Positions 1-64,000 of a DNA stretch of 64,000 nucleotides are shown piece by piece. Within the stretch, counting starts at the first letter, position 1, and each line of letters begins with the position of its first letter. The stretch is from Octopus vulgaris (Eukaryota). The position numbers were made by a program, and so were the translations under genes. The stretch spans positions 67,518,001 through 67,582,000 of the forward strand of contig OX597823.1 in NCBI GenBank assembly GCA_951406725.2, read 5' to 3'. Below the pieces are notes generated by a model that was given only the letters and a program-made list of their open reading frames with translations, had not been told where the DNA came from and ran no database searches.

Positions 1-680
1 TTTCCGTAACAGTTTGCACAGATGTATCCCAGAGTATTGTGATTCGGTTGTTTTTAGCAACAACCCATGCTTATTTAGCCCCAAATAACTCTAACTTGGT
101 AAATCTACAATCAAATACATTATAAATGTAACACACCGATCTTTTGCTTTTATAAGTTATTGTGTACCAAGGACTACATTATCCAGTGTATCTTTCTCAT
201 TTTCAAGGTGACAGAAACACCAGCTAAATCTCCCTTACATCATGCCTTACTATCATAAAAAAGATAATATATTGGATATTTTAATCCTAGAAACACTCAG
301 CAACCAAAACGTTTGGCAGAAGAAAACGGCCAACCATCTCAAACCCAGTACATGACTGGTATTTATTTTATCAATTCTTGAAGAAGAAAATACAAAATCA
401 GCAGTGAGGATTTGAACTCAGAAACTAAAGAACCAGAAAAATAACACAAAGCATTGAAGATGGGATGTTCATGGCTGAAATGCTTTTAATCATAGGTCTC
501 CTGGATTATGAAATGATCTCCTGGATTATGAAATGATATGGATCTAAGCAACAACATGAATACAGTTCATATAGATATATGTAGGCTCTCTCCTGTCACA
601 AATGACAGATTAAGAATTTTGCAATTTTTTACTGAACAACCTACACAAATGATTTGTTTCTACTGATTAAACATTTATGC

Positions 681-1075
681 CAGTGATTTCCAATGTCTAG
701 CATATGCCCTATTGGTAGGGCCTGGGAAAATTGTGGTGAAGCATGGGATCCAAATTTTTATTCTTTTATTTTTGTTGGGACATGAAATTGTGAAAATCTT
801 TTTCCCAGCAAACATACAGTACATATACTCAGCTTAGTCAAACCAATCCCTCCAAACATGCATACTGTGTAAAAACTGTTTGCCACAATATAGTTTTTTT
901 TTGTCTTTTTTTGTATTCAGTACTTAATAAATGAGTTACCTGTACATTCTTTTGTGTTAAATAGCTGTGATAAAATATCAAAAATAAAGTTCTTTTTTTC
1001 CAACCATCGGTGGGGCACACACTTTTCTGGAAAGTTATAGGTGGGGCCTGGGGGAAAATAGGTTGAGAAACACTG
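681..1075. mobile_element. hAT-type MITE
   Basis: Termini CAGTGATTTCCAA ... TTGAGAAACACTG (imperfect TIR). Flanks atttatgc / gtttatga resemble a decayed 8-bp TSD. Confidence 0.6.
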
Positions 1076-1356
1076 GTTTATGATGCTGTACATTAACTCA
1101 TTCACTCCATCAAATTGGCTTTACCTGCATAGGTGCCATATGTCAGAGATCAAAATGATCCCAGAGCAATGGGAAATGATGTATTTTACTCAAGAAAACA
1201 ACACACTGCCTGAGGTAGGAATCAAATCCAAGATCTTGCAATTGCAAGTGCAACGCCCTAACCATTAGGACATGTGCTTCACATACATATTCAATGTTAA
1301 TAAATCCTTTGTAAGAATGAAATGACGGAAAATATGCAAACCATACTATTGTACCT

Positions 1357-1584
1357 ATTTCCTTACTACCCACAAGGGGCTAAACACAAAAGGGACAAAC
1401 AAGAACAAACGGATTAAGTTGATTACATCGACCCCAGTGCGTAACTGCTACTTATTTAATCGACCCCGAAAGGATGAAAGGCAAAGTCAGCCTCGACAGA
1501 ATTTGAACTCAGAATTTGAATAGCAGACAAAATACTGCTAACCATTTCGCCCGGCGTGCTAACATTTCTGCCAGCTCACAGATA
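1357..1584 (-). mobile_element. tRNA-derived SINE (core ...GACTTTGCCTTTCATCCTTTCGGGGTCGAT..., MetaSINE-like), young subfamily
   Basis: 15-bp TSD catactattgtacct (1342-1356 and 1585-1599). Near-identical copies at about 43491-43722, 44577-44798, 57047-57265 and 62024-62256, plus dozens of older copies. Confidence 0.85.
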
Positions 1585-1779
1585 CATACTATTGTACCTT
1601 TCTGTAACATGCCTATGTCTATCTCAATACATAACCTGCTGATTTTTTTCAGATGGAGCTCCATATCATTCCAGTTGTACAGATTTTATTTTCATAAAGA
1701 CTGAATCCCAATTTAATTACAAGGATTAACCAGCAGAAGATGGGGGAGAGGGAGCACATCCCAGAACACATGATGTGTT

Positions 1780-1965
1780 CAGTTGTGCCCTACAGACATG
1801 ACCATGATAGTGTTACCATGGAGAATAGCCAAGGACACTCACTGCAGCAGTCACTTGTGTGGCTCCTTTCTCAGACAGGCCACAGTTATCCTGATTTCGC
1901 TGAAGAAATTGGCAGCGCAGGGTCCAAGAACACCTGAGGTCTCAACGGCAACTGGCATAAACTGA
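1780..1965 (-). mobile_element. Degraded 3' end of an RLE-type (CRE/R2-group) non-LTR retrotransposon
   Basis: Minus translation QFMPVAVETSGVLGPCAANFF...LLQ*VSLAILHGN resembles the FxPxAVETxGxxG...QxISxAIxRGN C-terminal motif. Confidence 0.65.
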
Positions 1966-4059
1966 TAGTGACTAGTCAGGCTCCTGTAATTATTCATTTT
2001 TCTCTCCTCTGTATAACAAATTACAAATAGAATAACAAATTCAGTTCACAACCATTTAGTTAAAGGAGATAGCGAATACCTATGATCCTCCACAAAGTCT
2101 CCAAGACTAGTGGGAAGGAGAGAGATGTGTTTTACTCAAGAAAACAACACACTGCCTGATCTAGGAATCAAAACCAAAATCTTGAAATTGCAAGCGCAAC
2201 ACCCTAACCATTAGGTCATATGCTTCACATACATATTCAATGTTAATAAGAACATGAGAGTTCTATCTTAAGCTTTTGCAACAGGGTAAACTCCAATTAA
2301 AATACCTAACATACTAGATGGTGGTATTAAGTACTGGATAAAGTCAAATGTCAAGAAGGCCACAACAGGATTTGAACTTAGAATGCAAAGAACTGGAACA
2401 AATACTACAAGGGACTATCTGATACTCTACTGATTCCACTAGACCACTATACAAGACTAGTACTTTATTTATTGAACCAGGAAGGATGAAAGGCAAAGCT
2501 AACCTTGACAGGATTTGAACCCAGAATGTAAAAAGACAGAGAATAGAATACAAAACATTTGCTCCAATACTCCAACAACTGTAATTGATTTACATGAGGT
2601 AAAGCACCTGATTAATTAACTTGCTACAAATCACACTATACCATCTAAATGGTTTCGAATGTTAGCACAAGGCCTGTAATTTTTTTTGGGGGGATACTCA
2701 ATAACTTCAGCCCTTGTGGTCAGCATTTTATAGATTCTGAAAGGAAAAGCAAAGTTGACCTTTTGCAGAATTTGAACTCAAGAATGTAAAAAGCAGGAAG
2801 AAATGCTGCTAAGCATTTTGCCAAATGCACAAATGGTTCCGCCAACCCTGCAGTCTTACTATATCATCTAAACGAAAAGGAAATATACATAAGAAAATGT
2901 AGTGTGTGATAACTCTGTCAGAAAAACGTGATGAGAGGAGCATTCCAGTTGAAATGCCTCTGTTTATCGGATTCATTGGATAATATAGTACTAGATACAC
3001 TCAGTCAGAATACATTTGATAAATGAGATACACGGGATAATTATAAATTTTGTTTATACACACATCATAACATTTTCATTTCAATAGCTAAGCTGGTGTG
3101 ATAGGTTATCATATATTTAATCTGTCATTAGAGTATGATATTACAGTCAATCAGTGTTATTATTCACAATTAGAAACACATTATTGTCTTATAGATTTAG
3201 TTATTACTATTATAGCAATTGTTGTTGCTATTGTCAGATGTAACTATGTGCAAAATTCTCTCATTAGGACTTGTTTAATATTAATTTTTGCTTAGTTGTT
3301 TTTAAACAAGTTAGATTTTGATGGAATAATCTTATTATTAATGTGAAAGGAGGAAGATTAGCAAGAGGAGGTTGTTGAAGAGAGAGAGAGAGAAAGACAG
3401 AGCTGAAGAAGAGAAAGCACAGGATAAAACAGAGAAGGAAAAGAAGAAAGAAAGGAGAAAAGAATGAAAAGGAGTAGTGGCAGAGGACCACAATGAGGAA
3501 GAAGCATTACAGAAGTTCAATGAAGGAAGAGAGAAGAAGGAGGAGAAATGCAGACCAAGAAAGTGGGGAGTGGATGAAAATGAGAAAACAGCAGCAAAAT
3601 ATTGTAATTAGCAATGTCAGTACATTGAGTAGAATGTCTCATGGTATTTGTTCTGATTCTCAGTGTTGTGAGTTCAAATCCCAGTGAGGTCAACTCTGCC
3701 TTTCATCCTTTCAGGGTTAATGAAAATGTACCAATTCAGAGAAGAGAGTTAGTGGAACTGTAATAATGATTTCAAATTTTAGCACAAGGCCAGCAAGTTT
3801 GGAGGAGAAGTAAGTTGATTACATCAACCCCAGAGTTTAACGAGTACTTATTTTATTGATCTCAAAATGATGAAAGGCAAAGTCAACCTTGGTGGAATTT
3901 GAACTCAGAACATAAATATGGACAAAATGCCATGAAGCATTTAGCCCAATGTGCTAACAACTCAGCCAACTTGCTGCCTTAGTTGAACTGCAATAATACT
4001 AGGCAGAATGCTTTGCAACAGCTGTTCCTTTGTTTTTGCTTTCCAAGTTCAAATTCAGC

Positions 4060-5019
4060 TACTGCATCTCCTGCTCTCTCTGCCCTTCTCTATACATTGG
4101 GCAAACAGGATGCCACTTGGCTGACCAGTTTGCAGAATACCTCTGAGACATCCGACTCGGCAATGACACCCCGGTCTCATGCCATTTCCACTCTACCAGT
4201 CACTCTTTGCAACACCTGTCTGTGTTTGGATTGTCCTTCCACAGGGGCCATCCGAACTCACCTTTGCACCGTGAACAGGGATTAATCTTCCCTCTTCACT
4301 CCTTTGTGCCACATGAGCTCAACTCTCCTCCTCTCTTCATCTAACCTCCTCACCCTCTCCTCTCCCCCTCACACCTACTTCCTTCCACCCACTTTTCCCT
4401 TCCCCCTTCATCATCGCCCCTCCCTCGTAACCCCACCCCACCCCTACACAATCCGACCCCACCTTCCCTATCCATCCCATTCCACCTATCCCATCCCTCA
4501 CACCCACCCCTTCCTTCACACCCACTACCAACTCTACCCTCACCCTAACCCACACCCCACCCTTGCTTTCCCTACTCTCGCCTCCCACACCTCCCAACAC
4601 CATCACACCACGCCACACACCACTACAACATACACCACCAAACCACACAACACCACCACGCACACACTAGCACTGCCCACTTCTCAGCCCCACATCCACA
4701 CACCTAGATATAAACACGTACACATCAAGGTCACCAGTCCTATTCCATACGCACATGCATACTCTCTTATACACACGTACGCGCACCTTCGTTTTGGGAT
4801 CACCACTACTTTATTAGCTCTCCTGTGTGACCCCTCTGTCCGGCATTCACCATGACAGATCACTAGCCACTACACATTCTTTATTTTTTCTCATTGTTTC
4901 TTTCTGTGTAGGCTCGAAACGTGAAAGACTTTTTCACTTCCTGAGCATTAAACTAATACATCTGCTTGTTGTCTACACCACTGGTCTTCATCTTTTGTTT
5001 TTTTGTGAATTCTTCCCTC

Positions 5020-5020
<1 letters not shown>
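4060..5020 (+). mobile_element. 5'-truncated Penelope-like element: GIY-YIG endonuclease end plus 3' terminal region
   Basis: Reads YCISCSLCPSLYIGQTGCHLADQFAEYL*DIRLGNDTPVSCHFHSTSHS...REQGLIFPLHSFVPHELN. Followed by a CA-rich spacer, a gctcGAAACgt hammerhead half, and a (TA)n tract. Confidence 0.8.
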
Positions 5021-5052
<32 letters not shown>

Positions 5053-5064
5053 CATATATAGACC

Positions 5065-5100
<36 letters not shown>

Positions 5101-5270
5101 AAGAGAGAGACCTATATATATACATATACATATATAGACCTGTATATATACATATATAGACCTCCTTAAAAGACTGTTAAGAAAAGGGTAGCAAAAGTAT
5201 ACACTCTCATGTTTCACAAATCAGTCTCTGAATTATATATAATTATAGAATCCTTAGAAAGTTCTGCCTT

Positions 5271-5411
5271 TTACCTTTTACGGTCCTTTCGGGATCCACG
5301 TTTTTTCGATTTACAAATACCTTTGGAATTTCGAATCATTTTCCTGGGACATTTTTTAATGCAGCTACTCTTGAATTTGACATTTAAACAGGAATGACAT
5401 TGGTTTGCACC
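5271..5411 (-). CDS. EGFR: EGFR-like exon, last domain IV modules plus polybasic tail ending in TAA (or splicing out at 5275)
   Basis: ctcattgtAG then GANQCHSCLNVKFKSSCIKKCPRKMIRNSKGICKSKKRGSRKDRKR*. The stop overlaps a possible donor AG|GTAAAA, so the 3' boundary is ambiguous. Confidence 0.85.
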   Translation of the reverse strand, partial: GANQCHSCLNVKFKSSCIKKCPRKMIRNSKGICKSKKRGSRKDRKR

Positions 5412-5541
5412 CTACAATGAGACAGAGAATATTACATTAGGGACAGACAACAAAAACAAGAGAAAAATATTGATGTCAACAGTCTAATGACTGAAACAAG
5501 TAAAAGAATAAAAGAATACAAGAATATCAGAAATAACTTAC

Positions 5542-5750
5542 AGGTCCCGAACAGCCACCACTGCATTCTTCATGGCATGACTTGCATGTGTTCTGTTCTC
5601 CTTCGTAAACCATGGTGACATTCCAACACGATGGAACACACTTTCCAGTTCTTTCCACTCTGTAATTGATGCAGTCTATGCAATCTTCAGCGTCTGGACC
5701 CCAACAACCAAATACTTTGCATTGGTAATCACATACTTGACCTGTATTAA
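5542..5750 (-). CDS. EGFR: EGFR-like exon, Cys-rich domain IV
   Basis: cttcatgtatacAG ... CCT|GTAAGT, 209 nt, phase 1/0. Reads LNTGQVCDYQCKVFGCWGPDAEDCIDCINYRVERTGKCVPSC...CKSCHEECSGGCSGP. Confidence 0.94.
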
Positions 5751-5840
5751 CTGTATACATGAAGAAGATGAAGAGAAAAATCAGATAAGCCTCTCAAGAA
5801 TCACATATCGGAATAATCAAGAGTTTACACAGCAGTGTGT

Positions 5841-6047
5841 TTTACTTGTTTCAGACATTTGACTGTGGCCATGCTGGAGCACCGCCTTTAGTCGAGCAAA
5901 TCAACCCCAGGACTTTTTCTTTGGAAGCCTAGTACTTATTCTATCGGTCTCTTTTGCCGAACCGCTAAGTTACAGGGATGTAAACACACCAGCATCGGTT
6001 GTCAAGCGATGTTGGGGGGACAAACACAGACACAGAAACATATACAC

Positions 6048-6105
<58 letters not shown>

Positions 6106-6265
6106 GATGGGCTTCTTTCAGTTTCCGTCTACCAAATCCACTCACAAGGCTTTGGTTAGCCCGAGGCTATAGTAGAAGACACTTGCCCAAGGTGCCACAT
6201 AGTGGGAATGAACTCGGAACCATGTGGTTGGTAAGCAAGCTACTTACCACACAGCCACTCCTGCG
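5841..6265 (-). mobile_element. tRNA-derived SINE family with internal (TA)n/(TG)n tract
   Basis: Head GGAGTGGCTGTGTGGTAAG...GGTTCCGAGTTC (A/B-box-like). Same family at about 11073-11497(+), 24095-24503(-), 38042-38445(+), 38548-38945(+), 40176-40680(-), 55326-55727(+) and 58627-59035(-). Confidence 0.85.
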
Positions 6266-6700
6266 CCTATATATATATGAATATATTTCTTTCTTTGTGC
6301 AACCAACGAAATATTGAGGAAATTTAATCTGACGATGGGAACTGAACATTGAGAACATTTTTCTTCTTTTCTTTTTTATTAATGGAAGCTACTCCAAAGG
6401 CAGTTTACAAGCATTAATAAAATAGGTCTCAAACAATTACTGGGAGTTAGAAAAGAAAAGAAAATGGAATTGAAAAAAAATCTACTGAGATGATATCCTA
6501 AGCATCATAAAACAATCAACGCAATATTTAAAATAATTAAGATTGTATCTGCTTGAGAAATTAGTGGTAAGAAAAGTTCCAGAAAACAGATGTTTGCCAA
6601 AACAAAAAAAGGTACTACTTCAATAGTGTTTTTTCTAGCATACGAGTAAAAGTTGAATTTTACAAACCAAAAATTTACAACCAATAAAAATATAGGTTAA

Positions 6701-6920
6701 CCCTTTCGCTACTGTATTTATTTTGAGATGTTCTGTGTTTCTTTTAATTAATTTGAATATAACAAAGAATTTAATAAAATAACTTAGTTATCATTAAGCT
6801 AGTGTTACAAACATAAATTGTGACTAAGGTTTGGTGGAAGATTTTAATTCAAAACTTATGAAAATAAGACATTTGAACTCAGAGCCAGAGCCGGTTTTGG
6901 CCGGGTTGCTAACAAAAGGG
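6701..6920. mobile_element. piggyBac-type MITE
   Basis: TTAA|CCCTTTCG ... CAAAAGGG|TTAA: TTAA TSD on both sides with CCCTTT/AAAGGG termini. Confidence 0.8.
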
Positions 6921-7989
6921 TTAATTTATATACCAAGGCAACTTTGGAGAACCAAAAATTCCATGTGAAATGCAGAAGGATTTGGAAAGATAGTGACAAT
7001 GTTTGTGTGTTTACTACATTGACAAGTATGAAGGAAGATACAGCAGAAAGATTTTTTTTTAGATGAAAGAACAGCAATAGTGAAAGAGTGAGAGTTAGTA
7101 TTGAGTACTAATTCTCCATTTTCTCAGCAATTTAATATTCGACTTAGGCACAGACATAACCATATGGTTAATTTGGATTGCTTCATAACCATGTGATTTC
7201 TACTTTGATCCCAATGCATGGCACTTAAAGCAAGTTTCTGTGACTGTAGCTTCAAGTTAAGCATTATCTTATTACTGAACTTTAGAAAACAATAACTATG
7301 CAAAAAAACCTAACCCTAACCCTAAGCATACAGAAGCCTGTCATCTTAATATAAAACATGCTGAGTCATGTATCCATTTTTATGCTTGATAATTTCCATT
7401 TCTCTGAGATACAGGAATGAGAAATTAGTGGCTATGCTGAAAGAGATGTAAAACAGAGAAAGAAAGTATTATAAAGAGAAGTACATTAGATAAATAGATA
7501 TATGAGAGATTAAAAGAAGGGAATAGAGAGATGGGAGAGGGTGAGAGACAGAGAAGGAGAAAAAGAGAGAAAAATATCCATTTGTCACACAACACTCAGG
7601 CAAGCAGACATAGGTGGGGGATGAAAATATGAGAAAAGAAGAAAAAATGTGAGCAGGAGAGGAGAGGAGAGGTGAAGAGAAAAAAGATAAAGTTCTACAA
7701 TAGAGAGGTAGTTAGAGATGTAATATGATAAAATAACAGAGATACAGGAAGTCTGAAAATGAATTTGAGAGAGAGAGAGAAATTTGTGTATGACACTGAA
7801 GTGGAGGGAGGCATTGGGAAATCAAGAGGAGTGGAGGCATAATTTGATTTGAGAGAGTACATGTATGTGTGTGTGTAAACTGAAGCTATAATCATTAAAA
7901 TGATTATATCAGTGGCTAACATATAAAAGCCCACCATATCAGTAAAATTAATTTTTTAGTATATAATTACAAAAGTATAATTATAATTA

Positions 7990-8243
7990 AGGGCACCGGA
8001 GGGCCAACGCCAATACACTACAAAGCGATGTCAAATGTCAACAAACCACTCTAAATTTGTTATCTTTTAACACAAATGTGAATGCAAGGGAATGAAGAAG
8101 ATTCATAAAATTTTGGATAACTATATCTTAAGATTTCATGTTCTGTAACAAAAATTGTGTTAAAAAGAGAACAAATTTAGGGTGGTTTGTAGATATTTGA
8201 CATCTACTTCTAGCATATTGGTGTTGACCCTCCAGCACCCTAA
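7990..8243. mobile_element. MITE with about 25-bp TIRs
   Basis: agggcaccggagggccaacgccaata ... tattggtgttgaccctccagcaccct (imperfect inverted repeat). Confidence 0.65.
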
Positions 8244-8296
8244 ATTATAATCATATTCTTATAATTATATACTTAAACATATGTATATGTATGTAT

Positions 8297-8395
<99 letters not shown>

Positions 8396-9594
8396 TGTAT
8401 AAATGTGAGTTTAGGAGGGATATATTATCTGGGAGGATACCATTGGGGATCACAGTTAAGTTCCAGTTTATGGCTAACCACATCGATCGGTATTTAAAGT
8501 CCATAACTGCTATTCGTTATCAGCCACTCTGTAAATTCCTCCGATGAGTACTTCCATGTTCACTTTGCTGGACAGTAATATTGTCTGGAGTATTTGAGAC
8601 TGGCCACATGGATAGACCCTGGAGAAGCTGCACAGATAATAGTGAAAGGTTGCTTTTGCAAAGGAAACACATGTAGGTCTGTGCAGTGGAAACACATCTA
8701 TGTCATTATAATAAGCTGTACAAAATTGCAAAATAGGAGAAAATAAATTTTGAGGATGAACAAGTCTCCATACTCTTCATAATTATTAAATAAAATAAGT
8801 GCACCCTTTTAAAGCTTAGCCAGGCTCATGGGCCCGGTTTCCTGGTTTCTATGGCGTATGTGTTCCCCAGCTGGATGGGATGCCAGTCCATCGCAGCGTT
8901 ACTCATTTTTGCCAGCTGAGTGGACTGGAGTAACGTGAAATGAAATGTTTTGCTCAAGAACACAACGCGTCACCCGGTCCAGGAATTGAAACCACAATCT
9001 TACGATCATGATGCTGACACCCTAACCACTAAGCCACACACCTCCACACCTTTATAATTATTACTGATATATATACATAGACATATATATATGTACATAC
9101 TTTAATATATATATGTATGTGTATATATATATATGTGTGTGTGTGTGTGTATATATATAAATATATATATGTATATATATGTATGTATGCAAGTATATAT
9201 ATTTATATATATAGGGGGTGCCCAGAGACATATATATATGTATGTGTGTATATATACATATTTAAGTGATTATATATGTATGAATGTATATGTGATTGTA
9301 TCTGCATGTGTATATGAGCATGTATACATGAACATATATATATGGGAGAGGCTGTGTGCATGTCTCTGAACTACCGAATACTGAAGGTTGGATAATAAAA
9401 TTTCACATATGCAGCCTAACATGGGGAACAAAATAAATAGCCAATACATCCAATACCATTCATAGCAGGCATGTAGAAGCATGCTCACAGCAAGCAGATT
9501 GAAACTGCCAGGGTCTGCTAAATTCAAACAAGGCAGATGGATGTGTCAGCATCGAAGTTGAAGGTTTTGTAACTAACGGGGACAGCAATTGAAT

Positions 9595-9700
9595 ATCACC
9601 TGAAGATATACAACTGGATCCCATTATACAGGTAAACTATTGCATAATCAAATTCCTGTATTTATGAAGAACTATGTTGTGTGGAAACATGTGTAGTGAT
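9595..9700 (+). ncRNA. Hammerhead-ribozyme motif (type I, long stem II) in the 5' pLTR
   Basis: ATCAC-CTGAAGA-tatacaac...gttgtgtg-GAAAC-atgt-GTA-GTGAT. Stem I is ATCAC/GTGAT, both core boxes are present, and the triplet is GUA. Confidence 0.65.
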
Positions 9701-12700
9701 TAAAAAATTACTGTCTAAGTATATTCCTATACACTCTATCATTCAATTTTATTTTCACTTGGAAGTATATCATAATACTACCAGCTATTTGGTTAACTCT
9801 GAGGGGGAATGAGTTCTATTTTGTACTCTGCTATATTCCTAACAGAATATACCTTAAATGACGCTGACAAAAACCAGATAACTGGTCAAAGTCACTTTTT
9901 GAATCGGAGTACTATGAAGGGTCAAAAGAGGGAAAAACTAAATCTAGACTTCTCATCAAAAGACATTCCAATTCCAACCAAAGATGAATATTTAAAACAA
10001 ATAACTGCCAGCACAAGCTCCTTCATAAGAAGAATGAGATGGAAGGTGTTCTTCTATGACAAAGAAAACAAAATGCAAGAACATTAGAAAGATAGAAATG
10101 TATTCAAGAAAGTATTTAAATCCCCAAGAAACCTGCCATCAAATCAACACATAACACTATTTGGGGAAGAGCTATACAAAATAATATGAAATCTCAAATT
10201 CAGGAAGTACCCAGCAAAGTAAAATGAACACCAGCAGAAACTGGGTAAAATATTGAAGGTCTTCAAAGAAACAAACAGAATAATTGTGCCAGTGGATAAA
10301 ACTGGCAATCTCTATATTGTGGACACCACACTATACAATAGTTTACTCAAAAAAGGAAATGCTCAGCAAATACAGGTATGCACCAATCAACACCAAAGAT
10401 AATATAAACAAAAAAGGATTAGAAATAGTAAAAAATCTAGGGATAGACAATAGGATTGAACCATATATCCACCCAAAAAAATATCTAGGATAAACCTGAA
10501 GGTCCATAAAAATAACTTCGACAGTGACCCTAAAATGAGATTAATATGTCCATCTGAATTGGACAATGGACGTATAAGTAAAAACATCATAGAGAAAGTA
10601 TTGCTCGAACTAAAATCTAAGAGTGGACTTTCATTGTGGTCTGGCACTCAGGGGGTTATAGGACAGTTTATGAAGGCATAGAAAACTAAAAAATTCAAAT
10701 TTATACAATTAGATATAGACAGTTATTAATCCACAATTAATCCTATAGTACTAAATAAAGCTCTTATATTCGCAGGCGTGGATATAATTTTCACAGTTCA
10801 TCAAACCATTATTAGTTACCATAACAAACTATGGAGGAGATCAGATAGGGCTAATTCCTTTGATATAACAATGGGATCAAGTGACTTGGCTCAGGTAACG
10901 GATATCATTGGCATCTACCTCTTATTGCAGATAAAATCTAAATTTCCACAGATAACGGGTAGTCTGTACAGGGATGATGCTCTTTTCCTAATGAAAAACT
11001 GCACAAAAATAGAAAATAAAAAAGATATAGAAAAGAACTCCATAATTTTTTTAGATGTTTTGGTTTTTCTTTAACCAAGTGGCTGTGTGGTAAGTAGCTT
11101 GTTTACCAACCACAAGGTTCCAGGTTCAGTCCCACTACATAGCACCTTGGGTAAGTCCCACTACATAGCACCCACTACAGTCCCACTATATAGCACCTCT
11201 ACTATATCTTCAGGCTGACCAAAGCCTTGTCAGTGGATTTAGTGGATGGAAACTGAAAGAAGCCCGTTGTATATATATATATATGTGTGTGTCTGTGTTT
11301 GTCTCCCCCCCATCGCTTGACAACCAATGTTGGTGTGTTCATGTTCCCATAACTTAGCGATTTGGCAAAAGAGACCAATAGAATAAGTATTAAGCTTACA
11401 AAGAATAAGTCCCAGGGTCGATTTGTTCGACTAAATGCAGTGCTCCAGCATGGCCACAATCAAATGACTGAAACAAATAAAAGAATAAAAGAATAAACTG
11501 TAATTACCCTAAGGTAAACTTTCTAGATGCGACTTTTAATTTGGAAAGTGGCATGTATGAACCATATAACAAGCTGAATAAGTGCTTAAGATACATAAAT
11601 GTAAATTCCAGCCATCCATCATCCATAACCAAGGGAATAATTAGGAACATAACGACCAGAATATCAAGATTGTCAGCCACAAAGGAAACATTCAACCAGC
11701 ATGCACCATAATACAATGAAGCGCTAGCTAGGGCTGGATGTAAAGGAAAAATCAAGTTTGAAAATTATGAAACCCCAAATAACAATAATACAAATTCAAA
11801 TAAGGTAGAATACACACCAAACACAAATGACATCAAAAAAATGAATAACAATAAAAAAGAGTAAACCTGAGGAACAATGGAACGATAAGAGAAAAACTGA
11901 TAAAGAATAGAAATAACTGGAATACAAACACACGTAATCACAACAACACACAAACTAAGAAGAAGGAACCAAACAAAAGGTACAAAAATTCAGAGGTCCT
12001 ACAGTATAGTCCAATGTTTGGATTGCAAATATTGTCCAGGGTATGTAAGTAATTCATTGCAGCATTAAATAAATGCTTCCCTAAAACACAGAAATACTAC
12101 TGTTTATTCAACAAGCACACAGTAAAAATATCATACACAACATCTAACCACATGGAGTACTACATACATGAATACAACAATAGGAAATTAAACATACAAA
12201 CAATGTCTGCTGACAAAAAACAAACAAATCAAAACATCACAAGATTTAAGGCCAATGACAAAAATAAACATAAGATAGACCACAAAAACTCATATAACGT
12301 ACAATACAGTGGCAATAAAATTAAAATAAATCATCAAAACAGATCCAACAAAGATTGCCAATTCCAGAACACTTCAGACACTAACAATCAAATGGAACAT
12401 CATGAAAATAGAATCAAAAAGTCACCAGATAAACATGAAAATAATAATAGTATAAATAACTGCACCTGCTGCAGAAAATGCACTTGTCCGCTTGTAAACC
12501 AATGTGTCCAAGAAAACATAGTATACAAATGTACAATCTCCACATCCCAACATAAATACACATACAAGGGTGCCTCAGAAAACCAATTCAAAGTCCTTTA
12601 TCACAACCACTTCTTGGCATTCCAATAAATAAATAGACGACGCGTAACTTCATTGGCAGACCTCATATGGGAACTGAAAGAATCAAGAATTAAATACGAA

Positions 12701-13538
12701 ATGAAATGTTCAATAATAAAAAAAATGCACACCTATGTAATTTGCTATCTGTGACCTTTGCCTTGAGGAAGCTTTGAGTATACTGTTGAATAATGAGAAC
12801 CTGGTAGACAAGCATGATGAGAAAATTCCAAGGTGTAACCACTATGCAAAATATGCATTTTCAAGATGGGACAGTGTGTAAAAAAATAATTCTGTTCTCC
12901 CTGCCTCCCATCCTTCCCATCCCACATGTATATGTGTATATATTGGAGTGCCCAAAAATATATGTAAATAATGTATGTGCTTGCATGTAAATAAATGTAA
13001 ATAAATGAGTGCCCAAAATTATACGTAAATAAATGTATGTGCATGTATGTATAAGTATGAATGTATTTGTTGATCGGTGTATGTATATAAGTACGCATAT
13101 GTATATGCATGTGTATGTATGTATATATATACATAGATACATATATATATATATATATATATATATGGAGGTGCCCAGAGATGTATATGTATGTGTATAT
13201 ATATGTATGTAAGTGATTGTAAATGCATGAAGGTATATATAAGTGTGTATCTGCATGAGCATATGGGCATGTATACATGAATATATAAATGGGAGAGGCT
13301 GTGTGTGTCTCTGAACCAACAAATACTGAAGCTCAGATAATAAAATTTCACACGTGCAGCCTAAAATGGGGAACAAAATAAACAGCCATATATCCAATAT
13401 CATTCATAGCAGGCACACAGAAGCATGCTCACAGCAAGCAGATTGAAACTGCCAGGGTCTGCTAAATTCAAACAAGGCAGATGGATGTGTCAGCATTGAA
13501 GTTGAAGGTTTTGTAACTAACGGGGACAGCAATTGAAT

Positions 13539-13644
13539 ATCACCTGAAGAAATGCAACTGGATCCCATTATACAGGTAAACTATTGCATAATCAAATTCC
13601 TGTATTTATGAAGAACTATGTTGTGTGGAAACATGCGTAGTGAT
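13539..13644 (+). ncRNA. Hammerhead-ribozyme motif in the 3' pLTR
   Basis: ATCAC-CTGAAGA-aatgcaac...gttgtgtg-GAAAC-atgc-GTA-GTGAT. Confidence 0.65.
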
Positions 13645-13721
13645 TAAAAAATAACTGTCTAACCATACTCCTTGTTCACTCTATCTTATTCAATATGTAT
13701 ATATATATATATATATATATA

Positions 13722-13920
13722 GTTAATCCAAACAAGAAAACACAAAAAAACACAACAATGTGAGGACGTGGAACAAATATAGTATTATTGGACACTCAGG
13801 AAAGAAGGAGGGTTTAACGTTTCGAGCGGAGCTCTTCGTCGGAAACATAGGAGAAGGAAAGATCCAGAGAAGGGAAGACAGAGGAAAAAAAATCGCCAAC
13901 GGTACACACGAGGTCACATA
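13722..13920 (-). mobile_element. About 200-bp Penelope-related terminal unit with minimal hammerhead motif, next to (TA)n
   Basis: Minus strand gttt-CCGACGA-a-GAGC-tcc-GCTC-GAAAC-GTT-aaac. Homologous copies at about 24835-25035(-) and 36941-37143(-), and in the 3' end of the 4060-5020 element. Confidence 0.7.
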
Positions 13921-14192
13921 CATACGCATACATTTATATATGTGTGTGTGTGTGTGTGTGTAGATATATACACACACACATATACATATAGAGACAGAGG
14001 GGGATGAGAGGGAGAGAGGGCGAAGGAAAATGAGACGAAATATATTAGTTAATGAGGATAGTGCAAAAAGACAAAACTGGAAATATATATATTCAGCAAC
14101 ACATGAAGGAAATGGAATGAGGTTTGAAACCGAATCATTAACGATTACTGGAAGGAGACAAAATAAACCATTATTTTTGACAGGTATTATTG

Positions 14193-14275
<83 letters not shown>

Positions 14276-15150
14276 AAGTGTAAACAGATGTCAAATGGTG
14301 TATTCAGTAGCATCTCATTATGGCAAAACAATAAAAGGGAACTGACAGATATAGAAAAGAAAAATATTAAAATTGTTAAGAGAAAAATTAATAAAATAAG
14401 AGAACTTGCTATGATCACCTAAAAACCATTGAAGGCAGTGCCCCAGCATGGACACAATTAAATAACAGAAGAGACTAGTGAATGAGTTAAAGAATACTTA
14501 ATACAAAAAGAAATGCACATTTTGTAGTCATATGGAATGCTAGCGTATAATATTAGTGAGTGCTCTCCCATAATCAAGCAGACTTTTTAGCATAGAGCAT
14601 CGCTGCAGTTAAATTTACTTAACTACAGGCTAAGACAAGAAGGGAGCCTCTTAAGTCAAGGCTCAACCTGCTAGAAATAGTAATGGAAATATCAAATCAG
14701 TCTCTAGCATTTTATGGGTAATCTAATTTAGAGTACATTATTCGTGAAGGTGCGTGGCTTAGTGGTTAGGGCATTCGGCTCATGATTGTAAGGTCATGAG
14801 TTCGATTCCCGGCGACACGTTGAGTCCTTGAGCAAGACACTTTATTTCATGTGGCTCCAGTTCACTCAGCTGGCAAAAATGAGTTGTACCTGTATTTCAA
14901 AGGGCTGGCCTTGTCACACTTTTTGTCACGCGGAATCTCCCTGAGAACTACATTAGGGGTACGCGTGTGTGTGGATTGCTCAGTCACTTGCACAATAATT
15001 TCATGAGCAGGCTGTTCCATTGATCATATCAGCTGGGACCCTCATTATCGTAACCGACAGAGTGCTCCACATTATGCATGAAAATAATATAAAAAGATGA
15101 GATGGTCACAGCTGGAACATTTCTGATCATGCACCTACTCAATTAGTTTA

Positions 15151-15533
15151 GTGGAGGCGCAATGGCCCAGTGGTTAGGGCAGCGGACTAGCGGTCGTAGG
15201 ATCGCGGTTTTGATTCCTAGACCGGGCATTGTGAGTGTTTATTGAGCAAAAACACCTAAAGCTCCACGAGCCTCCGGCAGGGGATGGTGGTGATCCCTGC
15301 TGTACTCTTTCACCACAACTTTCTCTCACTCTTACTTCCTGTTTCTGTTGTACCTGTATTTCAAAGGGCCGGCCTTGTCACTCTGTGTCACGCTGAATAT
15401 CCCCGAGAACTACGTTAAGGGTACACGTGTCTGTGGAGTGCTCAGCCACTTACACGTTAATTTCACGAGCAGGCTGTTCCGTTGATCGGATCAACCGGAA
15501 CCCTCGTCGTCGTAACCAACGGAGTGCTTCCAC
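15151..15533 (+). mobile_element. Young tRNA-derived SINE (third family)
   Basis: Head GGCGCAATGGCCCAGTGGTTAGGGCAGCGG..., perfect 14-bp TSD actcaattagttta, CpG-rich. Related copy at about 14745-15070; minus-strand relatives at about 8800-9045. Confidence 0.85.
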
Positions 15534-16049
15534 ACTCAATTAGTTTAAGTTTAGAGCCTTATAACAAAATGTTCAAATCTTACTGTCATTAGCTTTACAA
15601 TAAAACAAACAGATAGTTCAAACCATTTCTACATGTGTTTCAGTGGCATGGTTTATTACTAATATGAAGTACATAACATATCACATAAGACTACATAAAT
15701 CTGTATTGTCATGTAAGCTACTCATTTCCTCAAATGATACTCAGCCATCATCTGGCAAAATACAATTAATCTATAACAGGGGTCAGGGAGCATTTTTAAC
15801 CAATTACTCCAAAATATATTTATTCATGCTGACATTACCCCCTTGGTTTGAAAGGAAGAAAACATAGGTTCTTTGAATTCTTTGAATTCAAAAGGTTTAT
15901 TGGATCTATTTATATGGAGAATACAATTATAAATATAAAAATCATAAAACAAATGTGATAAAATAAATTAATATCCTCATTAGGATTTTTCTGGAAATTT
16001 TTTAACTTCAGGTTTTGGAGAAATGATGTTGCTTCATTTTTGTTACATT

Positions 16050-16665
16050 ATCATCATCGTTTAACGTCTGCTCTCCATGCTAGCATGGGTTGGACAATTT
16101 GACTGAGGCCTGGCGAACCAGATGGCTGCACCAAACTCCAGTCTTGATCTGGCAGAGTTTCTACAGCTGGATGTCCTTCCTAACGCCAACCACTCCAAGA
16201 GTGTAGTTTGTGCTTTTACGTACCACTGGCACGAGGGCCAGTCAGGCAGTACTGGCAAAGGCCACGCTCAAATGGTGTTTTTTACATGCCACCTGCACAG
16301 GAACCAGTTCAGTGGCACTGGCAACGACCTCACTCAAATGTTTTTTTATGTGCCAGTAAGGTGACACTGGTAACTATCACACTCGAATGGTGCTTTTTAC
16401 GTGCCACCAGCATGGAAGCCAGTTAGTCGCTCTAGCAAAGATCACGCTTGGATGGTGCTCTTAGTGCTCCACTAGCACGGATGCCAGTCATCGAAATTGA
16501 TTTCGATTTCACTTGCCTCAACAGGTCTTCGCAAGCAAAATTTAGTATCCAATGAAGGAAAGGTATGTATAAGTGGGCTGGTTACACCCCTGGCATAGGC
16601 CACGAGGTTATTGTCAGACTTGGCTTGCTGGGTCTTCTCAAGCACAGCATATTTCCAAAAGTCTC
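16050..16665 (-). mobile_element. RTE-related short retroelement/SINE with (GAT)n tail and internal about 60-bp tandem units
   Basis: catcatcatcgtttaacgtc...catgctagcatgggttgga end recurs at 17915, 21825, 27570, 36760 and 45280. Internal repeats of (t)ttttacgtgccac...ggc...ctggcaac. Confidence 0.7.
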
Positions 16666-17386
16666 ATCAAAATTGGGACATTTTGATGCCAATTTGGATT
16701 CAGTCTTCGGGGTCCAATCAATTACTCTGCTTTGTTTTTATGATCATTAGAGTGGACAATCATTGTTTGCAAAGGTGGGTGGTTGTAAAAAGCAGCAACT
16801 TTTTGATTGCCTCCTCATACCAGTAGAAAATTTTCTGTCATAACAAGGAACATATTTTGTTTATATAATTTTACTTATATCTAATGAGTCCTCGTTACCC
16901 CCAAGAATTTCATTTTTACCCTACTTAGGGCAATTCGCCCCAGTTCGCCAACCCCTGATCTATAAGGATGGAAGTGTTTATAAACAAACAGAATGAAACA
17001 AGGATTTTCAAAGTAGGATGGAGATATCAAAGCTTGCAACCAATCAAACAGCATGACTCCAAAATAACTAAACTAATATACAAGTATACCAGAAGAGGAG
17101 TGGTCAAATGATCATATTCTTTTCATTTGGAATTTACAGTCAAGTGAGCTGCTGGGAAATTAATGTTTAGTATTAAACAATACCACTATTTTCAAAGCAA
17201 GTTAACCAACCTTCAAACTGTCTGAGATTTCAAACATGGACAAGGCATACAATCCAATTGAATACACCCACGTAGCTAAACCTAATTGCCTTATACCAAT
17301 GTGAGGTATTGATATTCACTTTGTTGTTGCTGTTGCAGTTGCCGTTGTTGCTGCTGCTGCTGCTGTTGCTGTTGCTGTTGTTGTTG

Positions 17387-17421
<35 letters not shown>

Positions 17422-19110
17422 ATTGTTTTCTGTCAGATCTGGCTTGACTGAGAAGTCTTATGACCAAAAGTATTCTAGCCACAACAAACATTTCCCTCTC
17501 TCCAATACTGTATATGCAGCAGGAGTCCGCTTGGAATTGATCTGACAGCCTGTCTGTCTAGATATAGGTTTGAAGTTTATCCAACATTACCATATTTGGT
17601 AATGTTAGCAGATAAGCAAAATACATATTGCAGCCTATCACATCTTTTGGTGGCTGTGTTTGGGTGTCAGTCAAAACCAATCCCAGTTCCAGAATGCAAA
17701 CAGGTTTGGGAAGATCTGCCATTTCCAATATAAATAAGATTCAATTTTGAAACTTACTAAAGATTATAATTTCAGCAGAGGCCTTACCTTGAAGTCAGGC
17801 CATTACAAGATATTTTTTCACCTCTCTCTCTATCATTTGCTGTCATTCCGTCTCTCTCACATACACCTGAGAGACAGCAAATACTCAATTCAAATGTATC
17901 TCTTTGTTTCATATATCATCATCATCATCCTCATCATTGTTTAACATCCGTTTTCCATGCTAGCATGGGTTGAATGGTTCGACCAGGGTCTGGGAAGCCA
18001 GGAGGCTGCACCAGGCTCCAGTTTAATCTGGCAGAGTTTCTACAGCTGGATGCCTTTCCTAATGCCAACCACTCCGTGAGTGTAGTGGGTGCTTTTTACA
18101 TGCCAACAGCACAGGGGCCAGAGGAGGCTGGCAAACAGCCATGATCGGTTGATGATTTTACGTGTCACCGACACGGACACCAGTCAGATGGCGCTGGCAT
18201 CTTCCACATTTGGACGGTGCTTTTTACGTGTCACCGGCACAGGTATCTTAACTACAATTTCCATTTGATTTTTATTTTAATGTTGGTAATATCAAATATC
18301 ATAAAAAATAAATATCTAATATGTCTTATATTATTATACACAAAAGGGATAATATATTAAAACAAGCTTCTGCGACTAAAATTACAAGAATAAATATGTT
18401 GGTTTAAGGAACATCGTTAGCTTCTTCATCTTTCAAAGCAGCCTCCCGACATTTTTTTTTTTCAGCAACTTATATTCTGCAATATACTTGTCCATAATTA
18501 TGTAATCCAATGTCTCCTTCTTTCACTCTTTCTCTCTTCAGTATAGTCTAATGTAATTTGAGGGAGGTGTCACTGTTTCAGTATTATGTAATGGCTATAT
18601 GACTTAAAGATGGTAAAATTGGTAGAACTGCAAAACAATTTCTAAGGGTGATGAGATATTAGCACGCCAGACAGACTGCTTTGCAGCATTTCGTCTGTCT
18701 ATATGTCCTGAGTTCAAATTCAACCAAAGTCGACTTTGCCTGTCATTCTTTCAGGGTCGATAAAATAAGTACCAGTTGAACACTGGGGTCGATGTAATCG
18801 GCTTGCCTCCTCCCCTATCGACTTGACTGTCAGGTGTTGTTATACGCCGCTGGTCACAATGCGTTACCTAGTCCTGTTTTATAGCCATCGAATAACGCAC
18901 ATCGCTCGCTAGGCGGGCAGACCAAGATTCCCTGAAAACGGAACACCAGGCAAGGGTTTACCCATTTAGAGCTGAGTGGGCTGGAGTAACGTGAAATGAA
19001 TAGTTTTGCTCAAGAACACAACACACCACCGATCTGGGAATCAAAAATGCGATCGTGACATCGTGTACGCCACAGCCTAACCACTAGACCACACGCCTTC
19101 TAATACAAAA

Positions 19111-19149
<39 letters not shown>

Positions 19150-19804
19150 TACATATATATATATATACATATATATAACAAATATATGTGAGACAAAAAC
19201 GTCTTCAAGCACAAGGAAAATGCTAAGTATCTAGATGTGAAACAAAAATTAAATGTTAGAAAATAGTGATATCCAAAATCCAATTAAAATTCCATTTCAT
19301 GGGAGGTAATTCAGGATGTCATTCTTACGGACAGTACAGAGTTTCCTCCCTTACAATGTCCCTATAAATTTAGTTTGTTAGTATTGATGCGCCAAAATCC
19401 TAAAATCTATGTTTTAATTACAATTTGTTTGCTATTGCGAAATATAACCACTATTTTTCCACTACGTTTCTTTCATTAAATCTAGAGATAAGAGTTGCAA
19501 TTATAGTTGTCACGTTCATGTTTGTAAATAACAAAAACATAAGTGTATTTTTTCTTATTCTCTTTCACTAAGCTGTGTCTACTCTGAGCATATATTGTTA
19601 TCCACGGAAATTTCAAGACATACACAAACACTCACAGATATGTACAGACATACAGACAGATAGACGGACGGACGGACGGGCAGATGAATGGATGGATGTG
19701 ACTGTATCAATCAAACTGTTGGATGTGTTTATGTGATTAGGTATTGCTGGTTACAATACGCTTCCTCGCATTCGTGGACCCTTTGAATGATGCTACCCCA
19801 CTGG

Positions 19805-19881
<77 letters not shown>

Positions 19882-19926
19882 AAAATTTCTAAGTCTATCT
19901 AAAGGAGACTACGGCAGCAGTACTGG

Positions 19927-20026
19927 ATATTAATAGTTATCGCCAAGCTAACATGGTAGTCCATAAATATAAGACTAGTCTTATATTTATGGACTACCAT
20001 ATTAGCTTGGCGATAACTATTAATAT
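19927..20026. repeat. 100-bp loopless palindrome (one mismatch)
   Basis: atattaatagttatcgccaagctaacatggtagtccataaatataagact|agtcttatatttatggactaccatattagcttggcgataactattaatat. Confidence 0.95.
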
Positions 20027-20033
20027 ATATATA

Positions 20034-20160
20034 CTTTATTTACAAGCAGCAGAAATATAACAAAAGCTGTAACTCAGAGTTTCACATTCCTGTCCGACGA
20101 ATGGGAACATGAAACTCTGAGTTACAGCTTTTGTTATATTTCTGTTGCTTTTAAATAAAG
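20034..20160. repeat. Hairpin element with about 50-bp arms
   Basis: ctttatttacaagcagcagaaatataacaaaagctgtaactcagagtttca ... tgaaactctgagttacagcttttgttatatttctgttgcttttaaataaag. Confidence 0.9.
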
Positions 20161-20445
20161 CATATTACTCTACCTCTGGTATTTGAGTACTCTTTTTTCC
20201 AACTTGTTTCACATTTATGTGCTTACTTGGTATATATATATATATATATAATAATAAATATTAGGGAATAAATCCAAATTTACAAGGAAAAATCAGATTT
20301 AAGATTGAATCCAATTTTATAATAAAATATTATATTATAATAAATTAGAGACAAAACCACTATTATGCAAATCAAACAAAGAAAGACTTAAGCCAATACA
20401 TAAAATATAAAATAATTTATATAAATTAAAATTTAACAAATGAAT

Positions 20446-20497
20446 AACCACTACGATCGTTTCGTGTCAGCACATCTTAGACATTCTTCAGGTGGTT
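20446..20497 (-). ncRNA. Minimal type I hammerhead ribozyme (Penelope-type), sense to the EGFR-like pre-mRNA
   Basis: Minus strand AACCAC-CTGAAGA-aTGTC(taagatgtgct)GACAc-GAAAC-gatc-GTA-GTGGTT. It has a 6-bp stem I, an intact core and a palindromic stem III (ACGATCGT). Confidence 0.8.
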
Positions 20498-20531
20498 TCT
20501 AAACCTTCTTAGCGAGTTATAAACTTAGCGA

Positions 20532-20570
<39 letters not shown>

Positions 20571-20574
<4 letters not shown>

Positions 20575-21101
20575 ACATGGAGTTTAAACAACCGGTCATG
20601 GAGTAACCAATGGTTTCGCATCCATAAAGCATTCTGCTTTATAGACGATTTGCCAGACTCAGGCATATAGCCACTTTTCAAACTGGAAGTAGAAAACCGT
20701 TATGGTCAGTTAATTTGTAAACAAAAGAATATTCTATACTGTCTGAGCTCCTGTCCGCATTTTAGATGCTACCAGCTAAAGGCGTGGTATTCCTCGTTTG
20801 TCAATTAGGGTTGTAATAATTACTTGCAGACCGAAACCAACATAAGAACGGAGATTACTCCATAAGATTTTGCTGGCCGTACCGATCTAAGGGCGATAAA
20901 ACGTCCCGTTTAAGGATAAGACAGTATAGAATATTCTTTTGTTTACAAATTAACTGACCACAACGGTTTTCTACCTCCAGTTTAAAGAGAGGCTGTGTAC
21001 CGGCAGCTGATGGAGTCTGACAAGTTTATAAAGTCAAGTACTTTATGGATGCAAAACGATTGGTCACTCTATGACCGGACATACATTCAACTTCATGTAA
21101 A
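20571..21101. mobile_element. Foldback element with about 170-bp inverted arms, each carrying a decayed hammerhead motif (probable inverted Penelope pLTRs)
   Basis: Arms at 20571-20743 and about 20920-21101 are reverse complements (e.g. tggtcagttaatttgtaaacaaaagaatattctatactgtct / agacagtatagaatattcttttgtttacaaattaactgacca). The right arm reads gagt-CTGACAA...tttataaagt caagt actttatgga...AAAAC gattg GTC actc. Confidence 0.75.
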
Positions 21102-23269
21102 TATATTGCTGCTCTTTTAGAGTGTGCTTCTTTTTGGGATATATGGGATCCACGGATGATATATATGTGTGTGTGTGTACGTGCGTGCGTACGTACATGC
21201 ATGCATACATACCCTACACACACACACACATACACACATACATACATATATTGTTGGTGTCGGATTTCTCATTATTCGCCAACATTGTCCCCATATTCAG
21301 GCAAGCAGATACTGCCAAAATATGGATAACAGGACCCTTCGCGAGTTCATTAGATCTGCTAGAAATTGCACCGCAATCTCATTCAAATCAAACCCTTCAA
21401 CCTTAAATTGTCAAAGATTCAATGATATCTGTAATACACAGAAAAACACACAATGACCACGTCTGGAATGCTTTTATCCTGAGGCCTAACTCATTCAAGA
21501 CTGATTTCGGACTAAACTATAAGATATATTCTACAGCCACTCACTGTTGTATAAACAACATTGAAAAATTATTTCTGCCCTCAGACCAGAAATAAATAGC
21601 AGCTAATAATAATACTGTTCTTCTTACAGTAGGAATATATCTATGTATATGTATGTATGTATGTGTGTGATATAGTAAAAGATACTTGCCCAAGGTCTCA
21701 TGCAGAGGAATCATATCCAAAACTACCAAATTGCAAAGCAAACTTCTTAAACCATACACCCATGCTTGCAGCTCCACAACACCATGATTCCAATAATGAT
21801 TAGTAACATTGGCTACATATAAATCATCATCATCGTTTAACGTCCGCTTTCTATGCTAGCATGGGTTGGACGATTTGACTGAGGACTGGATGCCCTTCCT
21901 AACACCAACCACTCCAAGAGTGTAGTGGGTGCTTTTAATGTGCCACTGGCACGAGGGCCAATCTGGCGGTACTGGCAACGGCCATGCTTGAAAATGGTGT
22001 TTTTTACGTGTCACCTGCACAGGAGTCAGTCCAGCAGCACTGGCAACGACCTCGCTCGAATGTTTTGTTCACGTGCCAGTGAGGTGACGCTGACAACAAT
22101 CACGCTCAAATGGTGCTCTTTATGTGCCAGATAGCTGCTCTGGCAGCGATCTCGCTTGGATGGAGCCATTAGTGCTCCACTGGCATGGGTGCCAGTCATC
22201 GAATTTGGTTCAATTTCGATTTCACTTGCCCCAACAGGTCTTCACAAGCAGAGTTTAGTGTCCAGTGAAGGGAGGTTGGCATGGGTGCCAGTTGACGAAT
22301 TTGGTTTGATTTCGAATTCAATTTCAATTGGCTACATCCAAATGTTTTCAGAAGATTTTTGCTGGATGTGCAATGTGAAGGTGCATGTACAACAGAGTAT
22401 GAGTGTCTTGAGAGAAAGTTGGGCATAAGAGGCATCAGATGCGGTGTGCAAACGAGACAACTGAGCTGGTATGGTCATGTGATGTATATGGATGGGGACA
22501 GCAGTGTAAAGAAATACTGATCTCCAACTGTGGAGGGAACCAGTGGAAGAGGTAAACCCAAGAAGTCACAGGACAAAGCAGTGAAGCATGATCTTCAAAC
22601 AATGGGCTTCACAGAAGCAATGACAAATGGCCAAGACCTTTGACAACATGCCATGCTTTAGGAGACTCCTCAAGCCAAGTGAAATTATAGTCATGGCCGG
22701 TGCAGGTGCCACATAACTGACACATAAAAGCATCCATTACACTCTTGGAGTAGTTGGTGTTAGGAATGGTATCCAGCAGTAGAAACTATGCCAAATCAGA
22801 CTGGAACCTGGTACAGCTCTCCAACTTACCAGTTCCAGTCAAACCATGCTAGCATGGGAAGTGGACACTAAATGATGATTCACAGGAGATTCAAAGTAAC
22901 TGCAGTCTACGTGTCGTACTTATGTTCTTGATCCCAGAAGGAATTTCAGATGAAGTCAACCATCAACCGTACAAACATCAATTCAAAATAAATAAAAAGA
23001 TGATGTGACTAAATGATGTAGGGCAGGGGTGCCCCAACCACAAGGTCATGGACCAGTACTGGGGATGGAGTAGGGGAAAGGAGAGGGAGGGATAGTCGAG
23101 GAGAGATAGGGACAGAAGAAAGGGGGATGGGATGGAAGGAAGAGGGGAAGAAAAGAATATAAGAGGACAGCAAGATGAAAGTAGTAGTAGAATTATTATT
23201 ATTATTAGTAGTAGTAGTTGTAGTGGCAGTAGTAGAAGCAACAGTAGTAGTAGTCAGTGCCATACTTAC

Positions 23270-23472
23270 GACATGCAATTCTGTCTTTATTGTCTACAAT
23301 GACCGTCTTCTGTGTGGACGTTGAGAAAATGTGTGACATGTTCATTGTGTTGGCATAACACAAATTAGGGTTCTTGCGGATCATGACGTTGCCTTGGTAA
23401 ATATGCCGTAGAGAGTTCAGATTTAATGATTGTAATCCTTTGCAGAAAACTACAGCCAAAGCATATCCATTT
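23270..23472 (-). CDS. EGFR: EGFR-like exon, end of L2
   Basis: ttttatttAG ... C|GTAAGT, 203 nt, phase 2/1. Reads NGYALAVVFCKGLQSLNLNSLRHIYQGNVMIRKNPNLCYANTMNMSHIFSTSTQKTVIVDNKDRIAC (NxNLCYANT motif). Confidence 0.94.
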
Positions 23473-23864
23473 CTAAATAAAACAACAATAATAATAATAA
23501 TAATAATAATAATTAATCTTTTCTTTATTGGCCAAACACAAAAAAAGGACAATACAATAGCACAAAAATATGTGTATATGATAAAAACAAAAACAATTAA
23601 CAAAACAAATTCAGCAATAAAATTTTGCAAAAGAGGGTAGTTCCACTCAAGGCTAACCAAGGAACCCCACACATCTTAGTCATCCCAACTGCCAAGGGCA
23701 CCTCAGCAGGTACCTCCTCCCTTCTTAACCCCTCCAGATTACAAAAATAGGCCCATTCACACAGGCCGTCCTTGTCACACTCACCCACCTTTCAGCAAAA
23801 ATACTGGTTGTTGGGCAGCACTTCCTTCTCAAGTTACACTTCCCCTTTTCAAGTGAAAAAGTTG

Positions 23865-24323
23865 AGGGCCAAATCCAAGCTTCTCTGTTAGTTCTTCAAC
23901 AGTTACGATGGGATTTTGCTCAACCAGGGTTTGCAGGACATCCTCGTCGAGCTCTACAGATCTTCCAAGATGAGTTTCACTTTTTAGGCTGTAGTTTCCA
24001 GCTCAGAATTCCTGGAACCACTGTTGACACTGGCTTATGCTTATTGTCCGATCCCTATACACTGCATTAATATTCCTCACACTTTCCATTGCATTACTCT
24101 TTACTCTTTTACTCTTTTACTTGTTTCAGTCATTTGAATGTGGCCATGCTGGAGCACCACCCTTTTAGTCGAGAAAATCGACCCCAGGACTTATTCTTTG
24201 TAAGCCTAGTACTTATTCTATCGGTCTCTTTTGCCGAACCGCTAAGTTACGGGGATGTAAACACACGAGCATCGGTTGTCAAGCGATATTGGGGGGGACA
24301 AACACATACGCACAAACATATAC

Positions 24324-24355
<32 letters not shown>

Positions 24356-24745
24356 GCGATGGGCTTCTTTAAGTTTCCATCTACCAAATCCACTCACAAG
24401 GCTTTGGTTGGCCCGAGGCTATAGTAGAAGACACTTGCCCAGTGGGACTGAACCCGGAACCATGTGGTTGGTAAGCAAGCTACTTACCACACAGCCACTC
24501 CTACGCTTTGTTGCTTTTATTGAACTCATAAAGTAAAATATGCTTCTTTGCCACTTCCGTTATAGCTTTGAAAAATAACTGGTAAAATCAAACTACACTC
24601 TTCAAAACTTGCACTAAGAATAAGGAGAAGGTAAAATTACTACCTGATTTTATAGCAAGTTGATGCAGGTAGTTTATCCCATCTCCCTCCAACTTTTAAT
24701 TCATGCAATTGAAAAAAACGCATTTTTTATATGATGACCCAATAG
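23865..24745 (-). mobile_element. Mariner 5' relic (HTH region) interrupted by a SINE
   Basis: Minus translation INAVYRDRTISISQCQQWFQEF*AGNYSL...GRSVELDEDVLQTLVEQNPIVTVEEL. TIR-like end ...tgatgacccaaTA. Confidence 0.7.
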
Positions 24746-25038
24746 ATATGTATATACACACACACACGATACCAATATATGTGTGTATGTTTGTATATAT
24801 ATATATACACACACACATATATATATATATATATTTTAAAAATACAAGGAACAAACACAAAAAACAACAATGCAACTATGTGGTACATGTAAAGTATTAG
24901 CAGACACTCAGGAAAGGAAAAAAAGATGGTTTAATGTTTTGAGCAAAACTCTTCTTCAGAAACAGAGGAATGTTCAATAGAAAAGGAAGATGAAGGAAAA
25001 AAAAATCACCAACGATTCACATGTGGTTACATTTTGAA

Positions 25039-25084
<46 letters not shown>

Positions 25085-25452
25085 TATATAAACATATATG
25101 TATTATATATGTATATGTATACACACATATACAAATATAAACAGATGTGTATGTACTATATATGTGTATATGCATACACACACACATAATAAACAGATAT
25201 GTATGTATTATATATACGTATATGTATACACATACACACACACATATGAACACATAAGTATTATATCTATATATATATATATATATATATTAACATTTGT
25301 ATGTATGTATATATATATATCTATATATATATATATGCATACTTTAATAAATTCATTAATTTATGCATAATCAGTACTACATTTACAAGATTTTAAATGG
25401 AAGTTGTTTACTCATGCTATTTAGACAATGGTTATGATATATTGCTACTCAC

Positions 25453-25614
25453 AGTGTTTTCTGACCATTAATAATCTTCAGATTCCTTAACATACGGAGA
25501 CTTGTTATAGTCGGTACTGTATCCGAAATGTATAGGGAGTGGGTGATTTCTTCGATAGACATTAATATATCCAATTTGCTGGGACTCATTGGGGGTACAT
25601 TGTAGTATCTATCC
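25453..25614 (-). CDS. EGFR: EGFR-like exon, L2
   Basis: cactttcAG ... CT|GTGAGT, 162 nt, phase 2/2. Reads (G)DRYYNVPPMSPSKLDILMSIEEITHSLYISDTVPTITSLRMLRNLKIINGQKT. Confidence 0.93.
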
Positions 25615-25798
25615 CTGAAAGTGAAATAAACATAAGTAATACACAGCAATTTGAATGTAACTGTAAAGGAGGTTAAGTTAAACGTATACAGAATATGGAA
25701 CCTTTGGCTTTCAGAAATTAAGTTTTACTAAAAAAGCAGCTATTTTGTATGGGCAATCCTCTCACAGCTACAAGTTAAGATGTGTGAATTTATTATAA

Positions 25799-26193
25799 TC
25801 TTTCTATATATATAAAGCTGAAGTTGTCTGTGTATGGCAGGTTTGGTAGCCTTCAACTAACACTATCTCCTCCGAGACCCTGCAGCACAAGTTGACCAAA
25901 ATTGAGAGTATGATAGAAGAAGGCTTGCTCTTCCTTGCGTAGAAGAAAAAATTGAAATCGGACCATGTTAAGACCAAACATTATTTACATCAAAAAGGTG
26001 CTTTATTTCTATGAAAATCCCTATTTTTTACGATTTTTTTTACTGCTGTGTCGCCATTTTTCGGTGTATTTCAACCAGAAAAATGTTCACTTAAAGAGAA
26101 TAACAAGCAACCTAATGCAAAATTTTTACTTTTCAAAAATTCCAATTCTAAAGGGTCAAAACAAACCCAAGCAATGCTGGGCGATATTGCTAG
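25799..26193 (+). mobile_element. Non-autonomous Helitron
   Basis: A|TC 5' end, subterminal hairpin cccaagcaatgctggg, CTAG|T 3' end. Second copy at 62912-63279. Confidence 0.85.
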
Positions 26194-27565
26194 TTTTCAT
26201 TTATAACCATGTTTAGAGATCTATAGAATTGCCTTCAGATGAAGATTAGTGGATTTTGTCAACATCTTTCAAGAATATCCTGCCAAAATTTTGTAATGTT
26301 GTGGAGATAGTGCAATATAATGTACCAGGTGCAGAGAAAACAGACCAGTTATAAAGTTGGTTAATGTGCATATAATGGAACCTGTGGGAGAGGCAGACCC
26401 AGGAAGACATAAGATGAAGTACTGAAGAATGACCTTAAGATGATGAACCTCTCAAATGAGATGACACAGGACTAAGATACTTGGTGCTTTGTTGTACTCA
26501 AGAAGACTTATCCTTCACAGCAGAAGTGTTAAGGCCATTTCCTCTGATGAAGAGGATTGGCCTGTAAGAGTTATGTACCTGTGCCATATAAAAAGCACTC
26601 ATGCTAGTGTTACATAGAGGCACTTGTGCCAGTGCCATGCTAAAAGCATCCAGCATACACTGTAAAGTGGTTGGCATTAGGAAGGGCATCCAGCCATAGA
26701 AGCCAAGCCAAATCAGACTGGAACCTGGTGCAGTTCCTCTGCTTGCCAGCTTTGATCAAACTGTTCAACCCATGCTAGAATGGACAACAAACATTAAAGG
26801 ATAACGGTGATGATGATGATGATGATGGCGATGGTGATGATATGTTAAAAATAGTTTAGTTCTTCACAGTTTTAAGGGAATCGATAAAGATTAAACATGC
26901 TCCACTTTAGAAGTGCATTAATGTACCTATATCTGTTAAATAAAACCCTGTTCTTCACTTTTCTTCATTTGATTTTTCATCCTATAAACATAATATTGTA
27001 CACATGGTACAGTATGATATATTTTAGGAATTTTAAATGGATTCATAAATACTAGCCAGACTTTGGCTATAGAAGTGTATAATTTGAAACTGTTAAATAC
27101 AATTTATTTCTTTACTTTCCATAGTTTATTTTTATATTTCAACTGTCTCCAGAAACAAAAAAAAAAATTTAGAAATCCAAGCCACTTCTAGCCCAAAGCT
27201 TGCTGGATATTTTATCTTGTACTATATTTACATTTCTCTTGTGTATATCTTGTGTATAGAGTTTTCACTGTTCAAGATCAACCATGCCTCTACAAATGTA
27301 TGCGCTGACTTGAGTAAGACATTTTCACGAAGTCTAACAATCACCCATGCATGTTAATCTCCTCTCTTCAAGCCAGAGTTGCTTATACAAGGGAAAAGCT
27401 AACATCACAAGCTGATATTTTATGACACCAGTGTCATTGAAGGCATTGCTATCAGAAAGAAAAGAGCTGGAATAGATACTATGAGGTAGGGCCTCCAAAC
27501 CACCAAGCTACAGGCCAGTACCAGCCCATGGATCATTTGGTATGGGGTCACACAGAAACAATAAA

Positions 27566-27603
<38 letters not shown>

Positions 27604-28170
27604 TTTAACATCCATATTCTATGCTGGCATAGGTTGGATGGTTTGACAGGAACTGGTAAGTCAGAAGATGGTGCCAAGCTCTACTGTCTGCTTTGGCATG
27701 GTTTCTATGGCTGGATGCCCTTCCTAACACCAACCACTTTACAGGGTGTATTGGGCGCTTTCCACATGGTACCAGCAACAATGAAATCACCAAATAACTT
27801 GCAGGACAAGACCCCTCAACTGGTGTAGGAGTAGTATTGAGGACAGAAAAAGGTGTCTTGCATTGGTTATTAAATCTTATTTCTATTCTATTAACTATTG
27901 CAGTCAGCAGGGTGATCATCCGGTTCGTAGAAAAACTGTCTGGCATGAAACCAGTCCATGGTGCAAAAAAGTAGTTTAAGGACAGATTCTGTAAGGTATT
28001 TTATCTGTCCAGCTAAAAGTTCTGTCAATCTTCCACTCTGGATTGATATTTCTATCTTTGCTAAAAGGTTAAAACGCAAAGCTGACCTCAGCAGGATTTG
28101 ATCTCAAAGAGCAGGGTGACTTTGATGGCATGCTCTGCTCCCATATTAATAATAAAAATAATTCCTTCTA

Positions 28171-28780
28171 TTGGATTGTCCAGAAAGTTTGTGCCGATTT
28201 TTAAAGGAAAGAAAAAGGTCAATAACTACTTGCCATTACATTTTTAATCAACCAAATATGAACCATTTTGTTGCATAATGCGTCGAAATTTTTGCCATTA
28301 AGACTATTCTGCAGAGACCTGAATAAGTGGAAATCCGAAGGAGCAATATCTGGTGAATATGGAGGGTGGGGTAACACATCCCAGCCGAGCTGCAGCAATT
28401 TTTGTCTGGTTCCCAAAGAAACATGCAGTCTTGCATTATCATGTTGGAAAACAACACCCTTCCTATTGGCCAATTCTGGATGTTACTCTTGAATTGCTGC
28501 TTTTAACTCGTCCAGTTGTGTGCAGTATTGCTCAGAATAAATTGTCTGATTACTTGGGAGAAGCTCATAGTACAGAATTCTTTTCCAATCCCACCAGACA
28601 CAAAGCAAGACTTCTTTAGGGTGAAGACCCACTTTTGGGGTGGCTAAGGGTGGCTCATGTCGCTTACTCCAGGATCGCTTTCTCTGAACATTTCGGTAGA
28701 TAATCCATTTCTCATCACCTATCACAATTTGCTTTAAAAAAGGTATGTTTTCATTCCATTTATAAAGCGAATCACAGATG
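28171..28780 (-). mobile_element. Mariner (DD34D-type) transposase pseudogene, 3' half with TIR
   Basis: Motifs FLKQIVIGDEKWIIY, HPKEVLLCVWWD, VVFQHDNARLH and HPPYSPDIAPSDFHLF, with a frameshift between the two ORFs. TA|TTGGATTGTCCAGAAAG terminus. Confidence 0.92.
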
Positions 28781-28990
28781 GAAATAGAAACAATAACAAT
28801 AATAATGATTTCAAATTTTGGCACAAGGCCAGCAAGATTGGAGAGGAGATAAGTTGATTACATCAATCCCAGTGTTCAACTGGTACTTATTTTATTGACA
28901 CCGGAAGAATTTGAGCTCAGAACATACAGATGGACAAACTGCTGATAAGCCTTTTGCCTGGCGTGCTAACAATTTTGCCAGCTTGCCACC

Positions 28991-29040
<50 letters not shown>

Positions 29041-30114
29041 CCTTTCTATTATAGGTACAAGGCTTGAAATTTGTGGGCGAGGAGCTAGTTGATCACATTG
29101 ACCCCAGTTGTTAACTGGTATTTATCTTAACTTTGAAAGGATGAAAAGCAAAATTGACCTCAGTGGAATCTGAACTCAAAACGTAAAAACTGGACGAAAT
29201 GCTGCTAAGCATTTAAACATTATAGCTGTAGTAAGTAACTGAATAGCTAAAGAGAAGAAAAAAAAAAGAAAACATAAGTTGGAATTTTTTGAGAACTTTT
29301 CTGAATAATTACTATTTATTTTGTTGTTGTTTACAATAAATGCACAATTTTTTTTAAAACTCCAGCTGTTAAAACAAACTCAATATATCAACTCAAATGG
29401 GTGTGGCATTTCAAAAACACCATGTAAATAACAAACGATACTAACCATACACAAATTTTGTTGACAATAAACTTGACAAGGAAAAAATATAATTTTCAAC
29501 ATGTATTTATAAAAATATAATTCTCAATATGCTAAGTAATGTTATTATACATATCTAGTAACTTTTTTTTTAAAAAAATATTATTTTGTTCTTAAAAAAA
29601 TCCTAAGAACTTTTATTACGAATGAAATTCAAAACAAATAATTTTTTTTTTTTTTGGTTTCAATTTAGATTTTGAACTGTAAACAGCTATCCGTATTTAT
29701 ATGTGGATGACTATTTTTTTCTTTGTTTTTTCATTGCTGGTGCTGTGTGTTTTTATTTCAAACCACTTGAGTTTTAAGTGGAAGATGCAAAGCTATGTTC
29801 TATATGCAAACTTCAGCTGCACCCAGAAAAAAAAAACTAGTGGAAATGCAAAAAAATGTCATCGTTCAGTACAAGGCCTGTAAACTCATTTCTCCAAATT
29901 TCAGCCTGGGTTAAATGCATGCAGCACACTATGTGAAGTGGTTGGTTACTAATATGGTTAAATGTACCCAATACACACAGACAATGTAGTGTTGAGAGGA
30001 TTCTTCAGTCTTGCCAAAGGCAAGTATGATCTGTAAACAGGTTTGTGTTAGGAGGGCTACTTAGCCATAGAAAACCAAAATGATGAAGTGAATACTAATT
30101 TAACAAATTCCTCA

Positions 30115-30121
<7 letters not shown>

Positions 30122-30150
<29 letters not shown>

Positions 30151-30335
30151 TGTGTACAGTGCTCAGGTGCACTACAACTCATCTAAAGTGTATATATAAT
30201 CAGGTGTAGTTTCGACGGATTTCGGGAAGCATGAGGGCCTTAAAGGATGCAGTGTCATGGCAGTCAACAACTGATGCAGGCAGGTTATTCCACGCTTCAG
30301 CAACCCTGAGCGTGAAAAAATGTTTCCGAAAGTCA
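30122..30335 (-). mobile_element. CR1-group LINE 3' end with (TTA)n tail
   Basis: Minus translation DFRKHFFTLRVAEAWNNLPASVVDCHDTASFK (FFxxRVxxxWNxLP motif). Confidence 0.8.
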
Positions 30336-30871
30336 TGTATATATGTATATATCCTTCTAATATGGAAGGATGTAGACATATGAGGAATTTGTATATATCC
30401 TTATATACAATTATGAGGATATATATTTGTATATAACTACTTTTTCTTAGACTGTGTCTGTGTGTGTGTCTATATGCTGTTCCTTCACTCATTGCCTGAC
30501 ACCAAGCCTAGAATATGCACTCATTCATATTAATTCTCTATATCTTCTTTATTTTTTCCCCTCCCTCTCTATATGTGATATAAAGTGTTACTAGAGAAAT
30601 CAATCAACTAACCAATCAACATTTGTATCATTATTATATAGAGACAGTTTTGATAGTGAACCATTTCATAAGTCCAGATGATACATTAATCAGTGTCCGG
30701 CTAATGTATCACACCCAGATCTGTGACACAGGCAAGCTCTTTGTAGAGCTTCACACAATCAAAATAAAATATGCACTTTTCATAATTGTGTATTGCGTCT
30801 ACATTTGAACTATGGTCCTCCCATATCTATACTGGGTATATGCCATATGTATCCATGTGTGAATGTGTGTG

Positions 30872-31142
30872 TGTTGTAAAGTGGGTTCTTCCCACTGGTG
30901 TGATGTGTGACTGCTGTTGTACTGTAGTTGCTGTTTTACGCTAGTAACCACAATAGTTACTAGTCATCGGATTCCGTTGTATCTCTTTGTACTGGAATAG
31001 AAATACACTAACTTCACAAGACAGACACTGACTAGAACTGTCGACTCTCAACCCTCTCTTGACGACCAGTTACTAGTCTATTTATAATGGCTGACTCCTA
31101 CCACTTTTTACCAGGAGGGGTATACAGTTTCACTATACAACA
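30872..31142. mobile_element. Probable solo LTR (about 270 bp)
   Basis: TGTTGTAAAGTG ... CACTATACAACA (TG...CA with 11/12 inverted match) and TATAAA on the minus strand. No TSD visible. Confidence 0.6.
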
Positions 31143-31555
31143 AAAAGGATAAATAAACAAAGCTTCTAACAATGTAGAAAGTTTTACATAAAACCTTTAT
31201 ATTCCAAGTGCAAAGGCCTATCTTCAAAAGGAAGCAATCCAAGAAATTTGTAGTTACATTGATCTTGTTATTTTATTTTAAACTGCTCCACATGTGGGTT
31301 AGCAGCAACTCTACAACTGTTAGTTGTGTTCAGTGTGATGTAAGGCATTTAGTATACTATTCGACCATTTTCTCATTCCACTATTCCCTTAGTGAAAATT
31401 ATGTGAATTTGTCTCTAGCTGTTTCATTTCTTTCTCATAACACTACCTTTCTTCAACTCTTCTCTTTTATAATCAAGAACTCGTTTACTTAGCATCAAAA
31501 CAATTATACTCAAATTTTTCATATGAATGGCAAGTAAAGATTTTACTACACTTAC

Positions 31556-31661
31556 CCTTTAAATGTAGCCTCAACTATAGCAATGTGACCCCTGACGACC
31601 ACACAGTCTTTCAGCATATCAATGTTTCCTGCATGAACGAAATCCTCTTCAAATACACATT
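31556..31661 (-). CDS. EGFR: EGFR-like exon, start of L2 (domain III)
   Basis: ttttcacAG ... GG|GTAAGT, 106 nt, phase 1/2. Reads ECVFEEDFVHAGNIDMLKDCVVVRGHIAIVEATFK(G). Confidence 0.93.
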
Positions 31662-32156
31662 CTGTGAAAATATATAAAATAAAGACTGGTTGAAAATTAT
31701 CAAAGATTGAGAAAGGCTGAATGACAAAATATAATGGTAAATAGCATGAGAGGAAATACAAAGTATGGCTGAAAAGTGTGAAAGAGTGAGGAATATCAAA
31801 TGACAAAATATATATGAATGAATACATATCTGCCTGCCTGTTTGTATGTGTGTACATGTATAATATATATATGTGAGGCTTGGACAGAAGACACTTTCCA
31901 ATGTACTCCGCTGTGGATATCAGGAATGGAAAGAGTGTGTGGTAAGAGGTCTGCTTCCCAACCACATGGGTCCAGGTTCAATGCACTGCATGACACCTTG
32001 AGCAAGTGTCTTCTTTTATAGCCTCAGGCCAACCAAGCATTGTGAATGGATTTGGTAGATAGGAACAGAAAGAAACCTGTTGTGTATGTGTGTGTGTGTG
32101 TGTGTAAATAAATAAATATATATATATATATATACACACACATACATATACAAGAG

Positions 32157-32318
32157 TTACAGAATGGAGTAGGTAAGATCTGGGCTCTCTATGTTTCATA
32201 GCAGGTAGAACTTCAGAAGTGGTAAAAATCCAAGCGAGGTGTATACTGCTGGCTACTCTTCGAGCCAAGGGTGAAACATATGTAGCCCAGATCTTACCTA
32301 CTCTATTCTTGTAATCTT
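32157..32318. repeat. Hairpin element with about 45-bp arms in a short EGFR-like intron
   Basis: gttacagaatggagtaggtaagatctgggctctctatgtttca ... tgaaacatatgtagcccagatcttacctactctattcttgtaat. Confidence 0.85.
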
Positions 32319-32501
32319 ATTCACACACCAGCAACCCTGGTTACCTACCATGAGATATATTTTTGGTGGTTTGTTGTGGTGTCACCCACAACCAACTGGA
32401 CTCAGAAGTGGAGCAAGATTATAACTTGCAAAATATAAACAATTTAAAACAAATTAAGGAAGAAAAGAGAATTGCAAAGATAGGAGTAAATATTCGGTTA
32501 C

Positions 32502-32618
32502 CTTTTGGACACTTTTTGCATGGCTCACAAATATTTGTGGAATATTGGTCAGTTTTGATGGATGATGTTCCTTCAGGGCATGATAAGACACATGTATCAC
32601 CATATCGAGAAGTGTAAG
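32502..32618 (-). CDS. EGFR: EGFR-like exon, end of domain II
   Basis: gttttacAG ... AAG|GTAACC, 117 nt, phase 1/1. Reads AYTSRYGDTCVLSCPEGTSSIKTDQYSTNICEPCKKCPK. Confidence 0.92.
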
Positions 32619-33059
32619 CTGTAAAACAACAAAAAAAAAAAACAAAAGCTGATTATTTATATTTGGCACATAAAAAGTGCCCAGTGCAATCTATTAAATG
32701 GTTGGCGATAGGAAGAGCATCCAGCTGTAGAAATCATGCTACAACAGACAGCTGGAGTCTGGACAGCTCTCTGCTAGCCAGCTCCATGTCAAATTGTCCA
32801 ACCGATGCCAGCATGGAAAGTAGATGTTAAACAATGTTGATGATGATGAGTAGAAATAGAATCACAGCAGGATATAAGACCTTAATTTGAAATCACATAG
32901 TTTTAACTTGTTACTAATTGATTAAATGATATTCTTGTATTTATCTTTTCATAAGCCTGTTTGACAAACTCATTGAGAAAGTTAAATTCTTAATCAATCT
33001 ATTCAATTCATAGAAACCAAAATGAACACTGAGGTGAGGCAACAAACCGGATTTTATGC

Positions 33060-33520
33060 CTATTCTTGCTTGAAGTCAGGAATGTTGGATAATGATTAAA
33101 AGGGTACAATCATGAATACGAGTAGCCCAAATAGGGTTTCTTTGAAGGATCTCTAGGGTAACATTACTCAACAAGGTATGTAGCTTGAAGATCAGGTAGT
33201 CTTTCCAGGTTGAGCCACTACTTCTCCACAAAAAGAGGTCACAGCTCTGGTACTATGGACATGTGATTAGAATGTCACAGGAAAGACTGGCAAGACAAAT
33301 TCCTCAAGCCATGCCAACTAGCAGAAACCCTAGGGATAGACTAAGAATGGGATGGTTGGATAATATACATAATCTCAGTAGGTCATGCTTGGGAGTCCAA
33401 CCAGAAAGTCTAATTATGATTGTTTCTGAGAGGATCCTATGGCGGAGGTACCTGAGGACCCTCTACTGCAATGATTTACACAGGAGTAGTGGACAGAAAA
33501 GATGGATGGATGAATGGATG
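33060..33520 (+). mobile_element. RTE-clade LINE 3' fragment
   Basis: Reads QLWYYGHVIRMSQERLARQI...RNPRDRLRMGWLDNI (WxGHVxRM...RxRGRPxxxWxD). A similar fragment lies at about 22330-22660. Confidence 0.75.
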
Positions 33521-35019
33521 GTGAAGTGATAACAAAGTCATGACATGGCTGTGTGGTTGTGAAGTTTACTTTACAACTTCATTGTTTCAGGTTTGATCCC
33601 ACTATGTGCAACATGTACCATTGCCTCTACATTGACCAAAGCTTTGCAAGTGAAATTTAGTAAATGGAAACCTATCTTGAGAGGTAAAACTTAAATTGCC
33701 ACCAGGTTTAAGACCACCACTTGGCTCTTTAGTGGACTTCATGGAGGTGCAAGCATTCAAGTTAGGTCTCCAGGTTGAGGATAAACTCTCCCTTCCTTTC
33801 ATCAGTCTTAGGACCTCTGTAAAGAGCCATGTACACTGCCCCTTGTCCTCTGACTATGCAATGAAGAAAAAGAAAACAATAATTTGATTCTGAATGTCAA
33901 ACATTCATTCATTCACAAGGACACGAAGTCACTCCAACTGGAGGAACCCTTCTCTTGACTGTGCTTACCACCATCTGTTTCATGCTCAAATTTATTTCAA
34001 GGATATACTTTACTCACCAAGCTAGGCCTATTGGTTGGTGAAGATGATTTTCAGGCACTTAGGTGGAATTTGACTCAGAACACAGAGAAGTGGAATAAAA
34101 TACCACAAGGCATCAGAGCTGAGATTCTTACAGTTTTACCAATCCACCACCCTGCCACTCTGAATTCATACTTGATTTATAAACTCCAAAAGTGTGAAAG
34201 GCAAAGTTTAGATCAGCAGAATTTAATCAAAGAACACAAAGAACTAGAACAAATACCACAAGATATTGTATCCAATATTCTTATGACCCAGATATTTCAA
34301 CATATGATTAAACAAGGTTTTTGCATTATTAAAAAAGTTTTCAAATGCTAAACGCTATTGTTATAGTAAAACCACTTAGATTTCTATACATCAGCTAATG
34401 TTCAGTGGAATATTATTTTCCAAGGACATAATGCAATACTCCTCACGGTTTGTGACTTCATACAATTAACCACTCAAAATTTTGTTTTTTAATTTTGTTG
34501 CAAAGAATGCTAAAAAATATTTGTTTTGAAATTTGACATTTAAATAAATTTCAGTGTCGTACTTCTCTAGCAAGGGATTTGATCTGATACTGAGTGTTGA
34601 AAGTGAAGCAACTACACCGTGCAAGAGCTATTTAACCGTTTAGCCTTTAACCTGGCCATATCCAGCCAAGATATTTCATCTGTTTTACATTCAAACTGAC
34701 CAAATCTGGCCATTCACACCAACCTTACAATATAATCCTAAAAATTAATGGTTACCTCATTGAAATTTCAAAACTACAAGATAAATGTAAGATTAATAAA
34801 TAGACATTACTTTTGACAGGATAATGCAAATGCTAAATTGTTGATAACATACAAAGTTGTTAAGTTCAAAGTTACAGGTATACAGATGTGTAATGAAAAT
34901 TTCAACAACTTACGAAATAAATTTAAAGTGAATAAAGAGTTTTGTGTGTTCTTAATTGGCTCTTCCATGATGTTATTACCATTTAAACAATATTACATGA
35001 AAAATGTTTTTGTCATTAC

Positions 35020-35158
35020 CTGGACATTTTCTAAGACAGATATCCTGAAAGGTTAACTTATTCTGGTCACCTGAGTGGATTCTCATTCTTTTGCGGTTGC
35101 TCCGAATAGATGGACAGTTCTCTACACATGCACCATCATCATTCATATGTCTACAGGC
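35020..35158 (-). CDS. EGFR: EGFR-like exon, domain II including the dimerization-arm position
   Basis: tttttcAG ... G|GTAATG, 139 nt, phase 0/1. Reads ACRHMNDDGACVENCPSIRSNRKRMRIHSGDQNKLTFQDICLRKCP. Confidence 0.92.
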
Positions 35159-35525
35159 CTGAAAAAATATAATAATAATTCTTTGAAACTCAGGAACAAA
35201 AGAACACATTCTGTGAATAGAGTCATAATTCAATTAAAGTGGTCCTTGTTGGTACTTTATTTTATTGATGTTGGAAAGGATGAAATACAAAAGTGGCCTA
35301 TGTGGAACTTGAACTCAAAACATAAGGTATTCAACTATTTACTGCAAGACATTTTGTCTTCTGTTTTCCATAGTACAAGAATAAAACTTAATATTAAACT
35401 TCAGGTGTTCAGCATCAAAGCTTGGATGGTGATGGCTCTATATTCTTTAATTTGCAAGAAAATGCAGCCCAACACCTTCAAGTCACACATTCTATCATCT
35501 TAAAAAAGACACGCTAATGATATAG

Positions 35526-35573
<48 letters not shown>

Positions 35574-36728
35574 CAGAAAACAGAGAATGATCACAGCTTG
35601 AAGCTCTTTGACCAGGAGTCTGTCTGATCAGGGCTAATCAACATTTGTTTCCACACATCTTTGTGTTGACACCATTTGGGCTGTGGTGATGTTTCTTTAT
35701 GTCCTGCATACACAGTGCATTCCTCAATTCAGCTGTTCAATAAGCAAAGTGCAGTGGAATAAAGAACCTTATTTGAAAACAAAAGCTGGCATGAGGAAGG
35801 TATCACACTATGAAATATTATCTCAAGAAGTCTTGTTCAACTCATATAGAAAGATGATCAACAAAAATTATACAAATAGAACCTGCCTGTGTCACAAGGC
35901 AAGTCACAGAAAAAAACTAGAAAGACTTATTTATCACCATGGTTTCATAGGGGAAACAAGTTGTAGCATAGCAGAAAGAACAGAGAAACCCCAGAAAGAT
36001 CATAAAAAAAGAATACACCATTGTTACTCAACCAACATGGAAATGAAAAACATGATAGCTTGATAAACAACATTAAAGTGAAAATTCTATCAATGCACCT
36101 GCTTGACTTTACATTAAGGTAAATTGAGGGAGCAATATACGTATTAGTTAAAGAATGAACTCCACAAAAAGAATGAGTGAAGTAACAACAACCCAATCTG
36201 ATATGGTTTCTTTGAAAGAAACGGTCAATAATCAGTGAAATGGATTCATCCTTTATCTGCACATCAAAAGTATAGAATGTATATGTTCACATTTTTGTTA
36301 TTTCCTCTTACAGCTAAGGCTATCAAATGACTGGATTTATTTCAGTTCTATTGATCCATGCTGTGTTATACATAAAATATATATTGTTTATTAACAGTGG
36401 ACCATCAGAAGCACAAGATATTCAGAATAAGTACCCATTACTTTAGGCTTATAAACATGCAAGCGTTTTTTTCCAAGTGTAGAAGATACATTGATAAAAC
36501 AAGTTACTGAATCATACTTCATACATATATATGGCTCAGCATTAGAATGTATACATACACATATATAAATCTGCATATGCATGAGTTTGTATATATGCAT
36601 GTTTAAACACACACATATATATGTGTGTTTGTGTGTATATGATATAGACATGTGCTTAAACATGCATACAAACAAATTCATGCAGATACAGATCTTTATT
36701 TCTATAGGTATACATTCAAATGCAAAGC

Positions 36729-36759
<31 letters not shown>

Positions 36760-37957
36760 CATCATCATCATTTAACATCCGTTTTCCATGCTAGCATGGG
36801 TTGGATGGTTTGACCGGGGTCTGGGTAGCTAGGAGGCTGCACCAGGATCCAGTCTGATCTGGCAGTGTTTCTACAGCTGGATGCTCTTCCTAACACCAAC
36901 CACTCCATGAGTGTAGTGGGTGCTTTTTACATATATATATAGTTAATCCAAACATGAACAAGCAAGAAAAAACAACAACATGAGGATGTGGAATAAGTAC
37001 AGTGCTATTGGACGCTCAGGAAAGGAAAGAAAAGAAAGAGGTTTTAACGTTTTGAGCAGAGCTCTTTGTCAGAAATATAGAAAAAGTCCAAAGAAAGGAA
37101 GACGAAGAAAGAAAATCACCAATGATACACATGCAGCCACATAATATATATATATATACACACACATATATATATATGTGGATATATGCATATGTGAATG
37201 TATTTTTCTATGTACCATTACATACACAAACACATATACTTTCTCATATGCACACACACACATACACACACCAAAAACACACATACACCTAAAACGTGTG
37301 AGTACTAACCAGTGTGAGAGCATCTACATGGTCCCTTGAAATGCTATAAACAACAACCAATCTTACCTCAAATCATACCCTTCATCTTAAAACAAAATAC
37401 ATGGTATAGTATAGTCTGAAAGATGGTATGATCATGAATGAAGTGTCTTTTGTCTAAAATCTACAGAGCTAGGGCTGACCTAGGTCTAAGCAATAAGAAC
37501 ATGTGTATACAAGAGTCTACATGTTCTTGGATATATACATCATCATCACTGTCACTGTAGTTTCAATGTCTACTTGTCCATGCTTGTATGGGATAGATAG
37601 GAGTATTTTGGGACAGAGTTTTCTACAGCCAGATGCATTTCCTGTCACTAACCCTACCTTGTTACCAATCAATATAATAATCTTCCAATCCACTGAAGAA
37701 CAACAACCTGAACATTTTTATGCATGGAACTGGTAACAAATGACACTGTATATGAAGTGAGCCTCTTTTTTTACAAAGATGTTGACATGTGAAAAAGTTC
37801 AGGACAAGCATTTGTAATGGACTACAGAGAAAATGATGCTGTCAGCAGCAAAGACTTTGTTTACAACCAATTAGCACATTTGAAAATAAGGAAAATACAA
37901 ACTTACTGACACGAACGCAAATGCACACAGACATGCATACATATGTGTGTGCGTGTG

Positions 37958-37990
<33 letters not shown>

Positions 37991-38009
37991 TCGTATCTAT
38001 GCATGTGTG

Positions 38010-38042
<33 letters not shown>

Positions 38043-38218
38043 GTGCAGGCATGGTTGTGTGGTAAGAAGCTTGCTTCCCAACCGCATTGTTCTTGGTTCA
38101 GTCCCACCATATGGCACCTCAGGCAAGTGTCTTCTACTATAGCCTTGAGCTTACAAAAGCTTTGTGAATGGATTTGGTAGGCAGAAACTAAAACAAGCCT
38201 GTTGTGTGTATATATGTG

Positions 38219-38264
<46 letters not shown>

Positions 38265-39173
38265 TTCCTCCGTCACCAGTGTTGGCATGTTTACATCCCT
38301 GTACTGAGCAATTCAGCAAAAGGAATGGATAGAATAAGTACTAGACTTAAGAAATAAGTCCTGGGGTTGATTTGTATGGCTAATACCCTTCAACGCAGAG
38401 CTCCAGCATAGCTGCAGTCAAATGACTGACACAAGTAAAAGAATGAATGAATGAATGAATGGATGGATGGGTAGATGGGTCCAATATATGTAGAATCAAC
38501 AAAAAAAAGGACTCCATCCAGTGAAAAATAAATATCAATTTAATACATAGGCACAGGAGTGGCTGTGTGGTAAGTAGCTTGCTAACCAATCACATGGTTT
38601 CAGGTTCAGTCCCACTGCGTGGCACCTTGGGCAAGTGTCTTCTGCTATAGCCCTGGGCCGACCAATGCCTTGTGAGTGGATTTGGTAGACGGAAACTGAA
38701 AGAAGCCTGTCGTATATATATAATTATATATATATATATGTATGTGTTTGTCCCCCTAGCATTGCTTGACAACCGATGCTGGTGTGTTTATGTCCCCGTC
38801 ACTTAGTGGTTCGGCAAAAGAAACCGATAGAATAAGTACTGGGCTTACAAAGAATAAGTCCCGGGGTCGATTTGCTCGACTAAAGGCGGTGCTCCAGCAT
38901 GGCCGCAGTCAAATGACTGAAACAAGTAAAAGAGTAAAAGAGTAAGAGTATACACCAAAAGAGTTACTAACAATTTCATGCTTTTATGATACTTCAGATA
39001 GACATATCTATAAAATACACCATATATTTCCAAGCAATCTTTTAGGCTTTGTTTATGCATTGCATATATTCTAAAAGCTAAGATGTTGGACAGTGAGAAA
39101 AGGAAAAACAAGAAGACAGAGAAGAATAAGGTTGATGCAAAAATGGAGTGAGAAGAAAGAAACAAAAATACAT

Positions 39174-39206
<33 letters not shown>

Positions 39207-39928
39207 TACATATATACATGCATATATATATATATATATATACATACATACATGCATATATATATACATACATATATACATGCATATATATATATACATA
39301 TATGCATACATATATATATATACACACATATATGCATACGCATACATATATACATATATGCATACATACATACATACATACATATATGCATACATACATA
39401 TTTATATATATATATATATATATGGTCACTGATTCTGTCCCCTGCCTTCCACCCTCTTTGATTCCCTCTCTCTCTGTCTCTCTTTCTCTCTCTCTCCTGC
39501 AACCTGCTGCTTCTTAACCATTCTGTTGGCGATCGTATCTCGACCAACATGTGTCCCCTCTACCGAAAAGGTAATTATTTCTACGCCAGCTGCTATGTTG
39601 TTGTTTTTGTCTCATTTGGTCTAAAGTCGTAAGACAACCACCGTTATATTTTGTTTATCCATTACGGTTTTCAATTTCGTTTTCGTCTCTTGTATTTACA
39701 TCCGTCTCTTGCGTCTACATTCTTGTCTTCTACCAAGAAATCTAATGCTTACAGCTTAGTTTTTTTCTTGGGGCTGGCCGAGTTGGAGCAAATATCAGAA
39801 TTGAACAACCGAAATTTGCTATGATGATTCGGTGTCTGACTGAAGATTGAAGGCTTCGAATGATTTGTCTGTGTTCCGTGTTCATCCCTTCCTGTATTTC
39901 ACGTTCTTTATATATAAAAACATTTATT

Positions 39929-39962
<34 letters not shown>

Positions 39963-40474
39963 AAAAGGACATGACAAAGGAATAACTGATTATCTTATGA
40001 ATTTCATTACCATTTCCACTATAAGATGTTGTGAACTCATAGTTGAGTAGCTGACCAACACCTTACAGTTTCAGCATTTTCATGAGAGCTTCAAATATAT
40101 ATTGAGTCTCCAACCAGGCCTATCACAATACCCTTAAAGCTAGGAACTTTTCAGCACCCCCTCATACATATATATTCTTTTATTTGTTCCAGTCATTTGA
40201 CTGTGGCTATGCTGGAGTACCGCTTTTAGTCAAACAAATCGACCCAAGGGCTTATTCTTTGTGAGCTTAGTACTTATTCTATCGGCCTTTTTTGCCAAAC
40301 AACTACATTATGGAGACATAAACACATCAACATTGGTTGTCAAGTGATGGTGGGGGGACAAACATACACACACACACACACATATATATATATGTATATG
40401 TATGTATGTGTATATATATATATATATATATGTATGTGTATATATATATATATGTGTACATATATGCATGTATG

Positions 40475-40506
<32 letters not shown>

Positions 40507-42242
40507 CACACAGAATACAAATCATATATATATATATATGCAACGGGCTTCTTTCAGTTTCTGTCTACCAAATCTACTGACAAGACTTTGATCAGCCTAA
40601 GGATATAGAAGACACTTACCCAAGGTGCCACACAGTAGGACTGAACCCAGAACATGGTTGGTAAGCAAACTACTTACCATATATATATATATATATATAC
40701 AATGGGTTTCTTTTAGTTTCCATCTACCATATCCACTCACAAGGTTTGGTCAGACCAAGACTATAGAAGACACTCAACCAAAATGCCACACAGTAGGACT
40801 GAACCCAGAACCATGTGGCTGAGAAGTGATTTTCTTAAGTACACATCCATATATAGACAAATATATAAATACAAACTTCCACAAATGCACTTGCACATTT
40901 ATGTATCAAAGACTGAAACATATACACAAATGCACACACACACACACACATACAAACATACACACGCGTGCATTTGTGTGTGTGCACGCTGATAAGAATA
41001 TATTCAAAAGTATGGACAAATAAAAGTAAAAATCTACCATTTAAAAGTGAATCATGTTAATATGAGGTCATGGCAGCTATTAATCTTTATGGAAGGCGGA
41101 AACCATACATACTAGATGTTATGCATATGACCATAGTAGAAAAATTAAAAAAAAACCAACAGATTCTTCAAAGGAACATAACAAAGAATGCAATGTGGTG
41201 TTGTATGGCACATAGCATGGTGTGATGTCGTGTCATGCTATGGATGTGGGAAAATGAATAAAAAAATATAAAAAAAAATAAACGCTACAATGTAAGAGAG
41301 AGAGAGAATGAGGAAGGGTGTGTGAGAGATACAGATAGATAGAGAGACTGGGAGAGAGAGAGAGAGAGGAAATGGATGGATTCCATTCTGTATGAAATAA
41401 TGAAAATAGCAATTATGTATCACAGAGAAGGTTAGGGAATTGGCATATTCATTTGAGTGCCTGGATACACAACATGATTTTACTCCCAATAGTGAATGGG
41501 ATTTTCAATTAAAGCTATCTCTCTCTCTCCCCCATCTCTATCTTACCTCTCTCTTGCCCTCTCCCTCTCACACTCTCTCTCTCTTCCTCTCACTCTCTAC
41601 CACACTGCCTCCTCTCTCTCTCTCACGCTATTTATTTTAATTTACATTTCATCATCACAGTTTGGAACTCTCCCAGGATATTTAGACAGTTCATGCCTAT
41701 TTGATGTGACTTTAAAAGACAACAACAAGAATGGTTTGTGGTTTTTGTGGGGTGGGGTTTTTTTTTTTTGCCATTACAAGGATAACATACTACAGAAAAT
41801 AATTTTAGACACAACCTCCACTACCACCACTACCACTACCAAAAATAATAAAAATAATAATGATGACAATGGTGGTGATGATGATGATGATGATGATGAC
41901 CAAATTGTTTCCATTTATTGAATATGATTCCCCCCACTCCACTACACTACAATCACATATGCACTTCCTGAACCTATGTTTAAGCCAACCTATATTTTAA
42001 CCTATTTTATAAATATAAGAAAAATGAAAAATAAAATACTATAGAATGAAATAACTGACAAAAGAAAGACACAAAAGATCACTAAAGACAAATATTTCAA
42101 ACACTAGTTTATGTTATTTTGGGTATATTTTTTCCCAGGTTTTTTTTTAATTTCAATTATCTTCATCAACTATACATAATTAATTTGTATTTCTAATGGG
42201 ATTATAATTAGAAATTGTTGAGCTAATAATAAATGACTAGCC

Positions 42243-42296
<54 letters not shown>

Positions 42297-45200
42297 CCTT
42301 TCTACTAAAGGCACAAGGCCTGAAATTTGGAGGAGAGAAGACTAGTCGATTACATCAACCCCAGTGTTTCACTGGTACTTAACTTATTGATCCCAAAAAG
42401 ACGAAAGGCAAAATTAACAACAGCAGAATTTGAACTCAGAATGTAGCAATAGGCAAAATACCGTTTAGCATGTTGTCCAGCGTGTTAATGATTCTGCCAG
42501 CTCACTGCCTTAACAACAACAACAACAACAACAATAATAATAATAATAATAATAATAATAAAGTATTATCATATACATGTTTTACCTTCATGTAAAAGAT
42601 AAGCTGCAGCAAATATTCTTCCCAAATACCACAGATTTGCTTGTGTTTGACCTCAACCAGTTGAGCATGTCCCTTAGTGGTTGACTATATATGCATCTCT
42701 GATCATAAGCAGGAGTAGTTGGGGGAGCATCATAGCCATGTGTTGAAAGGAATTCTTTGGGGTTTGAATAATTCACTTTTAGAAACACGGGTGTTTCATT
42801 TATCCTTAAACAACCCTTATTCAGGGACCTTTTGAGCTGGATGGGCTATTCAGCATGAAGAAAATTCTAACAGGACCCCCCCCTGCAAGGTTATCTAGAT
42901 ATAACATTACCATGTTGCACACATATGTTTGTGATGCAGGTGCCTAGTATACCCTTATCAGATGGGTAGTCATGATGGGTATATTGGGCTTTGAATATTT
43001 GTATCAAATGTCACTTTGATGGCATACACTATTTTCTCAATAATAATATTAATAAGCATGGTTTATGATTTAAGCAAAGGTCAGTAATTTTCAATATGGG
43101 AGTAAGTCAATTGCATCAACCCCAGTACTTCACTAGTGATTTATTTTATCAAGCCTGGTTGAATGTAAGTTGACCTCAGCAGGATTTGAACCCAGAATAT
43201 AAAGAACTGAAAGAAATGTTGCGAGGCATTTTCCCCAATGCCCTAATGCTTTTGCCAGCTTGCAGCCATGAAAAATGATGATGATAATAATAATTCTTTC
43301 TACAATAGGTAGAAGGCCTAAAATTTGGAGGAAAGGGATAAGTCAGTTACAATAACCCATCTTCAACTGGTACTTGTTTCACCAACCTCATAAGGATGAA
43401 AAGCAAAGTCAATCTCAGCAGAATTTGAAATCAGAACATAAAACTGGAAGAAATGCAGCTAAGAATTTTGTCCATTATGCCAAGATTCTTATATCTTTAT
43501 TGCCCACAAGGGGCTAAACATAGAGGGGACAAACAAGGTTAGACAAAGGTGTTAAGTCGATTACATCGACCCCAGTGCATAACTGGTACTTAATTTATCG
43601 ACCCCCGAAAGGATGAAAGGTAAAGTCGACCCCGGCGGAATTTGAACTCAGAACATAACGGCAGATGAAATACTGCTAAGCATTTCGCCCGGCATGCTAA
43701 TGTTTTTGCCAGCTCGCCGCAGTATGCCAAGATTCTACCAGCTCAGTGCCTTTAAGAGTAATAATGATAATTCTTTCTATAATAGGCACAAGGCCTGAAA
43801 TTTTGAGGAAGTGAGATAATTATTTCCGCCTAATCATCATCTTCAGGTCATTCAGAGGAAAGTGCCCTTTCCATGTATTTTGAATAATTTTAGTTTTCAT
43901 TCAACTATTTTCCTGTCTTTTATTTCTATTCTTTCCCTCTCTGATGGTCTACTACTCCTCTCCAGATTCTATTTTCTTCCCATCATGATGATGAGATGGT
44001 ACAGCTGGTTGAGGCCAAGGAGGAGACAGCTGCTCTCAACTTCTGGTTTCAGGGTTGAGGTGTGTCTTTCAAATATCTTTGGACCTGCAGCCAATGCTGC
44101 AACAGGTAGTACTTTTAGAGCAGCAACCTCCAGGATTTGCCATTGTTGATGTTTCTGCTTCTGTCCACTGCTTAACATTTCCATTTCCTCAGAGCAGAAA
44201 GTACTCAAATGGTTCTCACTCCAACATGTACATTAGCTGGCCTTTCTGCCTTGCACCATTAATCATGTTGCATTATTATTTTTTTCTTTCTTTTTTTTGC
44301 TCTTTGTTTTCACACTGACAATAAGGTGCAATTTTGAAATTGCCCTGCAATTCAAAAAAAAATTTGAAATTGTCTAAACTGACTCCCTCCTGACCATATA
44401 ATCATTTTCATCACTTGTGTAGTGAAGATCTGTCTCTATAGCACTGCATAAATAACAATAAACCAAGAGTCAATGGTTATAATACAGGGTGAGTCTATGG
44501 ACAGGCATGTATTGCACCTGCTTGGTTTGTCACATCATCCATCTGTCTTGAAAATCATGCTGGTATCTCCATCACTAAAAGGCGGCGAGCTGGCAGAATT
44601 GTTAGCATGCTGGGCGAAATGCTTAGCGGTATTTCGTCTGCCGCTACTTTCTGAGTTCAAATTCCGCCGAGGTCAACTTTGCCTTTCACCCTTTCGGGGT
44701 CGATTAAATAAATACCAGTTACGCACTGGGGTCGATATAATCGACTTAATCCATTTGTCTGTCCTTGTTTGTCTTCTCTGTGGGCAGTAAAGAAATAGGT
44801 ATCTCCATCACTCACAATGATCACATCATCCTCCTCTTCAGACACAAACTGAATGCCCCCTTTGCATTTCCTTTTGCCTATTCTTGGGCAAGGAGATATG
44901 CTCATTTATAAACTCTTCCACAACAAAGGCAACTCTGTTATTTATCTTTTCCATTGCAAGCATAACACTCTGATAAGTTAACTATGTAGTTTTCATATGG
45001 TCACTCGGCCTGCCAGAAATAGCAGCCATATCTCACTCCAAAAAATCTTCCAATCTACCTGAAATGAATGCGTGCTAACTTCAGTAGGTATGTCTGCTAT
45101 CATAGTGCTGGGTTGACCAAATTATTGTGGATGAAATTTGGTAGAAAGAAACTACACGGCAGCCCAAAAGAAAGACACCCCCATGTTCTTGGAGGCTGGA

Positions 45201-46481
45201 CAATGTCCATGCTCTGTTTTCAACCCTTTTGACAATAACCTGCCTGAAACTACCACTGGTTTTATTATACAAATTTTATCATCATCATCATTTAACGTCC
45301 ATTGTCCATGCTGGCATGGGTTGGATGGTTTGACCAGGGTTGGAAAGCTGGAAGGCTGTACCAGACTCTAGTCTGAGTTGGAATGGTTTCTATGGCTGGA
45401 TGCCCTTCCTAACACCAACCACTCCAAGAATGTATTGGGTGTTTTTACATGCCACCAGTATGCAAACTTCTAATTTAAAACTGATCTGGATTAAAACCAC
45501 CAATCAAAACTTTATGTTAATTCATGTTCCAAACACCAGCATAATAACAATGAAGATATTTTACTAAATTCTTCATTTATTTCAAAATGAGCTTATGCAA
45601 AGCCAGTGTATTTCAACAAAAAAGTGGTAACAAAAGTGTTAACATCATCACCAGACCACTGAATGCCTTTAGGAGAATAAACTCTGTTGCAAGGGTAAGA
45701 GTTAGGATTGGGATTGGATTAGGGTTAGGTCTGAAGATAACATACTCTCACAATCTGGGAAGGTCTTAAAAGGGTTACTGATGTTGCCAATCCTCTTCTG
45801 AGAAAAGCAATAACATTAAAGACAAAGAAAAAAATTCTATTTTCTCTATCATTTGGGACTATTTTAAACATTTTTCTTTTCTTTTAGCTTTGTTAAATAA
45901 AAATTACAAAAATGTTTCATATTTTCATAATTGTTTCTTTTTCTTTTTTCCCCCATTTTTCTTTGGTATTTGACCAACAAATGATCTAATTTTTTTCTTT
46001 TTTATTTCAAACAAAAAACAATAGAAAATGAGCGTAAAACAATAGCTACAATTTAGTTATCTCAAAAAATCCCAAACGCACACACATATATACATACACA
46101 TACATGCACATATACAAACACACACACACACGCATGTGCACACTGTCATTTTGACAGTCTGTCTCCAACAATCTCTCTCTCTCTCTCTCTCAATTTTGAA
46201 TACAAAACTTTCTCTTTTTTGTTTTTTAATAGCAAAAATGTACCGAGTCACCCCAAGGATAATTACAAATGTGAAACAGAAAAATAAATACATATACTAA
46301 CAAACAAACAAACAAACGAATAAAAGGAAAGGAAAAGAAGATGTGTGTTAGATGCAATAATAATGATGCATCCGCAGAGAAATGATGATCTAATTGGTAG
46401 CTATGGTAATTTGTTGAAAGTCAAATAAAAGATTTGAAGTTCACCTAATAATAGTGAGAAATAGTTGTGATGAGGAGGAGG

Positions 46482-46499
<18 letters not shown>

Positions 46500-46512
<13 letters not shown>

Positions 46513-47610
46513 GTAGGGTTGTTGTTTCTTGTTTTGGTGGTTGTCATAGTGGTGGTAGTGGTCGAAGGTTTTGTTATAAATGGTGATGGTTGTGACATTA
46601 GAGGCAGTGGAGGTGATGGCAATGGTTGCAGGGGGTGGTTTCTGGTAGTATGAGTAGTTGTGAAAGTGGTTGTGCTTGTGGTTGTAGTTGCAGCAGTGGT
46701 GGTAGTAGTTGTGCAGATAGTGGCTACGGTCTTCATTGTAGTGGTAGTAGTAATTATAGTGGTGGTGGTGGTAGTTGTGGTTGTGGTGGTGATGGTTCTT
46801 ATGGTAATGGTTATAGTGGTGAAGGTTTTGGTGCTAGTGGTTAGGGTTCTAGTAGCATGGGATGTTGTAGTGATTGTGGTTGTGGTGGTGGTAGTGATGG
46901 TTGTGGTAGTGGCTGCAGTGGTGATGGTTTTGGTGTTAATAGGAGTTGTGAAGATAGTAGTGGTTTTGGTGCCAGTAAATGTTGTAGTGTTAGCAGTGGT
47001 TGTGATTATGGTTCTGGTAGTATGGGTAGTTGTAGTAATTGTCATTGTGATTGTGGTTGTGGTTATGGTAGCAGTTGTAGTGGTGATGGTTTTGGTGTTA
47101 GTAATGGTTGTGATGTTAGTAGTGGTTTTGGTGCCAGTAGTGGTTGTAGTGTTACTAGCAGTTATGATGGTGGTTCTGGTAGTATGGGTAGTTGTTGAGT
47201 GTGGTTGTGGTTATGGTAATAGCAGTAGTGGTAGTTGTGAGGATGGAGATGGTTGTTGTCATTGTAGTGGTAATAGTATTTACAGTTACAGTGGTGGTGG
47301 TGGTGGTGGTTGTGGTTGTGGTTGTAGTGGTGATTGTTGTAGTATTAATAGCAGTTGCAATGGTAGTGTTTGGGTTTTTTTTATAGTAGTTGTAGTTGTA
47401 TAGTCGTGGTGGTAGTATTAATAGCAATTGTGTTGGTGGTGGTCACCTTGATTGTGATAGTGGTATGAGTTGTAGCAATAATAGTAGAGATGATTGTGAT
47501 GATGGTTGTAGTAGCAGTGGTTGTAGTATTAGTAGTTCTTGTAGTAGTAATGTATTTGTTGTAGTAGTAGTGGTGGTGGTGGTGGTGGTGGTTGCAGTAG
47601 TAGTGGTTGT
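46500..47610. repeat. Degenerate (GTG/GTA/GTT)n low-complexity tract with higher-order about 162-bp repeats
   Basis: gtggtgatggttttggtgtta at 46918 and 47080. The tract yields spurious poly-Val, Thr and Gly-Cys-Ser ORFs. Confidence 0.85.
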
Positions 47611-47871
47611 AGCTAGTCTTTTATCTTTTTACTTGTTTCATTCATTGGATTGCGTCCAAGCTGGGGCACCGCCCTGAAGCGTATTTTGAGTCAAAGAAAT
47701 TGCTGACACTAGTACCACTTATTCTATTGGTCTCTTTTGCTGAACCACTAAGTTACAGAGGCGTAAACAAACCAATGCACATTTTCAAGTGTTGAAGGGA
47801 AACAAACACAAATACACACACACAGAAATATATATAACTGAAAAAAGCCCAGTGTATATCTATATAGATAT

Positions 47872-48560
47872 GTGGTCCGATCAATAAGTGTCCGGACTGT
47901 TGCTGTAGTAATGAAGCTGAAGCACACAGAGTGAAGTTGCTTGACGCGGATTGACCTTGAACTCTGCTGTGCATGTGCACTAAGTATTAACATTCTTGCT
48001 CACTTCGGCTATTTACAGCAGTGCTTGGAAGGAAGGTGTGTAGATTGTGATCGATACATTGACCATGACAGAGAAAGTTGAGCAGAGAATCTGCATCAAA
48101 TTTTGCCAAAAGCTTGGTGATACCTGCTCGGAGGCCTACGCAATGTTTTCAAAAAGTTTTCATCATTCTCAACACGATCAAGATCTTGTGCAACTAAAAC
48201 CCAAGCGTCTTTTTGGTCAGCTGAAAGCAGTTGTGGCACAAACTTGGCAGACATGCATCTCATACCCAAATCTTTAGGGATAATGGACTGAACTGAACTG
48301 AACTGAACTGTAACTAATTTGCACATCCTCTGATAACTCATGGATGGCAATTCAATGATATTACTGCACAACTGTGCATACATCTGCAGTGTTTTTCTCA
48401 CTTCTGCTGGTTGCAGGTCTCCAAGAATGTTTATCAATATCGACATTTTTTCATCCATCTTGGAAACGTCTGAACCACTCTTACACTTGTGTGCAGCTCA
48501 TACACTCCTCTCTATACACTTTCTGCAACCTTGCGTAGGGCTCTGAGCAGGTATCACCAT
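47872..48560. mobile_element. Mariner 5' relic with internal inversion
   Basis: Plus strand MTEKVEQRICIKFCQKLGDTCSEAYA; minus strand GDTCSEPYARLQKVY...EWFRRFQDG...MSAKFVPQLL. Confidence 0.8.
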
Positions 48561-48659
48561 GACAAGTTTCTCTGCACCTTGGGCAAGTGTCTTCTACTAT
48601 AGCCTCAGGCTGACCAAAGCATTGAGAGTGGATTTGGTAGATGGAAACTGGAAGAAGCC

Positions 48660-49347
<688 letters not shown>

Positions 49348-50563
49348 ATTATATGCACACACACACACGCGTGTGCACACAAATATATATACACAATGGG
49401 CATTTTACAGGTTCCTGCTACCAAATCCGAAATCCATTCACAAGGCTTCGGTTGGCTCAGTGCTACACTTTCCCAAAGTGCCACACAGAACACACTTGCC
49501 CAAGGTGCCACATAGTGAGACAGAACCCAAGACCACAAGGTTGAAAAGCAAGATTCTTAACCACATTTCCATGCCTGCTCTTAGTAATTTTTATTTTTGT
49601 CTTTGACATTGTCAATCCATATAATTCTTCTTGTCAACAACTCTTAATGTATGGCATAGATTATGGAAGCTCAAAAACAACAATTTCTTTAAACTTTTGA
49701 TATCCAAATGAGAGATGTGAAGAAAGAGAAAATAAAAGGAACTCTGAGAAAAGAGAAGCAGAGAGAGAAAGTGGGGGGACATGCAGACAAAGACAGAGAG
49801 GAAAAAATAAAAAGAGGCTGATAAAAAGATGAGAAGGAGTGAGTGGAAATGGGGAGAGATACATTCAGAACAATGAGATAAAATGAAAGACAGAGAATGA
49901 AGAAAGAGTAAGGAGAGGTAGAGTGAGAGGGAGAGAGAGATTAGGAATGACAGATAACATATAATCAAGCATCCTTTCAATGTGACAAGAAAGAAATATA
50001 TTTCTAGGAAAACTATTGGAATTATTCATCATTATCATCATCATCATCATAATTATAACAATTATTGTGTAGAACACAAATGTGATTGGTTGAAGTGGTT
50101 GTCCCATCTGATTTGCAATCCCGTCTTCATTTTCTGGCATTAAAAAAATATATATAAAAAGACAAAATGTCTAGAGTCTTGTTATTTTGGAGGGTTCTTG
50201 GGGAGGTAGGGAGAGGTGTTTTTAGTTTATTATTTTATAGGCATGGCTGTGTCAGAAGCTTGCTTCCCAAATGCATAGTTTCAGGTTGGGTCCCATTGCA
50301 TGTCATCTTGTGTGTCTTCTACCATAGCCCTGAGCCCAACCAAAACATTGTGAGTGGAATTTGACAGACAGAAACTGAAAGAAGCCCATTGTATAAATAA
50401 ATAAATGTGTGTGCGTGTGTGTGTGTCTAGGTGTAAGCATGGCTGTGTGGTAAGAAGCTTGCTTCCCCACCAAACTTGATGGCCTTGAACCAAAATTTGA
50501 AATCATTATCATTATTATCACCATCATCATCATCATCATCATCATTATTATTATTATTATTAT

Positions 50564-51106
50564 TGAGTGAGAGAGCAGTGCATGCCATCAAAATGACACT
50601 GGGGTAAAATATACGAAACCCAATATACCCATCATGACTACCCGTATGATAAGGGTACACTAGGCACATGCATCACAATCATATGTGCACGATATGGTGA
50701 TCTCATATCAAGATAAACAGCACATGACCTTGCAGGTGGGGCCCAGTTAGAATTTTCTTCTGGTTGAGTAGCCCATTCTGCTCAAAAGATCCCTGAATAA
50801 GGGTTGTTTAAGGATGTTGAACGAAACACCCATGTTTCCAGAGGTGAATTATTCAAACCCCAAAGAATCCCTCTCAACACATGGCTATGATGCTCCCCCA
50901 CTACTTCTGCTCATGATCAGAGATGCACATATCATCAGCCACTAAGGAACATGCTCAACTGGTTAAGGTCAAACAACTGACAAGCAAATCTGTGGTATTG
51001 AGCAGAATATTTGCTGTAGCCCATCTTTTATACCAAGACAAAACAATGTACATGATAACACTTCCAATCAGTTAAGATCACTGCCTGGTACTGCATCACG
51101 GCATTT
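50564..51106 (-). mobile_element. About 550-bp non-coding retroelement inserted in (TAA)n
   Basis: Near-identical copy at about 51900-52455, older copy at about 42565-43020(+), truncated copy at about 53638-53830. All are bordered by (TTA)n/(TAA)n. Confidence 0.8.
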
Positions 51107-51899
51107 ATTATTATTATTATTATTATTAGAATGTATGAGGAGAAATATGTTAGCGGGTTATTAACATCACGCCCTGGAGGAATGAATAAGATGACAGGAG
51201 AATATATTCAAATTTATACAAAACTGTTTGATTAAATATTCTCCTTTCTCTCTTTTTCTTTCCATTTTTTCTGTCGTTTTCTTTTTTCTGTCTTTTTCTT
51301 TTCACCTGTTATAAAATTGAAACTAAAAAACTGATGATGTCATTCCATCAACATGTGGACGCTGGTTGCTCTCGTTGATACTTTACATTTACGTTTCTGT
51401 AATTTTGAATTTTTATCGCTTCTTATTTTGAACTTCACAAAGACAGACATACTGTTGAAATATCGTTCACCTAATAAAATATCTTACAATCGAATCTTGC
51501 TCTTCGTCTTGACTGTTTACCTTTGTGAAGAGTTACGTCAATCCTTTTTAAAATATTATTATTATGATTATTATTATTATTATTATCATTACTAAGGCAG
51601 CAAGCTGGCAGAATTGTTAGCACGCCAGGCAAAATGTTTTGCAGCATTTAGTCTGCCTTTACAAAGAAAAGCGGTGAAATGGCAGAATCATTAGCATGTA
51701 AAACAAAATGCTTCGCGGTATTTCACCCATTGTTCTGTTCTGAGTTCAAATTCTGCCATGGTTGACTTTGCCTGCCATCCTTTCAGGGTCAATAAAATAA
51801 GTACCAGATGAACATTGGGGGCGATGTAATCGACTCATCTCCTCCCACTAAATTGCTGTCATTGAGACAAAATCTGAAACCATTATTATTATTATTATT

Positions 51900-52452
51900 G
51901 AGTGAGAGAGCAGTGCATGCCATCAAAGTGACACTGGGGTAAAATATACGAAACCCAGTATACCCATCATGACTACCCGTCTGATAAGGGTACACTAGGC
52001 ACATGCATCACAACCATATGTGTGTGACATGGTGATCTCATATCAAGATAAACAGCACATGACCTTGCAGGTGGGGCCCAGTTAGAATTTCCTTCTGGTC
52101 AAGTAATCCATCCCACTCAAAAGGTCCCTAATAAGGGTTGTTTAAGGATGGTGAACAAAACACCCATGTTTCCAGAAGTGAATTATTCAAACCCCAAAGA
52201 ATCCCTCTCAACACATGGCTATGATGCTCCCCCACTACTTCTGCTCATGGTCAGAGATGCACATACCATCAGCCACTAAGGGCCATGGTCAACTGGTTAA
52301 GGTCAAACAACTGACAAGCAAATCTGTGGTATTGAGCAGAATATTTGCTGTAGCCCATCTTTTATACCAAGACAAAACAATGTACATGATAACACTTTCA
52401 ATTAGTTAAGATCAGAAGCCATGAGAGCCACTGCTTGGTACTGCATCAGGGC

Positions 52453-52455
<3 letters not shown>
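51900..52455 (-). mobile_element. Second copy of the (TAA)n-associated about 550-bp element
   Basis: Direct repeat of 50564-51106 with (TTA)n on both sides. Confidence 0.8.
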
Positions 52456-52491
<36 letters not shown>

Positions 52492-52800
52492 TACTACTAT
52501 TATTATTATTATTATTATCACCAAAAAAGGTGGGGATCAGGCAGAATTGTTAGCACACTGACTGAAATGCTTTGCAGCATTTTGTCTGTATTTACATTCT
52601 GAGTTTAAATGCTGCCAAGGTCAACTTTGCCATTCGTCCTTTTGGGGTTGATAAAATCAGTACCAACTAAGATCAACAAGAACAATGGTAAAAAAAAAAA
52701 AGCAAATTCAATTCTCATACAATTGTACCTCTTGTAAATAGCTAAGAAGAGAAAGAAATGGGGGGAAATAGAATAATACAGTTTAAGCCAATCTACTTAC

Positions 52801-52922
52801 ATAGCAATCTCTGTTTGTAGGTCCTGTACAGCCTCCAGCACATTCACTATGGCAACACTGACTGCTTGTAGGACCAAAGCACCTATATGCACAAGAACTG
52901 GAGCAAGCTGAACCATTATTTT
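52801..52922 (-). CDS. EGFR: EGFR-like exon, domain II
   Basis: cctttctAG ... TAT|GTAAGT, 122 nt, phase 1/0. Reads QNNGSACSSSCAYRCFGPTSSQCCHSECAGGCTGPTNRDCY (CCHxxCAxGCTGP hallmark). Confidence 0.94.
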
Positions 52923-53193
52923 CTAGAAAGGATCAGAAAAATTACATGTATATCATATAGATATATATTTACACACAAACAAACACACACACACACAGAT
53001 GCATATGTGCACACATGCATGCACACAATATGCTTACATACATTTTCCAGCAATCACATTCCACTTGTAAGACATTGTTCAATCCAAGGTATAAAAAGAA
53101 AAGAAAATGCTTTCTCAGGGTTTCATAGTGTGGGACTGAACCTGGAATCATGCAATGAAACTCATATGAAATAAATGCTGAGCAAGAACTCAC

Positions 53194-53277
53194 GTGTTTG
53201 ACACATGTCTATACCAAGGCCCCAACAGCTAATAGTATCAGTCCGCAGTTTGTGACAGCCATGTATACAGCCATAAC
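53194..53277 (-). CDS. EGFR: EGFR-like exon, start of furin-like Cys-rich domain II
   Basis: tttttatAG ... C|GTGAGT, 84 nt, phase 1/1. Reads CYGCIHGCHKLRTDTISCWGLGIDMCQT (CWG...CQ motif). Confidence 0.92.
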
Positions 53278-53910
53278 CTATAAAAATAAAGCATCAGTTT
53301 CATCGTGTAAAGACTTCAGTTTTCATTTAAATAAAATAATATGAAGAAATATTTTTAGTAAATATTATCATTATTATTATCATTATCATTATTATTAGTA
53401 GTAATAAGGTGGCGAACTGGCAGAATCGTTAGCACACTGGGCAAAATGCTTAGTGGCATTCCATCCATCATTATGTTCAGAGTTCAAATTCCACTGAGAT
53501 CAACTTTGCTTTTCATCCTTTCAAAGTTGATAAAATAAGCACCAGGCTAACACTAGAATCAATGCAATTGACTCATCACCTCCCCCGAAATTGCTGGCCT
53601 TGTGCCAAAATTTGAAACCAATATTATTATTATTATTGAGTGAGAGCAGCACATATCATCAAAGTGATGCTGGAGTACAAATATAAGAAGCCTAATATAC
53701 CTAGAATGACTATCTGTCAAATAGGAGTACACCAGGCACTTGCATCACAACCATATGTGCACGACATGGTAACTTCGTGTCAAAATAAACTGCACATGAC
53801 ATCGCAAATGGGACCCAGTTCAGAACTTTCTTCTTCTTCTTCTTATTATTATTATTATTATTATTATCATTATCATCATTATCATTACTATTATTATCAT
53901 TATCATTATT

Positions 53911-53945
<35 letters not shown>

Positions 53946-53958
53946 CATCATTATTATT

Positions 53959-54019
<61 letters not shown>

Positions 54020-54757
54020 CTATTATTATCATTATTATTAATTGTGAGATGCAGAGCAGCACTTCGTCTGTCTTTAGCTTCTGAATTCAAATTCCACCAA
54101 GGTTGACTTTATTTTTCATCCTCTCAGGGTCGATAAAATGGATACCAGTTAAGCACTGGGGTCAATCTAATGGACTTAGCTCCTTTTCCAAAATTTTTGG
54201 CCTTGTGCCAAAATTTGAAACCAATATTATTATTATTAATATTAATGTTGATAAAACAGTGAGCTGGCAGAATTGTTAGCATGCCGGGCAAAATGCAGCA
54301 TTTCGTCTGTCTTTACATCTCAGGGTTGTTAAAAAAAGTACCAGTTGAATGCTGGGGTTGATGTTGTTAGCATGCTGGACAAAATGACAGAACAATCAGC
54401 ACGTTGGACAAAATGCTTAGCAAGATTTCACACATCTTTACAGTTTGAGTTCAAATTCTGCCAAGATTAACTTTGCCTTTTATCGTTTCAGGGTTGATAA
54501 AATAAGAACCAGTTGAGTATTGGGGTCAGTAATCGACAACCCCAACCCTCCCACAAAATTCAGCCTTGTGATTATAGTAGAAAGGATTATCATTAAGAAA
54601 GCAACAGTAGCAGTAGTGGTGTGAAGTAGTATGGCAGAAACGGTAAAGAACTTTGAATTTAGTTTCACAATGAAATTTGATGAAAGCCGGACAAAATAGA
54701 ACAATTAGAAATATAAGTAAATGATATAGAATATTAGAATCATTGAATAGACCTTAC

Positions 54758-54889
54758 ATTTTGCCTTTTCTGTTTCATGGTAGACCACCGCAACTTGGGA
54801 CGTTCGTGGAACTATAAGAGTCCATGCTATGGTGTCGATGAAACACAGAAAATTGTTCTTGTAGATGACCACATTACCATTACTAATTT
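54758..54889 (-). CDS. EGFR: EGFR-like exon, end of L1
   Basis: ttttttcAG ... T|GTAAGG, 132 nt, phase 1/1. Reads EISNGNVVIYKNNFLCFIDTIAWTLIV..., equivalent to EILxGxVxxxxNxxLCxxxTIxW. Not in the ORF track. Confidence 0.93.
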
Positions 54890-55859
54890 CTGAAAAAAAT
54901 AATCAAAAAAGGATTAAGAAATTTAATGGTGACACAAAAACATGACTGATATCCATATTTGTTACACAAATTTCAAGTGTTCTTGATTTTATTTGTTGGT
55001 GGTAATTGTTATCTAACTAAAGAGTTCTAACTGAGCAAAGATATTTAAGAACAAAACACTTCTGTCATGACAGTCCAATCTTTTGGGATACCTAGGATGA
55101 GGATTCCTAGTTTTTTCTACTTTCTACCGAAACAAAAAAGATTATTGATTACTTTGAGATAAAACAATAAAACTACTGGTGCACTTTACGTTGGAAATTT
55201 GTTTTAAATGGTTAAACCACTAAACTACTTAACCCTGGATAAGCTTTTAAACTGCATCTAGTGGTCAAGAGATTTGTTGTCCAAGGCATCCTTCCTTCAT
55301 TGAGATTACTTAAGAAAATTTAGTTGCAGGAGTGGCTGTGTGGTAACTAGCTTGCATACAAACCACATGGTTGCAGATTCAATCCCACTGCATGGCACCT
55401 TGGGCAAGTGTCCTTTACTATAGTCTCGGGCTGACCAAAGCCTTGTGAGTGGATTTGGTGGATGGAAACTGAAAAGTCCGGCGTATATATGTATATATAT
55501 GTGTGTGTGTGTGTTTGTGTGTCTGTGTTTGTCCCCCCTCCAACATCACTTGACAACCGATGCTGGTGTGTTTACATCCCTGTAATTTAGCGGTTCGGCA
55601 AAAGTGACTGATAGAATAAGTACCAGGCTTACAAAGAATAAGTCCTGGGATCGATTTGCTCGACTAAAGGCGGTGCTCCAGCACGGCTGCAGTCAAATGA
55701 CTGAAACAAGTAAAAGAGTAAAAGAGTTGCTATTTCTGGCAAGCAGAACAACCACATAAAAGTTCTTGACATCAAAGTAAAAGGAGCAAGAAAAAAGAGC
55801 CCAGACTAAATGTTAGTCTCATAACTTTTGGACAAACATTTCAATTCATCATACTCCTT

Positions 55860-56555
55860 TTGTGCAAGTATACTGCACACATGCAAAATGTGATTGATAC
55901 TTTCATTTCCTTTCCTGCAGATTCTACATTAGCTGTCTGACTGGGTTTTGTTGATCTTTGCCTTTTTCAGATTTCTTCTGAGGGCTTGTTTGTGAGTGGT
56001 GCTAAAATTAGTGCTTAAGTCTCTCATTTCAATTTCCCATCCATCAACCAAAGCCAGCATTCTTTACTTCCAACATTTTTGGTTTGTTGTACAAATCAGC
56101 CACGTAATTTCATTTCTTTCCATTCGTTTGTTCTGTTGTTCTTCATTTTCTGTTTGAATTCTCCAACTGTTTCAGTCACTTTCTGGATATCTCTGTCTGC
56201 CAATAGTATTCTTTCTTTACTCTGCACAACATAATTTTTCAGACCCGGAATCATAGTATTAACAGTGTCTTCTGTGATGAGTAATCCTCTGCCACCTTCC
56301 TTTCTTGGTAGATAGAATCGGTCGGTATTACTTTTATAGGGTGGAGTGTGTTCTTCAGTATGAGCAGCTTTCTTGTTCTTATATCCAAGTTCTGTAACTC
56401 GACCGTTGTCCATTGCAAAAAGGGAGCAGTGTATCTCAGTAATGTGGTATAACCCATGTCTTTATGGCTTTAATGATGTTCCCTCCATTTAACTATTTCA
56501 AACACCTTTCTAATTCTCCTCTTGTGCTCTTTATTGACTTTCTCCCTCATATGCT
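55860..56555 (-). mobile_element. R4/Dong-like non-LTR retrotransposon fragment
   Basis: Reads IIKAI...LRYTAPFLQWTTVELQNLDIRTRKLL...DRFYLPRKEGGRGL across frameshifts. Confidence 0.75.
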
Positions 56556-56710
56556 TAGCAACATTTTGCCCAGTTTTATGTTCTGAGTTCAAATTTCTTT
56601 TTATCCTCTTTAGGTTGATAAAATAAGTACGAGTTACACACTGGGGTTGATGTAATCAACTTACCCTTCCCCCAGAATTGTTGGCCTTGTATCAAAATTT
56701 GATAGCAACA

Positions 56711-56747
<37 letters not shown>

Positions 56748-56814
56748 GGCTATGAGCTGGCAGAATCATTAGCATGCTGGATGAAATGCTTAGCAGTATT
56801 TTGCCCATCACTAC

Positions 56815-56992
56815 ATATGTAAACTCTCTAAAGGAATGTAAAGATGCAGGCCGGAAAGCAGAGCATTTTCCAATCGAAGTCAGATGTAGAGGTTTCTTTG
56901 GACACAGTGTGAGGCAACTGATGTTATCGTTGGACCTAACTCATTGTAAAGCAAGTACCATCATGAGTGATATCCAAACTGCAGTGGAAAAG
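56815..56992 (+). mobile_element. RLE-type LINE C-terminal fragment nested in a SINE
   Basis: Reads ECKDAGRKAEHFPIEVRCRGFFGHSVRQL (FPxEVGCRGF motif). It splits a SINE between ...catcactac and tctgctgagtttgac. Confidence 0.65.
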
Positions 56993-57346
56993 TCTGCTGA
57001 GTTTGACTTTACCTTTCACCCTTTTGGGGTCGATGAAATAAGTACCTATTTCTTTATTACCCACAAGGGGCTAAACACAGAGGGGACAAACAAGGACAGA
57101 CATAGGTATTAAGTCGATTACATCGACCCCAGTGTGTAACTGGTACTTAATTTATCGACCCCGAAAGGATGAAAGGCAAAGTCGACCTCGGCGGAATTTG
57201 AACTCAGAACGTAACGACAGGCGAAATACCGCTAAGCCTTTCGCCCGAGGTGCTAACGTCTCTAGTACCAGTTATGCACTGGAGTTGATGTAATCAACTA
57301 GACCCCTCCCCACAATTTCAGGCCTTGTACCTATAGTAGAAAGGCC

Positions 57347-57382
<36 letters not shown>

Positions 57383-57856
57383 AAAGGGCGAGTGGAATTT
57401 GGCTATTATATCTAGCAGTCTATAGATTCTGGAGTGGAATGCAGAGAGGTGGCTAACCCATAGAGACCTAATCTGAATAACAACCTTTCACTTATATATT
57501 TTTTATACAATGATACTGCAAGTAATAAACAAGATTTTATTTTTAGTTCTTTCCTCCCACTACTACCACCACCACCACCACCACTGCCATCATTTATTTT
57601 ATTTAATCTTAAAAACTAGCTTAAGATATCATATTTTTCAAAACCTCTCCCTCCCAAAAAACTAAAAATGGATAGCAAAAAATTCTGAAATACATCAAAG
57701 ATGGCTTTTTTGTTATTGTTTTCATTTTATGTGTTTATTTATTTATTTATTTAATTTATTTATTTAATTTATTTATTTTATTTATTATGTTTGTTGAAAG
57801 TTTACATTATTCACTTTTGGCAACTATATTTACATACATAATCTGTTTGAAATGTG

Positions 57857-57888
<32 letters not shown>

Positions 57889-60659
57889 CGCGCGTACATT
57901 CACATACGCATACAAAACAAAAGTGTAGAAAAATTGTGATCCCTGCTTTAATGATTGTTATATGGAGGAGAAGAAGAAGAAGAAGAAGAAGAAGAAGAAG
58001 AAGAAGAAGAAGAAGAAGAAGAAGAAGAAGAAGAAGAAGGAAGAGGAGTAGGAATGGGAGTGGGAGCAGAAGAGGCTTGTTTTCAATGTAATGTAAGCCA
58101 ACATAAGGGATCAGGGTAAATTGCAAAAGCTGGTATACATGCATCATATTATATTATACATAGATCCAGTCAGTTGATCAACAGTATCAATGCTATCAAC
58201 AAGTGCATAACAGTATCAACAACAGCATCAACAACAACAGCATGTGAGCCAACAAGGGGACTTCCATGCAGTCATTCAGCCTGTACTCAACTGCCTTCAA
58301 ATTACACCCTACCATGTTAAGTAGAGGACAGACGCATTTGATAATGTAGTCCCACATAGACCTAAAATGAAAAATTTTTTTAAATGGTGCTTCAACAACT
58401 TGACAACATTTTATTTGTAATTTAATTCAAGGCCATGGTGGTTAAGAAGCTTCCATTGCAGCCACCTGGTTTTGAGTTCAGTCCCACTTCATGCCATCTT
58501 GGATAAGGCTCTTCTACTATAGCTCCTAACCAACCAGTGCTTTGTGAGTGAATTCAGTAGAGAGAAACTGTGTGGAAGCCTGAGCATCAGATAGGTTATG
58601 ACAAATGAGCAAGACGTTTGGCAATATACTCTTTTACTCTTTTACTTGTTTCAGTCATTTGACTGTGGCCATGCTGAAGCACTGCCTTTAGTCGAGCAAA
58701 TCAACCCCAGGACTTATTCTTTGTAAGCCAAGTACTTATTCTATCGGTCTCTTTTGCTGAACCACATCAGTTTTGCAGAACCAGCATTAGTTGTCAAGCG
58801 ATGTTGGGGGGACATACACAGACACATACAAACATATACACACACACATATATATATATACACATATATATGACGGGCTTCTTTCAGTTTCCATCTACCA
58901 AATCCACTCACAAGGCTTTGGTCGACCTGAGGCTATAGTAGAAGACACTTGCCCAAAGTGCCACGCAGTGGGACTGAACCCCGAACCATGTGGTTGGTAA
59001 ACAAGCTACTTACCACACAGCCACTCCTATGCCTATGTGTAGCTTGAGAAGATTCATCAAGCCAAGTGTAATCCTAGTCATGGCCCTTGCTAGCATCATA
59101 TAAATGACACCTGTGAAATTGCAGTCATGGCCTTTGCCAGAGTCATGCACATGGCACCCATGCCAGTGGCATGTAAAATGCACCCATTACACTCTTGGAG
59201 TGGTTGGCATTAAGAAGGGTATCCAGCTGTAGAAACCAAGCCAAATCAGACTGAAACCTGGTGCAGCTCTCCAGCTTGCCAGTTCCAGTCAAACCTTCAT
59301 ACCAGCATGGAAAACAAACTTTAAATAATAATAATAATGATGATGATGGTGGTGGTGGTGGTGATGATGGATGGATGGATATATGCTATGCCAGCATGGA
59401 AAACAAACTTTAAATGATGATGATGATAGATAGATAGATAGATAGATGAGGGGTGCTCAGAAGTTCCTTGTTTGAAGGGTACCATGAAAGGCCTGGTTGG
59501 AGGCCTAACCTTATGAGTTCTTTTACAGGGCTTTAAAAAATTGAAGGACCACTGCAATAAATGTGTGAATTTAAGAGGAGAAGAAGTTGAATAAAATCAT
59601 AATTAACTGATCTTCCTGTATTTTCTTTTACCCATGGCAAGATGGTGTGAGAGCAGTTGCTATGGCACTGAGGTAGATCCAGCCACCCCATTAACGGGAA
59701 ATAAACCCAGATTTAAAAGACTGGATGATGATAATGATGGTTTGATATGGTCATTTATAATAATTATAAAATAAATTTTGTGGATGTACAAGTCTCCATA
59801 GCCTTTATTATTATTAATATCGTTGCTATTATATTAACCTGTAGTATGTCCAAATTTGACCAAATGCATTTTTTCCAATATTTATTTTTGCTTGCAATAG
59901 CCAGTTCTTTTGGTCAAACTATCATGTCTCCAGCTGCTTCAGATGCCAAGATATGAAAACTGTCAAAGAGTAGTACAACGGTTTTGCTATGGAATGGTGA
60001 AACTATTTTTTTGTTCTCTGAAAAAGCAAAGTTTTGGACTTACGATACTTTTGCATAATAGCAACAATTTACAATTTTTACTGTCCTGCGAAGAGTACAC
60101 AAAATTACCCATTTGAAGAATTCACGGAGTGACTAACAACTAATTGTAGTCACAGGTGTTAGAAACTCATCATAGTGGTTAGCCATTAACTGAAACTTAA
60201 CTGAGAGCCAATACGGTATCTTCCCGGGTAATATATCCCTCCAAACTCACATTTATATATCTATCTATATTATACTAAAACTCAAAGTTCATCTGTTACT
60301 ACCATTTGATTAAGATGATAAAGATTACAAATAAAATAGTCATTTCCCCCTTTAAGAAAACAATCAAGTTGAAAATGTCAACACTTCAAAGAGTTGTCGA
60401 AGCTACCACCATCCGTCCTTTTATCTTACTTTCTTTTTTCTTCCCATAATCATTTATACAACTTTCTGAGTGCTGTGAACGTGAAGGATAGAAATTCTCC
60501 CTATATTTTTATGAAATATTTTTGAATTGTGGATACTTGACTTTTTTTTTTTTTAAAGGGAAAAATTTCTATTTTATTTCAAATAGAATATTAAACTTTA
60601 TCATCTTAATTAAAAGGTAGAAAAACAGACAGAGGGACTATCTTTTTATAGATGAAGAT

Positions 60660-61300
60660 CAGTTGCAGTGGGAGGAGTTGACCCTCATGAGAATGGAAAA
60701 ACAAACAACAAATGGGTTGTGCCTTATAATGAAACTCATTTAAGAGCATCCAAATGCCAATGCAACACTGATATCATTGCTTCAGTGAGGTCAATTAAGT
60801 ATGTCATCAAATACACGGTGCAAGTTGCTGTTCAAATAAACTATGATAATGAAATTAGTCAATGACTAATGGGTAGGTATACAGGACCATCTGAAGCAGT
60901 TGCATCCATTTTAGGATTTTCAATTCATGAAAGAGCACCTGCAATAGTGAGACTGCAAGTTCATCTACAAGATGAACAAAGACTATTGTTCAGAAATAAT
61001 GGGGATATATATGGCTGTCACTGAACGATATATGTGAACAATATTGACAGAATTCTTTTCATTGTGCATCAATGATGACTTTGCAAAAACATTCCTTTAT
61101 GCTGAAGTACCCATGTATTTCACTTGGAACAGTAGCAACACAGAATGGCAAAGGAGAAAGTGAGGAAAAAAGTTGGAGAAAGTGAGGAAAAAAGTTGAAG
61201 GCCATTTGAACATTTTCAAAGAAGAAACACTTGGTCATGCTTATGTTGTCACACCAAAGGCAGGAGAACTGTATTATTTAAGAATTTTATTGCATGTACC
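60660..61300 (+). mobile_element. Degraded Helitron Rep-helicase fragment
   Basis: Reads NNKWVVPYN...SVRSIKYVIKY, GRYTGPSEAVASILGFSIHERAPAIVRLQVHL, FAKTFLYAEVPMYFTWN...WQRRK and GELYYLRILLH. Confidence 0.88.
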
Positions 61301-61401
61301 ACTGATGTCCATAGGAACTTCTTGCAAGTTGTGGAAAACGATTTTCTCTTTTATCATTACTATTTTTAACTGGACTGCTACTGAATTTTAAATGTCTTTA
61401 A

Positions 61402-61608
61402 CCCTTTAGAATATCTCGCCTAAATATTCTACCTGCTTAATGTTCAAACTAGCCAGACCTGACCTCTCACATCTACCCTACAACGTCATTCTAAAAATAA
61501 ACAATCATATCATCAAAATTTCAAAACTATGAAATAATGTATGATTAATTCAAAACAATGTGAATAAATAAGCATTGCATTAGACAGAGTAATCTGAATG
61601 CTGAAGGA
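61402..61608. mobile_element. piggyBac-type MITE (second family) immediately downstream of an exon donor
   Basis: TTAA|CCCTTTAG ... CTGAAGGA|TTAA. Related copies at about 34635-34838 and 63350-63572. Confidence 0.75.
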
Positions 61609-61619
61609 TTAAGACTCAC

Positions 61620-61979
61620 CGGTGAGAGCTGGCATTTGTAGTTCTCGAAGTCCGATATCTGAGTCATTCGGTTTGTGGTTCATGATCACACACAGACTGC
61701 AAAAGCTGCCATCAGTCCATTCAAAGTTGTCTGAACCTCGAATAATCTGAAGACTGTGAAGAGGAATATAACGAGCATAGATACTAACGATAAGTACATA
61801 ACCAGTTACTATTCGAATATCTTTGAGGAAATTAAGATCATAATCTTGATCCCCATCAAGGAACTTCAGTTCTAAGTTTCCATCGACGTAAGTACAGTTT
61901 GAGTAGCGATTTTTGTATCGAGAGTAGCGTATAGCAGAATCTCCAGATATTGACATTCCATTGTCGGTACCAAGGCAAA
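61620..61979 (-). CDS. EGFR: EGFR-like receptor, exon encoding most of the L1 domain (first exon visible; phase 1 to phase 1)
   Basis: Acceptor ttctcatttcAG, donor G|GTGAGT, 360 nt. Translation xCLGTDNGMSISGD...YSNCTYVDGNLELKFL...YDLNFLKDIRIVTGYVLI...IPLHSLQIIRG...GLRELQMPALT matches ErbB L1 motifs (CxGT, NCxxVxGNLE, GYVLI, LxIIRG, GLxEL). Confidence 0.95.
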
Positions 61980-62023
61980 CTGAAATGAGAAAAAGAGTTC
62001 AATAAATTAGAAAGATATTTACT

Positions 62024-62256
62024 TATTTCTTTACTGCCCACAAGGGGCTAAACATAGAGGGGACAAACAAGGACAGACAAATGGATTAAGTCGATTACAT
62101 CAGCCCCAGTGCGTAACTGGTACTTAATTTATCGACCCCGAAAGGATGAAAGGCAAAGTTGACCTCGGCAGAATTTGAACTCAGAACGTAACGGCAGACG
62201 AAATACGGCTACACATTTCACCCGGTATGCTAATGTTTCTTCCAGCTCGCCGCCTT
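62024..62256 (-). mobile_element. Young SINE about 45 nt upstream of the L1 exon acceptor
   Basis: 14-bp TSD gaaagatatttact (62010-62023 and 62257-62270); CpG-rich. Confidence 0.85.
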
Positions 62257-62911
62257 GAAAGATATTTACTAGTCACAGAATTAGAAAGATATTTACTACA
62301 GTCACAAGGTTACAAATTTGTAGGAGACAGGCAGAGCTTACTTATTCAAACTCACATCAGTCCCTAAACACTAATTATAAATGAACCAATTAAAGAGCTT
62401 CCATATAGTCAGTTAACATGCTAAAAATGTCAGCTACATCTCCTGCAAATCATAAGTGACAGTTATCAAAAAAAAGCAAAGATATGCTGGGTAATGCAGT
62501 CCAAGATACGTTTGATGAAAAAAGAAATACAGATGGAAAGGTCAATAGTCACAAATGAAACACTTTTGATCATAGCTTTACTCAACCAGGGCTAACCTGG
62601 AGGTACCATATTTACCAGAATACAAGTCAAATTTTTCAGACCGTAATTTACAGCCAAAAAATGTGAAATGCAGCAGGATTTGAAAAGATAGTGACAATGT
62701 TCAAACGTTTATGTTATATATTATGTTGACTCATATCTGGAAAATACAGTAAATGGCAAAACAGCAACTGGTACAAATTATACTAGAACAGAGAAAAGAA
62801 TGAAAGGTAGAGTTTGCTCCAGCAAGATTTGAACACAGAATATAGAGGCTTGAAATGAATGATAAAATATATTTAGTCCAGATCATTACCAAATCTGTCA
62901 TTTTTAGCTAA

Positions 62912-63279
62912 TCTCTATATATATAAAGCTGAAGTTGTCTGTGTATGGCAGGTTTGGTAGCCTTCAACTAACACTATCTCCTGCGAGACCCTGAGGCACA
63001 AGTTGACCAAAATTGAGAGTATGATAGAAGAAGGCTTGCTCTTCCTTCTGTAGAAGAAAAAATTCAAATCGGACCATGTTAACTTTTTTCTATGAAAATC
63101 CCTATTTTTTACAATTTTTTGACAGCTGTGTTGTCATTTTTTGGTGTATTTCAACTAGAAAAATGTTCACTTAAAGAGAATAACAAGCTACATAATGCAA
63201 AATTTTTACTTTTCAAAAATTCCAATTCTAAAGGGTTGAAAAGAAAACAAGCCCGAGTAACACTGGGCTATACTGCTAG
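62912..63279 (+). mobile_element. Non-autonomous Helitron (second copy)
   Basis: A|TCTCTATATATATAAAGCTGAAG..., hairpin gcccgagtaacactgggc, CTAG|T. Confidence 0.85.
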
Positions 63280-64000
63280 TTAGATAATAAAACCAAGAAA
63301 CAAGAAATAAATGCTAAATCATTTTACTTATTCCACATCAATTGCCACTAATCTTTAGCATTTAAACTGACCATATCTGGCCAAAATATTCTGCCTGTTT
63401 TATATTCAAACCAACCAGATCTGACCTCTCGCACATAACCTACAATGTTGTTCTAAAATTAAATAATTTCATCATTGAAACCTTGGAGCTACAAGATAAT
63501 GCATGATTAAGTCAAAACAATGTGAATAAATAAGCATTACACTCGACAGAGTAACCTGAATACTAAAGGGTGAAATCTGGTTGACTGATGTTGAGAGAAA
63601 ATAGCAGAGGGCAAACAAACATCAGTACAATTCAATGAGATGCATGACTGCATATTTACACACTTAATTACAGGAATGGCTGTGGGGTTAAGAAGCTAGC
63701 TACTCAATCATGTAGTCTTGAGTTCAATCCCAGAGCACAGCAACTTGAGAAAGTGTCTTGTACTTTAGCACTGGGTCCAACAAAAGCCTTGTGAGTGGAT
63801 CTGATTGACTGAAACTGAAGACAGATAAAAAGAGAAATCAAAGGAATCCATAGGTAAAAAAATGTTTGAGAAACACTGACCTAAAATTTATTTTTCAAAA
63901 TGAAAATTTAAATTGTGTTTTCACATTTTTTTGTTACAGGTTTCTGTAAAGTGGATGGCATTATAAAGGGCATCCACCCATAAAAACCATACCAAAACAG

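What the first reader, a model, noticed from the sequence alone, without database searches (positions are those of the whole stretch)
5271..5411. EGFR-like ectodomain ends in a polybasic tail and stop codon: candidate secreted, kinase-less receptor
Seen: after the last closed Cys module (CPRKMIRNSKGIC), the frame reads KSKKRGSRKDRKR then TAA. I found no transmembrane-type exon in the remaining 5.2 kb. Known: ErbB receptors continue here with another CHxxC module, and invertebrate EGFRs usually have further Cys repeats, before the TM and kinase. Inference: a soluble protein of about 600 aa whose basic tail could bind heparan sulfate or matrix and act as a ligand trap or carrier. Caveat: the stop overlaps AG|GTAAAA, a weak phase-2 donor, so secreted and membrane forms could be switched by use of this donor.
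Basis: partly seen in the sequence, partly recalled or inferred. Interest (0 to 1): 0.75.

Follow-up and report, generated by a model that had tools for sequence, protein, structure and literature searches.

The report
Secreted matrix-gripping octopus EGF-receptor decoy

Summary
The quoted sequence is there, but the TAA at 5273-5271 is not the stop; it is part of a splice donor. Spliced contigs from 5 runs leave the exon at 5275, and 3 were followed to a terminal exon 36 kb downstream that adds KLSPRKKKKRTSKKIHRLH-stop. The main idea survives. The gene makes a 642-aa EGFR ectodomain with a predicted signal peptide, no transmembrane helix, no kinase, and a 32-residue tail holding 19 Lys/Arg. 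It is a separate gene, not a splice form. The same chromosome carries two full EGFR genes, and the 11 introns I compared with one of them match in position and phase. The same protein ends the same way in three Octopus species and Argonauta, and in an unnamed relative about 75% identical. Residues of the receptor dimer interface, near-invariant in 73 kinase-bearing EGFRs, are replaced in all 5 copies compared, while the ligand-binding domains stay conserved. Best reading: a matrix-tethered, monomeric EGF-ligand trap (about 45%; no binding tested). A switch between secreted and membrane forms is not supported. Databases mislabel it a tyrosine kinase; ten literature searches found no description.

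The parts
61620..61979 (-). Coding exon 2 (aa 33-153, domain I / L1). Exon 1 (ATG, predicted signal peptide, aa 1-33) lies upstream of the window at G000:C10:67613014-67612918
   Evidence: 100% match to P0001 and GT-AG junctions; in-frame TAA two codons before the ATG
54758..54889 (-). Coding exon 3 (aa 153-197, end of domain I)
53194..53277 (-). Coding exon 4 (aa 197-225, domain II)
52801..52922 (-). Coding exon 5 (aa 225-265, domain II)
35020..35158 (-). Coding exon 6 (aa 266-312), containing the degenerate dimerization arm
35039..35116 (-). Degenerate dimerization arm (aa 280-305): one residue shorter, basic, lacks the Y246, N256-P257 and G264 equivalents
   Evidence: local pLDDT 63 for aa 281-300 against a mean of 87.8
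32502..32618 (-). Coding exon 7 (aa 312-351, domain II; D279 equivalent replaced by Tyr)
31556..31661 (-). Coding exon 8 (aa 351-386, domain III / L2)
25453..25614 (-). Coding exon 9 (aa 386-440, domain III; keeps the D355 and aromatic 357 equivalents, D387 and Y389)
23270..23472 (-). Coding exon 10 (aa 440-508, domain III)
5542..5750 (-). Coding exon 11 (aa 508-577, domain IV)
   Evidence: covered and spliced to exon 12 in 4 of 4 runs
5275..5411 (-). Coding exon 12 (aa 578-623): last Cys module and first half of the basic tail; ends at a phase-2 donor
5271..5273 (-).
1..5274 (-). In-window part of the 36,352-nt last intron. It ends at a TTTCAG acceptor. The terminal exon (G000:C10:67486922 downward, L006:8922) encodes KLSPRKKKKRTSKKIHRLH and TAA (L006:8864-8862), then at least about 285 nt of 3' UTR with AATAAA at L006:8597-8592

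Best explanation
A dedicated cephalopod gene, copied from the first 12 coding exons of EGFR and given a new last exon, makes a 642-aa ectodomain with no membrane anchor or kinase that is predicted to be secreted, would stick to heparan sulfate or other polyanionic matrix through its Lys/Arg tail, and likely traps EGF-family ligands as a monomer near the cells that make it. Shown: gene structure, splice, protein end, absence of TM and kinase, conservation, loss of dimer-interface residues. Inferred: secretion (N-terminal hydrophobic helix, 5 conserved N-glycosylation sequons), matrix binding (analogy to the PDGF retention motif), ligand binding between domains I and III, and damping or sharpening of signalling through the two membrane EGFRs. 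Release by convertase cleavage at the tail's multibasic sites is speculation.
For: Splice and terminal exon in RNA-derived contigs. Pfam finds only Recep_L, Furin-like and GF_recep_IV; highest 19-aa hydropathy after residue 40 is 1.43 against 2.27 at residues 4-22. Same 642-aa length and tail in O. vulgaris, O. bimaculoides, O. sinensis and Argonauta; 647-648 aa with 20 K/R after the last Cys in an unnamed Logan cluster about 75% identical. All 11 introns compared match the full EGFR gene in position and phase. Model is an EGFR ectodomain (pLDDT 87.8; TM 0.75 to ligand-bound ErbB4, 0.76 to Drosophila EGFR) with a low-confidence tail. Dimer residues: Y246 73/73, G264 72/73, P257 71/73, R405 71/73, N256 69/73, D279 68/73 in kinase-bearing EGFRs, each 0/5 here. 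Among 5 soluble copies, 21 of 27 ligand-contact positions are invariant (L-domain background 211/283) but only 7 of 19 dimer positions (background 336/484; Fisher p=0.005, rows not independent). Of six ligand contacts named in PMC1618406 (passages), E90 and D355 are kept and positions 45 and 357 stay aromatic.
Against: No binding to ligand or heparin was tested, and no octopus EGF ligand was identified. The Q384 equivalent (Gln in 88% of kinase-bearing EGFRs) is Ser in all 5 copies, and V350 is Ala. Three new cysteines (C126, C129, C450) sit in the ligand-binding domains of all 5, leaving an odd total of 49. The stem branch is long (1.02 substitutions per site), so the ligand may have changed. 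Ligand-contact positions are no more conserved than the rest of the L domains (p=0.82), so their conservation does not single out ligand binding. The 5 copies amount to two lineages. Tissue and timing of expression are unknown.
Confidence: 0.45

Rival explanations
1. Repurposed secreted matrix protein: the EGFR fold is kept but now binds something other than EGF ligands, for example as a matrix, adhesion or defence protein, possibly disulfide-linked through its extra cysteine.
For: Long stem branch followed by strong conservation; three new cysteines and an odd total; Q384 equivalent lost; the arm is also basic.
Against: E90, D355 and aromatic 45 and 357 are kept; domains I and III are the best-conserved parts (83% and 80% between the two lineages, against 68% for domain II).
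Confidence: 0.25
2. Ligand carrier or reservoir: it binds EGF ligands on the matrix but stabilises, stores or hands them to membrane EGFR, raising or extending signalling.
For: Same anatomy as the trap; multibasic sites in the tail could allow timed release (inference).
Against: Comparable soluble ectodomains are described as antagonists: sEGFR (PMC4849047, passages), DAF-2B and sFLT1 (abstracts in listings).
Confidence: 0.17
3. Dominant-negative partner: it pairs with membrane EGFR to form kinase-less heterodimers.
For: Reported for human sEGFR (PMC4849047, passages); the F263 and C283 equivalents are kept.
Against: Both the arm (Y246, Y251) and most of the receiving pocket (F230 in octopods, G264, Y275, R285) and D279 are replaced, and these positions vary among the soluble copies.
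Confidence: 0.08
4. One reading: the TAA at 5273-5271 ends a secreted form and the donor switches to a membrane receptor.
For: The stop is in frame; contigs drop rare variants, so a minor intron-retaining 623-aa form is not excluded.
Against: 5 runs of 5 studies splice at 5275 or land on the terminal exon; the next exon ends in a stop after 19 codons; no TM or kinase hit in 200 kb; no kinase match on this contig between 39.9 and 83.4 Mb among 147 scored of 543 candidates.
Confidence: 0.03

Closest known systems
Drosophila Sdr (Secreted decoy of InR) and insect DR2 (PMC7253209, abstract and section 9 read)
   Same: Separate gene from duplication of an L-domain receptor tyrosine kinase; keeps signal peptide, two L domains and furin-like region; loses the kinase (Sdr also the TM); shares introns with the parent; conserved in one lineage.
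   Different: Those derive from the insulin receptor and keep FnIII domains. This one derives from EGFR, has domain IV, a polybasic tail and an eroded dimer interface.
Vertebrate soluble EGFR isoforms (p110, shed ectodomain; PMC4849047, passages)
   Same: EGFR ectodomain without TM or kinase; p110 also ends near residue 603 and gains its own C-terminus; proposed ligand sequestration.
   Different: They come from the EGFR gene itself by splicing or shedding, so they share its ectodomain sequence. This is an independent paralogue, 39% identical to its own EGFR ectodomain.
Canonical octopus EGFR (P0239, CAI-type model of 1408 aa; C10:39.15-39.22 Mb) and its neighbour at 39.86-39.94 Mb
   Same: Domains I-IV and 11 of 11 compared intron positions and phases; nearest relatives in the tree (90/88 support, not firm).
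   Different: They have further Cys modules, TM and kinase, and an intact arm.
PDGF-A(L) and PDGF-B retention motif (PMC3072383, passages)
   Same: C-terminal, exon-encoded Lys/Arg-rich stretch on a secreted protein, known there to bind heparan sulfate proteoglycans.
   Different: Analogy of composition only; there it sits on a ligand, here on a receptor ectodomain; no homology claimed.
Drosophila Argos (PMC1618406, passage)
   Same: Dedicated secreted EGFR-pathway antagonist that acts by binding ligand.
   Different: Not a receptor-derived L-domain protein (recalled).

Membership tests
EGFR/ErbB receptor tyrosine kinase | Ectodomain of L1, furin-like, L2 and domain IV | tested here: met
   Pfam, model and Foldseek
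EGFR/ErbB receptor tyrosine kinase | Single transmembrane helix | tested here: not met
   Hydropathy maximum 1.43 after residue 40; stop after the basic tail
EGFR/ErbB receptor tyrosine kinase | Tyrosine kinase domain | tested here: not met
EGFR/ErbB receptor tyrosine kinase | Domain II dimerization arm and pocket (Y246, Y251, F230, G264, Y275, R285) | tested here: not met
   numbering; roles of Y246, Y251, F230, F263, Y275, C283, R285 from PMC1618406; roles of G264, D279, R405 recalled
Secreted RTK decoy gene (Sdr type) | Separate gene derived from the receptor by duplication | tested here: met
   Own locus 28 Mb from two full EGFR genes; shared introns; own clade 100/100
Secreted RTK decoy gene (Sdr type) | Signal peptide without TM or kinase | tested here: met
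   N-terminal hydrophobic stretch 4-22, helix in the model; no signal-peptide predictor was available, so the cleavage site is inferred
Secreted RTK decoy gene (Sdr type) | Binds the parent receptor's ligand | not testable with these tools
   Contact residues partly kept; no ligand protein in hand
Secreted RTK decoy gene (Sdr type) | Antagonises signalling in vivo | not testable with these tools
   Needs knock-down or cell assay
Soluble EGFR splice isoform (p110 type) | Made from the same gene as a membrane receptor | tested here: not met
   No TM or kinase exons at this locus
Heparan-sulfate retention motif | C-terminal Lys/Arg-rich stretch | tested here: met
   19 of 32 residues K/R, 1 acidic; 20 of 39-40 in the distant copies; no other protein among the 354 held exceeded 11 K/R in its last 35 residues
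Heparan-sulfate retention motif | Tail-dependent binding to heparin or matrix | not testable with these tools
   Needs biochemistry

The most novel reading that the evidence does not exclude
Cephalopods invented their own EGFR-pathway antagonist by turning a receptor duplicate into a non-dimerising, matrix-anchored ligand sink: a receptor-derived counterpart of Argos and the EGFR equivalent of Sdr, which shapes local EGF gradients in development or neural tissue and is released by cleavage of its tail.
Probability: 0.35. Interest if true: 0.7.

Novelty: new variant of a known kind. Interest (0 to 1): 0.52.

Why it matters
Dedicated decoy genes are known for insect insulin receptors, and soluble EGFR is known as a by-product of splicing or shedding. 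A conserved stand-alone soluble EGFR paralogue is not in the one survey of animal EGFRs I read (PMC4914847, passages and Table 1 text; it lists no cephalopod and no EGFR scored as lacking a TM). If it traps ligand, it is a cephalopod-specific control on a core growth pathway and a natural test of which ectodomain residues serve ligand binding and which serve dimerisation. In practice, databases name it 'receptor tyrosine-protein kinase erbB-4', so expression studies may mistake it for a signalling receptor.

Tried and rejected
Read-through at TAA: rejected as the main form. Motif scan of 200 kb downstream for kinase or Cys modules found none convincing. The run search listed no holder on record as RNA; I laid 6 of the 24 listed runs, and the spliced joints show RNA origin for 5. 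Lack of cover at 5145-5273 is contig data and cannot exclude a rare form. The contigs' 3' ends fall at a TA repeat, so the poly(A) site is not fixed. Ligand hunt: Neuregulin PF02158 gave no match, also none in controls; an EGF half-exon pattern gave 4 hits against 4 in the reversed control; no matching upstream half-exon for the best hit within 40 kb. A likeness between the last exon (LSP/LNP) and the EGFR juxtamembrane 'PLNP' in alignment A1 is too short to mean anything. A nuclear role for the basic tail was set aside because of the N-terminal hydrophobic leader. Tether residues are absent, but also from octopus EGFR at 563 and 585, so this does not discriminate. Complex prediction was not run: no ligand protein was in hand, and an EGFR dimer pass would mostly reflect solved structures. 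ESM Atlas added only generic EGFR clusters. Earlier scan notes held nothing relevant. Ten paper searches, one of them by five accession numbers, found no description of this gene; subscription journals are not covered.

Full report
Observation. The window is G000:C10:67518001-67582000. A protein that matches the window's exons at 100% is held as P0001, 642 aa, named by its source an EGFR-like protein of Octopus vulgaris.

The stop is intronic. In 4 of 4 runs laid on window 3000-6200 (four studies), one contig covers exon 11, skips the 130-nt intron, covers exon 12 to 5274 and then continues off the stretch for 235-354 bases; the bin 5140-5246 has no cover. P0001's last 20 residues map 36 kb further on, at C10:67486924-67486865, behind a pyrimidine tract and CAG. 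Laying four runs there showed the same records (X12, 2573 nt; X2, 2255 nt) and one from a fifth study (X18) continuing on this exon, with exon-12 sequence as the loose end. The fourth run, X17, covered the acceptor unspliced at depth 3. The runs are only guessed to be RNA, but spliced joints show RNA origin. Contigs cannot exclude a rare intron-retaining form; that form would also be soluble. A phase-2 donor starting GTAA always puts TAA in frame, and the gene's two other phase-2 introns give the same false stop.

What the gene is. It has 13 coding exons over about 126 kb; exon 1 lies upstream of the window and has an in-frame stop two codons before the ATG. Record positions are arithmetically consistent with all four contigs holding the start codon, though I did not lay them on the upstream exons. 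The protein has a hydrophobic leader (residues 4-22), Recep_L, Furin-like and GF_recep_IV domains and nothing else. After the last Cys comes a 32-residue tail with 19 Lys/Arg and one acidic residue. AlphaFold2 on a 90-row alignment gives pLDDT 87.8 with a low-confidence tail; Foldseek's best matches are ErbB4, EGFR and Drosophila EGFR ectodomains in the extended form. The full octopus EGFR finds no TM or kinase match in 200 kb downstream. The kinase profile finds none on this contig between 39.9 and 83.4 Mb, among 147 scored of 543 candidates.

Origin. Two full EGFR genes with TM and kinase lie at C10:39.15-39.22 and 39.86-39.94 Mb. The 11 introns that could be compared with the first of them (from the end of exon 2 onward) match in position and phase: 1,1,1,0,1,1,2,2,1,0,2. 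The donor at 5275 corresponds to the intron after CHINCDDG in EGFR. So the last Cys module decayed in place into the first half of the basic tail, and a new terminal exon supplies the second half (inference). In a 46-row ectodomain tree, rows picked by hand from 354 proteins held, the five soluble copies form a clade (100/100) on a long stem (1.02) with short branches inside. They are sister to octopod EGFR at 90/88, which is not firm, inside a molluscan group at 95/92. The same 642-aa protein and tail are annotated in O. bimaculoides, O. sinensis and Argonauta hians. An unnamed Logan cluster about 75% identical, seen on 100 contigs, ends in a similar tail; that it is a squid or cuttlefish is my inference. 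No other protein above 50% identity appeared in three word-index searches, and the representative search's next hits were at most 47%; relatives above 50% would be hidden behind P0001 in that library.

Mechanism. I mapped human numbering through a vertebrate EGFR row. In alignment A2 (90 hand-picked rows: 5 soluble, 73 with a kinase motif, 12 without one and left out), the Y246 equivalent is Tyr in 73 of 73, G264 in 72, P257 in 71, R405 in 71, N256 in 69 and D279 in 68; none of these is kept in any of the 5 soluble copies. PMC1618406 (passages) names Y246, P248 and Y251 as arm contacts with F230, F263, A265, Y275, C283 and R285; the roles of G264, D279 and R405 are recalled. The arm has low model confidence. 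Among the soluble copies, dimer positions are invariant at 7 of 19 against 336 of 484 in the background (p=0.005, but two lineages and clustered sites), while ligand-contact positions are invariant at 21 of 27 against 211 of 283 (6 of the 27 positions come from PMC1618406, the rest are recalled). E90 and D355 are kept and positions 45 and 357 stay aromatic. Against this, the Q384 equivalent is Ser, V350 is Ala, and three new cysteines appear. The pattern fits a protein that no longer pairs but keeps its ligand-binding domains under selection. Basic C-terminal stretches hold PDGF on heparan sulfate (PMC3072383, passages); by analogy the tail would tether this protein to matrix or cell surfaces. 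No binding, secretion or expression pattern was tested.

Comparison. It works like Drosophila Sdr, a stand-alone receptor-derived decoy (PMC7253209, abstract and section 9), and like vertebrate soluble EGFR isoforms (PMC4849047, passages), but it is neither: the parent is EGFR and it is its own gene. It fails the TM, kinase and dimer-arm tests for the ErbB kinase family despite its database names. A survey of animal EGFRs (PMC4914847, passages and Table 1 text) mentions inactive kinases in a limpet and a planarian, lists no cephalopod, and scores no EGFR as lacking a TM (several are marked unknown). An octopus brain atlas uses 'egfr' as a marker of IGL1-OA cells (PMC9712504, passages); three supplements held as text did not give the gene id and one PDF could not be read, so it may or may not be this gene. 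PMC13323776 and PMC4359325 were read in passages for the dimerization arm. DAF-2B, sFLT1 and a second Sdr paper were seen only as listed abstracts. Ten searches found no description of this gene; unseen supplements and subscription papers could hold one.

Verdict. Real, expressed and conserved. New variant of a known kind; interest 0.52.

Noticed in passing
G000:C10:39.15-39.22 Mb (L025-L032) and 39.86-39.94 Mb (L034-L041): Two full EGFR genes about 0.7 Mb apart. Ectodomain exons are about 55-82% identical, while kinase exons and the first C-tail exons are about 81-100% identical. This could be strong selection or gene conversion.
   Followed up: partly
window 61620-61979 and 23270-23472 (aa C126, C129, C450): Three cysteines present in all 5 soluble copies and absent from octopus EGFR give an odd total of 49, so at least one is predicted to be free or to bond between molecules.
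   Followed up: no
L053 (G000:C4:11548347-11548380, minus): An acceptor-flanked exon reading CPAGYIGERCEMIDHEY-stop resembles the second half of a secreted EGF ligand. The pattern hit count was at chance level and no upstream half-exon was found in 40 kb.
   Followed up: partly
P0002 (Gigantopelta aegis model, 701 aa): A TM-less EGFR-like model made of three repeated domain-I units; another possible soluble derivative in a gastropod, or a gene-model artefact.
   Followed up: no
P0004 (Mytilus trossulus model, 914 aa): EGFR-like model with TM but no kinase domain.
   Followed up: no
window 28222-28857 and 48099-48497 (minus); 9803-12625 (plus): Intronic reading frames that look like mariner-type transposase pieces and a retroelement remnant (likeness recalled, not tested).
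   Followed up: no
G000:C12:28.43-28.62 Mb: A cluster of about ten long intronless open frames (up to about 1750 aa) with kinase-domain matches.
   Followed up: no
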